Both the position numbers and the translations under genes were made by a program. The notes beneath the pieces were generated by a model. That model was not told the origin of the DNA and did no database searches. It worked only from the letters and a program-made list of their open reading frames with translations. From Anaeramoeba ignava BMAN (lineage: Eukaryota; Protista; Anaeramoebae), in contig JAPDFW010000022.1 of NCBI GenBank assembly GCA_028826165.1, forward strand, positions 310,001-374,000: DNA of 64,000 nucleotides, in the 5' to 3' direction. This document shows positions 1-64,000 of this stretch, piece after piece. The number at the start of each line of letters is the position of its first letter. Within the stretch, counting starts at the first letter, position 1.

Positions 1-400
1 GTTTGAAAAATACGAGGACGATCCAAACGAATTGAAGGAATTGGAAGATTTGCTTGTGAAGATCCAGCAGAAGTTCGTGATAAAATTGAGGAGTATCCAA
101 CATGAAAATTCGCGGCTGTTCATGATCTTTCTTGAGCTCGGTTTCTTTGCCAATAGGAATAGGCAAAACAACAGCTCGCTTTATGATCTAAACGTCTTGA
201 CTAGTGAATTCAAAGAAGGAAGGATATTTGTCCAATTGCGCCAAAAGGAATTGTGGAGAAGTTGCCAAAAGAGAATCGAGAATACAAGATCCTTTGGTTT
301 TCCGGATTTCTTTCAATATCATCAATTTTTCTTGGTTAAACTTGATGAGAATTTTCTTCAGTTTCTTCAAAAAATGAGAGAACTTTTCTCTTTTCAATAA
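1..400 (+). CDS. 3' end of an unidentified protein-coding gene (runs off window start)
   Basis: Open frame from the window edge (FEKYEDDPNELKELE...) to TAA at 398-400; more GC-rich than flanks; no recognisable motif. Confidence 0.45.
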   Translation, partial: FEKYEDDPNELKELEDLLVKIQQKFVIKLRSIQHENSRLFMIFLELGFFANRNRQNNSSLYDLNVLTSEFKEGRIFVQLRQKELWRSCQKRIENTRSFGFPDFFQYHQFFLVKLDENFLQFLQKMRELFSFQ

Positions 401-546
401 ACGATTTGTTTTCAAAAAATTATTTTAAATTTTGTTTTTATTTTCAATCATTAATTAAACAAAGTTAAAAAGAAATTAAACAAAGTTAAAAAGAAATTAA
501 ACAAAATTAATGAAAGAAAATCAAAATTAATTAAAGAAAATCAAAA

Positions 547-2718
547 TTAATTATTTCTTCGAATAATAAATATATCTGTGTTGTTTCTCTGAAATTGGTT
601 TGTTATGCCGTCCATATTTTCCTGATATTCCTGTTGTAAATTTTCTGATAAGTTTTTTAGAATGGAGTTAAAGTTTTTTAGAATGGAGTTAAAGTTTTTT
701 AGAAGATTGTTTCTTGATGCTTCTTGTAAATTTGGTAAATTGTTGACAAATATTCTTAGAATATATTCTCGTGATTGTTCTTGTAAATTAAGTAGAAATA
801 TGGCAAGTTTCTCTTCGCGATTTTGTTTTTGTTCTTGTTCTCTTTGTAAATCTGAAATAAATTTAAGCACTTTGTTGACAAAATCTGTTTCTAAATCCTC
901 TAGAAGGTATTTAAAATTTTGTTCTGAATTAAGTAGAGATTTGGAAACTGTTTTTTGGCGAATTTTTTCACATTCCTGTAAATACTTTTGAAAACTTATA
1001 ACTTTATTTTGGAGATTTTGATTGGGTTTAGTCCATTTAATGTATTTGAGATAAGTTAAAGCTTCTGTATATTGAGAATCTAAATAACATTCTCTTGCAA
1101 TACAATAAAGATATTTTGGTTTTGGATTCGAAGAATGTGCTAACAAGAATTTCTGAACAGCTTTGGAATGAAGGTTTTTCAAATGATAAAAGACTCCCCA
1201 ATAATAGTGATAGTTTGAAGTAAATGATTCATCTGGAATCAACCCCAAATTTTTTTCCATTTCATTCAATTTGTTTTGAATATCTTGACGAGGATTTGCT
1301 CTCAAAAGTTGTTTGATTTGTGAGTAAATGTTTTGAACAGAAAGAATTTGAGTTTTATATTGATAAAGTTTTATGATGGATTTCTGTTGTATAACTTGTA
1401 ATTTCAATAAATTCTCTTTAAATAAAAGTTGAATTATCTGGTTTTCTCTGAGTTGTTTTCTCAAATTTTGCCACTCGTTAGTTTGGTTTAATTTTTGAAA
1501 ATTTTGTGCAAGTGCAAATTTGGTTTCTGTTATGGATTCATAATCTGGTATAAAATTGTTCGATTGTTCGAGTTCATTCAGTCTTGGTTTATCTTCCTCG
1601 ATTTCGTTGTTCAATTCCTCCAATTCTTTTGAAACTAAATCAAATTCTTTGTTTCTAATTAAGAACTTGATCTTGAGAATAAGAAAATCTTTTCTTGTTG
1701 GATGAAAAACAGAAGAATCAACTAATCCTGTTTGTGAATTTCTTGAAATATTGCTATCATTGATGAGAGATAACACTTCGTTAATTGGTTCCATGTTATT
1801 TGATTTTGTTTTATAGTAAATTTTTGCAAGTTGAAACCTCAGAAAAAAATTTTTTGATTCTTTTTTAATAATTTTTTTTGCTTCTTGAGATCTTCCTAAA
1901 CCAACCAAAGCCTTAATTTGATACAATATATGCAAAGGTTTAATCTGTTCAAGTTGATGTGGTTCGAGAGTGCAATTATTGATTTCTTTCAAACATTCAT
2001 CAAATTTTTTTTGAATTAGTAAGATTCGCAGTTTTTTAAGGTATTCCATTTCTGGACCATTTGGGGCCAATTCTATTGGTTCTAAATCTGATTTTGAATC
2101 TGAATCTGAATCTGAATCTGAATCTGAATTTGAATTTTCAGTTATCATCCTTGAATTTTCATTTTCATTTTCATTTTCATTTTCATTTTCATTTTCATTT
2201 TCATTTTCATTTTCATTTTCATTTTCATTTTCATTTTCATTTTCATTTTCATATTCATTTTCATTTTCATTTTCATTTTCATATTCATTTTCATTTTCAT
2301 TTTCATATTCATTTTGATTTATATTTTGATTTTGATTTTGATTTTGATTTTGATTTTCATTTTCATTTTCATTTTCATTTTCATTTTCATTTTCAAATTC
2401 ATATTCATATTGATTTTCATATTCATTTTCATATTCATATTCATTTTGATATTGATTTTCATTTTCATTTTCATTTTGATATTGATATTGATTTTGATAT
2501 TCATATTCATTTTCATATTCATTTTGATTTATATATTGATTTTCATTTTCATTTTCATTTTCATTTTCATATTCATTTTCATATTCATTTTGATATTCAT
2601 TTGAATCGAAATCTGAATTTGAATCTGAATCGAAATCTGAATCTGAATTTGAATTTTCAGTTATCATCCAATCTGAATTTGAATTTGAATCTGAATATGA
2701 ATTTGAATCTGAATCCAT
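547..2718 (-). CDS. TPR-like helical repeat protein with acidic S/D and E/N low-complexity N-terminus (paralog A)
   Basis: 723-aa ORF; TPR-like segments (YHYYWGVFYHLKNLHSKAVQKFLLA, PKYLYCIARECYLDSQYTEALTYL); similar to the 49441 ORF. Confidence 0.7.
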   Translation of the reverse strand: MDSDSNSYSDSNSNSDWMITENSNSDSDFDSDSNSDFDSNEYQNEYENEYENENENENENQYINQNEYENEYEYQNQYQYQNENENENQYQNEYEYENEYENQYEYEFENENENENENENENQNQNQNQNQNINQNEYENENENEYENENENENEYENENENENENENENENENENENENENENENENSRMITENSNSDSDSDSDSDSKSDLEPIELAPNGPEMEYLKKLRILLIQKKFDECLKEINNCTLEPHQLEQIKPLHILYQIKALVGLGRSQEAKKIIKKESKNFFLRFQLAKIYYKTKSNNMEPINEVLSLINDSNISRNSQTGLVDSSVFHPTRKDFLILKIKFLIRNKEFDLVSKELEELNNEIEEDKPRLNELEQSNNFIPDYESITETKFALAQNFQKLNQTNEWQNLRKQLRENQIIQLLFKENLLKLQVIQQKSIIKLYQYKTQILSVQNIYSQIKQLLRANPRQDIQNKLNEMEKNLGLIPDESFTSNYHYYWGVFYHLKNLHSKAVQKFLLAHSSNPKPKYLYCIARECYLDSQYTEALTYLKYIKWTKPNQNLQNKVISFQKYLQECEKIRQKTVSKSLLNSEQNFKYLLEDLETDFVNKVLKFISDLQREQEQKQNREEKLAIFLLNLQEQSREYILRIFVNNLPNLQEASRNNLLKNFNSILKNFNSILKNLSENLQQEYQENMDGITNQFQRNNTDIFIIRRNN

Positions 2719-2964
2719 GTAAGAAATAACAAAATGTTAATTAAAAAAAAACAAAAAAAAAGAAACAAAAAAAAAGAAAAAAATAAAAATAAAAAAAGCA
2801 AAAAAAAAAGAAAAAAATGGATAAAAAAAAAACAAAAAAAGAAACAAAAAAAATAAAATAAAGAAATGCGACAACTTTTTAGTAGTAATTTCTTGCTTAT
2901 TCCAAAGAATTACATAAAGGATCAAATTCATAATAATATTTTTGGAAGTTTTAATATTCCACCT

Positions 2965-4545
2965 AATATTTTTATTTAATAATTTTATTATAAAATTTTT
3001 AATTTAAATTTACAAAACATTTATAATTTATTTTATGTAAACATTTATAATTAATTTATTATTTAATTATTATTTAGTTTTTTATATATTTATTATTTAA
3101 TTTTTTATTAATATTTTTATTTAATAATTTAATTACAATTTTTAATTTGAATTTATAAATTAATTTATAATTTATTTTATATAAATATTTATAATTAATT
3201 TATTATTTAATTATTATTTAATTTTTATATTTTTATTATTTAATTTTTATTTATATTTTTATTTAATAATTTTATTATAATTTTTAATTTAAATTTATAA
3301 ATTAATTTATAATTTATTTTATATAAATATTTATAATTAATTTATTATTCAATTATTATTTAGTTTTTATATATTTTATTATTTAATTTTTATTTATATT
3401 TTTATTTAATAATTTTAATTACAATTTTTAATTTAAATTTAATAAATTAATTTATAATTTATTTTATATAAATATTTATAATTAATTTATTATTTAATTA
3501 TTATTTAGTTTTTATATTTTTATTATTTAATTTATAATTAATATTTTTATTTAATAATTTTATTACAATTTTTAATTTAAATTTATAAATTAATTTATAA
3601 TTTATTTTATATAAACATTTATAATTAATTTATTATTTAATTTATTATTTAGTTTTTTATATATTTTATTATTTAATTTTTTATTTATATTTTTATTTAA
3701 TAATTTAATTACAATTTTTAATTTAAATAAATAAATTAATTTATAATTTATTTTATGTAAACATTTATAATTAATTTATTATTTAATTATTATTTAGTTT
3801 TTATATTTTTATTATTTAATTTTTATTAATATTTTTATTTAATAATTTAATTACAATTTTTAATTTAAATTTATAAATTATTTTTATAATTTATTTTATA
3901 TAAACATTTATAATTAATTTATTATTTATTTATTATTTAGTTTTTTTATATTTTTATTATTTAATTTTTATTAATATTTTTATTTAATAATTTTAATTAC
4001 AATTTTAATTTGAATTTATAAATTAATTTATAATTTATTTTATATAAATATTTATAATTAATTTATTATTTAATTATTATTTAGTTTTTTATATATTTTA
4101 TTATTTAATTTTTATTTATATTTTTATTTAATAATTTAATTACAATTTTTAATTTAAATTTATAAAAACATTTATAATTTATTTTATATAAATATTTATA
4201 ATTAATTTATTATTTAATTATTATTTAATTTTTATATTTTTATTATTTAATTTATTATTAATATTTTTATTTAATAATTTAATTACAATTTTTAATTTAA
4301 ATTTATAAATTAATTTATAATTTATTTTATGTAAATATTTATAATTAATTTATTATTCAATTATTATTTAGTTTTTTATATTTTTATTATTTAATTTTTA
4401 TTAATATTTTTATTTAATAATTTAATTACAATTTTAAATTTGAATTTATAAAATTAATTTATAATTTATTTTATATAAATATTTATAATTAATTTATTAT
4501 TCAATTATTATTTAGTTTTTTATATTTTTATTATTTAATTTTTTT
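2965..4545. repeat. AT-rich tandem satellite, ~143-bp unit, ~11 copies
   Basis: Unit start atatttttatttaataat recurs at 2967, 3111, 3253, 3396, 3541 and onward. Confidence 0.9.
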
Positions 4546-4622
4546 AAGAAATTTAAAAAATAATATAAAAGAATTAAATTTTGAAAAAAAAATAAGAAGA
4601 AAAAAATTTAAATTAAAAATTT

Positions 4623-4693
4623 GGGTTATTGGTCTAATGGCATGATTCGTGCTTTGGGCGCACGAGGCTGGGGTTCGATTCCCTAATAACCCC
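4623..4693 (+). tRNA. tRNA-Pro (anticodon UGG)
   Basis: Acceptor GGGTTAT/ATAACCC; anticodon arm CGTGC-TTTGGGC-GCACG; T loop TTCGATT; followed by a poly-T Pol III terminator. Confidence 0.95.
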
Positions 4694-4851
4694 TTTTTTT
4701 TTTTTATTTAATTTTTTTTTTTTCATTTATAAATTAATTTAAAATAATAAATTAGAAAGAAAATTAAATTAATTATTAATTTAAATCTATTCTTATTTTT
4801 TAAATAATTTTATTAAAATGTTTAAAAAAATTATATTTTTATTTTGAATTT

Positions 4852-5220
4852 TTATTTCTTTTTTTGATTTAAATTTTTTAAATTTTCCAAATTTTGAGAA
4901 AGTTGTTTTAAATTTTTTTCTGTGTTAAATGCCCAATCATTTGAATTTGATAAATCATGTAAAGGTGAATTCAACTTTTTTATCAAATTTATCCATTGAT
5001 TTGTTAGCTTTTCATTGTTTATTGTTTGTATTTGAATTTTCTTATTTTCTGTTTCAATAATTTTTTGATTTTGAAAAATTTCATTGATTTGAATATTTAA
5101 TCCTTCATACATTGTTTCTATAACTTCTTGACTTCTTTTTTCAAATTCTTTCCATTTATTTTCGTTTTCTTCAATTAATTTCTTTTTATTTTTTCTGAAA
5201 TCTTTTAATAAAACATTCAT
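4852..5220 (-). CDS. BLOC1S1: BLOC-1 subunit 1 (BLOS1/GCN5L1)
   Basis: 122-aa coiled coil matching the BLOS1 pattern (LN..I..IFQNQK.IE.E.K.IQ, QW..LI..LN..L..L...NDWA..TE.NL). Confidence 0.8.
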   Translation of the reverse strand: MNVLLKDFRKNKKKLIEENENKWKEFEKRSQEVIETMYEGLNIQINEIFQNQKIIETENKKIQIQTINNEKLTNQWINLIKKLNSPLHDLSNSNDWAFNTEKNLKQLSQNLENLKNLNQKKK

Positions 5221-5310
5221 TTTGTTTTGAAAAAAAAATGAAAAAAAATGAAAAATTTAAAAAAAAATTTTTTTCATTTTTTTTTCTTTTTCTTTTATTA
5301 ATTTGGAATA
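5221..5310. promoter_or_regulatory. Putative 90-bp bidirectional promoter between BLOS1 and GPN1 with back-to-back TTTCATTTT motifs
   Basis: Divergent ATGs at 5220 (-) and 5311 (+); AAAATGAAAA at ~5235-5255 (minus-strand motif) and TTTTCATTTT at 5271-5280. Confidence 0.55.
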
Positions 5311-7332
5311 ATGAATCAAGAAAATGAAAAAATGGAAACAATTAAAGAAGAATTTAGAGATAAATTGAAAATAGAAAATCAAAATCAAAATCAATATCAA
5401 AATCAAAATCAAAATCGAAATCAAAATCAAAATCAAAATCAAAATCAAAATCAAAATCAAAATCAAAATGAAAATGAAAATGAAAATCAAAATCAAAATC
5501 AAATTGAAAATCAAAATCAAAATCAAAATCAAATTCAAATTGAAAATCAAAATCAAAATCAAAATGAAAATGAAAATGAAAATCAAAATCAAAATATAAA
5601 TGAAAATCAAAATCAAAATCAAATTGAAAATCAAATTGAAAATCAAAATCAAATTCAAATTGAAAATCAAAATCAAAATCAAAATCAAAATGAAAATGAA
5701 AATGAAAATCAAAATCAAAATATAAATGAAAATCAAAATGAAAATAAAAATGAAAATCAAAATGAAAAACCAACTGTTATAATAATTATTGGAATGGCTG
5801 GTTCAGGAAAAACAACTTTAATGCAAAGATTAAATTCATATTTATATCAATATCAAATTCCCAAATACATAATTAATCTTGATCCAGCCGTTAATAACGT
5901 ACCATATGCAGTTAATATTGATATTCGGGACACAATTAATTATAAAAAAGTGATGGAACAGTAAAAAAAATCAATAGAAAAAAAATATAAATATAAATAT
6001 ATAAATAAATCAGAACAAAATTTTTTTAAAAAACTCAAATTGGAATCAAAGATATCAATTAGGACCAAATGGAGCAATAATAACATCATTAAATTTATTC
6101 ACGACACAATTTGATCAAGTATTGAATTATTTAGAGAAAAGAGAAAAAGAAGTGAAATACATTTTAATTGACACACCTGGACAAATTGAAAGTTTTACAT
6201 GGTCTGCATCTGGACAGATCATCACAGAAGCACTTTCGAGCACATATCCAACAGTGATTGCGTATGTCATTGATACTCCGCGCACACTTACTCCAACAAC
6301 GTTTATGGCAAATATGCTTTATAGTTGTTCAATTCTTTATAAAACTCGTCTTCCTTTTCTTCTTGTTTTTAATAAGTGTGATATTTGTGATTTTCGTTTT
6401 GCTCAAGAATGGCTGACTAATTGGCAATCTTTTGATGATGCTTTGAAAGAGCAATCTTCTTATACTGCTTCTTTTTCTCGTTCTATGAGTCTAGTTCTTG
6501 ATGAGTTTTATCGTAATTTAGAGGTATTTTTTATAAAATTTAAAATTTAAATAAAATTTAAATAAAAATTTAAATAAAAATATAAATGAAAATTTAAATA
6601 AAAATTTAAATAAAAATTTAAATAAAAATTTAAATGAAAATTTAAATAAAAATTTAAATGAAAATTTATTAGAGTGTTGGTGTTTCTGCTGTTACAGGAA
6701 AAGGAATGAAAGAATTCTTCCAAGGAATTAAAAAATGTGAAAAATTATATTATTCCGTTTTTAAAGTAGAAATTGAAAAAAGGAGACAGATGATAATTCA
6801 AGAAAAATTAAAGAAACAAAAGGAAATGAAAGAAAGTTTGATTCAATCAATGAAAGAAGAAGAGGAAAAAGATAAAAAACCAAAAGAAAAGAGTCATTTT
6901 AAAAATGAACACGAAATCAACTTAAATCAAACAATCAAAAATCAAATTACAATAAATGAAAGTACAAAAAATCAACATAATTATCAATATAAATATCAAT
7001 ATCAATATCAAAATGAAGATGATAGTGATGAATATCAAGATGAAGATGAAGATATTTATTTTGTTGAACATCAAAAAAGAATAAATGAGTTCCAAAATCC
7101 AAACGGTTATAATCCTTATGATGATTTTAGTGATGATGACGATGATAATAATAATGACTTTGACAACCAAAATGAAAATCAAAATCAAATTCACATTGAA
7201 AATCAAATTGAAAATGAAAATCAAAATCAAAATGAAAATCAAATTGAAAATCAAAATGAAAATGAAAATCAAATTCACATTGAAGAGGATAATGAAATTG
7301 ACATTGATAATCAAGATTTTGATGTTGATTAA
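5311..7332 (+). CDS. GPN1: GPN-loop GTPase 1 (Npa3/XAB1); exons 5311-5960, 6052-6523, 6673-7332
   Basis: [43 protein letters not shown] motifs; GT-AG introns restore the frame; N/Q/E tract at N-terminus, acidic tail. Confidence 0.95.
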
Positions 7333-7403
7333 TATTTTTAGATTATCAATTCATTTAGATTTCCCATTTTTTTTTTCATTTTTTTTTTTTCATTTTTTTT
7401 AAA

Positions 7404-9340
7404 ATGAATCAAATTTCAATAAAAGATGCTCCACCTCAAGATTCAGTTTCTTCACTTCATTTTAGTCCAATTGATCCTTTTATTTTAGAAGCAACATCAT
7501 GGGATAATTTTGTAATAAAAATAAAAATAAAAATAAATTATAAAAATAAAAATAAATATAAATTATAAATTATAAATTATAAATTATAAAATCATTTTTT
7601 AGGCAAGAATATGGCAAATTGATGGAAGTGTTGCAAAAATTATGCTTCATTTGGAGCTTCAAGAACCTCCACTTTGTTCAGCTTGGAGTGCTGTATATTT
7701 AAATTATCAAAAATTCATCTTTAATTCTGTTTATTTTTTTTTCCTTTTTTTACAAATTCAAAAAATTTTTTTTTAGGATTCACGTGTTTTATTTATTGGT
7801 GGTGCAAATAACAAAGTTACTGCTTGGGATGTTTCAACAAATCAACAACAAGATGTTGCAGAAGTTTGTTTTAAAAATTTCAATCAAATTCTTAATTTAA
7901 ATTTTTAATTCATTTTAAAACTTTTAATCACTTTATTTCCTTTTTAAATCTTTTAATCAATTTATTTCCTTTTTATTAATTTATTTCCTTTTTAAATCTT
8001 TTTATTAATTTATTTCCTTTTTAAATCTTTTTATTAATTTATTTCCTTTTTAAAACTTTTAATCAATTTATTTCCTTTTTATCAATTTATTTCCTTTTTA
8101 AATCTTTTTATTAATTTATTTCCTTTTTAAATCTTTTAATCAATTTATTTCCTTTTTAAATCTTTTAATCAACTTATTTCCTTTTTATTAATTTATTTCC
8201 TTTTTAAATCTTTTAATCAATTTATTTCCTTTTTAAATCTTTTAATCAATTTATTTCATTTTTATCAATTTATTTCCTTTTTAAAACTTATTTCATTTTT
8301 ATTAATTTCAGCATTTAGCTCCTATCAAAGAAGTTTTTGTTGTTCCTGAAGTTGATAATCTTTTAATTACAGGCGGTTGGGATAAAGCAATACGATTCTG
8401 GGATCTTCGTCAACCAAATTTAGTTTTTGAATATACTCAAATTCAGAAAATTTTCAGGTTCAAAAACCTAATTCAAAAATTCCAATTTAAATTTAATTTA
8501 AAAATTCCAATTTAAAAATTCCAATTAAAATTTATTAGTATGGATGTTAAATATCCTTTACTTGTTGCTGCTGATTCACAACGAAAAATTTATTCTTTTG
8601 ATATCACTTCAACTCCAAGTCTTTATAATGTAAATTCCTATTTTCATCTTTCTAAAAAATTATTCAAAAAAATTGTTTTGTTTTGTTTTGTTTTTATTTA
8701 AATTTTTATTAGACAATTGATTCTCCAATGAAATATCAAACAAGAGTTGTTAGAATTTTTAACGAAAAAGATGGTTATGCTATTGGTTCAATTGATGGAA
8801 GAGTTGGAATTAATTATTTGTAAACATTTAATTAAAAATCATTTTAAAATTTCCAAAAAATTAAAATCGGAAAAAAAATCAAAAACAAAAAATCAAAAAA
8901 GAACTGATTCTTCACCAAGTTTTCAATTTCGTTGTCATAGAAATCAAAAACATGAAGTTTTTGGAATAAATGACATTTCTTTTCATCCAAAATTTGGGAC
9001 ATTTGCAACTGTTGGTTCTGATGGTGAATTCTTTTTTTGGTGTAAAAATTCTCGAACAAGAACATCAGCAGGACCTCATCGTTATAATAAACCAATTACA
9101 AAATGTGATTTTAATAATGATGGATCATTATTTGCTTTTTCTGTTTGTGATGATTGGCATATGGTAAATAATTTTTTTTTTTCTTGTTTTTTTTTTTGAT
9201 CTGATCTGATCTGATCAATGTTTTTTTTTTATTTTTTTTTTTTAAACAAAAAGGGAACTCCAAATTCATCTTTAAATACAACTGACATTTATCTCTATAA
9301 TCCACCAGAAAGTGAAGTTAAAGACAAACCAAAAAAATGA
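7404..9340 (+). CDS. RAE1: mRNA export factor RAE1/Gle2 (Bub3-family WD40), ~8 exons
   Basis: Spliced product reads [70 protein letters not shown]; ends TGA at 9338-9340. Confidence 0.88.
7920..8300. repeat. Intronic composite minisatellite (tttatttccttttt core) in RAE1
   Basis: Core repeated about 14 times with short spacer variants. Confidence 0.8.
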
Positions 9341-9529
9341 ATAAAACGAAAAAGAATTTTTATTTTTCTTTTTCTTTTTTTTTTTCTTTTTTTAAATTAA
9401 AAATAAAAATAAAAATAAATAAAAATGAGTAATTTTGATATTTTTTTATTTTTTTTTTCTTTTTTTATTTTTTCAAAGTCAATTTTTTTTTCATTTTTTT
9501 TTTTTCATTTTTTTCTTTTTAAATTAAAA

Positions 9530-12500
9530 ATGAATCCTGACGAAAGAGAATCATTAGTTTTCTTTGCTAAATTGAGTGAACAAGCTGAAAGATATGAAGG
9601 TATTTGATTAAATTCTATTATTTCCTTTTTTTTTCCTTCATTTTCCTTGTTCACAAACATTTAAAAACAAATTTTTCGTTAAAAAAAGAAAATTAAATAT
9701 AAAATTAAATATAAAATTAATTATAAAATTATTTATAAAATTAAATATAAAATTATTTATAAAATTATATATAAAATTATTTATAAAATTAAATATAAAA
9801 TTATTTATAAAATTATATATAAAATTATTTATAAAATTAAATATAAAATTATTTATAAAATTAAATATAAAATTATTTATAAAATTAAATATAAAATTAT
9901 TTATAAAATTAAATATAAAATTATTTATAAAATTAATTATAAAATTACTTATAAAATTATTTATAAAATTAATTATAAAATTACTTATAAAATTATTTAT
10001 AAAATTATTTATAAAATTAAATATAAAATTAAATATAAAAATTATTTATAAAATTAAATATAAAATTAAATATAAAATTATTTATAAAAATTATTTATAA
10101 AATTATTTATAAAATTATTTATAAAATTATTTATAAAATTATTGATGAAATTATTTATAAAATTAAATATAAAATTATTTATAAAATTAATTATAAAATT
10201 ATTTATAAAATTATTTATAAAATTATTTATAAAATTAAATATAAAATTATTTATAAAATTATTTATAAAATTAATTTCAAAATTATTAATAAAATTATAT
10301 ATAAAATTATTTATAAAATTAATTATAAAATTATATATAAAATTATTTATAAAAATATTTATAAAATTAATTATAAAATTATTTATAAAATTATTAATAA
10401 AATTATTTATAAAAATATTTATAAAATTAATTATAAAATTATTTATAAAATTAATTATAAAATTAAATATAAAATTAATTATAAAATTAAATATAATATT
10501 ATTTATAAAATTATTTATAAAATTATTTATAAAAATTAAATATAAAATTATTTATAAAATTATTTTATAAAATTATTTATAAAATTATTTATAAAATTAT
10601 TAATAAAATTATTTATAAAAATTATTTATAAAATTATTTTATAAAATTAATTATAAAAATTAATTATAAAAATTAATTATAAAATTAATTATAAAATTAT
10701 TAATAAAATTATTTATAAAATTATTTATAAAATTATTTATAAAATTAATTATAAAAATTATTTATTAAATTAAATATAAAATTATTTATTAAATTAAATA
10801 TAAAATTAAATATAAAATTATTTATTAAATTATTTATTAAATTATATATAAAATTATTTATTAAATTATTTATTAAATTATATATAAAATTATTTATAAA
10901 ATTATTTATTAAATTATTTATAAAATTATTTATAAAATTAATTATAAAATTATTTATAAAATTAAATATAAAATTATTTATTAAATTATTTATAAAATTA
11001 TTAATAAAATTATTTATAAAATTAAATATAAAATTATTTATTAAATTATTTATTAAATTATTTATAAAATTATTTATAAAATTATTTATAAAATTAAATA
11101 TAAAATTAAATATAAAATTAAATATAAAATTAAATATAAAATTAATTTCAGAAATGGTTGATTCAATGAAGAAAATTGCTGAATCAGGAGTAGAACTGTC
11201 AGTAGAAGAGAGAAACCTATTATCAGTTGGATATAAAAATTTGGTTGGTTCTCGGAGAGCATCTTGGAGAATCATTTCAACAATAGAACAAAAAGAACCA
11301 GAAACAAGTGGAAATTTTCCTAGAATTCAAGAATATAGATCAAGAGTCGAAGATGAACTTCAAGAAATTTGCAATCAAATTCTTGAACTTTTAAATCGAT
11401 CATTAATTCCAACTTCAACTACTGAAGAAGGAAAAGTGTTTTTTTACAAAATGTATTTTAAAAATTTCAAATTAAAAATTTCAAATTAAAAATTAAAAAT
11501 TCATTTATGAAATATAGGAAAGCTGATTATTTTCGATATATTGCAGAATTTTCACAAGGAAGTCAACGTAAAAATGCAGCAGAACAAAGTCTTATTGCAT
11601 ATAAACAAGCTAATGAAATTGCAACCAGATCTCTAAAAACTACAAATCCTATAAGATTGGGATTAGCTTTGAATTTTTCTGTCTTTTATTATGAAATTTT
11701 AAACTCCCCTGATAGAGCTTGTGAACTTGCAAAACAAGCTTTTGATGAGGCAATTGCTGAAATTGATTCTTTGACTGATGAATCTTATAAAGATTCTACT
11801 TTGATTATGCAACTTATTAGAGATAATTTAAATCTTTGGAATGCAGATTTACAAGATGGTTAATATTTATAAAATTATTTATAAAATTATTTATAAAATT
11901 ATTTATTAAATTATATATAAAATTAATTATAAAATTATTTATTAAATTAATTATAAAATTAAATATAAAATTATTTATAAAATTATTTATAAAATTATAT
12001 ATAAAATTATATATAAAATTATTTATAAAATTAAATATAAAATTATTTATAAAATTATTTATAAAATTATTTATAAAATTATTTATAAAATTATTTATAA
12101 AATTAAATATAAAATTATTTATAAAATTATTTATAAAATTATTTATAAAATTATTTATAAAATTATTTATAAAATTATTTATAAAATTATTTATAAAAAT
12201 TAATTATAAAATTATTTATAAAATTATTTATAAAATTATTTATAAAAATTATTTATAAAATTAATTATAAAATTAATTATAAAATTAAAATATAAAATTA
12301 TTTATAAAATTATTTATAAAATTATTTATAAAATTATTTATAAAATAAAATATCAAAAATCATTTATAAAATTATTTATAAAATTATTAATAAAATTATT
12401 TATAAAAATTATTTATAAAATTATTTATAAAAATTATTTATAAAATTATTTATAAAATTAATTATAAAATTATTTATTAAATTATTATAAAATTATTTAT

Positions 12501-13909
12501 AAAATTAATTATAAAAATTATTTATAAAATTAAATATAAAATAAAAATTATTTATAAAATTATTTTAAAAATTATATATAAAATTATATATAAAATTATT
12601 TTATAAAATTAATATAAAATTATTTATAAAATTAGCTATTTATAAAATTATATATAAAATTATTTTATAAAATTAAGATATAAAATTATTAATACATTTA
12701 TTATTAAATTATTTATAAAATTATTTATTAAAATTAAATATAAAATTATTTTATAAAATTATTTATTAAATTAATTATTAAATTAATTATTAAATTAATT
12801 ATTAAATTATTTATTAAATTATTTATAAAATTATTTATAAAATTATTTATAAAATTATATATAAAATTATTTATAAAATTAATTATTTATTTTAAAATTA
12901 AATATAAAATTATTTATAAAATTATTTTAAAAATTATTTATAAAATTATTTAAAAATTATTAATAAAATTATTTATAAAATTATTTATAAAATTAATTAT
13001 TAAATTAAATATAAAATTATTTATAAAATTATTTATAAAATTAAATATAAAATTAAATATAAAATTAAATATTAAATTATTTATAAAATTAAATATAAAA
13101 TTATTTATAAAATCATTTATTAAATTATTTATAAAATTAAATATAAAATTATTTATAAAATTAAATATAAAATTAATTATAAAATTATTTATAAAATCAT
13201 TTATTAAATTATTTATAAAATTAAATATAAAATTATTTATAAAATTAATTATAAAATTAAATATAAAATTAAATATAAAATTAATTATAAAATTATTTAT
13301 AAAATTAAATATAAAATTAAATATAAAATTATTTATAAAATTATTTATTAAAATTATTTATAAAATTAATATAAAATTAATTATAAAATTAAATATAAAA
13401 TTATTTATTAAAATTAATTATAAAATTAATTATAAAATTATTTATAAAATTATTTATAAAATTATTTATAAAATTATTAATTAAATTAATTATAAAATCA
13501 TTTATAAAATTATTTATAAAATTATTAATAAAATTATTTATAAAATTATTAATAAAATTATTTATAAAATCATTTATAAAATTAAATATAAAATTAAATA
13601 TAAAATTATTTATAAAATTATTTATTAAATTATTTATTAAATTAAATATAAAATTATTTATAAAATTATTTATAAAATTATTTATAAAATTATTTATAAA
13701 ATTAATTATAAAATTATTTATAAAATTATTTATAAAATTAATTATAAAATTATTTATAAAATTATTTATAAAATTATTTATAAAATTATTTATAAAATTA
13801 ATTATAAAATTATTTATAAAATTATTATTAAAATTATTTATAAAATTATTTATATAATTTATATTTTTTTTATTTAGCTGAAGATGATGACGACGATGAT
13901 GAGAATTAA
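9530..13909 (+). CDS. 14-3-3 protein; exons 9530-9599, 11152-11452, 11518-11858, 13878-13909
   Basis: [59 protein letters not shown] motifs; GT-AG junctions in frame. Confidence 0.97.
9690..11148. repeat. 12-bp A/T microsatellite (ataaaattattt and variants) filling 14-3-3 intron 1
   Basis: About 120 near-perfect units. Confidence 0.92.
11866..13855. repeat. Same 12-bp microsatellite filling 14-3-3 intron 3
   Basis: About 165 units with the same consensus as intron 1. Confidence 0.92.
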
Positions 13910-14174
13910 ATTTTAAAAATTAAATTCAATTCTAATTTCAATTTGATACTTCTTTCTTTGTTTTTTTTTTTCCTTTTATCTTCTTTCTTCTTCACCTTTT
14001 TTTTCCAATTCGTTTTTTTTCTTTTTTTCATTTTTTCTTTTCATTTTTTCCTTCAATTCCAATTTTTTTTTTGGTTTTTTTGTCATTCAAAGACAATTCC
14101 GAAAAAAATGAAAATAAAGGCGTTTTTTTACATTTTCCAAATTTTTTTATTTAATTTTTTTGGATTTTTTTTAT

Positions 14175-17037
14175 TTAATTTTTTTTTGGATTTTTTTTAA
14201 TATCATTTGGAAAAATAATAATTTCAGGAAAACTTTGAATTAAATCAAAATTCAAATGAAGATTAAAATTTTGATTTGCGATTAAAAGAGTTGATTTAAA
14301 ATTTGAAGTTTTAAACCAATCTCTAAGCCAAAATAAAGAATAAATTTTGAGAGTTTTGCACATTTCAAGTTTTGAAGGATATTTTTTTAGAGATTTGGTT
14401 TTCTTATTTAAATTTGATAAAGAAGAAACGATTTTTCTTTGATCAACAATTTGATTCCAATTTGAATTTTTTTTTTGTAATTGTTTTGACAACTCAAGAA
14501 TATTTGAATTGGAAAGAATATCAAACATTAAACGAGCAAAAAATCTTTGTATTTGTTGAATAATCCATTCATCACTTCCAATAAAACGAATTTCATTTGA
14601 TTTTTTAGATTCTGAAAAAATTTTATTCATGAATTTTTTTTCAATTTTAGAAAGTATTAAATTTTTATTTAATTCTTTGTTTTGTATTTCGAATTCCCAT
14701 TTTCCTTCAGATTCTATATGAACAATACAGTCAGCAGAAAAAGATGGTGAAGAAATGAATAAAGAATTGTTTGATCCAATTAAAAATCCTTTATATTTTT
14801 TTCCTATAAAATCTGGGAATTGTTTCACATCAACAAGAGGAAAAAATGCTAATGAATCATCAATGATTTGAAATGGAAATCCCATTTTTCGAATTAAGAT
14901 TGGAAGATTTAATTTTTGATTTTGATTTTGATTTTGATTTTGATTTTGATTTTGATTTTGATTTTGATTTTGATTTTGATTTAAATTTTGATTTTGATTT
15001 TGATTTTTATTTTGATTTTGATTTTGATTTTGATTTAGATTTTGATTTTTGATTTTGATTTTGATTTTGATTTTGATTTTGATTTAGATTTTGATTTTGA
15101 TTTAAATTTTGATTTTTATTTTGATTTTGATTTTGATTTTGATTTTGATTTTGATTTTGATTTTGATTTTGATTTTGATTTTGATTTTGATTTTGATTTT
15201 GATTTTGATTTTGATTTTGATTTTGATTTTGATTTTGATTTTAATTTTGATTTTGATTTTGATTTTAATTTTGATTTTGATTTTGATTTTGATTTTGATT
15301 TCCATTTTGATTTCCATTTTGATTTTGATTTTGATTTCCATTTTCATTTTGATTTTGATTTTGATTTTGATTTTGATTTTGATTTAAATTTTGATTTTGA
15401 TTTTGATTTTGATTTTGATTTTGATTTTGATTTTGATTTTGATTTAAATTTTGATTTTGATTTTGATATTGATTTTGATTTTGATTTAAATTTTGATTTT
15501 GATTTTGATTTTGATTTTGGTTTTGATTTTGATTCTGTTTCTGTTTCTTTTTTTCTTGTTCTTCTTGAATAATTTTTTGATATTCTTTTGGAAATAAACT
15601 CCTAATAAGATTTGGAAAAAGACTAAATAAAGCAATACAAACTTCACTTATTTCTGTAACTGAATTACCAAAAATAAGTATTTTCTTTTCCAACAAAATT
15701 AATTTAAGTAAAATCAATAATTTTTCTTTAAGATTGAAAATTAATTTTTTGATTGGAAGAGTCATAAATATTTGATGAGAAATACTTCCTGCTTGTATTT
15801 GATTATTTTCTATTTTGTAAGTTTTGTTAAGAATTTCATAAACATAATCAATTATGGATTTGTTTTCGAAATCGTATTGTTCAAACCAAGCATGTGTTAT
15901 AATTTGAAGTCTGGATTGAATTGCTCCAAATAATGGAATTGTTGATAAAACACAAACTGATTTTTGGATCACTCCTCGATCTTGGATTTGATTATCTTTA
16001 TTTTTGATTAACTATTTAAAATATTTCATTTTTTGATTTTGATTTTAATTTTAATTTTAATTTTGATTTTAATTTTGATTTTAATTTTAATTTTAATTTT
16101 AATTTTAATTTTAATTTTAATTTTAATTTTAATTTTAATTTTAATTTTAATTTTAATTTTAATTTTAATTTTAATTTTAATTTTAATTTTAATTTTAATT
16201 TTAATTTTAATTTTAATTTTAATTTTAATTTTAATTTTAATTTTAATTTTTAATTTTAAATTTTTAATTTTTTAATTTTTATTTTTTTTAATTTTTATTT
16301 TAATTTTAATTTTCATTTTGATTTTCATTTTTGATTTTGATTTTAATTTTAATTTTATAATTTGAATTTTAATTTTAATTTTAATAATTTTTGAGTTTTT
16401 TTTTAATTTGAATTTTTAATTTTAATTTTAATTTTAATTTTTAATTTTAATATTAATTTTGATTTTTTTTAATTTTAAATTTTTAATTTTAATTTTAAAA
16501 ATAAAATTTTTAATTTTAATTTTAATTTAATTTTAATTTTAATTTTAATTTTAATTTTTTAATTTTTAATTTTTAATTTTAATTTTAATTTTTTTTTTAA
16601 TTTTAATTTTTAAATTTTAAATTTAATTTTAAATTTTAATTTTAATTTTTTAATTTTAATTTTTTTAATTTTTTTTAATTTTTTTAATTTTTAATTTTTA
16701 ATTTTTAATTTTAATTTTAATTTTAATTTTTTTTTTAATTTTAATTTTAATTTTGAATTTTTAATTTTAATTTTGATTTAAATTTTATTACTTTTGAATC
16801 AATCATTCGAAAACAAGAAATTCCAAATAAATTTTGATTTAAGTTTGGAGAAGGAATTGTAAAATAGACATGATTTGTTTGAGATTCATGAGCACCACTT
16901 GGAAGAGACATTAAACAAATTAACTCTTTCCATGTTTCACTTGTTTTTTTTGGAATCTCTGGACAAGAATATTCAATTTTTCTACCAATTTCTGTATCAA
17001 AATCAATTATAATTACATATAAAATTGGATTTGACAT
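14175..17037 (-). CDS. AVL9: AVL9 (DENN-related late secretory pathway protein); intron 16791-16012; NQ tract with apparent frame disruptions
   Basis: LPSGAHE, FGISCFRMI, QKSVCVLS.IPLFG, ITHAWFEQYDF, LKLILLEKKILIFG motifs; 3' end uncertain. Confidence 0.85.
16030..16790. repeat. Hexamer (ttttaa) microsatellite filling the AVL9 intron
   Basis: Near-perfect run at 16030-16250, degenerate thereafter. Confidence 0.85.
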
Positions 17038-17154
17038 TCACAAACAAACAAATTTATAAATTAATTTTTTTTTTAATTGATTTAAAATTTTTGATAAAAG
17101 TAAACCAAAAGAAAAAATTGATTTTCCCTTTTTTTTGGTTTTTTTTTTAACTTT

Positions 17155-19050
17155 TCGAAATTATTTATAAATTTAATTTTAAAGCAATTTATTAATTTAT
17201 TCTTTATTATTTATTATTTAATTTTTGAATAAAATTTTAATTAAATTATTAAATTAAATTTTTATTATTATTTTTAATTATTTTAATTTAATATTAATTA
17301 ATAAATTATTTATAAATTTAATTTTAAAATGAATTTATTAATTTATTCTTTAATATTTATTATTTAATTTTTGAATAAAATTTTAATTAAATTATTAAAT
17401 TAAATTTTTATTATTATTTTTAATTATTTTAATTTAATATTAATTTATAAATTATTTATAAATTTAATTTTAAAATGATTTATTAATTTATTCTTTATTA
17501 TTTATTATTTAATTTTTAGATAAAATTTTGATTAAATTATTAAATTAGATTTTTATTATTATTTTTTTAATTATTTTTAATTTAATATTAATTTATAAAT
17601 TATTTATAAATTTAATTTTTAAAATGATTTATTAATTTATTCTTTATTATTTATTATTTAATTTTTGAATAAAATTTTTGATTAAATTATTAAATTAAAT
17701 TTTTATTATTATTTTTAATTATTTTAATTTTAATATTAATTTATAAATTATTTATAAATTAAATTTTAAAATAAATTTATTAATTTATTCTTTTTAATAT
17801 TTATTATTTAATATTTGGATAAAATTTTGATTAAATTATTAAATTAAATTTTTATTATTATTTTTAATTATTTTAATTTAATATTATAAATTTATAAATT
17901 AATTATAAATTTAATTTTTAAAACAATTTATTAATTTATTATTTTTATTATTTATTATTTAATTTTTAGATAAAATTTTAATTAAATTATTAAATTAAAT
18001 TTTTATTATTATTTTTAATTATTTTAATTTAATATTAATTAATAAATTATTTTATAAATTAAATTTTAAAACAATTTATTAATTTATTCTTTATTATTTA
18101 TTTAATTTTTAGATAAAATTTTGATTAAATTATTAAATTAAATTTTTATTATTATTTTTAATTATTTTAATTTAATATTAATTAATAAATTATTTATAAA
18201 TTTAATTTTAAAACAATTTATTAATTTATTCTTTATTATTTATTATTTAATTTTTGAATTTTTATTATTATTTTTTGATTAAATTATTAAATTAGATTTT
18301 TATTATTATTTTTAATTATTTTAATTTAATATTAATTAATAAATAAATTATAAATTTAATTTTTAAAAACAATTTATTAATTTATTAATTTTTAATATTT
18401 ATTATTTTAATTTTTAGATAAAATTTTTTTGATTAAATTATTAAATTAAATTTTTATTATTATTTTTAATTATTTTAATTTAATTAATTTATAAATTATT
18501 TATAAATTTAATTTTAAAATGATTTATTAATTTATTATTTATTTATTTTATTTATTATTTAATATTTGGTTAAAATTTTAATTAAATTAAATTAAATTTT
18601 TATTATTATTTTTTAATTATTTTAATTTAATATTAATTAATAAATTATTAAATTATAAATTTAATTTTAAAACAATTTATTAATTTATTCTTTATTATTT
18701 ATTATTTAATATTTGGATAAAATTTTGATTAAATTATTAAATTAAATTTTTATTATTATTTTTAATTATTTTAATTTAATTTAATATTTAATTTATAAAT
18801 TATTTATAAATTTTAATTTTAAATTTAATAATTTAAATTATTTATAAATTTATTTTTATTTATTATTTATTTTTTATTATTTATTATTTAATTTTTGAAT
18901 AAAATTTTAATTAAATTATTAAATTAAATTTTTATTATTATTTTTAATTATTTTAATTTAATATTAATTAATAAATTAATTATAAATTTAATTTTGAAAT
19001 GATTTATTAATTTATTATTTATTATTTTATTTTATTTTTAATTATTTTAA
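17155..19050. repeat. AT-rich tandem satellite, ~145-bp unit, ~13 copies
   Basis: ttatttataaatttaatttt recurs at 17161, 17306 and onward; lies between divergent genes. Confidence 0.9.
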
Positions 19051-19136
19051 ATTAAAAAAAATGACTCATCATTTAATTAATTTTTATTTTAAAAAAATTT
19101 TTTTTTTTTTTCATTTTTCTTTCTTTTAAAAAAAAA

Positions 19137-19973
19137 ATGTTTGGAAAAAAACAAGTAAAAAAAGAACAACCACAAGTAAGTTTTACAAAAGCAACAAACT
19201 CAGTAGTAAAAAACACACTTGAAAAAATGAGCCCACATTGGCAAACATGGTTAACAGGAGGAACAATAGGAGTTTTAAGTGAACTTCCTGGAGTTTTTGT
19301 TGATTCACTTTTCAATTCAAAAACAACTTTATCAGACGCAATAAAAAAATTCAAAGATGGATTGCCAATGACTTTCTCAACAAACGCGTTTCTTTTCTTT
19401 TATTACACAGCAATCAAAACCTACATTTTGAAAAAAACCAACTTATCAAAATTGCCGGATAATCAAAAATGGAAAATTGGAATTTTTGCCGGATTAGGGA
19501 CATGTTTAGCGCAGGCAATAATTTGGGTTCCTGTTGGAAATATCCGAAAGCAAAAAGAAAAAGCAAGAAAAGAAGGGAAATCAAGTTGCACTTTTACAGC
19601 GATCCACGATCTCGGATTTGAAGGTCTTTGCAGCGGTTTTTGTGAAACGATTAACGCTACTTTGCCTTTTTATCTTTCTTTCTTTGCTCTTTCTGAAGGA
19701 ACTGCTCCTTATTTTTCCAAATATCTCGCCAAAAATAAATTCACTCCTCATCAAACTAAAGCCGTTACTTTTGCTTATGGCGCTTTTAATGGTTTTGCTG
19801 CTAAAATGGTCTCAAATCCTACTGAAGCTGCTCGTCAATCTCTTTTTAAAGGCGCTAAGTTTGATCTTTCTGAAGTTTGCAAAAAATCAATTGTTGCTTC
19901 AATATCAACTGGTGTTAGAACTGGCGTTAAGAAATTTACTTTTGCCCCCGTTTTTAAGATGATTAATTTCTAG
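19137..19973 (+). CDS. Divergent mitochondrial carrier family (SLC25)-like protein
   Basis: 278 aa, intronless; Gly/Ala-rich hydrophobic helices followed by degenerate PxD/ExxK/R signatures (VPVGNIRK, NPTEAARQ) and LGFEGLCSG resembling EGxxGLY/FxG. Confidence 0.55.
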   Translation: MFGKKQVKKEQPQVSFTKATNSVVKNTLEKMSPHWQTWLTGGTIGVLSELPGVFVDSLFNSKTTLSDAIKKFKDGLPMTFSTNAFLFFYYTAIKTYILKKTNLSKLPDNQKWKIGIFAGLGTCLAQAIIWVPVGNIRKQKEKARKEGKSSCTFTAIHDLGFEGLCSGFCETINATLPFYLSFFALSEGTAPYFSKYLAKNKFTPHQTKAVTFAYGAFNGFAAKMVSNPTEAARQSLFKGAKFDLSEVCKKSIVASISTGVRTGVKKFTFAPVFKMINF

Positions 19974-20261
19974 ACTTTCTTCCCTTTTCTTCTTTTTCTT
20001 TCCCAGTTTTTTTTTTTCCATTTTTAATTTTTAATTTTTAAATTTAGTTCCACTTTTTTTTTTTTTTTTTTTTAAAAAAAAGATTTAATAAGCAAAATTA
20101 ATTAAATTTCCACAAAATAACCAAATTCAAATTCAAATTCTTTTAAAATTCAAATTTAATTTAAAATGGAAAAAATTTATTTTTTATTTTTCATTTTTTT
20201 TTTCATTTTTTTTTCATTTTCATTTCAAATTTTTTTTTAATAAAAAAAAGAATAAAAAAGA

Positions 20262-23200
20262 ATGTCTGATATTCCTCCTCCAATTATTGATTCAATTGAA
20301 ATTCCTTCAGAAATTCCACCAATTCCAGTTGAAATTGAGTAAAAATAAAAATAAAAATAAAAATAAAAATAAAACGTTTTATTTTTTTTATTTAAAAATT
20401 TCTTTTTTTTCAATATTATTTTTTACAGTAATATTCCAACAGATTTCGATCTTAGTGATTTACCTCCACCAATTCTAACAGATAACATAAGTTTGTGTTT
20501 TTTATTCTATTTATTTTTTATTCTATTTATTTTTTATTTTAATTATTTTTTTTTTATTTATTCAGTTCCAAATTTTAATGAAAACCAAAACCAAAACCAA
20601 AACCAAAATCAAGATAATTCAATCCCTTCTTGGAAACAATCTTGGACACTTGATGATATGAAGAATTTAGTTTTAAACAAGAAATGGACTTTAGCTTCAG
20701 ATGTTATTGTAATTTTTTTGAAATTAAAAAAAAAAATACAAAATTATAAACAAAACCTTTTTTATTCAAATTCAAATTCAAATTCAAATTCAAATTCAAA
20801 TTCAAAAATCATAATAATTTTATTTTTGATTAGCTTTATAATTTTTTACAAGAATTCTCAAATAAAATTATTCAGCATACAAAAGAAACAGAAACTAATG
20901 TAAGTTTTAATTTAAATTTTTATATTAATTTAAATTTTTATAATAATTTTTATTTTTATTTTTATTTTAATTTTTAAAGCTTGAAAATTTAAATGAAGAA
21001 TTAAAAGAATCATCAGGTCTTTTATCTAATACTTTCAATAAATTTTTAATGATGTCTTCAAATCAATTTGTTGAAAATGTAAATTGAAAATTTATTTAAA
21101 ATTGATTTAAAATTGATTTAAAATTTATTTAAAATTTATTTAAAATTTATTCAAAATTTATTTAAAATTTATTTAAAATTTATTTAAAATTTATTTAAAA
21201 TTTATTTAAAATTGATTTAAAATTTATTTAAAATTTATTTAAAATTGATTTAAAATTTATTTAAAATTGATTTAAAATTTATTTAAAATTTATTTAAAAT
21301 TTATTTAAAATTTATTTAAAATTGATTTAAAATTTAAATTTAATTTAAAATTGATTTAAAATTGATTTAAAATTGATTTAAAATTAATTTATTTAAAATT
21401 GATTTAAAATTTATTTAAATTTAAAATTTATTTAAAATTTATTTAAAATTTATTTAAAATTTATTTAAAATTTATTTAAAATTTATTTAAATTTGATTTA
21501 AAATTGATTTAAATTTGATTTAAAATTGATTTAAAATTTATTTAAAATTGATTTAAAATTGATTTAAAATTTATTTAAAAATTGATTTAAAATTGATTTT
21601 AAAATTTATTTAAAATTTATTTAAAATTTATTTAAAATTGATTTATTTAAAATTTATTTAAAAATTTATTGATTTTAAAATTTATTTAAAATTTATTTAA
21701 AATTTATTTAAAATTGATTTAAAATTTATTTAAAATTGATTTAAAATTGATTTAAAATTTATTTAAAATTTATTTAAAATTTATTTAAAATTGATTTAAA
21801 ATTTATTTAAAATTGATTTAAAATTTATTTAAAATTTATTTAAAATTGATTTAAAATTTATTTAAAATTGATTTAAAATTTATTTAAAATTGATTTAAAA
21901 CTTATTTAAAATTGATTTAAAATTGATTTAAAATTTATTTAAAATTGATTTAAAATTTATTCATTTAAAGAGAGTTTATGATGAAGATATTTCAACTCTT
22001 GTAAACCAATCTGAAAATCTTCCTACAGTTCAAGAAAAACAAACAGAAGAACAAAAAAAAGTTGAAATTCAAAAAAAACAAATTGAGGCATTAAATCAAT
22101 CATTTAAAATTTTTGATACAACATTTTTTGCCAATCAAATTAAAACACAACGAGATTACGAAAATCAAATAGAAATATACGAAGAAAAACTAAAAGAAAG
22201 AGAAGAGAAAAAAAAAGCGAAAGAAGAAGAAAAGAGAAAAAAAGAAGAAGAAAAGAAAAAACAAAGTGAATCAAGTGAAACAACTGTAAGCGAAAGTGAC
22301 AGCGAAAAAGAAAAGGAAAAAAAGAAAAAGAAAAAGAAAAAGAAAGAGGGAGAAAAAGAAGATGAATCAGAAGATGAAAAGGAAGAAGAACCTGAAGAAG
22401 AAATCATCCAACCTCAATTTATTCCTGCTGTAAAAAAGGATCGATATTCACAAAGAATTCTTCCACTTTTAATTGGAAGTCCCGAATTTAATCAGGATTT
22501 ATATTGCGGACTCACTCCGCCTCCTAATATTCTTGAACAGAGAAGACTCGAAGAAGAAAAACGTCTTGAAGAACAACGAATTTTGCAAGAAGAAGCCGAA
22601 AAGGAAAAAGAAAAAGAAAAAGAAAAAGAAAAACTCAAAGAAAAATCAAAGGAATCAAAATCTGATGATGAAGATAGTGAAAAATCTGGCATGTTTGAAT
22701 CTTCGGATAGCGAGAAAAAAGGTGGTATTTTTGATGAATCAAAAGAATCTAAATCAAATGAAGATGAAAAATCAAAAGAAGATAAAAAATCAAAATCTGA
22801 ATCTGAATCTGAAACTGGATCATCATATTCAGAATCAGAATCAGAATCAGAATCAGAAACAGATTCAGAATCAAAATCGGAAAGCTCAGAAAATGATAAA
22901 ACAGAATCCGAAAAAGAAGGAGAAGAACCAAAAGATTTCAAATCAACACTTAATAATCTTTGTAACTTGATCTTTTTTGTTTTTCCAAAAAAAATAATCA
23001 TTATTTTTTATATTCATTTTGTTTTTTATATTCAAAAGTAAGCCAAAAACCAGATGAAAAGAAACATAAAAAGAAAAGAACCAAACATAGAAAGAAGAAA
23101 CCAAAGAAAGAAATCCAAAAAGAGAAAAAACCCAAACAAAAACAGTTTAATTTCTTTGATGTAAATTTACAAAAAAAATTCAATTCAAAAAAATTCAATT

Positions 23201-26200
23201 CAAAAAAATTCAAAAAAAAAAAAACAAGGAATCGGAAGACATCTTTAATAACGATGAAGAAGAAAGTCTTTTTGGCACTCCATTAAAACCAAAAATAATT
23301 CCTGGATTAGATAATCAAGTCGAGAAAGAAGAAGAAAAAGAAACAGATTCTGAAAAAGAAGAAAAAATCGAAACCAAGAAAAAAACTCACAAGAAAAGAC
23401 ACAAGAAAAAACACCATCGAAGAAAGAAAGGAAAAGAAGAAAACCAAGAAAAAGAACAAGCAAAAACAGACGACAAAGAAACAAATGAAAAACCAAAAGA
23501 AAAAAAATCAGAAAAAACTGATTTATTTGGATCGGAAAATGAAGATGAACCAAATAAGAAAAAATCAGCACTAACTTTTGGCGAATCAGAAGATGAAAAC
23601 GAAGACAAAGACGGAAACAATCTATTTAATTCAAACACAAGCAACTTATTCCAGTCAAAATTAGCTGAGAATAAAGGTGCTTTATTTGGCAGTGATGATG
23701 AAGAACAAGAAAATCAAGGATTATTTGAATCACCTTCAAAATTGGAACCAAAATCAAAATCCAAAAGTTTATTCGATACTGAAGACACAGAATTATTATT
23801 TGATAGTAAAGAAATTCTTGCAGAACAAAAAAAAGAAAAACAAAACAAAAGCGAAGATGAAGATGAAAATGAAGATGATGAACCCAAAAAACAAGTTGAA
23901 GAACCATTGAAAGGAACAACTCTTGCTCAACGCAAAAGCAAAATTCCCAAAATGGGATTTGGAAACATTTTCGCTCAAGAAGAAGCATTTAAAAATAAAT
24001 CTAACAAAAAAACTAATGATGAAAGTAAAAGTAAATCTCCTTCAATCAAGAAAACTTCCGATCAAAATCTTTTTGGAAATCAAAATGACCAGGAAAAACT
24101 TCTTGGAGATGATTCACAAAAAACAAACGAAAAACCTCCAAATAAACCACAATCAAAATCAAAATCAAAATCAAATAATATGCTATTTGAAGATCAAGAT
24201 ATTGGTAATGATAATGATAATGATAATGATAATGACCCACTTTTTGGTGGCTCAAAAGATGATTCAAATCTTTTCTCATTTTCAAGTAATATAACAAAAG
24301 GAAATTCAAAAAAAGATGATCTATTTGGAGATGGAGAAGGAGAAGAAAATGAAACTAATCCATTATTTAATTCAACTCAAAATGGAAAAAAAGAACCAAA
24401 AAAGCATAAATCAAAATCAAAATCAAAATCAAAATCAAAATCTAAAAAAAATGATCAAAGTAATCCATTATTTGATGAAACTGAAGAAAAGAAAGACGAA
24501 CAAAAAAAAGATGATCTGTTTGATGAACCAGAAGATACTGATCCATTTGGTGCTTTTTCATTATCAAAATCAAAATCTCAAAAGAAAGAAGAATCAAAAC
24601 CAAAAGAAGAAAAAAAATCAAAAACAAATGATATATTTGAAGAATCAGATCCATTTGGATTAAAATCAAAGAAAGAAGATGATATATTTGGAGATTCAAA
24701 AGAAGAAAAAAAACCAAAACAAAATGATATATTTGGAGATTCAAAAATGGAAAGTAATCCATTATTTGATTCAAAAGAAGAAAAAAAATCAAAGAAAGAA
24801 GATGATATTTTTGGAGATTCAAAAGAAGAAAAAAAACCAAAACAAAATGATATATTTGGAGATTCAAAAATGGAAAGTAATCCATTATTTGATTCAAAAG
24901 AAGAAAAAAAATCAAAAACAAATGATATATTTGAAGAATCAGATCCATTTGGATTAAAATCAAAGAAAGAAGATGATATATTTGGAGATTCAAAAGAAGA
25001 AAAAAAACCAAAACAAAATGATATATTTGGAGATTCAAAAATGAAAAGTAATCCATTATTTGATTCAAAAGAAGAAAAAAAATCAAAAACAAATGATATA
25101 TTTGAAGAATCAGATCCATTTGGATTAAAATCAAAGAAAGAAGATGATATTTTTGGAGATTCAAAAATAGAAAAAAAACCAAAACAAAATGATATATTTG
25201 GAGATTCAAAAATGGAAAGTAACCCATTATTTGATTCAAACGAAACTCCAAAAAAAACAAGAAAACACAAACACAAGCATAAATCAAAATCAAAATCAAA
25301 AAAAGATGATCAAAGTAATCCATTATTTGATGAAACTGAGGAAAATAAAAAAGAAAAAACACAAGAGATAACTATCCCAGATTCACAAAATGAACCAGAA
25401 CAAAAACCCAAAGACGATTTATTTGATGACGAAAAAGAAGACTCAACAAATTTCTTCAGAGCATTAGAAAAACCAAAGCAAGAAAACAATTTATTTGGAG
25501 ATGAAAAAGGAGATTCAACAAATCCGTTAGAAATTGTTCCACAACAAAAACCAAAAGATGATCTATTTGGAGATGACAAAAAAAAAGAGGAAATTGAACC
25601 AGCAAAAAAACAACCAACTAAATCACTTTCACAAAATAAATTATTTGATGAAATTGATTCCATTTTTGAATCAAAACCTTCAAAACAAAGCGCCCGAAAA
25701 ACAAAGAAAAAGAAAACAAGAAAAACAAAAAATAAAGTAGAATCAACAACAACAACAACAACATCTCAACAACCAAATTTAACAGAAAATGAATCAACAG
25801 ATTTATTTAATGATAATGATCCACTTTTTGCAGCAACACCAACAAAAAAAGAATCAAAAAATACCTCTTCGAAAAGTTCAAGATCTTCAAAACGTAGTAA
25901 TAAAAAATCAAAAAGTCGCAGAAAAAAAGAAACAACAGATTTATTTGCCAATGAACCCATTGATTCTTTCTTTGAACCAAAAACGAAACCCGAAGAAAAA
26001 ACAAATCCTAATGATATGTTTCTGGAGGATTCATCAATGAAAAAAGAGAATCCAGTTGATGATTTGTTTGCAGAATCCAAAGACGAAAGCAAAAAAATCC
26101 AAAATGAAAATGCGCCTCAAAAAGATAATTTATTTGGAGAATCAACTCCATTAGAACAATCAAAACCAAAAGAAGAACCTAAACCAAAAGAAGAACCAAA

Positions 26201-29090
26201 ACCTAAAAATAGTTTGTTTGAAGAACCAAATCAAAAAGATAATTTGTTTGGGGAATCAAACGATTCGAATCCATTTAATTCTTTCTTTCTGAATCAACAA
26301 CAATCAAAAAATAGTTTATTTGCAGAATCAAATGCATTCCAATCAAAACCGAAAGAAGAAACAAAACCAAAACAACAAGATGATTTATTTGGAGAATCAA
26401 ATCCATTAGAACAACCAAAACAAAAAGAGAAAGAAGAAATAAAACCAAAACAACAAGATGATTTATTTGGAGAATCAAATCCATTAGAACAACCAAAACA
26501 AAAAGAAAAAAGAAAGAAGAAAACATCGACAAAGAACAAAAATAATAAATTAGATGATAAAGAAGATATTGATCCTTTGTCGTTTATTTCAGAAAAAAAA
26601 GAAAAAAGAAAAAAGAAAAAAGAAGATTTATTTGGAGAATCAAATCCATTAGAACAACCAAAACAAAAAGAAAAAGAAAAAGAAAAAGAAGATGATTTAT
26701 TTAATGAATCCAATTCATTAGAACAACCAAAGACAAAAGAAATAAAGCAAGAATCAGAAAAAAAAGATGATTTATTTAATGAATCAAATCAATTAGAACA
26801 ACCAAAACAAAAACCAAAAGATGATTTATTTAATGAATCAAAACCAAAACAAAAACAAAAAGAAAAAGATGATTTATTTAATGAATCAAAACCAAAAGAA
26901 GAAATAAAACCAAAACAACAAGATGATTTATTTGGAGAATCAAATCCATTAGAACAACCTAAACAAAAGCCAAAAGATGATTTATTTAATGAATCAAAAC
27001 CAAAACAAAAAGAAAAAGATGATTTATTTAATGAATCAAAACCAAAACAAAAAGAAAAAGATGATTTATTTGGAGATTCAAATCAATTAGAACAACCTAA
27101 ACAAAAACCAAAAGATGATTTATTTAATGAATCAAAACCAAAAGAAGAAATAAAACCAAAACAACAAGATGATTTATTTGGAGAATCAAATCCATTAGAA
27201 CAACCAAAACAAAAACCAAAAGATGATTTATTTAATGAATCAAAACCTAAACAAAAACCAAAAGATGATTTATTTGGAGAATCAAATCAATTAGAACAAC
27301 CTAAACAAAAACAAAAAGATGATTTATTTAATGAATCAAAACCAAAACAAAAAGAAAAAGATGATTTATTTGGAGATTCAAATCAATTAGAACAATCAAA
27401 ACAAAAACCAAAAGATGATTTATTTAATGAATCAAAACCAAAACAAAAACCAAAAGATGATTTATTTAATGAATCAAAACCAAAACAAAAACCAAAAGAA
27501 AAAGATGATTTATTTGGAGAATCAAATCAATTAGAACAACCAAAACAAAAACCAAAAGATGATTTATTTAACGAACCAAAACAAAAACCAAAAGAAAAAG
27601 ATGATTTATTTGGAGATTCAAATCAATTAGAACAACCAAAACAAAAACCAAAAGATGATTTATTTAATGAATCAAAACCAAAACAACAAACAGATTTAAG
27701 AAATCAAAATCGAAAGAATGTTTCTTCTTTAAATACAAAACCAAAAAACCAACTTACATCCCCAAAAAAATATCCCCATGCCGAAAAACCACAAAAAATT
27801 GTAGATTTACCAAAAACTGGACAACAAAAAAAAGGGAAAATAGCTGATCTTGCTAAAAAATTAAATTTAAATCAAAATCAAATTTTACAAAAAAAACCAA
27901 GAGAAAAAGAAATCAAAAAGCAAGTTGAAAAATTACAATTTCCAACAAAAGGAAGACCAAAAAGAGGAAGAAAAAGATTACCAAGTCGAAAAAGAGGAGT
28001 TTTCCAAGAAGAAAATATTGAAGAAAATATTGAAGAAAATATTGAAGAAAATATTGAAAGAGAAAAAGAACAAAGAGAAAAAGAACAAAGAGAAAAAGAA
28101 CAAAGAGAAAAAGAACAAAGAGAAAAAGAACAAAGAGAAAAAGAACAAAGAGAAAAAGAACAAAGAGAAAAAGAACAAAGAGAACAATTACAAAGAGAAA
28201 AAGAACAAAGAGAACAATTACAAAGAGAACAATTACAAAGAGAACAATTACAAAGAGAACAATTACAAAGAGAACAATTACAAAGAGAAAAAGAACAAAG
28301 AGAAAAAGAACAAAGAGAACAATTACAAAGAGAAAAATTACAAAGAGAAAAATTACAAAGAGAAAAAGAACAAAGAGAAAAAGAACAAAGAGAAAAAGAA
28401 CAAAGAGAAAAAGAACAAAGAGAAACAGAGCAAAGAGAAAAAGAAAAAATTTTATTGAATAGTATCACTTTAAAAAAACAAGCACTTGAAGATATTAGAA
28501 AACAAATTAATTCACCTCCTCAAAGATTTCAAAGTCATGAAGAAGAAACAAATTGGCTTTCTTCAATTACAAAAAATGAAAGTGATTTAGAAAAAAAAAT
28601 TGAAGATGAAGAAATGAATTTAGCAATTTTACAAAGTCAATTACAATATACAAATAATACATCATTTGATAAAAATGAAGAGAAAAATGAAGAGAAAAAT
28701 GAAGAGAAAAATGAAGAGAAAAATACTTTTGAAAGTCAAATTGGAAATCAAGATCCTTTTGAAAGTCAAATTGGAAATCAAGATCCTTTTGAAAGTCAAA
28801 TTGGAAATCAAGATCCTTTTAAAAATCAAATCTCAAATCAAAATCAAAATCAAAATCAAAATCCTTTTGGAAATCCATTTGAAAATGAAAATCCTTTCGA
28901 TAAAGAAAACCCTTTCTCTTTTGATGAAAATCAAAATCAAAATCAAAATCAAAATCAAAATCAAAATCAACAAAAAATAGAAAAACCAAAAAAATCATCA
29001 GATATCTTTAGTTTTTTCCAGGAGAAAGATACAATTTTTTCAAATCCAATTGGTGATAAATCAAAAAAACAAGACTCACTTTGGGATTAA
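20262..29090 (+). CDS. WASHC2: WASH complex subunit 2 / FAM21 homolog (7 introns in the 5' third)
   Basis: Spliced head WKQSWTLDDM..WTLASD..LYNFLQEFS..NTFNKFLMMSSNQFVENRVYDED and LPLLIGS match the FAM21 head; dozens of (D)DLF(G/N)/DIFG LFa motifs; capping-protein-interaction motif LQFPTKGRPKRGRKRLPSR. Confidence 0.9.
21085..21960. repeat. 12-bp microsatellite (aaaatttattta/aaaattgattta) filling a FAM21 intron (21079-21970)
   Basis: About 70 units bounded by GT..AG. Confidence 0.9.
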
Positions 29091-29149
29091 CTTTTCCAAA
29101 TTTCAGTTTTTTTTTTTTGGTTTTTTTGATTTTCTTTTCTTTTTGAGTT

Positions 29150-29910
29150 TTTTTTTAAAAATTTAATAAAAATTTAATTAAAAATTTATTTTTTTGGATT
29201 GGAAAAAAAAATAATAAAAAGAAAAATAATTAAAAATTTGATTAAAAATTTAATTAAAAATAATTAAAAATTGGAATAAAAATTGGAATTAAAATTTGAA
29301 TAAAATTTGATTAAAAATTTGATTAAAAATTGGATTAAAAATTGGATTAAAAATTGGATTAAAAATTTAATCAAAAATTTAATTAAAAATTTAATCAAAA
29401 ATTTAATTAAAAATAATTAAAAAATTGAATAAAGATTTGATTAAAAATTTAATTAAAAATTTAATTAAAAATTGGATTTAAAATTTAATTTAAAATTTAA
29501 TTAAAAAATTTAATTAAAAATTTGATTAAAAATTTGATTAAAAATTTGATTAAAAATTGGAATAAAAATTGGATTAAAAATTGGAATAAAAATTGGAATA
29601 AAAATTTAATTAAAAATTTAATTAAAAATTTGATTAAAAATTTAATTAAAAATTTGAATAAAAATTTGATTAAAATTTAATTAAAAATTTGATTAAAAAT
29701 TTGAATAAAAATTTAATTTAAGATTTGATTAAAATTTGAATAAAAATTTAATTTAAGATTTGATTAAAAATTTGATTAAAAATTTGAATAAAATTTAATT
29801 TGATTAAAAAATTTGGATTAAAAATTTGATTAAAAATTGGATTAAAAATTTAATTAAAAATTGAATAAAGATTTGATTAAAAATTTAATTTAAAATTTGA
29901 TTAAAAATTT
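29150..29910. repeat. 11-12-bp microsatellite (aaaaatttgatt variants) between convergent genes
   Basis: Direct inspection. Confidence 0.85.
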
Positions 29911-29950
29911 ATAAATTTTATTCTAAAAAAAATATATAAATTTATCAAAA

Positions 29951-31255
29951 TTAAGCTTTTTCATAATGATTAACACGATAAAGCAAAACTCTTCCTTTAA
30001 TACTTCCACAAACAAAATAACCACCATGAGGAGAAAAAGCCAAAGAAGTAATCATTTTAACAGGGGATTTTTGTGAAGGCCAGTTATGAAAAACGGACAA
30101 TGAAGGGATATGAACGAAACGAATTTGGGAGTTGCGAAGAGAGGAAGAAATAGCGAGGATATTTGAATCCGGATTAAATTGCATAGCAGTAATTGAAGTA
30201 GTTAAATTCATAAAGGATTTGACAGGTGCCGGAGATTCTGACAGGACAGAAGTAGAAGCGTCATAAAGATTAACTATTCCAGAATTAGAACCGACAGCAT
30301 AATAAGAAGAGGAAGAAGAACCAACGATTGAAGAAGGAACTACAGTGCCCATATCAGAATGTTTATGAATGCAGGAGAAATTCCTTATGTCCCAAATATA
30401 AACAAAACCGCCTTCGCCAACTGTCAGTAAATTGCGAGAATCATTGAAGAAACTTGCGCCTGCTCTGCCGTTTGAAACGCCGTGATAGATATTTTTTTGG
30501 TCGGCAAAATCAACGTTCATTTTCAACGTTTGAATTAATTTCTTTGTTTGATTTGAAACAACCAAAATATTTCCCGAATCTGTCATAAAACATAAATACT
30601 TCTCATCAGGACTAACAATCATGCGTTCAAGTGTTGAATGTTCATAACCGGAAATAAAAGGGATTTTTTCAATTGATTCAGAAACTAGATCATAAGTGAA
30701 AAACCAAGATCGTTTTCCTGAACAAACGACTTGAGTGTCACCAGAAAAGGCGCATGAGATGATCGGGTATTTTGGAAGATGAACCGTTTGTAGTTTTTCA
30801 TTTGAAATTCCATCAACGCGAAACAGCCGAAAACGCGAGTCCAATCCGGACACCAAAAGAAGCTCGGAATTCTTATGAAACTGCAGAGAAGTCACAGGTT
30901 TATAAGTTCTTTCCTGGATGTTTGCGTCCTTGAGCCGACTCAAATCAATCGTGCCTTTTGCCAGTTCGCCAGTGTTAACGACTATTGGCTTTGTTCTTTT
31001 TGTAATGTCAAAATCAACCGTTTTTTGTTCATCTTTTGTATTTCTTTTTTCATCTTCTTTTTCTAAATCAATAACTGCCCAATTTGTTGTTTTGTGTGTT
31101 TTTTCAAAGTGATTTCTTAGTCGCTTCTGTAGATCTTCCCCTGTCAGCCGTTGTTCTCTTCTGTGCTTCCGTTTCCCTTCCTTTGTCTTTTTTATCGTTT
31201 GTATTTCTTTTTTTTCATCTTCTTCATCGCGCCATTTTGGTGTTAATCCTTTCAT
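29951..31255 (-). CDS. UTP18: U3 snoRNA-associated protein 18 (WD40)
   Basis: LKDAN, QFH..S.LLLVSGLD..FRLFRVDG..NEKLQ, NLTTSIT.MQFN, HIPSLSVFHNWP, FSPHGGY and LYRVNHY are typical UTP18 motifs. Confidence 0.92.
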   Translation of the reverse strand: MKGLTPKWRDEEDEKKEIQTIKKTKEGKRKHRREQRLTGEDLQKRLRNHFEKTHKTTNWAVIDLEKEDEKRNTKDEQKTVDFDITKRTKPIVVNTGELAKGTIDLSRLKDANIQERTYKPVTSLQFHKNSELLLVSGLDSRFRLFRVDGISNEKLQTVHLPKYPIISCAFSGDTQVVCSGKRSWFFTYDLVSESIEKIPFISGYEHSTLERMIVSPDEKYLCFMTDSGNILVVSNQTKKLIQTLKMNVDFADQKNIYHGVSNGRAGASFFNDSRNLLTVGEGGFVYIWDIRNFSCIHKHSDMGTVVPSSIVGSSSSSYYAVGSNSGIVNLYDASTSVLSESPAPVKSFMNLTTSITAMQFNPDSNILAISSSLRNSQIRFVHIPSLSVFHNWPSQKSPVKMITSLAFSPHGGYFVCGSIKGRVLLYRVNHYEKA

Positions 31256-31334
31256 ATTTGCAAATAGATTAAGAATCTAAAAAATGAAATGAAAAAAATG
31301 AAAATTAAAATCTATTATTTTTTTTTCATTTTGG

Positions 31335-32070
31335 AATTTAAAAATATTATTTTAATAAATAAAACTTTTATTTTAAATTAAATTAAAATTAAAATGTAAT
31401 TAATTTATTATTTAAAATTATTAAAATTAATTATATATTTTTATTAAAATATTTTTCATTTTTTTTGAAATAAAAATTAAATAAATAAAAACTTAAAAAT
31501 ATTAATTTAATAAATAAAACTTTTATTTTAAATTAAATTGAAATTAAAATGTAATTAATTTATTATTTAAAGTTATTAAAATAAATTATATATTTTTATT
31601 AAAATATTTTTCATTTTTGAAATAAAAATTAAATAAAAACTTAAAATATTAATTTAATAAATAAAACTTTTAATTTAAATTAATTTGAAATTAAAATGTA
31701 ATTAATTTATTATTTAAAAATATTAAAATAAATTATATATTTTTATTAAAATATTTTCATTTTTGAAATAAAAATTAAATAAATAAAAACTTAAAAATAT
31801 TATTTTAATAAATAAACCTTTTTAATTTAAATTAAATTAAAATTAAAATGTAATTGATTTATTATTTAAAATTATTAAAATTAATTATATATTTTTATTA
31901 AAATATTTTCATTTTTTTGAAATAAAAATTAAATAAATAAAAACTTAAAAATATTATTTTAATAAATAAACCTTTTAATTTAAATTAATTTGAAATTAAA
32001 ATGTAATTGATTTATTATTTAAAGTTATTAAAATTAATTATATATTTTTATTAAAATATTTTCCATTTTA
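31335..32070. repeat. AT-rich satellite, ~153-bp unit, ~5 copies (same family and orientation as 47340-48863)
   Basis: Unit contains aataaataaaactttt...attaaaatgtaatt...ttttcatttttt..gaaataaaaatt. Confidence 0.9.
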
Positions 32071-32324
32071 AAAATTAAATTGAAAACTTTTCATTTCAAT
32101 TCTCTTTTGTTTAAATTGGATTTTTAATTTAAATTAATTTTGGTTTTTAAGAGTAAGAAATTGTGTGAAAAAAAAGATTAAAAGCAATTCCTTTGTAACG
32201 AAAACCTTTTTTTTGTTATTTTTCTCTTTTAAATTTATAAAAAAGAAAAATGAAAATTCAAAAAATTAAAAAATAATTTTTTTTTAGATTTTTGTTTGGA
32301 TTTATTTGATTAAAAATTTCAAAA

Positions 32325-35300
32325 TTAATTCTTTAATTTGGAAAGAAGAAATTCATAACCTGATAATGAATGTTTAAGTAAAATTGATTTTGGAAAATAT
32401 CTTGGAATTAAATCAAGTATTTGTTTTTCATTTTCATCATTTGGATCAATATAGATTATGAATTTTTTAAATTTAGTTTTTTCATTAAGACAATCTTCAA
32501 TTTTCATTAATGATTTTTTCCAAAGTGAAAGAAGAATTGGTAAATTAAAATATTCAATCATTTCATTCAATTCTTTTTTCTTTTTTTCTGATATTTCCTT
32601 TTTGAATTTTCCTGAAATCTTTTCTCTTGGTTCATAAAAATATTCTTCAAAATTTAAATGTAAATTAACTAAATGTTTTAATTTTAAATTTTGAATTGTT
32701 TTTGATCCATTTTTTGTTGAAATTAAATTATTATTTCTTGATAAATGAAGATTTTTTTCTGCAAATTCAAGGAAATTTAAATTGGGAATATTATGTAAAT
32801 GAACTGAATCTAATGGAATATTAGAACATGAGAAAACTACTATTTGAATTAAACTCATACATTGATTTATTGCATTTGTTTCTTCAAGTTCTTGAATAAT
32901 TTCTTTCCAAATTTGTTGTGGAATTTTTTCTTGTTGCCATCTTTGATCATTTAATCGTAATAATCTTTGATTAAAATTATCATTGAATATAAAATATTCA
33001 ATTTTTGATTCAATCCATTTTGGTTTTGTTGTAATATTCAAAAAATCAATTAAATATTCTTTCAAAAGAATTACTGAAATTTGATAAATGTTATGATCAT
33101 TAATAAAATCAATTACTTCTTCAGTATTTAAATGAATAATTTTTGATTTATCAAATTCTTCATAATTTAATGGGAAATTAATTGTAAATTTTTCAAAAGG
33201 ATCAATCAATCTCTTTACTTTTTTTTCCTTTCCATATTCCTTTATCTTTTTCTCTTTCTTTTTATGATTATCTTTATCTTGATTATCTTTATCTTTATCT
33301 TTATCTTTATCTTTATCTTTATCTTTATCTTTATCTTTATCTTTATCTTTATCTTTATCTTTATCTTTATCTTTATCTTTATCTTTATCTTTATCTTTAT
33401 CTTTATCTTTATCTTTATCTTTATTATCTTTATCTTTATCTTTATGTTTATCTTTATGTTTATCTTGATTATCTTTATCTTGATTATCTTTATCTTTATC
33501 TTTATCTTTATCTTTATCTTTATCTTTATCTTTATCTTTATCTTTATCTTTATCTTTATCTTTATCTTTATCTTTATCTTTATCTTTATCTTTATCTTTA
33601 TCTTTATGTTTCTTTATCTTTATCTTGATTATCTTTATCTTTATCTTCTTTATCTTTATCTTTATCTTTATCTTTATCTTTATCTTTATGTTTATCTTTA
33701 TGTTTATATTTATCTTGATTATCTTTATATTTATCTTTATCTTGGTTATCTTTATCTTTATCTTGATTATCTTGATTATCTTGATTATCTTGATTATCTT
33801 GATTATCTTTATCTTTATCTTGATTATCTTTATATTTATATTTATATTTATATTTATCTTTATATTTATCTTTATCTTGATTATCTTTATATTTATGTTT
33901 ATGTTTATCTTTATTATCTTTATTTTGATTATCTTTATCTTGATTATCTTTATCTTTATTATCTTTATTTTGATTATCTTTCTCTTTATATTTATCTTTA
34001 TTATCTTTCTCTTTCTCTTTCTCTTTCTCTTTATCTTTATCTTGATTATCTGTATTTTTGGAGGAAAAGTACAATGGATTGTCTTTAATGAAATCAATAG
34101 GATCAAATCCATTATTATTATTATTATTCTTATGATTATTATTATCTTTCTTTTTGGATCTAAACAATTCTGGATGTTTTCTGTATTCCTCCTCGTAAGT
34201 ACCTATTTGATTATAATTATTATTGTGATTATTTTCCTTTTTCTCTATGTTTTTCTTTTTCTGTTTAATCAAAAATAAATATTGAATATCTTTATTTCCC
34301 ATTAATTGATTATGCATTGAAATTGCATATTTGATTAAACTTGGTACACAAATAAAAACATCTTCTTCTCCTGATAAACAAAATGATATTGGAAGATTTT
34401 TACTCATTTCAATTTGTTGAAGATAATTAGGTATTTCTCTACATCCAAAAACTCCTTTAACATCTTTCCATGTTAAATTCCAAAATTTTTCAAAATCTTC
34501 ATACCATTTTTCAATCTTATTGCTTTTATCTTTATTCTTACTTTCTTCATTTTTGATAAATTCTTCTATTGTTAAATTTTCAGAATCTTTCTTTGAAATT
34601 TTCCCATTTAATGTTTCCATTACATAAGAAGTAAAATTTAAAAATCCTGGAAATAAACTTAGTGAATATAATTTTTTCCAATTTTCGATAACAAATAAAA
34701 TAATTGGAGATTTTGGAATTTCTTCATTAACATCTTCTTTAAAAAATGAAAGGAATTGTTGATAAGTTTGCCTTTTATATGTAATAGATTGATAAACCGT
34801 TTTATAATTATTTAGTTCTTTAATAGCATTTTTGAATTCAATTCCTTGTTTTTCTTTTACAATTTCTAATATTTTTTGTTTATTTTTTTGTAATTGATAA
34901 CCAAAAAATGCTTCAATTTCTATTCTTTTGTTTTCATCTTTAAATTCATTAATATTTTCTGAACTAATTAATTTCCATTTATTATCACTTCCTAAATCAT
35001 TTAGAAAATGATGATAAAAATGATAAACATCTTCAATTGATAAATTTAAAATTTTTGCTAATAAAATAAAATCTTCTTCAACTTTAACTTTTAAAATTTC
35101 TTTTAATTCTTGAATATTTTTGGGTTTTTTCATATTTGGATTAATAATATTATTCAAAAAATTATTTGCAAAATGATCATTAATTGTTGAAAAACACAAA
35201 ATAACACAATTTGTTATAATTTTTAAAATCAAATAACAATCATATTTTAAATTTGATCTGCATTGTTCATCTTCAATTTCATAAAATGAATGTAAATAAC

Positions 35301-38300
35301 CTAAAGGAGATGGGAAATCTTTTTCTTTGGCTCTTGTTGTTCCATTTAATAGAGAATAATGTGTTCCTCCAATTTTTTCATTACAAACAGGACAAACTCC
35401 AATTTCATCTGGTTCTGCACATTCACCAATATAAAAAACATGATTATTTTTACATTTCCACCAAGCTCTTCCTCCTTTCAAATATTCTTTTAATAAAGGA
35501 TGTCCTGGCATTCCAATCCAATATATTTCTTTCAATTCTTTCATTGTATTGATTGTTGAAGATTCTTCATATTTTTGCATCATTTCATTTGAAATTAATT
35601 TTTTTAATGGTTCAAAATTAATAGCTTCAATAAATTCAATTGTATGAAATATTATTGAAATAATTTCATTTGTAATTTTATTATCTTGAAGTTTCTTTCG
35701 AGAAATTGAAGCTATCATTAATGGATATTTTCCACTTTCATATTCTTTTAAATTATTAATTCCTTTCATTTCATTTTGGAAATGTTCTACTAAACTTATT
35801 CCTTTTATATTTGGAATATCTATTTTATAATTAAATTCACAAGAAGCTAATTTATCCATTTTTATATCTGGAATTTTTTTTTGAAGATTTTGAATATTTT
35901 GTGATATAAATTGACTTAATTCTTTTTGTCCTTTTCTTTCATATATTATTTTGCATAAATAAACAATCCAATTAATTCCAAGTTCATTCTCAAATATTTT
36001 TGGATTCTCAATAATCATTTGATTTGGATTTTGAATAGAAAAAGATCTAAAATCTACTAATCGACTTATTTTATCAAAAGCTAATGGTTCTGTAATAAAA
36101 TCTTCAAGAATAATTGCATTTTTGAATTAGAATTATTGTTATTGTTTGATTTTTGAAAATATCAATAAATCTTCGTTTTCAATTTTCTCTTTTCATCAAT
36201 CAAAATTTCTAAACATGAAAATGTAAGTTGATTATAACCATTTTGAAATAAATAATTTAAAGAATTATCCAAAAATTTCTTTGAAAATTTTCCAAATATT
36301 TTTATCTTTTTGAATATGAAATTAATTCACGAATCAATGAATTCATTACAAAATTTGATTTTATAAAATTTAATCTTCGGATATCTAATATTTTTTTTTC
36401 TTTCCCAACTAATATATTTATAAATTGATTAAAGTTTTCTTTTGCCTCATTTTCTTGTAAATTTGATTCAAATATAATTTGTTGAATTAATATTTTTCCA
36501 ACATTTTCAAAGTAAAGTGTACAATAACCTCGAATTAAAGTTTGGTTTACTTTCCTTCTATGCTCTAATTGTTTTATTACTTCAGATCCTGGATATTTTT
36601 TTTTATCTATTTTTTTTTTTGGTTGAAATTCTTTCCAAAATTTAATAAATAGATCAGTAATATATTTGTTTAATTCATTTTGTTTCTTGTTTTTTTCATA
36701 ATTTTTGAATAATTCCAAAATAATTTCTTTTTGTTTTTTTCTTAATTTTTCATTGAATGGAAATAATAAGGAAATAAAAATATTTCTTAATATCAAAAGT
36801 TTACTCCAATTTTCAATTAATTCTTTGGTTTTTTTCTTTGCTTTTTCATTATTTTTATTTTTACAATTTTTAATTAATGATAATAAAATATTTTGAATTT
36901 CGAAATTTGATTTTGAAATGATTCCACATACAAACTTTTTTAGACGATTATCTTTTTCATTAAATAATATATTTCTTAAACTTGAAAAATAATTTTCAAG
37001 AAATGAAAATATTGAAAATGTTTTCTTTTTTAATTCTTGTGATGTTTTCAATGTTTTAATATTTAGGATTGCCAATGAGTTGAAATAATGTTGAATCGAA
37101 AATATATTATTCAACAAAGATCTTATATATTGAAAGAAAGTTGAATGAATTTCTTTTAAAGATAATCTAATAATTTTCTTATCATTAAATAATTCAATAA
37201 GATTTATTAAATTAATTTGAATTTGATTAAATTTTTCTAAATTTGTTTTTCCTATTGCAAAAATAAGGAAATCATTTAAATATCTAGAAAGAATATTTTC
37301 AATAAATTTTTTATTTTGATTTTGATTTTCAATTTCATTTTGATTTTGATTTTGATTTTGATTTTCAATTTCATTTTCATTTTCAATTTGATTTTCAATT
37401 TGATTTTCATTTTCAATTTCAATTTCAATTTGATTTTGATTTTGATTTTGATTTTGATTTTGATTTTTATTTTGAATTTGATTTTGATTAATTTCTTTGA
37501 AAAGAGAACATTCACAAAATGGTAAATTAATTAATTCATTTAAAACCTCCATATCTTTTGAAATAAAACCAAAATCTTCAATAAGTGAATAAATATAGAA
37601 TGAAAATGGAAATTTTGAATTTTGAAATTTATCTTTCAAAAAAAATTCATAACATGGAATTTCATATTCTTGTAAAATTGTAATCCAAATTCTTTTAATA
37701 ATTAATTCTTCTTTTGATTCTTTTTCTTTGTTATTTAACAATTTCAAATTTTGATTTAAATTTAAATTATTAAGCATTAAACCAAAGATTTTGGAAATTT
37801 TTGAAACAAAAATATCAAAAGAATAAGAAGTTATTGAATTAATTAAATTGTAATTTTTAAAAATTTCTTGTAAATTCCAATTATATAATTCTAATCCTTC
37901 CTTTTCTCCTGAATTAATAATTTTTATAAGAGATAAGAAAAAAGCATTTATAATTTCTTTATCATTCAATAATAAATCAAGAAGTTGATTAAATTCATTA
38001 ATATATTTTTGATTTAATGGATTTGAAATTTGTGAAATTGAAAGAGGTTTTATTTCTTGAATAAATTGATGAAAATTTTCTTTTAAATTATAAATAATAT
38101 CTTTGAGATTGAAATTTTGATTTTTCATTTTGATTAGATTAAAATTATATTCTTGTTTCAATTCATTTAGATAATAAAATTCCCAATTATTTTCAAAACA
38201 ATAATAAAATAAATCATCTTTTTGAATAGGTGTTAAATGAAGAATTAGCATAATATAAGATTTATGATCTTTCAAACTATTATTCCTTCTTAAATTTTCT

Positions 38301-41300
38301 TTTACATCATTTTGGTTATTTTTTTGTTTTTTATCATAATTTTCTAAAAGTAAATTTTCAATAAGATATTTAACTTGATAAAACATTTGGAAAGAATTTC
38401 TAACAGAAATGGTAAAATGAACCTTTAAAATAAAATTTTCATTATCCATATTTTCAATCCATTTGTCTTTTAAATATTTCTCTAAATCTTTATCAGAATC
38501 ATAATTTGAAACATCAATTTGAAGAATTTTATATCCTTTTAATAATTTCATGTTTTGTTGTATAATTGATGAATAAGTGAAAATAATAGAATTTTTAATT
38601 TTATTTTTTAAAATTTCTTTTTTGAATAAATCTTGTAAATTAATATGAAAATTTCTTTTATATTCTGTCAAAAAATCTTCAAACAATTTTTGATTTGATG
38701 ATCTTAATTTTCCACTTGAAACTAAATCAATAACTTTAAACATTTTATCTATTCTACAAATTCTAATCCATTTTATTCTTGCTTCTTTTTCTATTTGATC
38801 CTTTGTTTTTGTTAAATTTTCTGATGAATTCAGTAATAATTCATTTTGTAATTTTATTGCAAGCGAAGGAAAGATATCATTATTATAATTGATTATTAAA
38901 TTTCCTTTTCTAATTTGATAATTTGTTGCTTTTTCAATTCTTCCCAAAATTTCAATTTGTTTTTCAATAATTTGTTTTATTTGATCCTGTTTTATAAAAT
39001 CTTCAGATATAAAAATTTGTTTTTCAAATCTATTTAAAATTGGTTCTAATTCAAAATCATAAGCTCTTGTTTTATCAATTATAACAATAATCCTAAATTT
39101 TGGATCAACAAGAATATTTCGATTAATATCCCCAAATGAAAAATGAGCAAAAAGTTTGTTTCCTTCTCTAATATAATTTTGATTTAATAAATCATATAAA
39201 GGTTCGTAAAGTTGTTCATTATTATATAAAATAATTGTTTGACCTGATGAAACTGCATATTCAACTTTTTTGAGATTTTGAATTATTCTGAATCGACTTT
39301 TATCTTCTGCAAAAGATGAACCAAACAAAACAATAAAATTATTTTTAATTTGTGAAATTATTAATGGAAGAATAGATAAATCGTTTGATAAAATCATTAA
39401 ATGCCGAGAGAATTTTTGTGGATTATTTAGAAAATTATCTGAAAGTTTTTTGTTTGGGAAAGAATTATTGTCAACAATTGAAAATGTTAAGTTTTGTTGT
39501 ATTAATGAAAAAGTTGAAGGAATATATTTAGGTTGATCTATTTCAAGAATTTTCATAATTTTAGGTTGAAGAATTTGAATCAAATGAGGTTTTGAACCAA
39601 AATTTCTATATATAGCATTCCAAATCATATCTGAGTTATTATATTCTATTAAATTACTTGAGAAATTTAATCCAATCATTTTTAAAAAATAATAAAAATC
39701 TCTAAGTCCAAAATAATATCTTGGATTTTGTTTCTTTTCTTTTTCTTTTTCTTTTTCTTTTTCTTTTTCTTGAATATTAGAGAATTGATTATTAGAAATT
39801 AAATAATAAACTTGAGCAAGTTTATTTGCAAATTCTTTTGGGAATTTTGAATTAAATGAAAAAAGGATTTTTTGAGCTGTAAATGATAATTCTTCAATAC
39901 TTGGATCAACTCTTTTCAATAATATTCCTCGATTTGTTTGACTTGGATCTAATTTCCAATTTGAAACTGATATAATTGAAACAAATACTTCATCTTTTTG
40001 AATTAATAAATTTTGTTGTTTCATCAATTTTTTATCTACTTTTTCTAATTCAGAATGTAATATTGATAATGGAAGATCAGGACTAACTTCTGCAAGTGCA
40101 ACTTCATCCAAAATAACTACACTAATAACATCTTCAGAATTAAATTTAGATGAATATTCTCGAGCTTTCTTAAATATATTATTGATTTCTGAAGCTTTGG
40201 TTATTGGGGAACATTGAATATAAAATGGTTTTAATGCAGGAAGATTTAATTCTTTTTAAAATTGGATTGGAATTTTTTGGTGGTTTCAATGTTTGCATTA
40301 AAATATTAATTGAAATTGATTTAGAAGAACCTGGTTTGCCAATTAAGAATAATGGAATTTGTGTATAACAACAAAAGAAAATCAAAAAAATATTTTCTTT
40401 TAATGCTTGATTAATTGCAACATTCCATTCTTTTACATTAATATCCAATTCTTTAATCAATTTTTCTTCTATTTCTTCAATAAATTTAAGAATATCATTT
40501 TCATTTTTCATTTCGATTTCCTTATTCTTATTCTTATTATTTTCATTTTCATTTTTCTTATAAAATTTGGAAAATTTTTCATAAAGAATTTTGAAATATG
40601 CTAATCTTAAATCTGAATTGAATTGACAACCAAAAGAAATGAATAATGATATAATAAATGAATTAATTTTTTGATTTTGATTTTGATTTTGATTTTGATT
40701 TTGATTGTAGTTTTTTGATGGAAGTAAGAAATCTACATTTGTTTCTGTTAATAACCAATTAAAAATTTTGAGTGTTTTAGAACAATCTCTTAAAGAAACT
40801 GCACTTAATTTATCATTTGAATGGTACCGAAGAAAATTAAATGATTTAGCTAATAATTCTGTAAATAATTTTGTAAATTTTGTTGAATCAATAAAAATTG
40901 ATGATGATTTTTTTGAATTAATTTCATTAATAGAATTTTGGATTATTTTTTCTATATAAGGTTTTTCTGTTTGTTTTTTTAAATTTCCAAAATCAAAAAT
41001 ATCATCAAAAAATGAATCAGGAATTTGATGAACTCTATAAACTTCTTGTCTTAATAATTTCATTTCATCTTGTTTTTCTCCATAATCAAATATTAATCCT
41101 TCATCAGTTAAGAAATCTTCATCAGTTTTTGTTTTATTCCTTAATCTATAAGGATTTCCAGCTGCAATAAATTTAATTTGAGGAGAAATAATTTTTCCAT
41201 TTAAAGTTCTATCAAAAAAAAGAGATTTCATTAAAATTAAACATTTTTTGGGTGCTGTGTTGAATTCATCAAAGAAGATAATAATAAATTTTTCTTCTTT

Positions 41301-44300
41301 TTGAATTTCTTTTTCTGAATTTTCAATAATTGAATAAATTTCTTTTCTTTTGGTTTTCCCATTAACTAGGAAAAGAATTAATTTTTGTTTCATAATTGTT
41401 TCACATAAATATTCAACTAATGATGTTTTCCCACATCCAGTTTCTCCAATCAAAATAATAGGAAGATTTGAAAGTAATTTATATTGAATAAATATCATTT
41501 TCAAAAAATTATCATTCGTTAATACATATTTTGAATTGTTTTCTTTATGAGAAGATATAAGATTTTCGATTTCAATTTGAGATGGAGATAAAGATAAAGA
41601 TTTGAATAAAGAAAATAAAAATTCATAATCTTTACGTTTGGGATATTTTGGAAGAGGTTCATTAAATTTAAATCCATTTTCCTTTAATATTAGTTGTAGC
41701 TCTGGATCAAAACAATTTATCATTTCTTTTTCATCTGTTCCAAGAGGATTAAATCCACTTAAATATTTTAAATTTTCAACTTTTTCTTGATTTTCATTTT
41801 TTTTGGTTGAAATTTTAAGAATAAGAATAAATAAATCTCTTTTTTCCCAAGGAAGTATTTCTTTAAAAATTTCACATGATTCCTTTAATTCTATTAGATT
41901 ATTATCCAATAATTTAGTCCAATCAAATGAACGATATATTAATTTAATAACTGAAAGGAAATAAGAATCTATGAATTGTTTTTGAAATAATTCACCTTTT
42001 TCTTCAGTTTGGAATAAATATTTTGCCATTTTTGGATCAAGATATTCATAACCCATTAATAAATTAATATGATATTTCAAAACCATCCAAAAATTTGATA
42101 ATAATCTAAATGTTAATTCCCCTGTATTAAAATGTTCTAAAATTAATTTTGAGCTTGATTTGAATATTTTCTTTTGATGAAGTAAAGATTTATCATTAAA
42201 TATTTCAATTCTTTTTTCTTTTGTTTTTCCTTCTAATAGTTTAAATTTTTGTTCATAAAATTCAAATAAATTAGAAACATGAATTAAATCTTGATCTTCA
42301 TATTTTGATATTTCTCCATTTTTTGTTGGAATATAATAATCAAAAGAAAAGAATTTTTTCTTAACTTTGCATTTTTTTTCTTCCAAATATTTAAGTGTAG
42401 GGAATAATATAAAATCTTTTTTTGGTTCATCTACTCTATAACTTGGAATTTCAAAAATCAAAATTACATTATTTGAAATATTCCATGCAAAATTATTATT
42501 TGGTAAATATTTTTTGTTTTCGATTGAACCCCACATTATTAAAGTCCAAAGATAATCTGAAATTTCAATTTTTGAAGAATAAGGTAATTCAATATGAATA
42601 TAAATTTTTTCTTTTAAATTTTCATTTAAAATAATATTTGAAAAATCATTAAGTTTTTTGATAATTTCTGATTTTTTTTCTGATGTAATTGTGATATTAT
42701 GATATTTAAAATCTGTTTTTGGATTTTGATTTTGTTCATAACACCATTTCCTTATTTGAAATGTTTTTCCATTTCCTGCAAATTTTGAAGTAAAAACAAT
42801 AAATTGTTTAGAAAATGAATTAATTTCAATAAACTTGCGATATATATCATAATTATTTAATGCTTCAATATATCCCTTTTCAATTAATCCAGAACGAAAT
42901 GAATAAATCAAATTTTTAGATAGAAACCCTTCTCCTGAAAAGAAAATAATTAATGGATATTTGGTTTCAAAATTAATTGATTGAATTTTTGAGATGAGGA
43001 AACTTTGTTTCTTTTTAGGTAATCTATTTCCATGAACCAATGAAAATAGAAAAGGATTATTATTATTATTATTAATTATTTTTTCTTTTTTTTCTTGAGA
43101 AAATTCATTTGAATTATAAAGTTCATAAATTTTCAAAAAATTAGAAATATCATCTTTTTTTGTTTGTTTATCACAAATTAGAATTTGTTCTCTTAATGGT
43201 AATTGATGAGAAAAAATGAAATAAATTGTAGAAACAATATCATAAACATCATATTCAGTTTTTGAAGAATGAATAAAGATTTTTGGATTTGAAATTTTCC
43301 CACTTTTTTGATTGAAACGTTTAATTAATTTATTTTCTATTAATTTATAAGTTACATAATTCAATTCTTCTTTTGGCAAAATGAATATTCTTTGATTATC
43401 AAAATTTTCCTTTAAAATTTGATTTAAATTATCTGCTAAAGTTTGAATTTTAAAATCTTGAATTGTTTTTAATTTGTTTTTGATAATATTAATTGATAAA
43501 TTTTTTGAATAAAGTTTTAATATTTCTGAAATTTCTTTTTCTTTTTCTTTTTCTTTTTCTTTTTCTTTAAATATTGATTTGAAAAATTGAAATAAAACCA
43601 AAATTTGATTTGTTGAAAAAAAGGATAAATAAAAATATTTCTTAAATATTTCCTTTAAATCTAACTTCCACTTCTTTAAATCTTTTTCAAGTTTTTTTCG
43701 ATATTTTTCCAATTTATTTTGATAATTTTCATTTTTTCCAAAAATTATTTTGTTTTCATAATTTTCTTTATAATTAAAATGAAGTTTTGAAGAAAGTTTG
43801 AATAATAATTCTTTGCATTTTTGAATAATTTCAAAAGAATTTAAAAAGGATTGAATAGCTTCAATAGTATTTTCTTCTTCTTTTTTTTCAATTTGAAATA
43901 AATTATTTTGTAATTCAATATCTTTTAGAATTATAAAAATTCTTGAAAATTATTAAATGAAAATTCTTTTTTTTTGATTTTGATTTTCTTTTTGATTTTC
44001 TTTTTGATTTTCTTTTTGATTTTCTTTTTGATTTTGATTTTGATTTTCAATTTGATTTTCAATTTGATTTTGATTTTGATTTTGATTTTGATTTTGATTT
44101 TGATTTTGATTTTGATTTTGATTTTCAATTTGATTTTCTGATTTGATTTTGATTTTGATTTGATTTTGATTTTGATTTTGATTTTGATTTTCTTTTGATT
44201 TTCATTTTCAATTTTGATTTTGAATTTTGATTTTGATTTTGATTTTAATTTGGCAAATAAAAATTGTTTTTGATTTTTAGATATTTGAAATTTGAATTCT

Positions 44301-47255
44301 GATTTTTACAAAATATCTCATTAACACTTTTTTTAGCATTTAATTGAGTTGTTTCTTTTCTATTTTTTATCAATTCTTTGATTTCTGGAAGAAGATTGTG
44401 GATTAATTCAAATGAAATTTCTTTTGGATTTTTTTGAAAATTTTCTTCTTCTTTTTGAATTTGTTCGATAAATGATTTAAAAGATGAAGAATCAGGTTCA
44501 TATAAATAACTTTTTATTCTTTCCCTTAAATTGAATAAATATATAATTGCAACTTTTTGTCTTTCATCTTCTGAAATATCTTGATGAATATTTGAATAAA
44601 AAATATCATCATTTTGTTTCTTTAAGAAATTAAATAATTTTTCTTTAAATTTTTGATTTTGATAAATATAATTTTGAGATTTGTTTTCAGTAAATTCAAT
44701 GGGAATTAATTGATTAAATAAATGAAGAGGAAAATTGGAATTAATCATTATCTTTTCTTCTAAATTATTTCTTATTTGATTTATTTTAGAAAGTTTTAAA
44801 TTTCCCCAATCTTGAATAATATTTGTGAAAATATTTTGATAATTTGTAAAATTTAAATTTTCACAAAATTTCCAAAAACTGAAAAAATGGAAAATTTGTT
44901 CTCTAAGTTCAATATATTTTTTCAAATTTTCTTCATTTTCTTTATTTTCTTCATTTTTTTGAAGTTGGTAATTTGAGTTAAAGAATTTAATTTCGTTAAG
45001 AAGATAATTTTTGTCTTGTTGTATTGGTAAAATAAAATCAATTTCTGAAAATTTAATTTCAAGTTTTTTAATTTGAATGTATAATTTTTCCCATTCCTTT
45101 GAACATTCAGAAATTAAAGGATTGATCATATCTTCAAAATTAATTGTTATTGTGAGTTTTTGAATTTTTGAATTCCAAATGTTTTGAAAAGTTTCTGATA
45201 ATTGAAGATTATAAATCCATTCCAATAAATTGAAATCAATTGATAAATTATCAATACTTTGAATAATATCTTTCATTGATTCATTTGATTCTTTAATTTG
45301 TTTAATTTTATCAAGAATATTATTATAATTGATTTGAGGAAGTTCTTTAAATCTATCTAAATAAAAATCTATTAAATTTTCTAATAATTTAAGTTTCCAA
45401 GTAATTTTTGTGTAATTTTCTTCATTTTGAGTTAATTTAATTTCTTCTTTTGATAATGAATAAAAAAGTTGTAAATATTCATTTTTATATTTTGTAAATA
45501 ATTTAAATTTTTATATGAGCAATTATCAGAAGTAATTTTTTCTTTGAATCCATTTAATTGTTTGATATATTCTTCCAATAATTTTGTTAGTTTATTGGTT
45601 TTTGGTTCAAAATTCTTATTTACTTCTTTGAAATTTGTATACCATTTAAATGTAAGAGATATTTTTTGGAGTTGATCTTCACTTTCTTTTATAAAATCTG
45701 GAAGTAATTTAATAAACTCAAATTCTTTATTTTTTCGAGATTCAACATTAATTTTGAAAAATTCTTTCCAAATTTGAAATTGGATATTATCAAATGGAAT
45801 AAATCGAAGAATATTTTTGGATTCTATAATCAATTTTTTATCAACTTTTTGATATGTTTTTTTCAGAAATGAAGTAATTTTGGCTTTGCATTCTTTCGAT
45901 AAATCATTATATTGTGAAACTGTTTCTTTATTTGAAAAATTATTTAAATTTGAGAAATCTTCGTTTGATTGGATAAATCTTTGAATTGAAAAGTTGTTGA
46001 GAAATACATTATCCAAATTTGGTAAATTTTCATTAGATTTGTTTTGTTTATTAATTTGTGTAAAATTTTTATTAAATGAGAACCAGAATTTAATAAAATT
46101 TGAAATGTTTGAAAATTGAGTTTTTGCAAAAATTTTGAAAATATGATCAGGAAATAAAGATTTGAAAAAATTGTTCATTGTTTCTTTGTAAGAATCAATA
46201 CCAGAAACTAATTTAATAATGAATTCCTCCCAAATTTGATTAAATTCATAATTTTGACCAAAAATGGAAATGAATAAATTTTGATTGATAAATTTGTGTA
46301 AATTTTGGTGAGATAAAGCAATATTTAATAAAATAATAATTTGATGAAATAATTCTTCAGAAGATTTGAAAGTAAATTCTTGTTGAATTATTAAATTAAG
46401 TTTTTTAAAAATCAATAAATAAGGAATTAATTTGGTATTTTCTTTTTCATTCATTTTAGAAGTTGAAATTTGATTAATTGAATTTTTAAAGCTTTCTTGA
46501 AAATTTTGATTTTCTTGAGATTTTGTATTGAATAAATCAAATATAATCATTGTTATTTCCTTAATTATTTCTAAATTATTTTCTTGAGGAAACAAAAGTA
46601 ATTGAGCAATTTCAGGATTGAATGTGTAATGTAACAAACTTAATAACAAAACTCTCTGTTCAGGTGTATTTTCAAGTTGAGAATTTGATTCTAACCATTT
46701 TTGTAATTCATCATTTTTTGGATATTTTTTTTGAAATAAAGATAAAATTATTTGCCAAGTAAATAAAATATCTTTTTTTTGAATTGGATTTTTTGGGAAA
46801 ATTATTGATTCCATAAAATTTATAATAACTGAACCTCTAATATTCTTGCTTATTATTTTATTTGAATCATTTTTTTGAGGTTTTTCTTTAAATCGGAAGA
46901 ATTCAAAAATAATATTTTTTTGATCATTTCCAATTATTATTTGATATTGAATTGATTTTATTTTTTTTTCTTTTCTATTTTTTTGATTTTTAATTTTGAA
47001 ATAGAAAATGATTTTTTTTTCTAATTCTTTTTCTTTTTCTAATTCTTTTTTTTCTAATTCTTGAAAATTTATTGGGAATTGTAAAAACCAAATTTCTTTT
47101 GTTTTTTCACTTTGTTGAATTAATTTTTCAAATTTTTTATTTTTTGGATTTGAAAAAATTATTGAAATTTTTGTTTTTTGATCATTTTTAATAAGATTTT
47201 TTGGTATTGATAACCAAATCATAATTATTTTTAAATTTGAATTAATTTCTTGCAT
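32325..47255 (-). CDS. Giant RNF213/mysterin-like AAA+ ATPase with RZ-type zinc finger (~4,900 aa); apparently intronless, broken by multiple frameshifts (assembly errors or pseudogene)
   Basis: Collinear ORFs 47255-45432, 45276-44245, 43712-40179, 40111-36302, 36018-33604, 34112-32325; motifs AGNGKT, IGETGCGKT, FFDEFN, AAGNPYR, VSLRD, ALKEN, IGKPGSSKS, VILDEVALAE, SNWKLD, FGLRDFY, FGSSF, LYDLLNQ, LNRFEKQ; RZ finger CKNNH..IGEC..CPVC..IGGTH. Confidence 0.85.
33264..34050 (-). repeat. Coding hexamer repeat (aaagat; poly-Asp-Lys) inserted in the RNF213-like C-terminal region
   Basis: (tcttta)n on the plus strand; translates as DKDKDK/DNQ. Confidence 0.85.
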
Positions 47256-47339
47256 TTTTCTTTAAAAAAGTAAATGAAAAAAAATGAAAAAAAATGAAAA
47301 AATGAAGTGTAAAAAAAATATTTTTTTTCCTATTCCAAC

Positions 47340-48863
47340 TTTTTGAAATAAAAATAAAATAAATAAAAACTTAAAAATATTATTTTAATAAATAAAACTT
47401 TTAATCCAAATTAAATTGAAATTAAAATGTAATTAATTTATTATTTAAAATTATTAAAATTAAATTATATATTTTTATTAAAATATTTCCATTTTTTTGA
47501 AATAAAAATTAAATAAATAAAAACTTAAAAATGTTATTTTAATAAATAAAACTTTTAATTTAAATTAATTTGAAATTAAAATGTAATTGATTTATTATTT
47601 AAAGTTATTAAAATTAAATTATATATTTTTATTAAAATATTTTCATTTTTTGAAATAAAAAATAAATAAATAAAAACTTAAAAATATTAATTTAATAAAT
47701 AAAACTTTTTAATTTAAATTAATTTAAAAATTAAAATGTAATTAATTTATTATTTAAAATTATTAAAATTAAATTATATATTTTTATTAAAATATTTTCC
47801 ATTTTTTGAAATAAAAATAAATAAATAAAAACTTAAAAATATTGATTTTAATAAATAAAACTTTTAATTCAAATTAAATTTAAAATTAAAATGTAATTAA
47901 TTTATTATTTAAAATTATTAAAATTAATTATATATTTTATTAAAATATTTACATTTTTTGAAATAAAAATTAAATAAATAAAAACTTAAAAATATTAATT
48001 TAATAAATAAAACTTTTAATCCAAATTAAATTAAAATTAAAATGTAATTGATTTATTATTTAAAGTTATTAAAATTAATTATATATTTTTATTAAAATAT
48101 TTTCCATTTTTTTGAAATAAAAATTAAATTAATAAAAACTTAAAAATATTAATTTAATAAATAAAACTTTTAATTTAAATTAAATTGAAATTAAAATATA
48201 ATTAATTTATTATTTAAAATTATTAAAATTAATTATATATTTTTATTAAAATATTTTCATTTTTGAAATAAAAATTAAATAAATAAAAACTTAAAAATAT
48301 TAATTTAATAAATAAAACTTTTAATTCAAATTAAATTGAAATTAAAAATATAATTGATTTATTATTTAAAATTATTAAAATTAATTATATATTTTTATTA
48401 AAATATTTTCATTTTTGAAATAAAAATTAAATAAATAAAAACTTAAAAATATTATTTTAATAAATAAAACTTTTAATCCAAATTAAATTAAAATTAAAAT
48501 ATAATTAATTTATTATTTAAAATTATTAAAATAAATTATATATTTTTATTAAAATATTTTCATTTTTTTAAAATAAAAAATAAATAAAAAAAAACTTAAA
48601 AATATTAATTTAATAAATAAAACTTTTAATTCAAATTAAATTAAAATTAAAATGTAATTAATTTATTATTTAAAATTATTAAAATTAAATATATATTTTT
48701 ATTAAAATATTTTCATTTTTTTGAAATAAAAATTAAATAAAAACTTAAAAATATTATTTTAATAAATAAAACTTTTAATTTAAATTAAATTGAAATTAAA
48801 ATATAATTAATTTATTATTTAAAATTATTAAAATTAATTATATATTTTTATTAAAATATTTTC
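47340..48863. repeat. AT-rich satellite, ~153-bp unit, ~10 copies (same family as 31335-32070)
   Basis: Same unit consensus and orientation as the 31-32 kb array. Confidence 0.92.
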
Positions 48864-48887
48864 AAAAAATTTAATAAAAAAAAAAAA

Positions 48888-48958
48888 GGGGTTATTAGGG
48901 AATCGAACCCCAGCCTCGTGCGCCCAAAGCACGAATCATGCCATTAGACCAATAACCC
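48888..48958 (-). tRNA. tRNA-Pro (anticodon UGG), identical to the copy at 4623-4693
   Basis: Exact reverse complement of 4623-4693; poly-T terminator (poly-A on plus strand) at 48876-48887. Confidence 0.95.
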
Positions 48959-49034
48959 AAATTTTTTAATTTAATTTTTTCTTATTTTTTTTTTTCAAAA
49001 TTTAATTCTTTTATATTATTTTTTAAATTTCAAT

Positions 49035-49305
49035 TAAAAAATTTAATAATCAAAATATAAAAAATGAAATAATAATTAAATAATAAACTAATGGAAAAGA
49101 GTTGATAAAATTTGAATTGAATTTAAAATTATTGATTAAATTAGGAAATTATTATTTTATTTCAATTAATAAATTAATAAAAAATTTAATAATCAAAATA
49201 TAAAAAATGAAATAATAATTAAATAATAAACTAATGGAAAAGAGTTGATAAAATTTGAATTGAATTTAAAATTGTTGATTAAATTAGGAAATTATTATTT
49301 TTATT
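49035..49305. repeat. Two-copy ~143-bp tandem repeat upstream of tRNA-Pro
   Basis: caaaatataaaaaatgaaat at 49051 and 49194; its reverse complement resembles the end of the 2965-4545 unit. Confidence 0.8.
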
Positions 49306-49440
49306 TTTTTTAAATTTATGCACCTTTTTGCCCAAATAAACAAATTATTTTTAAAAAAAATATTTTTATTTTTCATTTTAAATTAATTAATTTAATTTAA
49401 TTTAAATTTTTGCTTTATTTTTATTCAAATTAAAAAAAAA

Positions 49441-51205
49441 ATGTTTAATGAATTTACAACTAATAAAACGATAAATCATTTTCACACAGAACAAGATTCA
49501 GATTCAAATTCAGATTCAGATTTAGATTCAAATTCAAATTCATATTCAAATTCAGATTCAAATTCATATTTCCATTCATATTTACATTTTCATTCAAATT
49601 CATATTCAAATTCAGATTCAGAAAAAGAACCAAATTCAAATCTTAAAGAACTAGAAAAATCATTAACAGAATTAGCAGACAAATTCATAAAAAAATCAAA
49701 TCCAAATCCTAATGTTGAAACAGAACAATATTCAGAATCAGAATCAAAAAATAGACCAGAACCAAATTCAAATTTTGAAACAGAACAATATTCAGAATCA
49801 GAATTAGAATCAGAAATAGAATCAGAAATAGAATCAGAATCAGAATTAGAATCAAAAACATATTATAAAAATAAATCACAAACAGATTTCCAATTAAGAA
49901 AAGAATTAACACAAGAATTAAAATCACCACTTTATTTAAACTCATATTTATATCAAGAATCAGAATCAGAATCAGATCAAGAATTAAATCAAGAATTAAA
50001 TCAAGAATTAAATCAAGAATTAAATCAAGAATTAAATCAAGGATTAGAAGAATTAAAAAAAGAATTAGAACAAGAATTACCAGAAGAATTCAAACAAAAA
50101 TTAAAAAAGCAATCAAAAAAACAATCAAAAAAACAATCAAAAAAACAATCAAAAAAACAATCAAAAAAACAATCAAAAAAACAATCAAAAAAACAATTAA
50201 AAAAACAATCAAAAAAAGAAATAGAATCAAATTCATATTCAGATTCAGATTCTGAATATGGTAATGAACTTTTTGAAGAAGAAAAAAATGTGAGGAAATT
50301 ATTAGAAGCAAAAAGATATACAGAATGTTTAAACTATTTAAAAAATGGAAATCTCAAATCTTCAAAACTTCCTTTTTTTTATTTATCTTATGCAAGATGT
50401 CTTATTGTATTTGGAAAAATTAATAAAGCAATTAAACAACTCTACAATATAACAATACATAATCAACATATACCTCTTTCAACAATTTATTTTCTATTTT
50501 CAAAATGTTTTTATAAAAAGAAAAATTATGAAAAATCACAAAAAAATATTCAAAAAGCAATTGAAAACAAACCAAATGAAAGAGAATTTGAATTTTTTTC
50601 AATCAAAATTTTAATCAAACAAAAAAATTTTGAAGAAGCTGAAAATGAATTAAAGAAAATGTTTATAAACAGATATTCTTATTATTACAAAATATATTTA
50701 GCTCAAATACATTATTCTCAACTCAAATATTCTTTTATAATTCTTAATCAAAATCATAAACTAAATATTAAAGAAAATCTTCAAAAAGAATTTAAAGAAA
50801 ATTTTCAAAAAAATTTTGAAAAACTTGAAAAAGAATTAATTGAAATTACAATTTTATATCCACCAACAAACAAATCACAATATTTATTAGCAAAATATTA
50901 TTCATTTAAAAAAGAACATTATCAAGCAGCACAAAAATATTATTTTGCAAATATTATCAAATCAAAATCAAAATATCTTTATGGAATTGCTTATGAAAAT
51001 AAATTTATTGAAGAATATTCAGAAGCATTAATTAGTCTTGAATGTATTGACTTAACAAAACAAAAAGCAAAATCTTAAAACCAAAATTGAAGATTTAAAA
51101 AAAATATTAGAAACTTTCAAAAAACAACAACAACAAATATTTTTATTAAAACAAAGAGAACAAATTGAACAAAAACAATTTCAAGAAATTTTTCAAAAGA
51201 AACAA

Positions 51206-51236
<31 letters not shown>

Positions 51237-51286
51237 CAATCAATTTCCCAAATTTTGATTCAAAACAAATTCTTAAATTGAATTGA
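49441..51286 (+). CDS. TPR-like protein with acidic low-complexity N-terminus (paralog B); probable frameshift near 51070, ORF track ends at 51078
   Basis: YQAAQKYYFANIIKSKSKYLYGIAYE..YSEALISL aligns with paralog A; an alternative frame continues NLKTKIEDLKK... to TGA at 51284-51286. Confidence 0.68.
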
Positions 51287-51494
51287 AAAGAAAAAAATTT
51301 CTTTTTCTTTTTCATTTTCAAACAAAAAACAATAACAATAATAATAATAATAATCAATTCAAATTAAAAAGAAAATCCAAATCAAAATTAATCAATTTTC
51401 TTTAAAAAAAAAATTTAAAAAAGAATAATAAATTTTGTTTAAAATTTTTTCATTTTTTCATTTTTTTAATTTCAATTTTCTTTCGATCCAAAAA

Positions 51495-52166
51495 ATGGAA
51501 ACATTTAAAAAAACCTACATTTATATCACAGCATTTGAACCGTGGGCGAATTTAGACAAAAACCCAACACAAACGATAGTTGAAAGTATTGAAGAAGATC
51601 GGAGTAAAATTGAATTACCAAAAGGAAGCGAACTAGAAACGCAAGTATTAGAAGTGAGTGTAGAATCATCAAAAAATGAATTAGATTCTCTATTCAAAAA
51701 AATCAAAAGCAAACATCAAGAGAAAAAACAAAAAAAAAAGCAAACGGTTTTTAAAGACAATGTGATACTTCTTCATTTTGGACTTTATTCAGGTTCTCAC
51801 AATTTGCAGGTTGAAAGGCAAGCGTTTAATGAAGCAACTTGGAGAGGAAAAGATCAGCGTGGTTTGATGAGTCTTTATCAGCAAATTATTCCTGAAAACG
51901 GTCCTATTACTCACACTTTCAATACAAAATTTGATGTTGAAAAAATCGTTGAAAATTTGAAATCAAAAGAATATAAAATTATTTCTTCTCTTGATCCTGG
52001 TCGTTTTTTATGCAATTGGGTTTATTATTATTCTCTTAATTTCTCCGATAAAATCCAAAATTGTCGTTCGCTTTTTGTTCATTTTCCCGAATTTGATGAA
52101 ATTGGTCTTGATGATGATATTCGTTTTGTTAGTGATTTGATTTCTTTTTTGGTTGATTCTTTTTAA
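51495..52166 (+). CDS. Pyroglutamyl-peptidase I (peptidase C15)
   Basis: ITAFEPW..NPT, HFGL, VERQAFNE, DPGRFLCNWVYY, SLFVHFP; Glu/Cys/His catalytic triad present. Confidence 0.92.
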   Translation: METFKKTYIYITAFEPWANLDKNPTQTIVESIEEDRSKIELPKGSELETQVLEVSVESSKNELDSLFKKIKSKHQEKKQKKKQTVFKDNVILLHFGLYSGSHNLQVERQAFNEATWRGKDQRGLMSLYQQIIPENGPITHTFNTKFDVEKIVENLKSKEYKIISSLDPGRFLCNWVYYYSLNFSDKIQNCRSLFVHFPEFDEIGLDDDIRFVSDLISFLVDSF

Positions 52167-52262
52167 TTTTTCTTTTCAAAATAAAACTCAAAAAAAAACT
52201 CAAATTTTTTTTTCCAAATTTTTTATTTTCATTTTTTTCTTTTCTTTTCAAATTGTTTTAAT

Positions 52263-55200
52263 ATGAAAATTCTTATTGTTTTGGCACATGTAATTAAAAT
52301 AAAAATAAAAATAAAATTAAAAATAAAAATAAAATTAAAATTAAAAACAAAAATAAATTAAAAACAAAAATAAAAATAAAAATAAAAATAAAATTAAAAT
52401 AAAAATAAAAAGCCTGAACCAAAATCTATTAATGGTCAACTTAAAGATAAAGCAAAAGAAGTTCTGGAAAAGGCAGGTCATACTGTAGTTGTCAGTGATT
52501 TATATCAAATGGGGTTTAAAGCTGTTGCTGATCAAGTATTTATTTTTTCCTGATAATTCCATCTAAAATTCAATAATCGAATTAAATTCCAAATTAAAAT
52601 TAAAATAAAAATTAAAATTAAAATTAAAATTAAAATTAAAATTAAAATTAAATTCCAAATTAAAATTAAATTTAAAATTAAAATTAAAATTAAATTTAAA
52701 TTTAAAATTAAAATTAAAATTAAATTTAAAATTAAAATTAAAATTAAAATTAAAAGGATGATTTTCAAAATAGAGAAGATCCTGATTTTTTCAAGATGCA
52801 ATATGAACAACGCTTTAATACAATGACTGAAGATATTATTAATGAGCAAAAAAAAGTTGAAGAGGCAGATCTTGTTCTTTTTCAATTTCCACTTTGGTGG
52901 GGCAGTGTTAGTTTCTCAAATTTAATTAAAATCCAAATTCCAAATGAAATTTAAAATGAAATTTAAATTAATAATCAAATTTAAATTTAAAATTAAATTT
53001 AAAATTAAATTTAAAATGGAATTCTAAATTGAAATTTAAAATGAAAATCAAATTGAAATTTAAAATCAAAATTAAATTTAAATTTAAAATTAAATTTAAA
53101 ATTAAATTTAAAATGGAATTCTAAAATGAAATTTAAATTAATAATCAAATTTAAATTAAATTCAAAATGGAATTTAAAATGAAATTCAAATGAAATTCCA
53201 AATTAATTAAATTCCAAATCAAAATCAAAATGAAATTCCAAATTAATCAAATTTAAAATGAAAATCAAATTGAAATTCAAAATGGAATTTAAAATGAAAT
53301 TAATAATCAAATTTAAATTAATTAAATTCAAATCAAAATGAAATTTAAAATGAAATTTAAAATGAAATTTAAAATGAAATTTAAAATGAAATTTAAAATG
53401 AAATTTAAAATGAAATTTAAAATGAAATTTAAAATCAAAATCAAAATTAAAATGAAAATTAAAATTAAATTCCAAATCAAAATTAAAATTAAAATTAAAT
53501 TTAAATTAAAATCAAAATGAAATTCCAATTCAAATTTTCTAGATGCCAGCTATTTTAAAAGGTTGGTTTGATCGAGTATTTACTGTTCCTTGGTCTTATT
53601 CTTGGCCACATTTATGCGATAAAGGTAAAATGAAAGGAAAAAAAGCCTTAGTTTCTATTACAACTGGTGGAACACCTGATTATTTTGGTGATCGTTTTCC
53701 TTTTGGAGATTTAACTAAATGTCTTTTTCATATGCTTCGTGGTTGCTGTATTTTTATCTATTCAACTTCTTATTGTTTTATTATTCAAACTCTTTATACT
53801 CTAAATTATTTTTCATGATATTATTTAATTTCAAATTCAATTTCAATTCCAAACCAATTTCAAATCAATTTAAATCAATTTCAAATTAAATCAATTTCAA
53901 ATTAAATCAATTTCAAATCAAATTAAATCAATTTCAAATTAATTTCAAATCAATTTCAAATCAATTTCAAATCAAATTAAATCAATTTCAAATCAATTTC
54001 AAATTAAATCAATTTCAAATCAATTTCAATTTCAAATCAATTTCAATTTCAAATCAATTTCAAATCAAATCAATTTCAAATCAATTTCAAATCAATTTCA
54101 AATCAATTTCAAATCAATTTCAAATCAATTTCAAATCAATTTCAAATTCAAATCAATTTCAAATCAATTTCAAATCAATTTCAAATCAAATCAATTTCAA
54201 ATCAAATCAATTTCAAATCAATTTCAAATCAATTTCAAATCAATTTCAAATTAAATCAATTTCAAATCAATTTCAAATCAATTTCAAATCAAATCAATTT
54301 CAAATCAATTTCAAATCAATTTCAAATCAATTTCAAATTAATTTCAAATCAAATCAATTTCAAATCAATTTCAAATTAAATCAATTTCAAATCAAATCAA
54401 TTTCAAATCAATTTCAAATTAAATTAAATCAATTTCAAATCAAATTCAAATCAATTTCAAATCAATTTCAAATTAAATCAATTTCAAATCAATTTCAAAT
54501 TAAATCAATTTCAAATCAATTTCAAATCAATTTCAAATCAAATCAATTTCAAAAAAAATAAAAAATATTTCAAAAAATAATTTTTAAATATTCAAAAGAA
54601 TAATTCCAAAGAAAAATCAAAAATTAATTTAAAAATTTTTTCAATTTCAAAAAAATTTTAAATATTTTATTTTTAAATTAGATTCAAATTAAAATTTCAA
54701 ACAATTTCAAAAAAAAGTTAAAAACAAATTGAGAAATTGAAACCAATTATATTTTCAATTTCAAAGATTCAAATCAATTCAAAATTAAATCTTAATTCAA
54801 AGGACTTCAAAGAAATTTAAAAACAATTTCAAAATTTCAAATCAATTTCAAATTAAATCAATTTCAAATCAAATCAATTTCAAATCAATTTCAAATCAAA
54901 TCAATTTCAAATCAATTTCAAATCAAATCAATTTTAAATCAAATTCAAATTAATTTCAAATCAAATTAAAATTTAGTGTACTTTTGTGGATTTGAAGTTC
55001 TTCCTCCAGTTTATCATTATGCTGTTGAAGAAAATGAACAAAATAAAGTATTCAAAAAATAATTTTTATATTAAGAATAAGAAGAAAAAAATCAAAAAAT
55101 TAATTTAAAAATTTTAAATTAAAAATTTTAAATATTTTATTTTTTTTAATTAGATTATGGAACAATGGGAAGAAAAGTTAAAAAACATTGAGAATATGAA

Positions 55201-55294
55201 ACCAATTATATTTTCTAAGATTGAAGATTATCTTATTCAAGGACTTCCAGAAGATAAAAAAACAGATTTCGAAGTTATTAACAATTTTAAATGA
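52263..55294 (+). CDS. NAD(P)H:quinone oxidoreductase, flavodoxin_2 fold (NQO/KefF/MdaB-like), 6 exons
   Basis: Spliced: [66 protein letters not shown]; GT-AG junctions in frame; TGA at 55292-55294. Confidence 0.92.
53820..54975. repeat. 11-bp microsatellite (aaatcaatttc) filling NQO intron 4
   Basis: Direct inspection; interrupted at ~54550-54835 by a garbled copy of downstream sequence. Confidence 0.88.
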
Positions 55295-55494
55295 AAAATT
55301 TGATTAATTTTTTTTTTTCTTCTTCATCAAAAAATCCTTTTTTTTTTTTAAATCAAATTCCACAAAAAGAAAAAAGAAAAATTCAACAATAAAAAAAAGA
55401 TTAATTCAAATTTTGTTTTTGTTTTTGTTTTTGATTTTGATTTTTTTTTCATTTTTTTTTTTATCATTTTTCTTCTTCTTTTTTTTTTTTTTGA

Positions 55495-58353
55495 ATGACA
55501 AGTTTAACAGCATTTCATCAAGTAAGAGTTGTTCAACTTGGTTTTTTTTCGAAAAATATAATATTAGAATTAAATGAAGATTTAACAGTTACAGTTTTAG
55601 ATTTAAAAGATCTCAAAATCATCAAAAAAAAAACTCAAATCAAAAAATTTGAAAAAAGATTTGATTCTCCACAATTAAGAGTTTGGTATACTAAACAAAA
55701 GAAACCAGAAGAATACGAATTTGAGACTGGAACTGCAAGAGAACGATTTTGTGAGGCAATAACTCGATTAAAAGAACAAATTGAAAATGAAAAAAATCAC
55801 TTACATTTACCGCTTGTCAGATTTCAAAGAAAAGCAACAAAAGAAAAGTCAACAGAAAAATTTCGCATTTTTACTGGTTCTTGGAATATGGCTGAAAATC
55901 CTCCGCCTGATGATTTATCTCCTTGGATTCCTACTAATATTTTTGATATTTATGCTTTTTCTCTTCAAGAAAGTAATTATTCAATTCCGTTAAAAGAAAA
56001 TGAAGAAAAAAAACCAATTTCTTGTGAGGATAATTTGCTTGAAAGATTCCAATCTCATCTTGGAAGAAAATATACTAAAGTTGCTTATCAATCAATGCAT
56101 ATGATTCGTTTGTTTATTTTTATTAAGAAAACACTTAAACATACAATTTCAAGTATTGATAGTAATTATGTAATGACTGGAGTTGGTGGACTTTTTGGAA
56201 ACAAAGGAGGTTGATATTTAAAATCAATATTCAAAATATTTAATTTAAATATTCAATTTAAATATTCAATTTAAATATTCAAAATAATTATTCAAAATAA
56301 ATATTTAAAACATTTAAAATATTCAAAATATTTAAAATATTCAATTTAAAATAATATTCAAAATAATATTTAAAATAATATTTAAAATCAATATTTAATT
56401 TAATATTCAAAATATTTAAAATAATATTCAAAATAATATTTAAAATAATATTTAAAATATTCAAAATAAATATTTAATTTAAATATTTAATTTAAATATT
56501 CAAAATAATTATTCAAAATAAATATTTAAAATATTTAATTTAAATATTCAAAATATTTAAAATAATATTTAAAATCAATATTTATTCAAAATAAATATTT
56601 AATTTAAATATTTAAAATCAATATTCAAAATAAATATTTAAAATAAGTATTCAAAATAAATATTTATTTAATATTTATATTCAAAAATCTATTAGGTGTT
56701 TTGATTTCTTTTAAAATTGATCATACTCCTGTTTGCTTTATTTCAAGTCATCTTGCTGCTCATATTGAAAATGTTTCCCAAAGAAATCAAGATTATGCAA
56801 GTATTGTTGAGAAAGCTAAAGTTGGATTACCAATCTTTGATATTTTTAATCAATTTCATCATATTTTTTGGATGGGTGATTTAAATTATAGACTTGATGT
56901 TAAAAGAGAAAATCCAATTAAAAGAGTCATTTCTGAAATTGAAAAAAAAAATTATGAAGGTTTATTAGAAGCTGACCAATTAACTCTTGAAATGAAACAA
57001 AGAAGAGTATTTCAAGGATTTGTTGAACCTCATCCTTCTTTTCCACCAACTTATAAATATAATATTGAAGTTATTCCAATGACAATATCATCATTTATTC
57101 GAAAATCATTAGATTTAACTCATCAAAATCAAATTCAAAATCAAATTCAAAATCAAAATCAAATTGAAAATGAAAATGAAAATGAAAATCAAATTCAAAA
57201 TGAAAATCAAAATGAAAATCAAATTGAAAATGAAAATGAAAATCAAAATCAAAATCAAAATCAAAATCAAAATCAAAATGAAAATCAAAATCAAAATCAA
57301 AATCAAAATCAAAATCAAAATCAAAATCAAAATCAAAATGAAAATGAAAATCAAATTCAAAATGAAAATCAAATTGAAAATCAAAATCAAATTGAAAATG
57401 AAAACAAAAACAAAAATGAAAATCAAATTGAAAATGAAAATCAAAATCAAAATCAAAATCAAAATCAAAATGAAAATCAAAATCAAAATCAAAATCAAAA
57501 TCAAAATCAAAATCAAAATCAAAATCAAAATCAAAATCAAAATCAAAATCAAAATCAAAATCAAATTGAAAATAATCCAAAAAAAGTTTCTTTTAATGAA
57601 ATTCAAAAAAATGAAAATAATCCAAAAAAAGTTTCTTTTAATGAAAATCAAATTTATGATCATTCAAGAATTTATTCAAAACAAAGAAATCGAGTTCCTT
57701 CATGGTGTGATAGAATTTTAACTAGATCATTCCCAAACACAAAAATCAAAAGAACAAGTTATTCATGTTGTGATGATATTAGAACAAGTGATCATTCCCC
57801 AATTTATAGTACATTTGAAATTGAAACACTTCTTCCACCTCCACCTCAAAGTATTTTTTCAGGAATTGTTGGATTATCATGTGGAATAATCATTTCAAAT
57901 CTTAAAGGAAAAGACTTGAAATCAAATAACACTTACTTGACTTTCAATGCATCTTTTTTGGAAAGCAAAATTGACACATCAATTGTGAAAAAAACAAACG
58001 ATCCCATTTGGAAAAATCCCGATTTTTATATTTTAACTCCTCTTCATTCAAATGCAAATTATCTTATCAAATCATTTATTCATATCACAGTTAATGATCC
58101 TGATTTGGTAAAAAAGAATGATTGTGTTGGTTGGGGTATTATTAGTTTGGCAAAAGCTTGTGAAAAAGATCCTGTTAATTTTACTGCTAAAATTTCTAAA
58201 TATACTCAATCTTGTGGTAAAATTACTGGAAATGTTCAAGTTATTTGGACTAATGATAATGATTATTTCCAAAATTTATTACGTTCAAGAAATGTTTCCA
58301 AAAAAGGAAAAAAACAAAAAAATATAAAAAACAAAACCAATAGAAAAAATTAA
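55495..58353 (+). CDS. Inositol polyphosphate 5-phosphatase (SHIP-like layout: PH-like region, 5-phosphatase, C2-like tail); intron 56210-56695
   Basis: FTGSWNM, GNKGGV, HLAAH, FWMGDLNYR, PPTYKY, PSWCDRIL and SDHSP catalytic motifs. Confidence 0.92.
56215..56685. repeat. Degenerate ~12-bp A/T repeat filling the 5-phosphatase intron
   Basis: aatattcaaaat/aatatttaaaat variants. Confidence 0.75.
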
Positions 58354-58408
58354 TTTCAATTCTCAAAATAAAAAAGAAAAAATAATTTCTTTCTTTCTTT
58401 CTTTCTTT

Positions 58409-61400
58409 CTATTTTTTTTTTCGAAATTGTTTCACTAAAAATTGAACAAATTTTATAAATGGTTTTCCAATCTTATTAATTTGATTTTGATCAAGACTAA
58501 TAAATTGAGTTAATAAAGAAATTGAAACTGGTGGTTCAAGTGCCATTTTATTAAGAATTTCATCTGTAAAACCTGAAATATCAATTGAATCATCTCTATT
58601 TTTTAATTCTTGAAGTTTTTCAATGAAACTTTCTTTTAATATAATTTGATTTTGATTTAAAGTTGTTTTTCTTTTCGGTTTTTTTTGAATTTGATTTTGA
58701 TTTTCATTTTGATTTTGATTTTGATTTTGATTTTCATTTTCATTTTCATTTTCATTAAAAAGTTGGTTAAATAAATCATCTTCATATTCTTTTCTTTTTT
58801 GTCTTTTTTTCTTTTTTTCAATTTTTGGATTTTTTTGATTTGATTGATTTTTTTCAAGTTTTGCATAACAAATCTCAATATTTGAATTTTTCCATCTCTC
58901 TTTATACAGTGAAGAAAGAACATAAAGTAAATAAAATTTGTGAGTTTCTTCTTTAAAACAATATTGCTCAAGAATAATTCCATTGTAAATCATTTCACGA
59001 AAAACTCGACGAGAAAAATAATCAATTTGAACTGATTGATTTTTTGGTTTTGGCCATTTTTGATATCTGAAATAATTTAGTTTATTTAGAGAAGGTGATT
59101 CAATTTCACTCAAAATTTGATTTTCAGTCATTCCTTCAGGCTTTTTTTTCATCAAGTTAACAATTTTTTGTATTTTATTTTCAATAACTTCTGGATGATA
59201 TTTTTTGATTTGAATATTCCTTTTTTGGTTTATGCAAACATCGCAATAATCTTCACAATTCGGGACAATTTCATCTTCTTGGAAATGCTTTGAAATATAA
59301 CTTTTGCGACAAACAGAAATATTATCACAAAATCTCATCATTTCATCAACTAGTCGAACTTGGTGAATTTTTGTTGGAATTTGTTGATTCTGGTTCTCAT
59401 TTTCAAATTTCACTTCAGATTTGTGATCGTGTTGAATTATAAACGTTTTTTGATTTGGATCGTTTTTTTTAGGAGCAAAAAAATTGATGAGAAATTTGAA
59501 TCGATCTTGAGGAGTATAGAACAAAGTGCATGTTGCTTTCTCACCATTTCTGCCAGCTCTTCCGCACTGCTGATAATAATCCTCAAGCGAAAAAGGGATT
59601 GAGTGATGGATCACAAAGGAAACATCTTTTTTGTCAATTCCCATTCCAAATGCAGATGTTGCTATCATCACTTTGATTTTTCCTTTGATCCAATTTTCTT
59701 GCGCTCTTTTCTTCTCTTCAACTGGCAAATCGCTGTAATATAATTTATACTTGATTTCTTTTCCTTTGAGATGCGAGCCAAGTTTTATGCAATCTCTTAC
59801 TGAAAAGCAATAAACAATCCCTGTTTTTGATTTGTATTCAGTTTGGATTAGTTTATATATTTGTTCATTCACATTCTTTTTTTCTTCGATATTAAACACC
59901 AAATTTTTGCGAAATGATGGGAGTCGAAAGTATTGGCAATTCCGCAATCTAAGAGTTTGCGAAACATCCAAAATCACTCGCTTTGTTGCTGTTGCTGTCA
60001 ATGCAATAATTGGTACATTTGGGAATTTTTCTCGAAGATTTTTTAATCTCCCATATGAGGGTCTGAAATTATGTCCCCACATACTAACACAATGTGCTTC
60101 ATCAATGGCAAAGCGATTGATCAGCTTGTTGTTATTAAAAGAAATCAGTAGATTGTTTATTGAACTATTCAAATCAAGTTTTTCTGGTGAAATGTATATA
60201 AATTTAGGAATTTTATTTTTCTTCAAATTTTCACGAATCATTTCCTCTTGTTTTCTTAATTCGTTCCTGTCGAGCGAACACAACTTAATTGCATAAATTC
60301 CTTTACTCTCAAGATAATTAACCTGATCTTCTATCAATGAAATCAGCGGTGAAACAACAACAACAATTCCTTTCAAAACAAGACCAGGCAATTGATAACA
60401 AAGTGAATTGTGAGTAACTGTGCAATCTGAAAGCAAATATCGGTGATTTTGATCAATTTCAAATCCATAATATTCTTCAAAATTGCGTATTTTAACTTCG
60501 AATTCGGTTAGAACATACTTGTTTTGTTTTTTCTTATTCATTAATAATTTAACTTCCAAAATATTTTTTTCTAAATCAACAATTTGCTCCATTTTAATCC
60601 CCAACGAACGAATAATAAATTGAATATCAGATGAAATTTCAAAATCAACATTTGGGATTCTCAAACAAATTTCAACTTGTTTTCCTTTTTTGTTTCTTTT
60701 GCAGAAAAAATTGTGTCCATTTGAGTTTTTTTCAAGTGAATTGATAAATCCTTTCAAAAAACGTTTCCGAACTTTTTGGCTATTAATTTTGTATTCATTT
60801 CCAATTCCAATTCCATTATTTTTAATATTTCTCACAATTTTTTCTCCAAATTCAAAACCCATTTTATAAGGATCAAAAAAAGTTGGTTTAATTGGAAAAT
60901 TAACAGGAATTTGATATAAATAGCATTGATTTTTCCATTTTCTTGATTTAGTTAAATATTCACCAATTGATATTTGAATAATTTCATTTTTTCCTTTATG
61001 AAACAGTGTTAGAATATGAGAAAGTGTTGCTGTAAATTTGTTTCCATATTTTGGGATAATTTCAAATATCCAATCCTTTCCTCTAAAAAGTTTTTTCACA
61101 ACTCTTGGTTTATTATCATCACCCATTAGCAAATCTTTTGTTTGAATTTCTTGAACTTTTTTGATATTCCCATTATAAAGTAATATTTTTGTGTCTTTTC
61201 CATGACATTTTCCTTTATTTTTAGTTTTAAAAAGAATTGATCCAAATATTATGATTTTTTAAGATTAAAAAAAAAAGCAATAAAAAAAGAGTAAAATTTT
61301 GGTAAATTGTTTGTGTTTCTTTTTTCTTGACAAAAGCCACTTACCATAACCAGTTGGCATAACAACAAAAATATCTTTTTTTTTAATTGATGTATTCATG

Positions 61401-63340
61401 ATTTCAATTTGTTTATCTCTAAAATTGTGAATTCCAAAAATTGATTTTGCTTGTTTTATCATTTTATCTGTTCCTTTATTTTTTTTAGTAAATTCAGGAT
61501 CAAATGAAAGAACTTCTTGTAAATTTATTATATTTTTCTCTTGAAGAAAAGTTTTGTTTGCTTGATTATTTTCAATAAATTGATTATTTTGAATATTTTG
61601 AATATTTTTATTATTTTGATTATTTTGAATAAATTGATTATTTTTATTATTTTCAATAAATTGATTATTTTTATTATTTTGATTATTTTTATTATTTTGA
61701 ATAAATTGATTATTTTCATTATTTTTATTATTTTGAATAAATTGATTATTTTCATTATTTTCAATAAATTGATTATTTTTATTATTTTGATTATTTTGAT
61801 TATTTTCAATAAATTGATTATTTTTATTATTTTGATTATTTTGAATAAATTGATTATTTTCATTATTTTTATTATTTTGAATAAATTGATTATTTTTATT
61901 ATTTTCATTATTTTCATTATTTTGATTAAATTGATTATTTTGAATATTTTGAATATTTTGATTATTTTGAATATTTTGATTATTTTGATTATTTTGAATA
62001 AATTTATTATTTTCAATAAATTGATTATTTTCATTATTTTCAATAAATTGATTATTTTTATTATTTTGATTATTTTGATTATTTTCAATAAATTGATTAT
62101 TTTGATTATTTTCATTATTTTGATTAAATTGATTATTTTGATTATTTTTATTATTTTGATTAAATCTTAATTGAAGTCGAGAAATTAGATTTAAAGGAAT
62201 TTTTAAATTTGTTTCTAATTTTTGATTATTTTGATTATTATTTTGATTATTATTTTGATTATTATTAAATTGAATATTTTTGAATTGATAATTTTGCTTT
62301 TCTTTAAATTTATTATTTTGGTTTAATTTTAAAGGAAATCGAGAAAGTAAATTTAAAGGTATTTTTAAATTTTTTTGTAATTTTGGGTTATTATTATTTT
62401 GATGATTATTTTGAATATTATTTTGAATATTATTTTGAATATTATTTTGATTATTATTTTGGTTATTATTTTTATTTTGATTATTATTTTGAATATTATT
62501 TTGAATATTATTTTGAATATTATTATTTTGATTATTTTGAATATTATTTTGATTATTATTTTGATTATTTTGATTATTATTTTGATTATTATTTTGATTA
62601 TTATTATTTTGGTTATTATTTTTATTTTGATTATTATTTTGAATATTATTTTTGATTATTTTGAATATTGATTTTGATTATTATTTTGGTTATTATTTTG
62701 ATTATTTTGAATATTATTTTGAATATTATTTTGAATATTATTTTGAATATTATTTTGAATATTATTATTTTGATTATTTTGAATATTATTTTGAATATTA
62801 TTTTGAATATTATTTTGAATATTATTTTGATTATTATTTTGATTATTATTTTTTTGGTTATTTTTTTGATTTAATTTTAAAGAAGATTGAGAAAGTAAAT
62901 TTAAAGGTAATTTTGTATTATTTTGATTATTGTTATCATCTCTGTTAAATTGAATATTTTTAAATTGGCTATATTGATTAAATTGAATAGTTTTAACTGG
63001 AATAGATTGGTTGGATTGAGTATTTTGGAATTGATTGAATTGATTGAATTGATTAAATTGAATAGTTTTAACTGGAATAGATTTATTTTCATTATTTTCA
63101 TTATTTTGATTATTTTGATTTAATTTTAATGGAGATTTAGAAATGAAATTTAAAGATATTTTTGGATTTGTTTGTAATTTTTGGTTATTTTGATTATTAA
63201 ATTTTTTTTGTTTTATTTTGAATATCTCTAAATTCATTATTTTTGTCAAGATTTCGGTTTGTTTTATAAATATTTGGATCAAAAGTAAATAACTTAAAAT
63301 CATATTGATCAACAAAATTGATATCTTTTTTTCCATTTAT
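58409..63340 (-). CDS. RecQ-family (BLM/Sgs1-like) DNA helicase containing an intein; intron 61344-61213; N/Q-rich N-terminus with apparent frameshifts, may extend past the window
   Basis: FGIHNFRDKQ, MPTGYGK|SLCYQLP, VSPLISLIEDQ, DEAHCVSMWGHNFRP, ALTATAT, GIVYC, ATSAFGMGIDK, YYQQCGRAGRNG; RQC zinc motif CR..CEDYCDVC; HRDC-like tail. Confidence 0.93.
60407..61207 (-). mobile_element. Intein (267 aa) with degenerate LAGLIDADG homing endonuclease region, inserted in RecQ Walker A
   Basis: Block A CHGKDTKILLYNG, block B FTATLSHIL (TxxH), blocks F/G YYGFEIDQNHRYLLSDCTVTHN followed by Ser+1; removal restores PTGYGKSLCYQLP. Confidence 0.95.
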
Positions 63341-64000
63341 ATCATTTTGTAAATTATTTTTAAATCATTTTTAAATCATTTTGTAAATCATTTTTTAAAT
63401 CATTTTGTAAATTATTTTGTAAATTATTTTGTAAATCATTTTGTAAATCATTTTGTAAATTATTTTGTAAATCATTTTGTAAATCATTTTGTAAATTATT
63501 TTGTAAATTATTTTGTAAATCATTTTGTAAATTGTTTTGTAAATTATTTTTTAAATTATTTTGTAAATTGTTTTGTAAATCATTTTTTAAATTATTTTGT
63601 AAATTGTTTTGTAAATTGTTTTGTAAATCATTTTGTAAATCATTTTGTAAATTATTTTTTAAATTATTTTGTAAATCATTTTGTAAATCATTTTGTAAAT
63701 TATTTTGTAAATTATTTTGTAAATTATTTTGTAAATTATTTTTTAAATTATTTTTTAAATCAGTTTGTAAATTGTTTTTTAAATTATTTTGTAAATTGTT
63801 TTGTAAATTATTTTGTAAATTATTTTGTAAATTGTTTTGTAAATTATTTTGTAAATTATTTTGTAAATTATTTTGTAAATCATTTTGTAAATTATTTTGT
63901 AAATTATTTTGTAAATCATTTTGTAAATTATTTTGTATATTATTTTTTAAATCATTTTTTAAATCATTTTTTAAATTATTTTGTAAATTATTTTGTAAAT
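63341..64000. repeat. 12-bp tandem repeat (attattttgtaa/atcattttgtaa); on the minus strand it could encode LQNN/LQND as part of the RecQ N-terminus
   Basis: Units mostly 12 bp, a few 11 bp; runs to the window end. Confidence 0.8.

Follow-up and report, generated by a model that had tools for sequence, protein, structure and literature searches.

The window analysed here is a stretch of 64,000 nt from the genome of Anaeramoeba ignava BMAN, with a GC content of 13-24%. Its minus strand carries a gene that, judged from its sequence, is that of a nuclear BLM/Sgs1-like RecQ helicase, and the Walker A motif of this helicase is split by an insert of 801 nt. The features of the gene, listed from its 5' end, are the following:

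61345..61462, minus strand: exon 1, coding for the end of the N-extein; it covers RecQ motif 0 and the opening of Walker A, with MIKQAKSIFGIHNFRDKQIEIMNTSIKKKDIFVVMPTGY and then the first base of a split Gly codon.
61213..61344, minus strand: predicted spliceosomal intron of 132 nt (GTAAGT...AAAG), in phase 1 within the Gly codon of GK.
61208..61212, minus strand: beginning of exon 2 (GA AAA, 5 nt), where the Gly codon is finished and the codon of the Walker A Lys follows, this Lys being residue -1 relative to the intein.
60878..61207, minus strand: N-terminal Hint part of the intein, residues 1-110, carrying Cys1 in block A and T61-x-x-H64 in block B, assigned from Pfam, PDB matches, alignment and model.
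60524..60877, minus strand: putative remnant of a LAGLIDADG homing endonuclease, residues 111-228, assigned from alignment, Pfam and modelled secondary structure.
60407..60523, minus strand: C-terminal Hint part of the intein, residues 229-267, with blocks F and G (YYGFEID...RYLLSDCTVTHN), His266 and Asn267.
58412..60406, minus strand: C-extein of 665 aa, opening with Ser+1 (SLCYQLPG) and comprising the RecQ core (DEAH, Helicase_C, RecQ Zn-binding), after which comes a C-terminal tail.

Exon 1 runs from a putative ATG at 61462 and ends ATG CCA ACT GGT TAT G. The start codon is uncertain; upstream of this ATG the reading frame is still open and encodes an N/Q-rich repeat, and residues 17-40 of exon 1 give a weak Pfam DEAD match. 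The 132-nt intron that follows contains an in-frame stop (61265-61267), has a GC content of 19.7% and ends 5 nt upstream of the Cys1 codon of the intein. Its presence agrees with the earlier note, which had described the gene as nuclear. Exon 2 opens GA AAA TGT, so that the predicted protein reads PTGYGK-C across the splice junction, and its frame of 933 codons is intact despite lying in DNA of about 75-80% A+T, down to a stop codon at 58409-58411. The C-extein scores 341.4 bits against the TIGR00614 recQ_fam model (cut-off 219.8) over model positions 40-429, the match beginning at position 40, exactly past the Walker A lysine. It also matches Pfam DEAD, Helicase_C and RecQ_Zn_bind, each above cut-off, and keeps the DEAH box, the QxxGRAGR motif and the Zn-binding cysteines.

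The insert itself (61207..60407, minus strand) corresponds to 267 stop-free codons that lie in frame between the Lys and the Ser of Walker A. Its translation starts with CHGKDTKILLYNG, contains T61-L-S-H64 and ends with YYGFEIDQNHRYLLSDCTVTHN, directly followed by SLCYQLPGLVLK. The earlier note had reported an 801-nt in-frame insert separating PTGYGK from SLCYQLP, and both its coordinates and all the motifs that it quoted are correct. It had further attributed the absence of the N-terminal Cys from the open reading frame track to the adjacent intron; the open frame does reach back to a stop within that intron, but the listed ORF begins at 61132 (TTG) only through the start-codon rule. At the base composition of the insert the probability of a stop is 0.098 per codon, which gives P ~1e-12 for 267 stop-free codons, and none of 20,000 shuffled insert sequences stayed open, thus excluding a chance origin of the open frame. 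The other two frames of the insert contain 11 and 34 stops.

Comparison with intein-free RecQ orthologs had been proposed as a check. When exon 2 on its own was used as query against a large protein collection, the best 120 matches, among which neither the protein of the window nor its paralogues are found, were all insert-free and of the RecQ/BLM/Sgs1 type, and 101 of the 120 read TGxGK-S[LIM]C[YF]Q without interruption. Taking out exactly the 267 residues therefore restores the RecQ consensus GK-SLCYQLP found in these 101 insert-free homologues. Contigs from one independent sequencing run of unspecified type cover part of the locus: a single contig (58972-60570) spans the C-terminal junction unbroken and further contigs lie within the insert up to position 60937, while 60938-61540, with the intron and the N-terminal junction, is uncovered.

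Several lines of evidence identify the insert. The Hint-profile search suggested beforehand yielded a Pfam Hom_end_hint (PF05203) match of 58.7 bits, above the cut-off of 32.1. In a phmmer search of PDB sequences, PI-SceI (yeast VMA1) and fungal Prp8 inteins were matched with both termini aligned, the Prp8 inteins with E about 1e-4. An AlphaFold2 model of the intein, computed with 31 sister sequences from the same genome as input (described below), reached a mean pLDDT of 92.9 and a pTM of 0.89. Foldseek searches with this model placed PI-SceI at the top (E 7e-17, TMq 0.76), followed by Prp8 inteins (TMt 0.84-0.87) and, lower down, by many other inteins, gp41-1, GyrA and RecA among them, as well as by Hedgehog Hint domains. 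In the alignment, C1, T6, H64, G248, H266 and N267 are invariant over the 31 sister inteins, and all six are kept in the RecQ intein.

The residues named in the earlier note as those of a class-1 intein (an N-terminal Cys, a TxxH block, and THN before Ser) are thus present as Cys1, T61-L-S-H64, the penultimate His266 and the terminal Asn267, followed by Ser+1, in a sequence predicted to adopt the Hint fold. Class-3 inteins have no nucleophile at position 1 and use a Cys of block F as branch nucleophile (the WCT triad). Assignment to class 3 was ruled out, as Cys1 is present and block F reads YYGFEID, without Cys. By sequence and by structural model, then, the 801 nt are a genuine class-1 intein of the VMA1-Prp8 type known from eukaryotes and viruses, which splits the RecQ Walker A motif. 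Its set of splicing residues makes it likely to be splicing-competent.

The central part of the intein differs from that of longer relatives. The model shows two LAGLIDADG-like helices, helix 1 being DPYKMGFEFGEK (residues 112-123) and helix 2 RFLKGFINSLEKN (residues 149-161), after which a single beta-beta-alpha-beta-beta half follows. The acidic residues E122 and E159 stand at the ends of these helices. Compared with longer relatives, the DNA-binding beta-sheets of the first half-domain are deleted, leaving a gap at alignment columns 340-425, and the second motif reads GFINSLE instead of the canonical G-x-I-D-x-D-G. Neither Pfam Hom_end nor Pfam LAGLIDADG matches the RecQ intein, whereas among the 31 sister inteins 13 match Hom_end. 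On these three grounds (no Pfam match, first half deleted, GFINSLE) a bifunctional intein with a complete two-motif LAGLIDADG domain was rejected, and we conclude from alignment and model that the homing endonuclease is probably a remnant. A decayed endonuclease would in turn imply that the element is fixed, vertically inherited and no longer mobile.

The RecQ intein is not alone in its genome. The assembly (42.8 Mb in 147 contigs, about 80% A+T) contains at least 40 separate Hom_end_hint matches, and a search with the RecQ intein found about 70 matching stretches, from which the 31 complete sister inteins were extracted. Most of them follow directly upon the GK of Walker A loops, before Ser or Thr. 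Their other apparent hosts include EF1A-like GTPases, an IF2-like GTPase, AAA+, XPB, dynein, SMC, Lon, MCM and SR-alpha, and further sister inteins split the CX5R loop of a phosphatase and the DKTGT motif of a P-type ATPase. A Prp8 gene on contig C98 carries inteins at VMDL-..-CQVF, ..-CWKA and AKWK-..-TAEE.

Four RecQ paralogues are found in this genome, and three of them are occupied by an intein, all at one site. Besides the RecQ of the window (contig C13), these are the paralogue on C93 (PTGGGK-CHAKNT...VTHN-SLCYQLPAIL) and that on C62 (PTGGGK-CHPKGT...VTHN-SLCYQLPSLV). In a quick maximum-likelihood tree the three RecQ inteins group together (SH-aLRT 88). They are 36-43% identical to one another, and their helicase cores 44-53%. 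Any spread among the RecQ paralogues must therefore be ancient, because the inteins are less alike than their exteins. These figures fit either an old acquisition carried through gene duplication or an old spread between paralogues, and not recent homing. The extein tree of the four paralogues yields no firm branching order, for the C13 and C38 genes included.

Taken as a whole, the data are best explained by a class-1 intein in the Walker A motif of RecQ that excises itself and of which the endonuclease has decayed, to which we assign a probability of about 0.9. Under this explanation only the 132-nt intron would leave the mRNA and the 801-nt insert would be translated, giving a precursor without a working P-loop. 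Self-excision would then proceed in four steps, namely an N-S acyl shift at Cys1, transesterification to Ser+1, cyclisation of Asn267 and an O-N shift, and the ligation of ...PTGYGK to SLCYQLPG... would yield the active helicase. An intein splitting Walker A in this way would make a DNA-repair helicase dependent on protein splicing.

A distinctly improbable alternative is that the element is an intein by descent that no longer splices, in a RecQ copy that is decaying or has been neofunctionalised, with its ATPase permanently split. Of the four RecQ paralogues, the one in the window has the longest extein branch (2.27, vs 0.8-1.1 for the others), its Walker A reads GYGK, an unusual form beside the GGGK or GAGK of most homologues, three further paralogues could supply the function, and decay of the homing endonuclease is already present. 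Against these points stand the retention of every splicing residue that is invariant in the 31 sister inteins, the unbroken 933-codon frame in strongly A+T-rich DNA, and a helicase core in which DEAH, QxxGRAGR and the Zn-binding cysteines persist and the recQ_fam score is 341 bits. The long branch and the GYGK motif may nevertheless indicate that constraint on the host RecQ is somewhat relaxed.

Continued mobility of the intein, through an active endonuclease and with recent homing among the RecQ paralogues, we regard as highly improbable. The occupation of three paralogues at one site, the acidic residue (E122, E159) that terminates each LAGLIDADG-like helix, and the spread between paralogues reported for the A. 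ignava genome (PMC10710043) would be in keeping with it, but the RecQ intein lacks a Hom_end or LAGLIDADG match in Pfam and the sheets of its first half-domain, and in the RecQ of the window the homing target site is interrupted by the intron that ends 5 nt before the intein. Finally, the proposal that the 801 nt are a spliceosomal intron, removed from the RNA and never translated, can be dismissed on sequence, even though a true intron lies only 5 nt away in an intron-bearing and extremely A+T-rich genome, since the insert borders are TGT...AAT, the sole GT...AG pair within 12 nt of them would yield GKFTHNSLCYQ and not GKS, 267 codons are open (P ~1e-12) and encode a Hint domain above the Pfam cut-off, the GC content of the insert (25.6%) lies close to the exon values (22.9% and 28.5%) and not to the value of the true intron, and contigs of the sequencing run mentioned above lie inside the insert to 60937 and across 60407.

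The position of the intron deserves separate description. In the RecQ gene of the window, intron and intein stand side by side, 5 nt apart. The fourth RecQ paralogue (C38:34301-35119) is without an intein and has a 71-nt intron (C38:34060-34130) identical in position and phase to that of the window, its junction reading ...GGA GGA G, then the intron, then GA AAA TCA TTA TGT TAT CAA. Among the sister inteins, two (that on C75, in an SR-alpha-like gene, and that on C71, in an MCM-like gene) have an intron that falls precisely on the border of the Lys codon and Cys1. Where intein sites are empty, introns have been described and interpreted as homing barriers (PMC10710043). A mechanistic link between intron and intein at the RecQ site is doubtful, and we raise it tentatively. 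If it existed, introns could arise at endonuclease-cut homing sites via double-strand-break repair with filler DNA, or else inteins could invade intron-interrupted sites by recognising only the downstream half-site; either option would break the reported mutual exclusivity of introns and inteins. The intron that the intein-free C38 gene has at this very position and phase, together with the introns at the Lys-Cys1 border in two sister inteins, may be a small new detail. In any case the RecQ site offers a natural comparison for the idea that intron gain blocks homing, as it occurs with intein and intron, with an intein and no intron (twice), and with an intron and no intein.

Inteins are rare in the nuclear genes of eukaryotes. 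An exhaustive HMMER search retrieved 6484 relatives of the RecQ intein, of which the closest outside the A. ignava genome lie in metagenomic proteins (P0001-P0010; 31-48% identity, E 1e-50 to 1e-33). Many of these inteins likewise sit at the GK-T/S of P-loops, often two per protein, and judged by their motifs the exteins look like SF2 helicases and packaging ATPases of large DNA viruses. None of the best 150 of the 6484 relatives stands in a RecQ context. A degenerate DNA pattern for HN-S-L-C-Y-Q-L-P gave one match in prokaryote genomes, none in viral contigs and three in metagenomes, all by chance and without an open frame; the pattern covers only TCN serine codons, and this negative result is accordingly non-exhaustive. 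The literature searched names no natural RecQ intein, a Desulfonema paper mentioning both words, though not together. RecQ as an intein host thus seems confined to A. ignava, and the present analysis documents it as such, at a site that was not found in the other collections scanned.

The best match in both sequence and structure is PI-SceI of the Saccharomyces cerevisiae VMA1 protein (PDB 1DFA, 1VDE, 1LWS), with which the RecQ intein has the Hom_end_hint domain, Cys1 and the His-Asn terminus in common. Differently from the RecQ intein, which has 267 aa, a half-deleted endonuclease and a +1 Ser, PI-SceI has 454 aa, a complete and active two-motif LAGLIDADG domain and a +1 Cys, and it occupies another site in another host. 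The Prp8 mini-inteins of Cryptococcus (PDB 6MWY, 6MX6) are also eukaryotic and nuclear, belong to the same Hint subtype and have lost endonuclease function; however, their host is a spliceosome protein, their insertion site is another one, and they are shorter, without a comparable endonuclease remnant. As for the insertion point, the view of P-loop GK sites as intein hotspots finds a parallel in prokaryotes, where the DnaB-b, MCM-a and RFC-S inteins similarly follow the Walker A GK, with Ser or Thr at +1, in replication and repair ATPases (Novikova et al., 2016; PMC4760082), although their hosts are prokaryotic and their lineages unrelated. The main text of that study does not mention RecQ as a host.

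The nearest known system is the intein expansion of A. ignava BMAN itself. The earlier note had mentioned large intein expansions in Anaeramoeba, and indeed 103 inteins, most of them in replication, recombination and repair proteins and many in P-loops, have been reported from this strain (Gallot-Lavallée et al., PNAS 2023; PMC10710043), the genome of which is 80.65% A+T (PMC11550330). Its Prp8 was found to carry five inteins, including one at a novel site, Prp8-f (AKWK-TAEE), described only for BMAN (PMC10710043). That study and ours have in common the genome, the three Prp8 intein sites f, b and d, a pair of VMA inteins and Hint matches by the dozen. The words RecQ, BLM, Sgs1, WRN and KOG0351 are absent from its main text, to which this comparison was confined, and its Dataset S1 very probably lists the RecQ intein. 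Note also that the P-loop inteins of its 'cluster 1' are of class 3, with atypical N-termini, in contrast to the class-1 RecQ intein with its Cys1. Experimental proof of splicing exists for no more than three other inteins of Anaeramoeba, and a reporter in E. coli was used in that study for Aig g14419 (PMC10710043). The promiscuous 'cluster 15' of the same authors, akin to the inteins of VMA, Prp8 and viruses, comprises 24 proteins and 28 sites, and it matches the genome family of the RecQ intein, with its at least 31 members mostly in P-loops. The inteins of that study are likewise VMA/Prp8/virus-like, occupy many non-homologous hosts, many of them replication and repair proteins, and have introns near their sites. 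With the RecQ intein, a phenomenon known from the published A. ignava genome gains a further example.

Positional identity links the intron adjoining the intein of the window RecQ gene (61213-61344) to an intron of a fourth, intein-free RecQ paralogue on another contig of the same genome, C38; the two share both position and phase (G/intron/GA AAA, slashes marking borders here and below). Two further genes, one SR-alpha-like (contig C75) and one MCM-like (C71), each carry a sister intein whose Cys1 codon is parted from the Walker A Lys codon by nothing but a GT-AG intron. The three introns are the following (L numbers denote extracted stretches of these contigs):

C38:34060-34130 = L064:1260-1330, 71 nt, intron of the intein-free RecQ paralogue
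L033:1412-1500 (C75), plus strand, 89 nt, intron of the SR-alpha-like gene
L005:2326-2642 (C71), minus strand, 317 nt, intron of the MCM-like gene

On the C-terminal side, in contrast to the SR-alpha-like and MCM-like cases, the first 30 nt past the junction are free of introns in all 31 inteins.

Gly-Lys is coded on both sides of the window RecQ intron (minus strand, 61339-61345 before and 61208-61212 after it), because the splice donor G/GTAAGT, if left unspliced, also reads GGT AAG. GGT AAG T would likewise begin an intein-free GK-S site. All this may be a coincidence. At the 5′ end of the gene, no stop interrupts the exon 1 frame over some 390 codons before the first ATG (61463-62640, minus strand), a stretch that includes an Asn/Gln-rich repeat (NNQFIENN...). 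Where the gene really starts is therefore uncertain, and additional upstream exons are possible.

Compared with the window, a contig of the public sequencing run X1 has a 12-nt in-frame insertion at 60793 (TTCATTTCCAAT on the plus strand), which falls in the GIGIGNEY loop of the intein's endonuclease remnant, and three single-base differences (60577, 60599 and 60798). These reflect either strain or allele variation or a difference in assembly. Convergent with the RecQ gene lies an ORF (56701-58353, plus strand) that, judged by its motifs WMGDLNYRLD and SWCDRIL, resembles an inositol polyphosphate 5-phosphatase-type enzyme, broken by a long NQ/NE low-complexity tract. In run X1, a loose end at 58560 carries a stretch of A residues that may be a poly(A) tail.

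Sister inteins also occur at two sites other than Walker motifs, the catalytic loop of three CX5R phosphatases and the DKTGT motif of a P-type ATPase:

L010 (C71), L026 (C1) and L029 (C102), CX5R phosphatase inteins, site VAVH/C...HN/CKAGLGRTGT
L049 (C55), P-type ATPase intein, site DK/C...HN/TGTLTQNK
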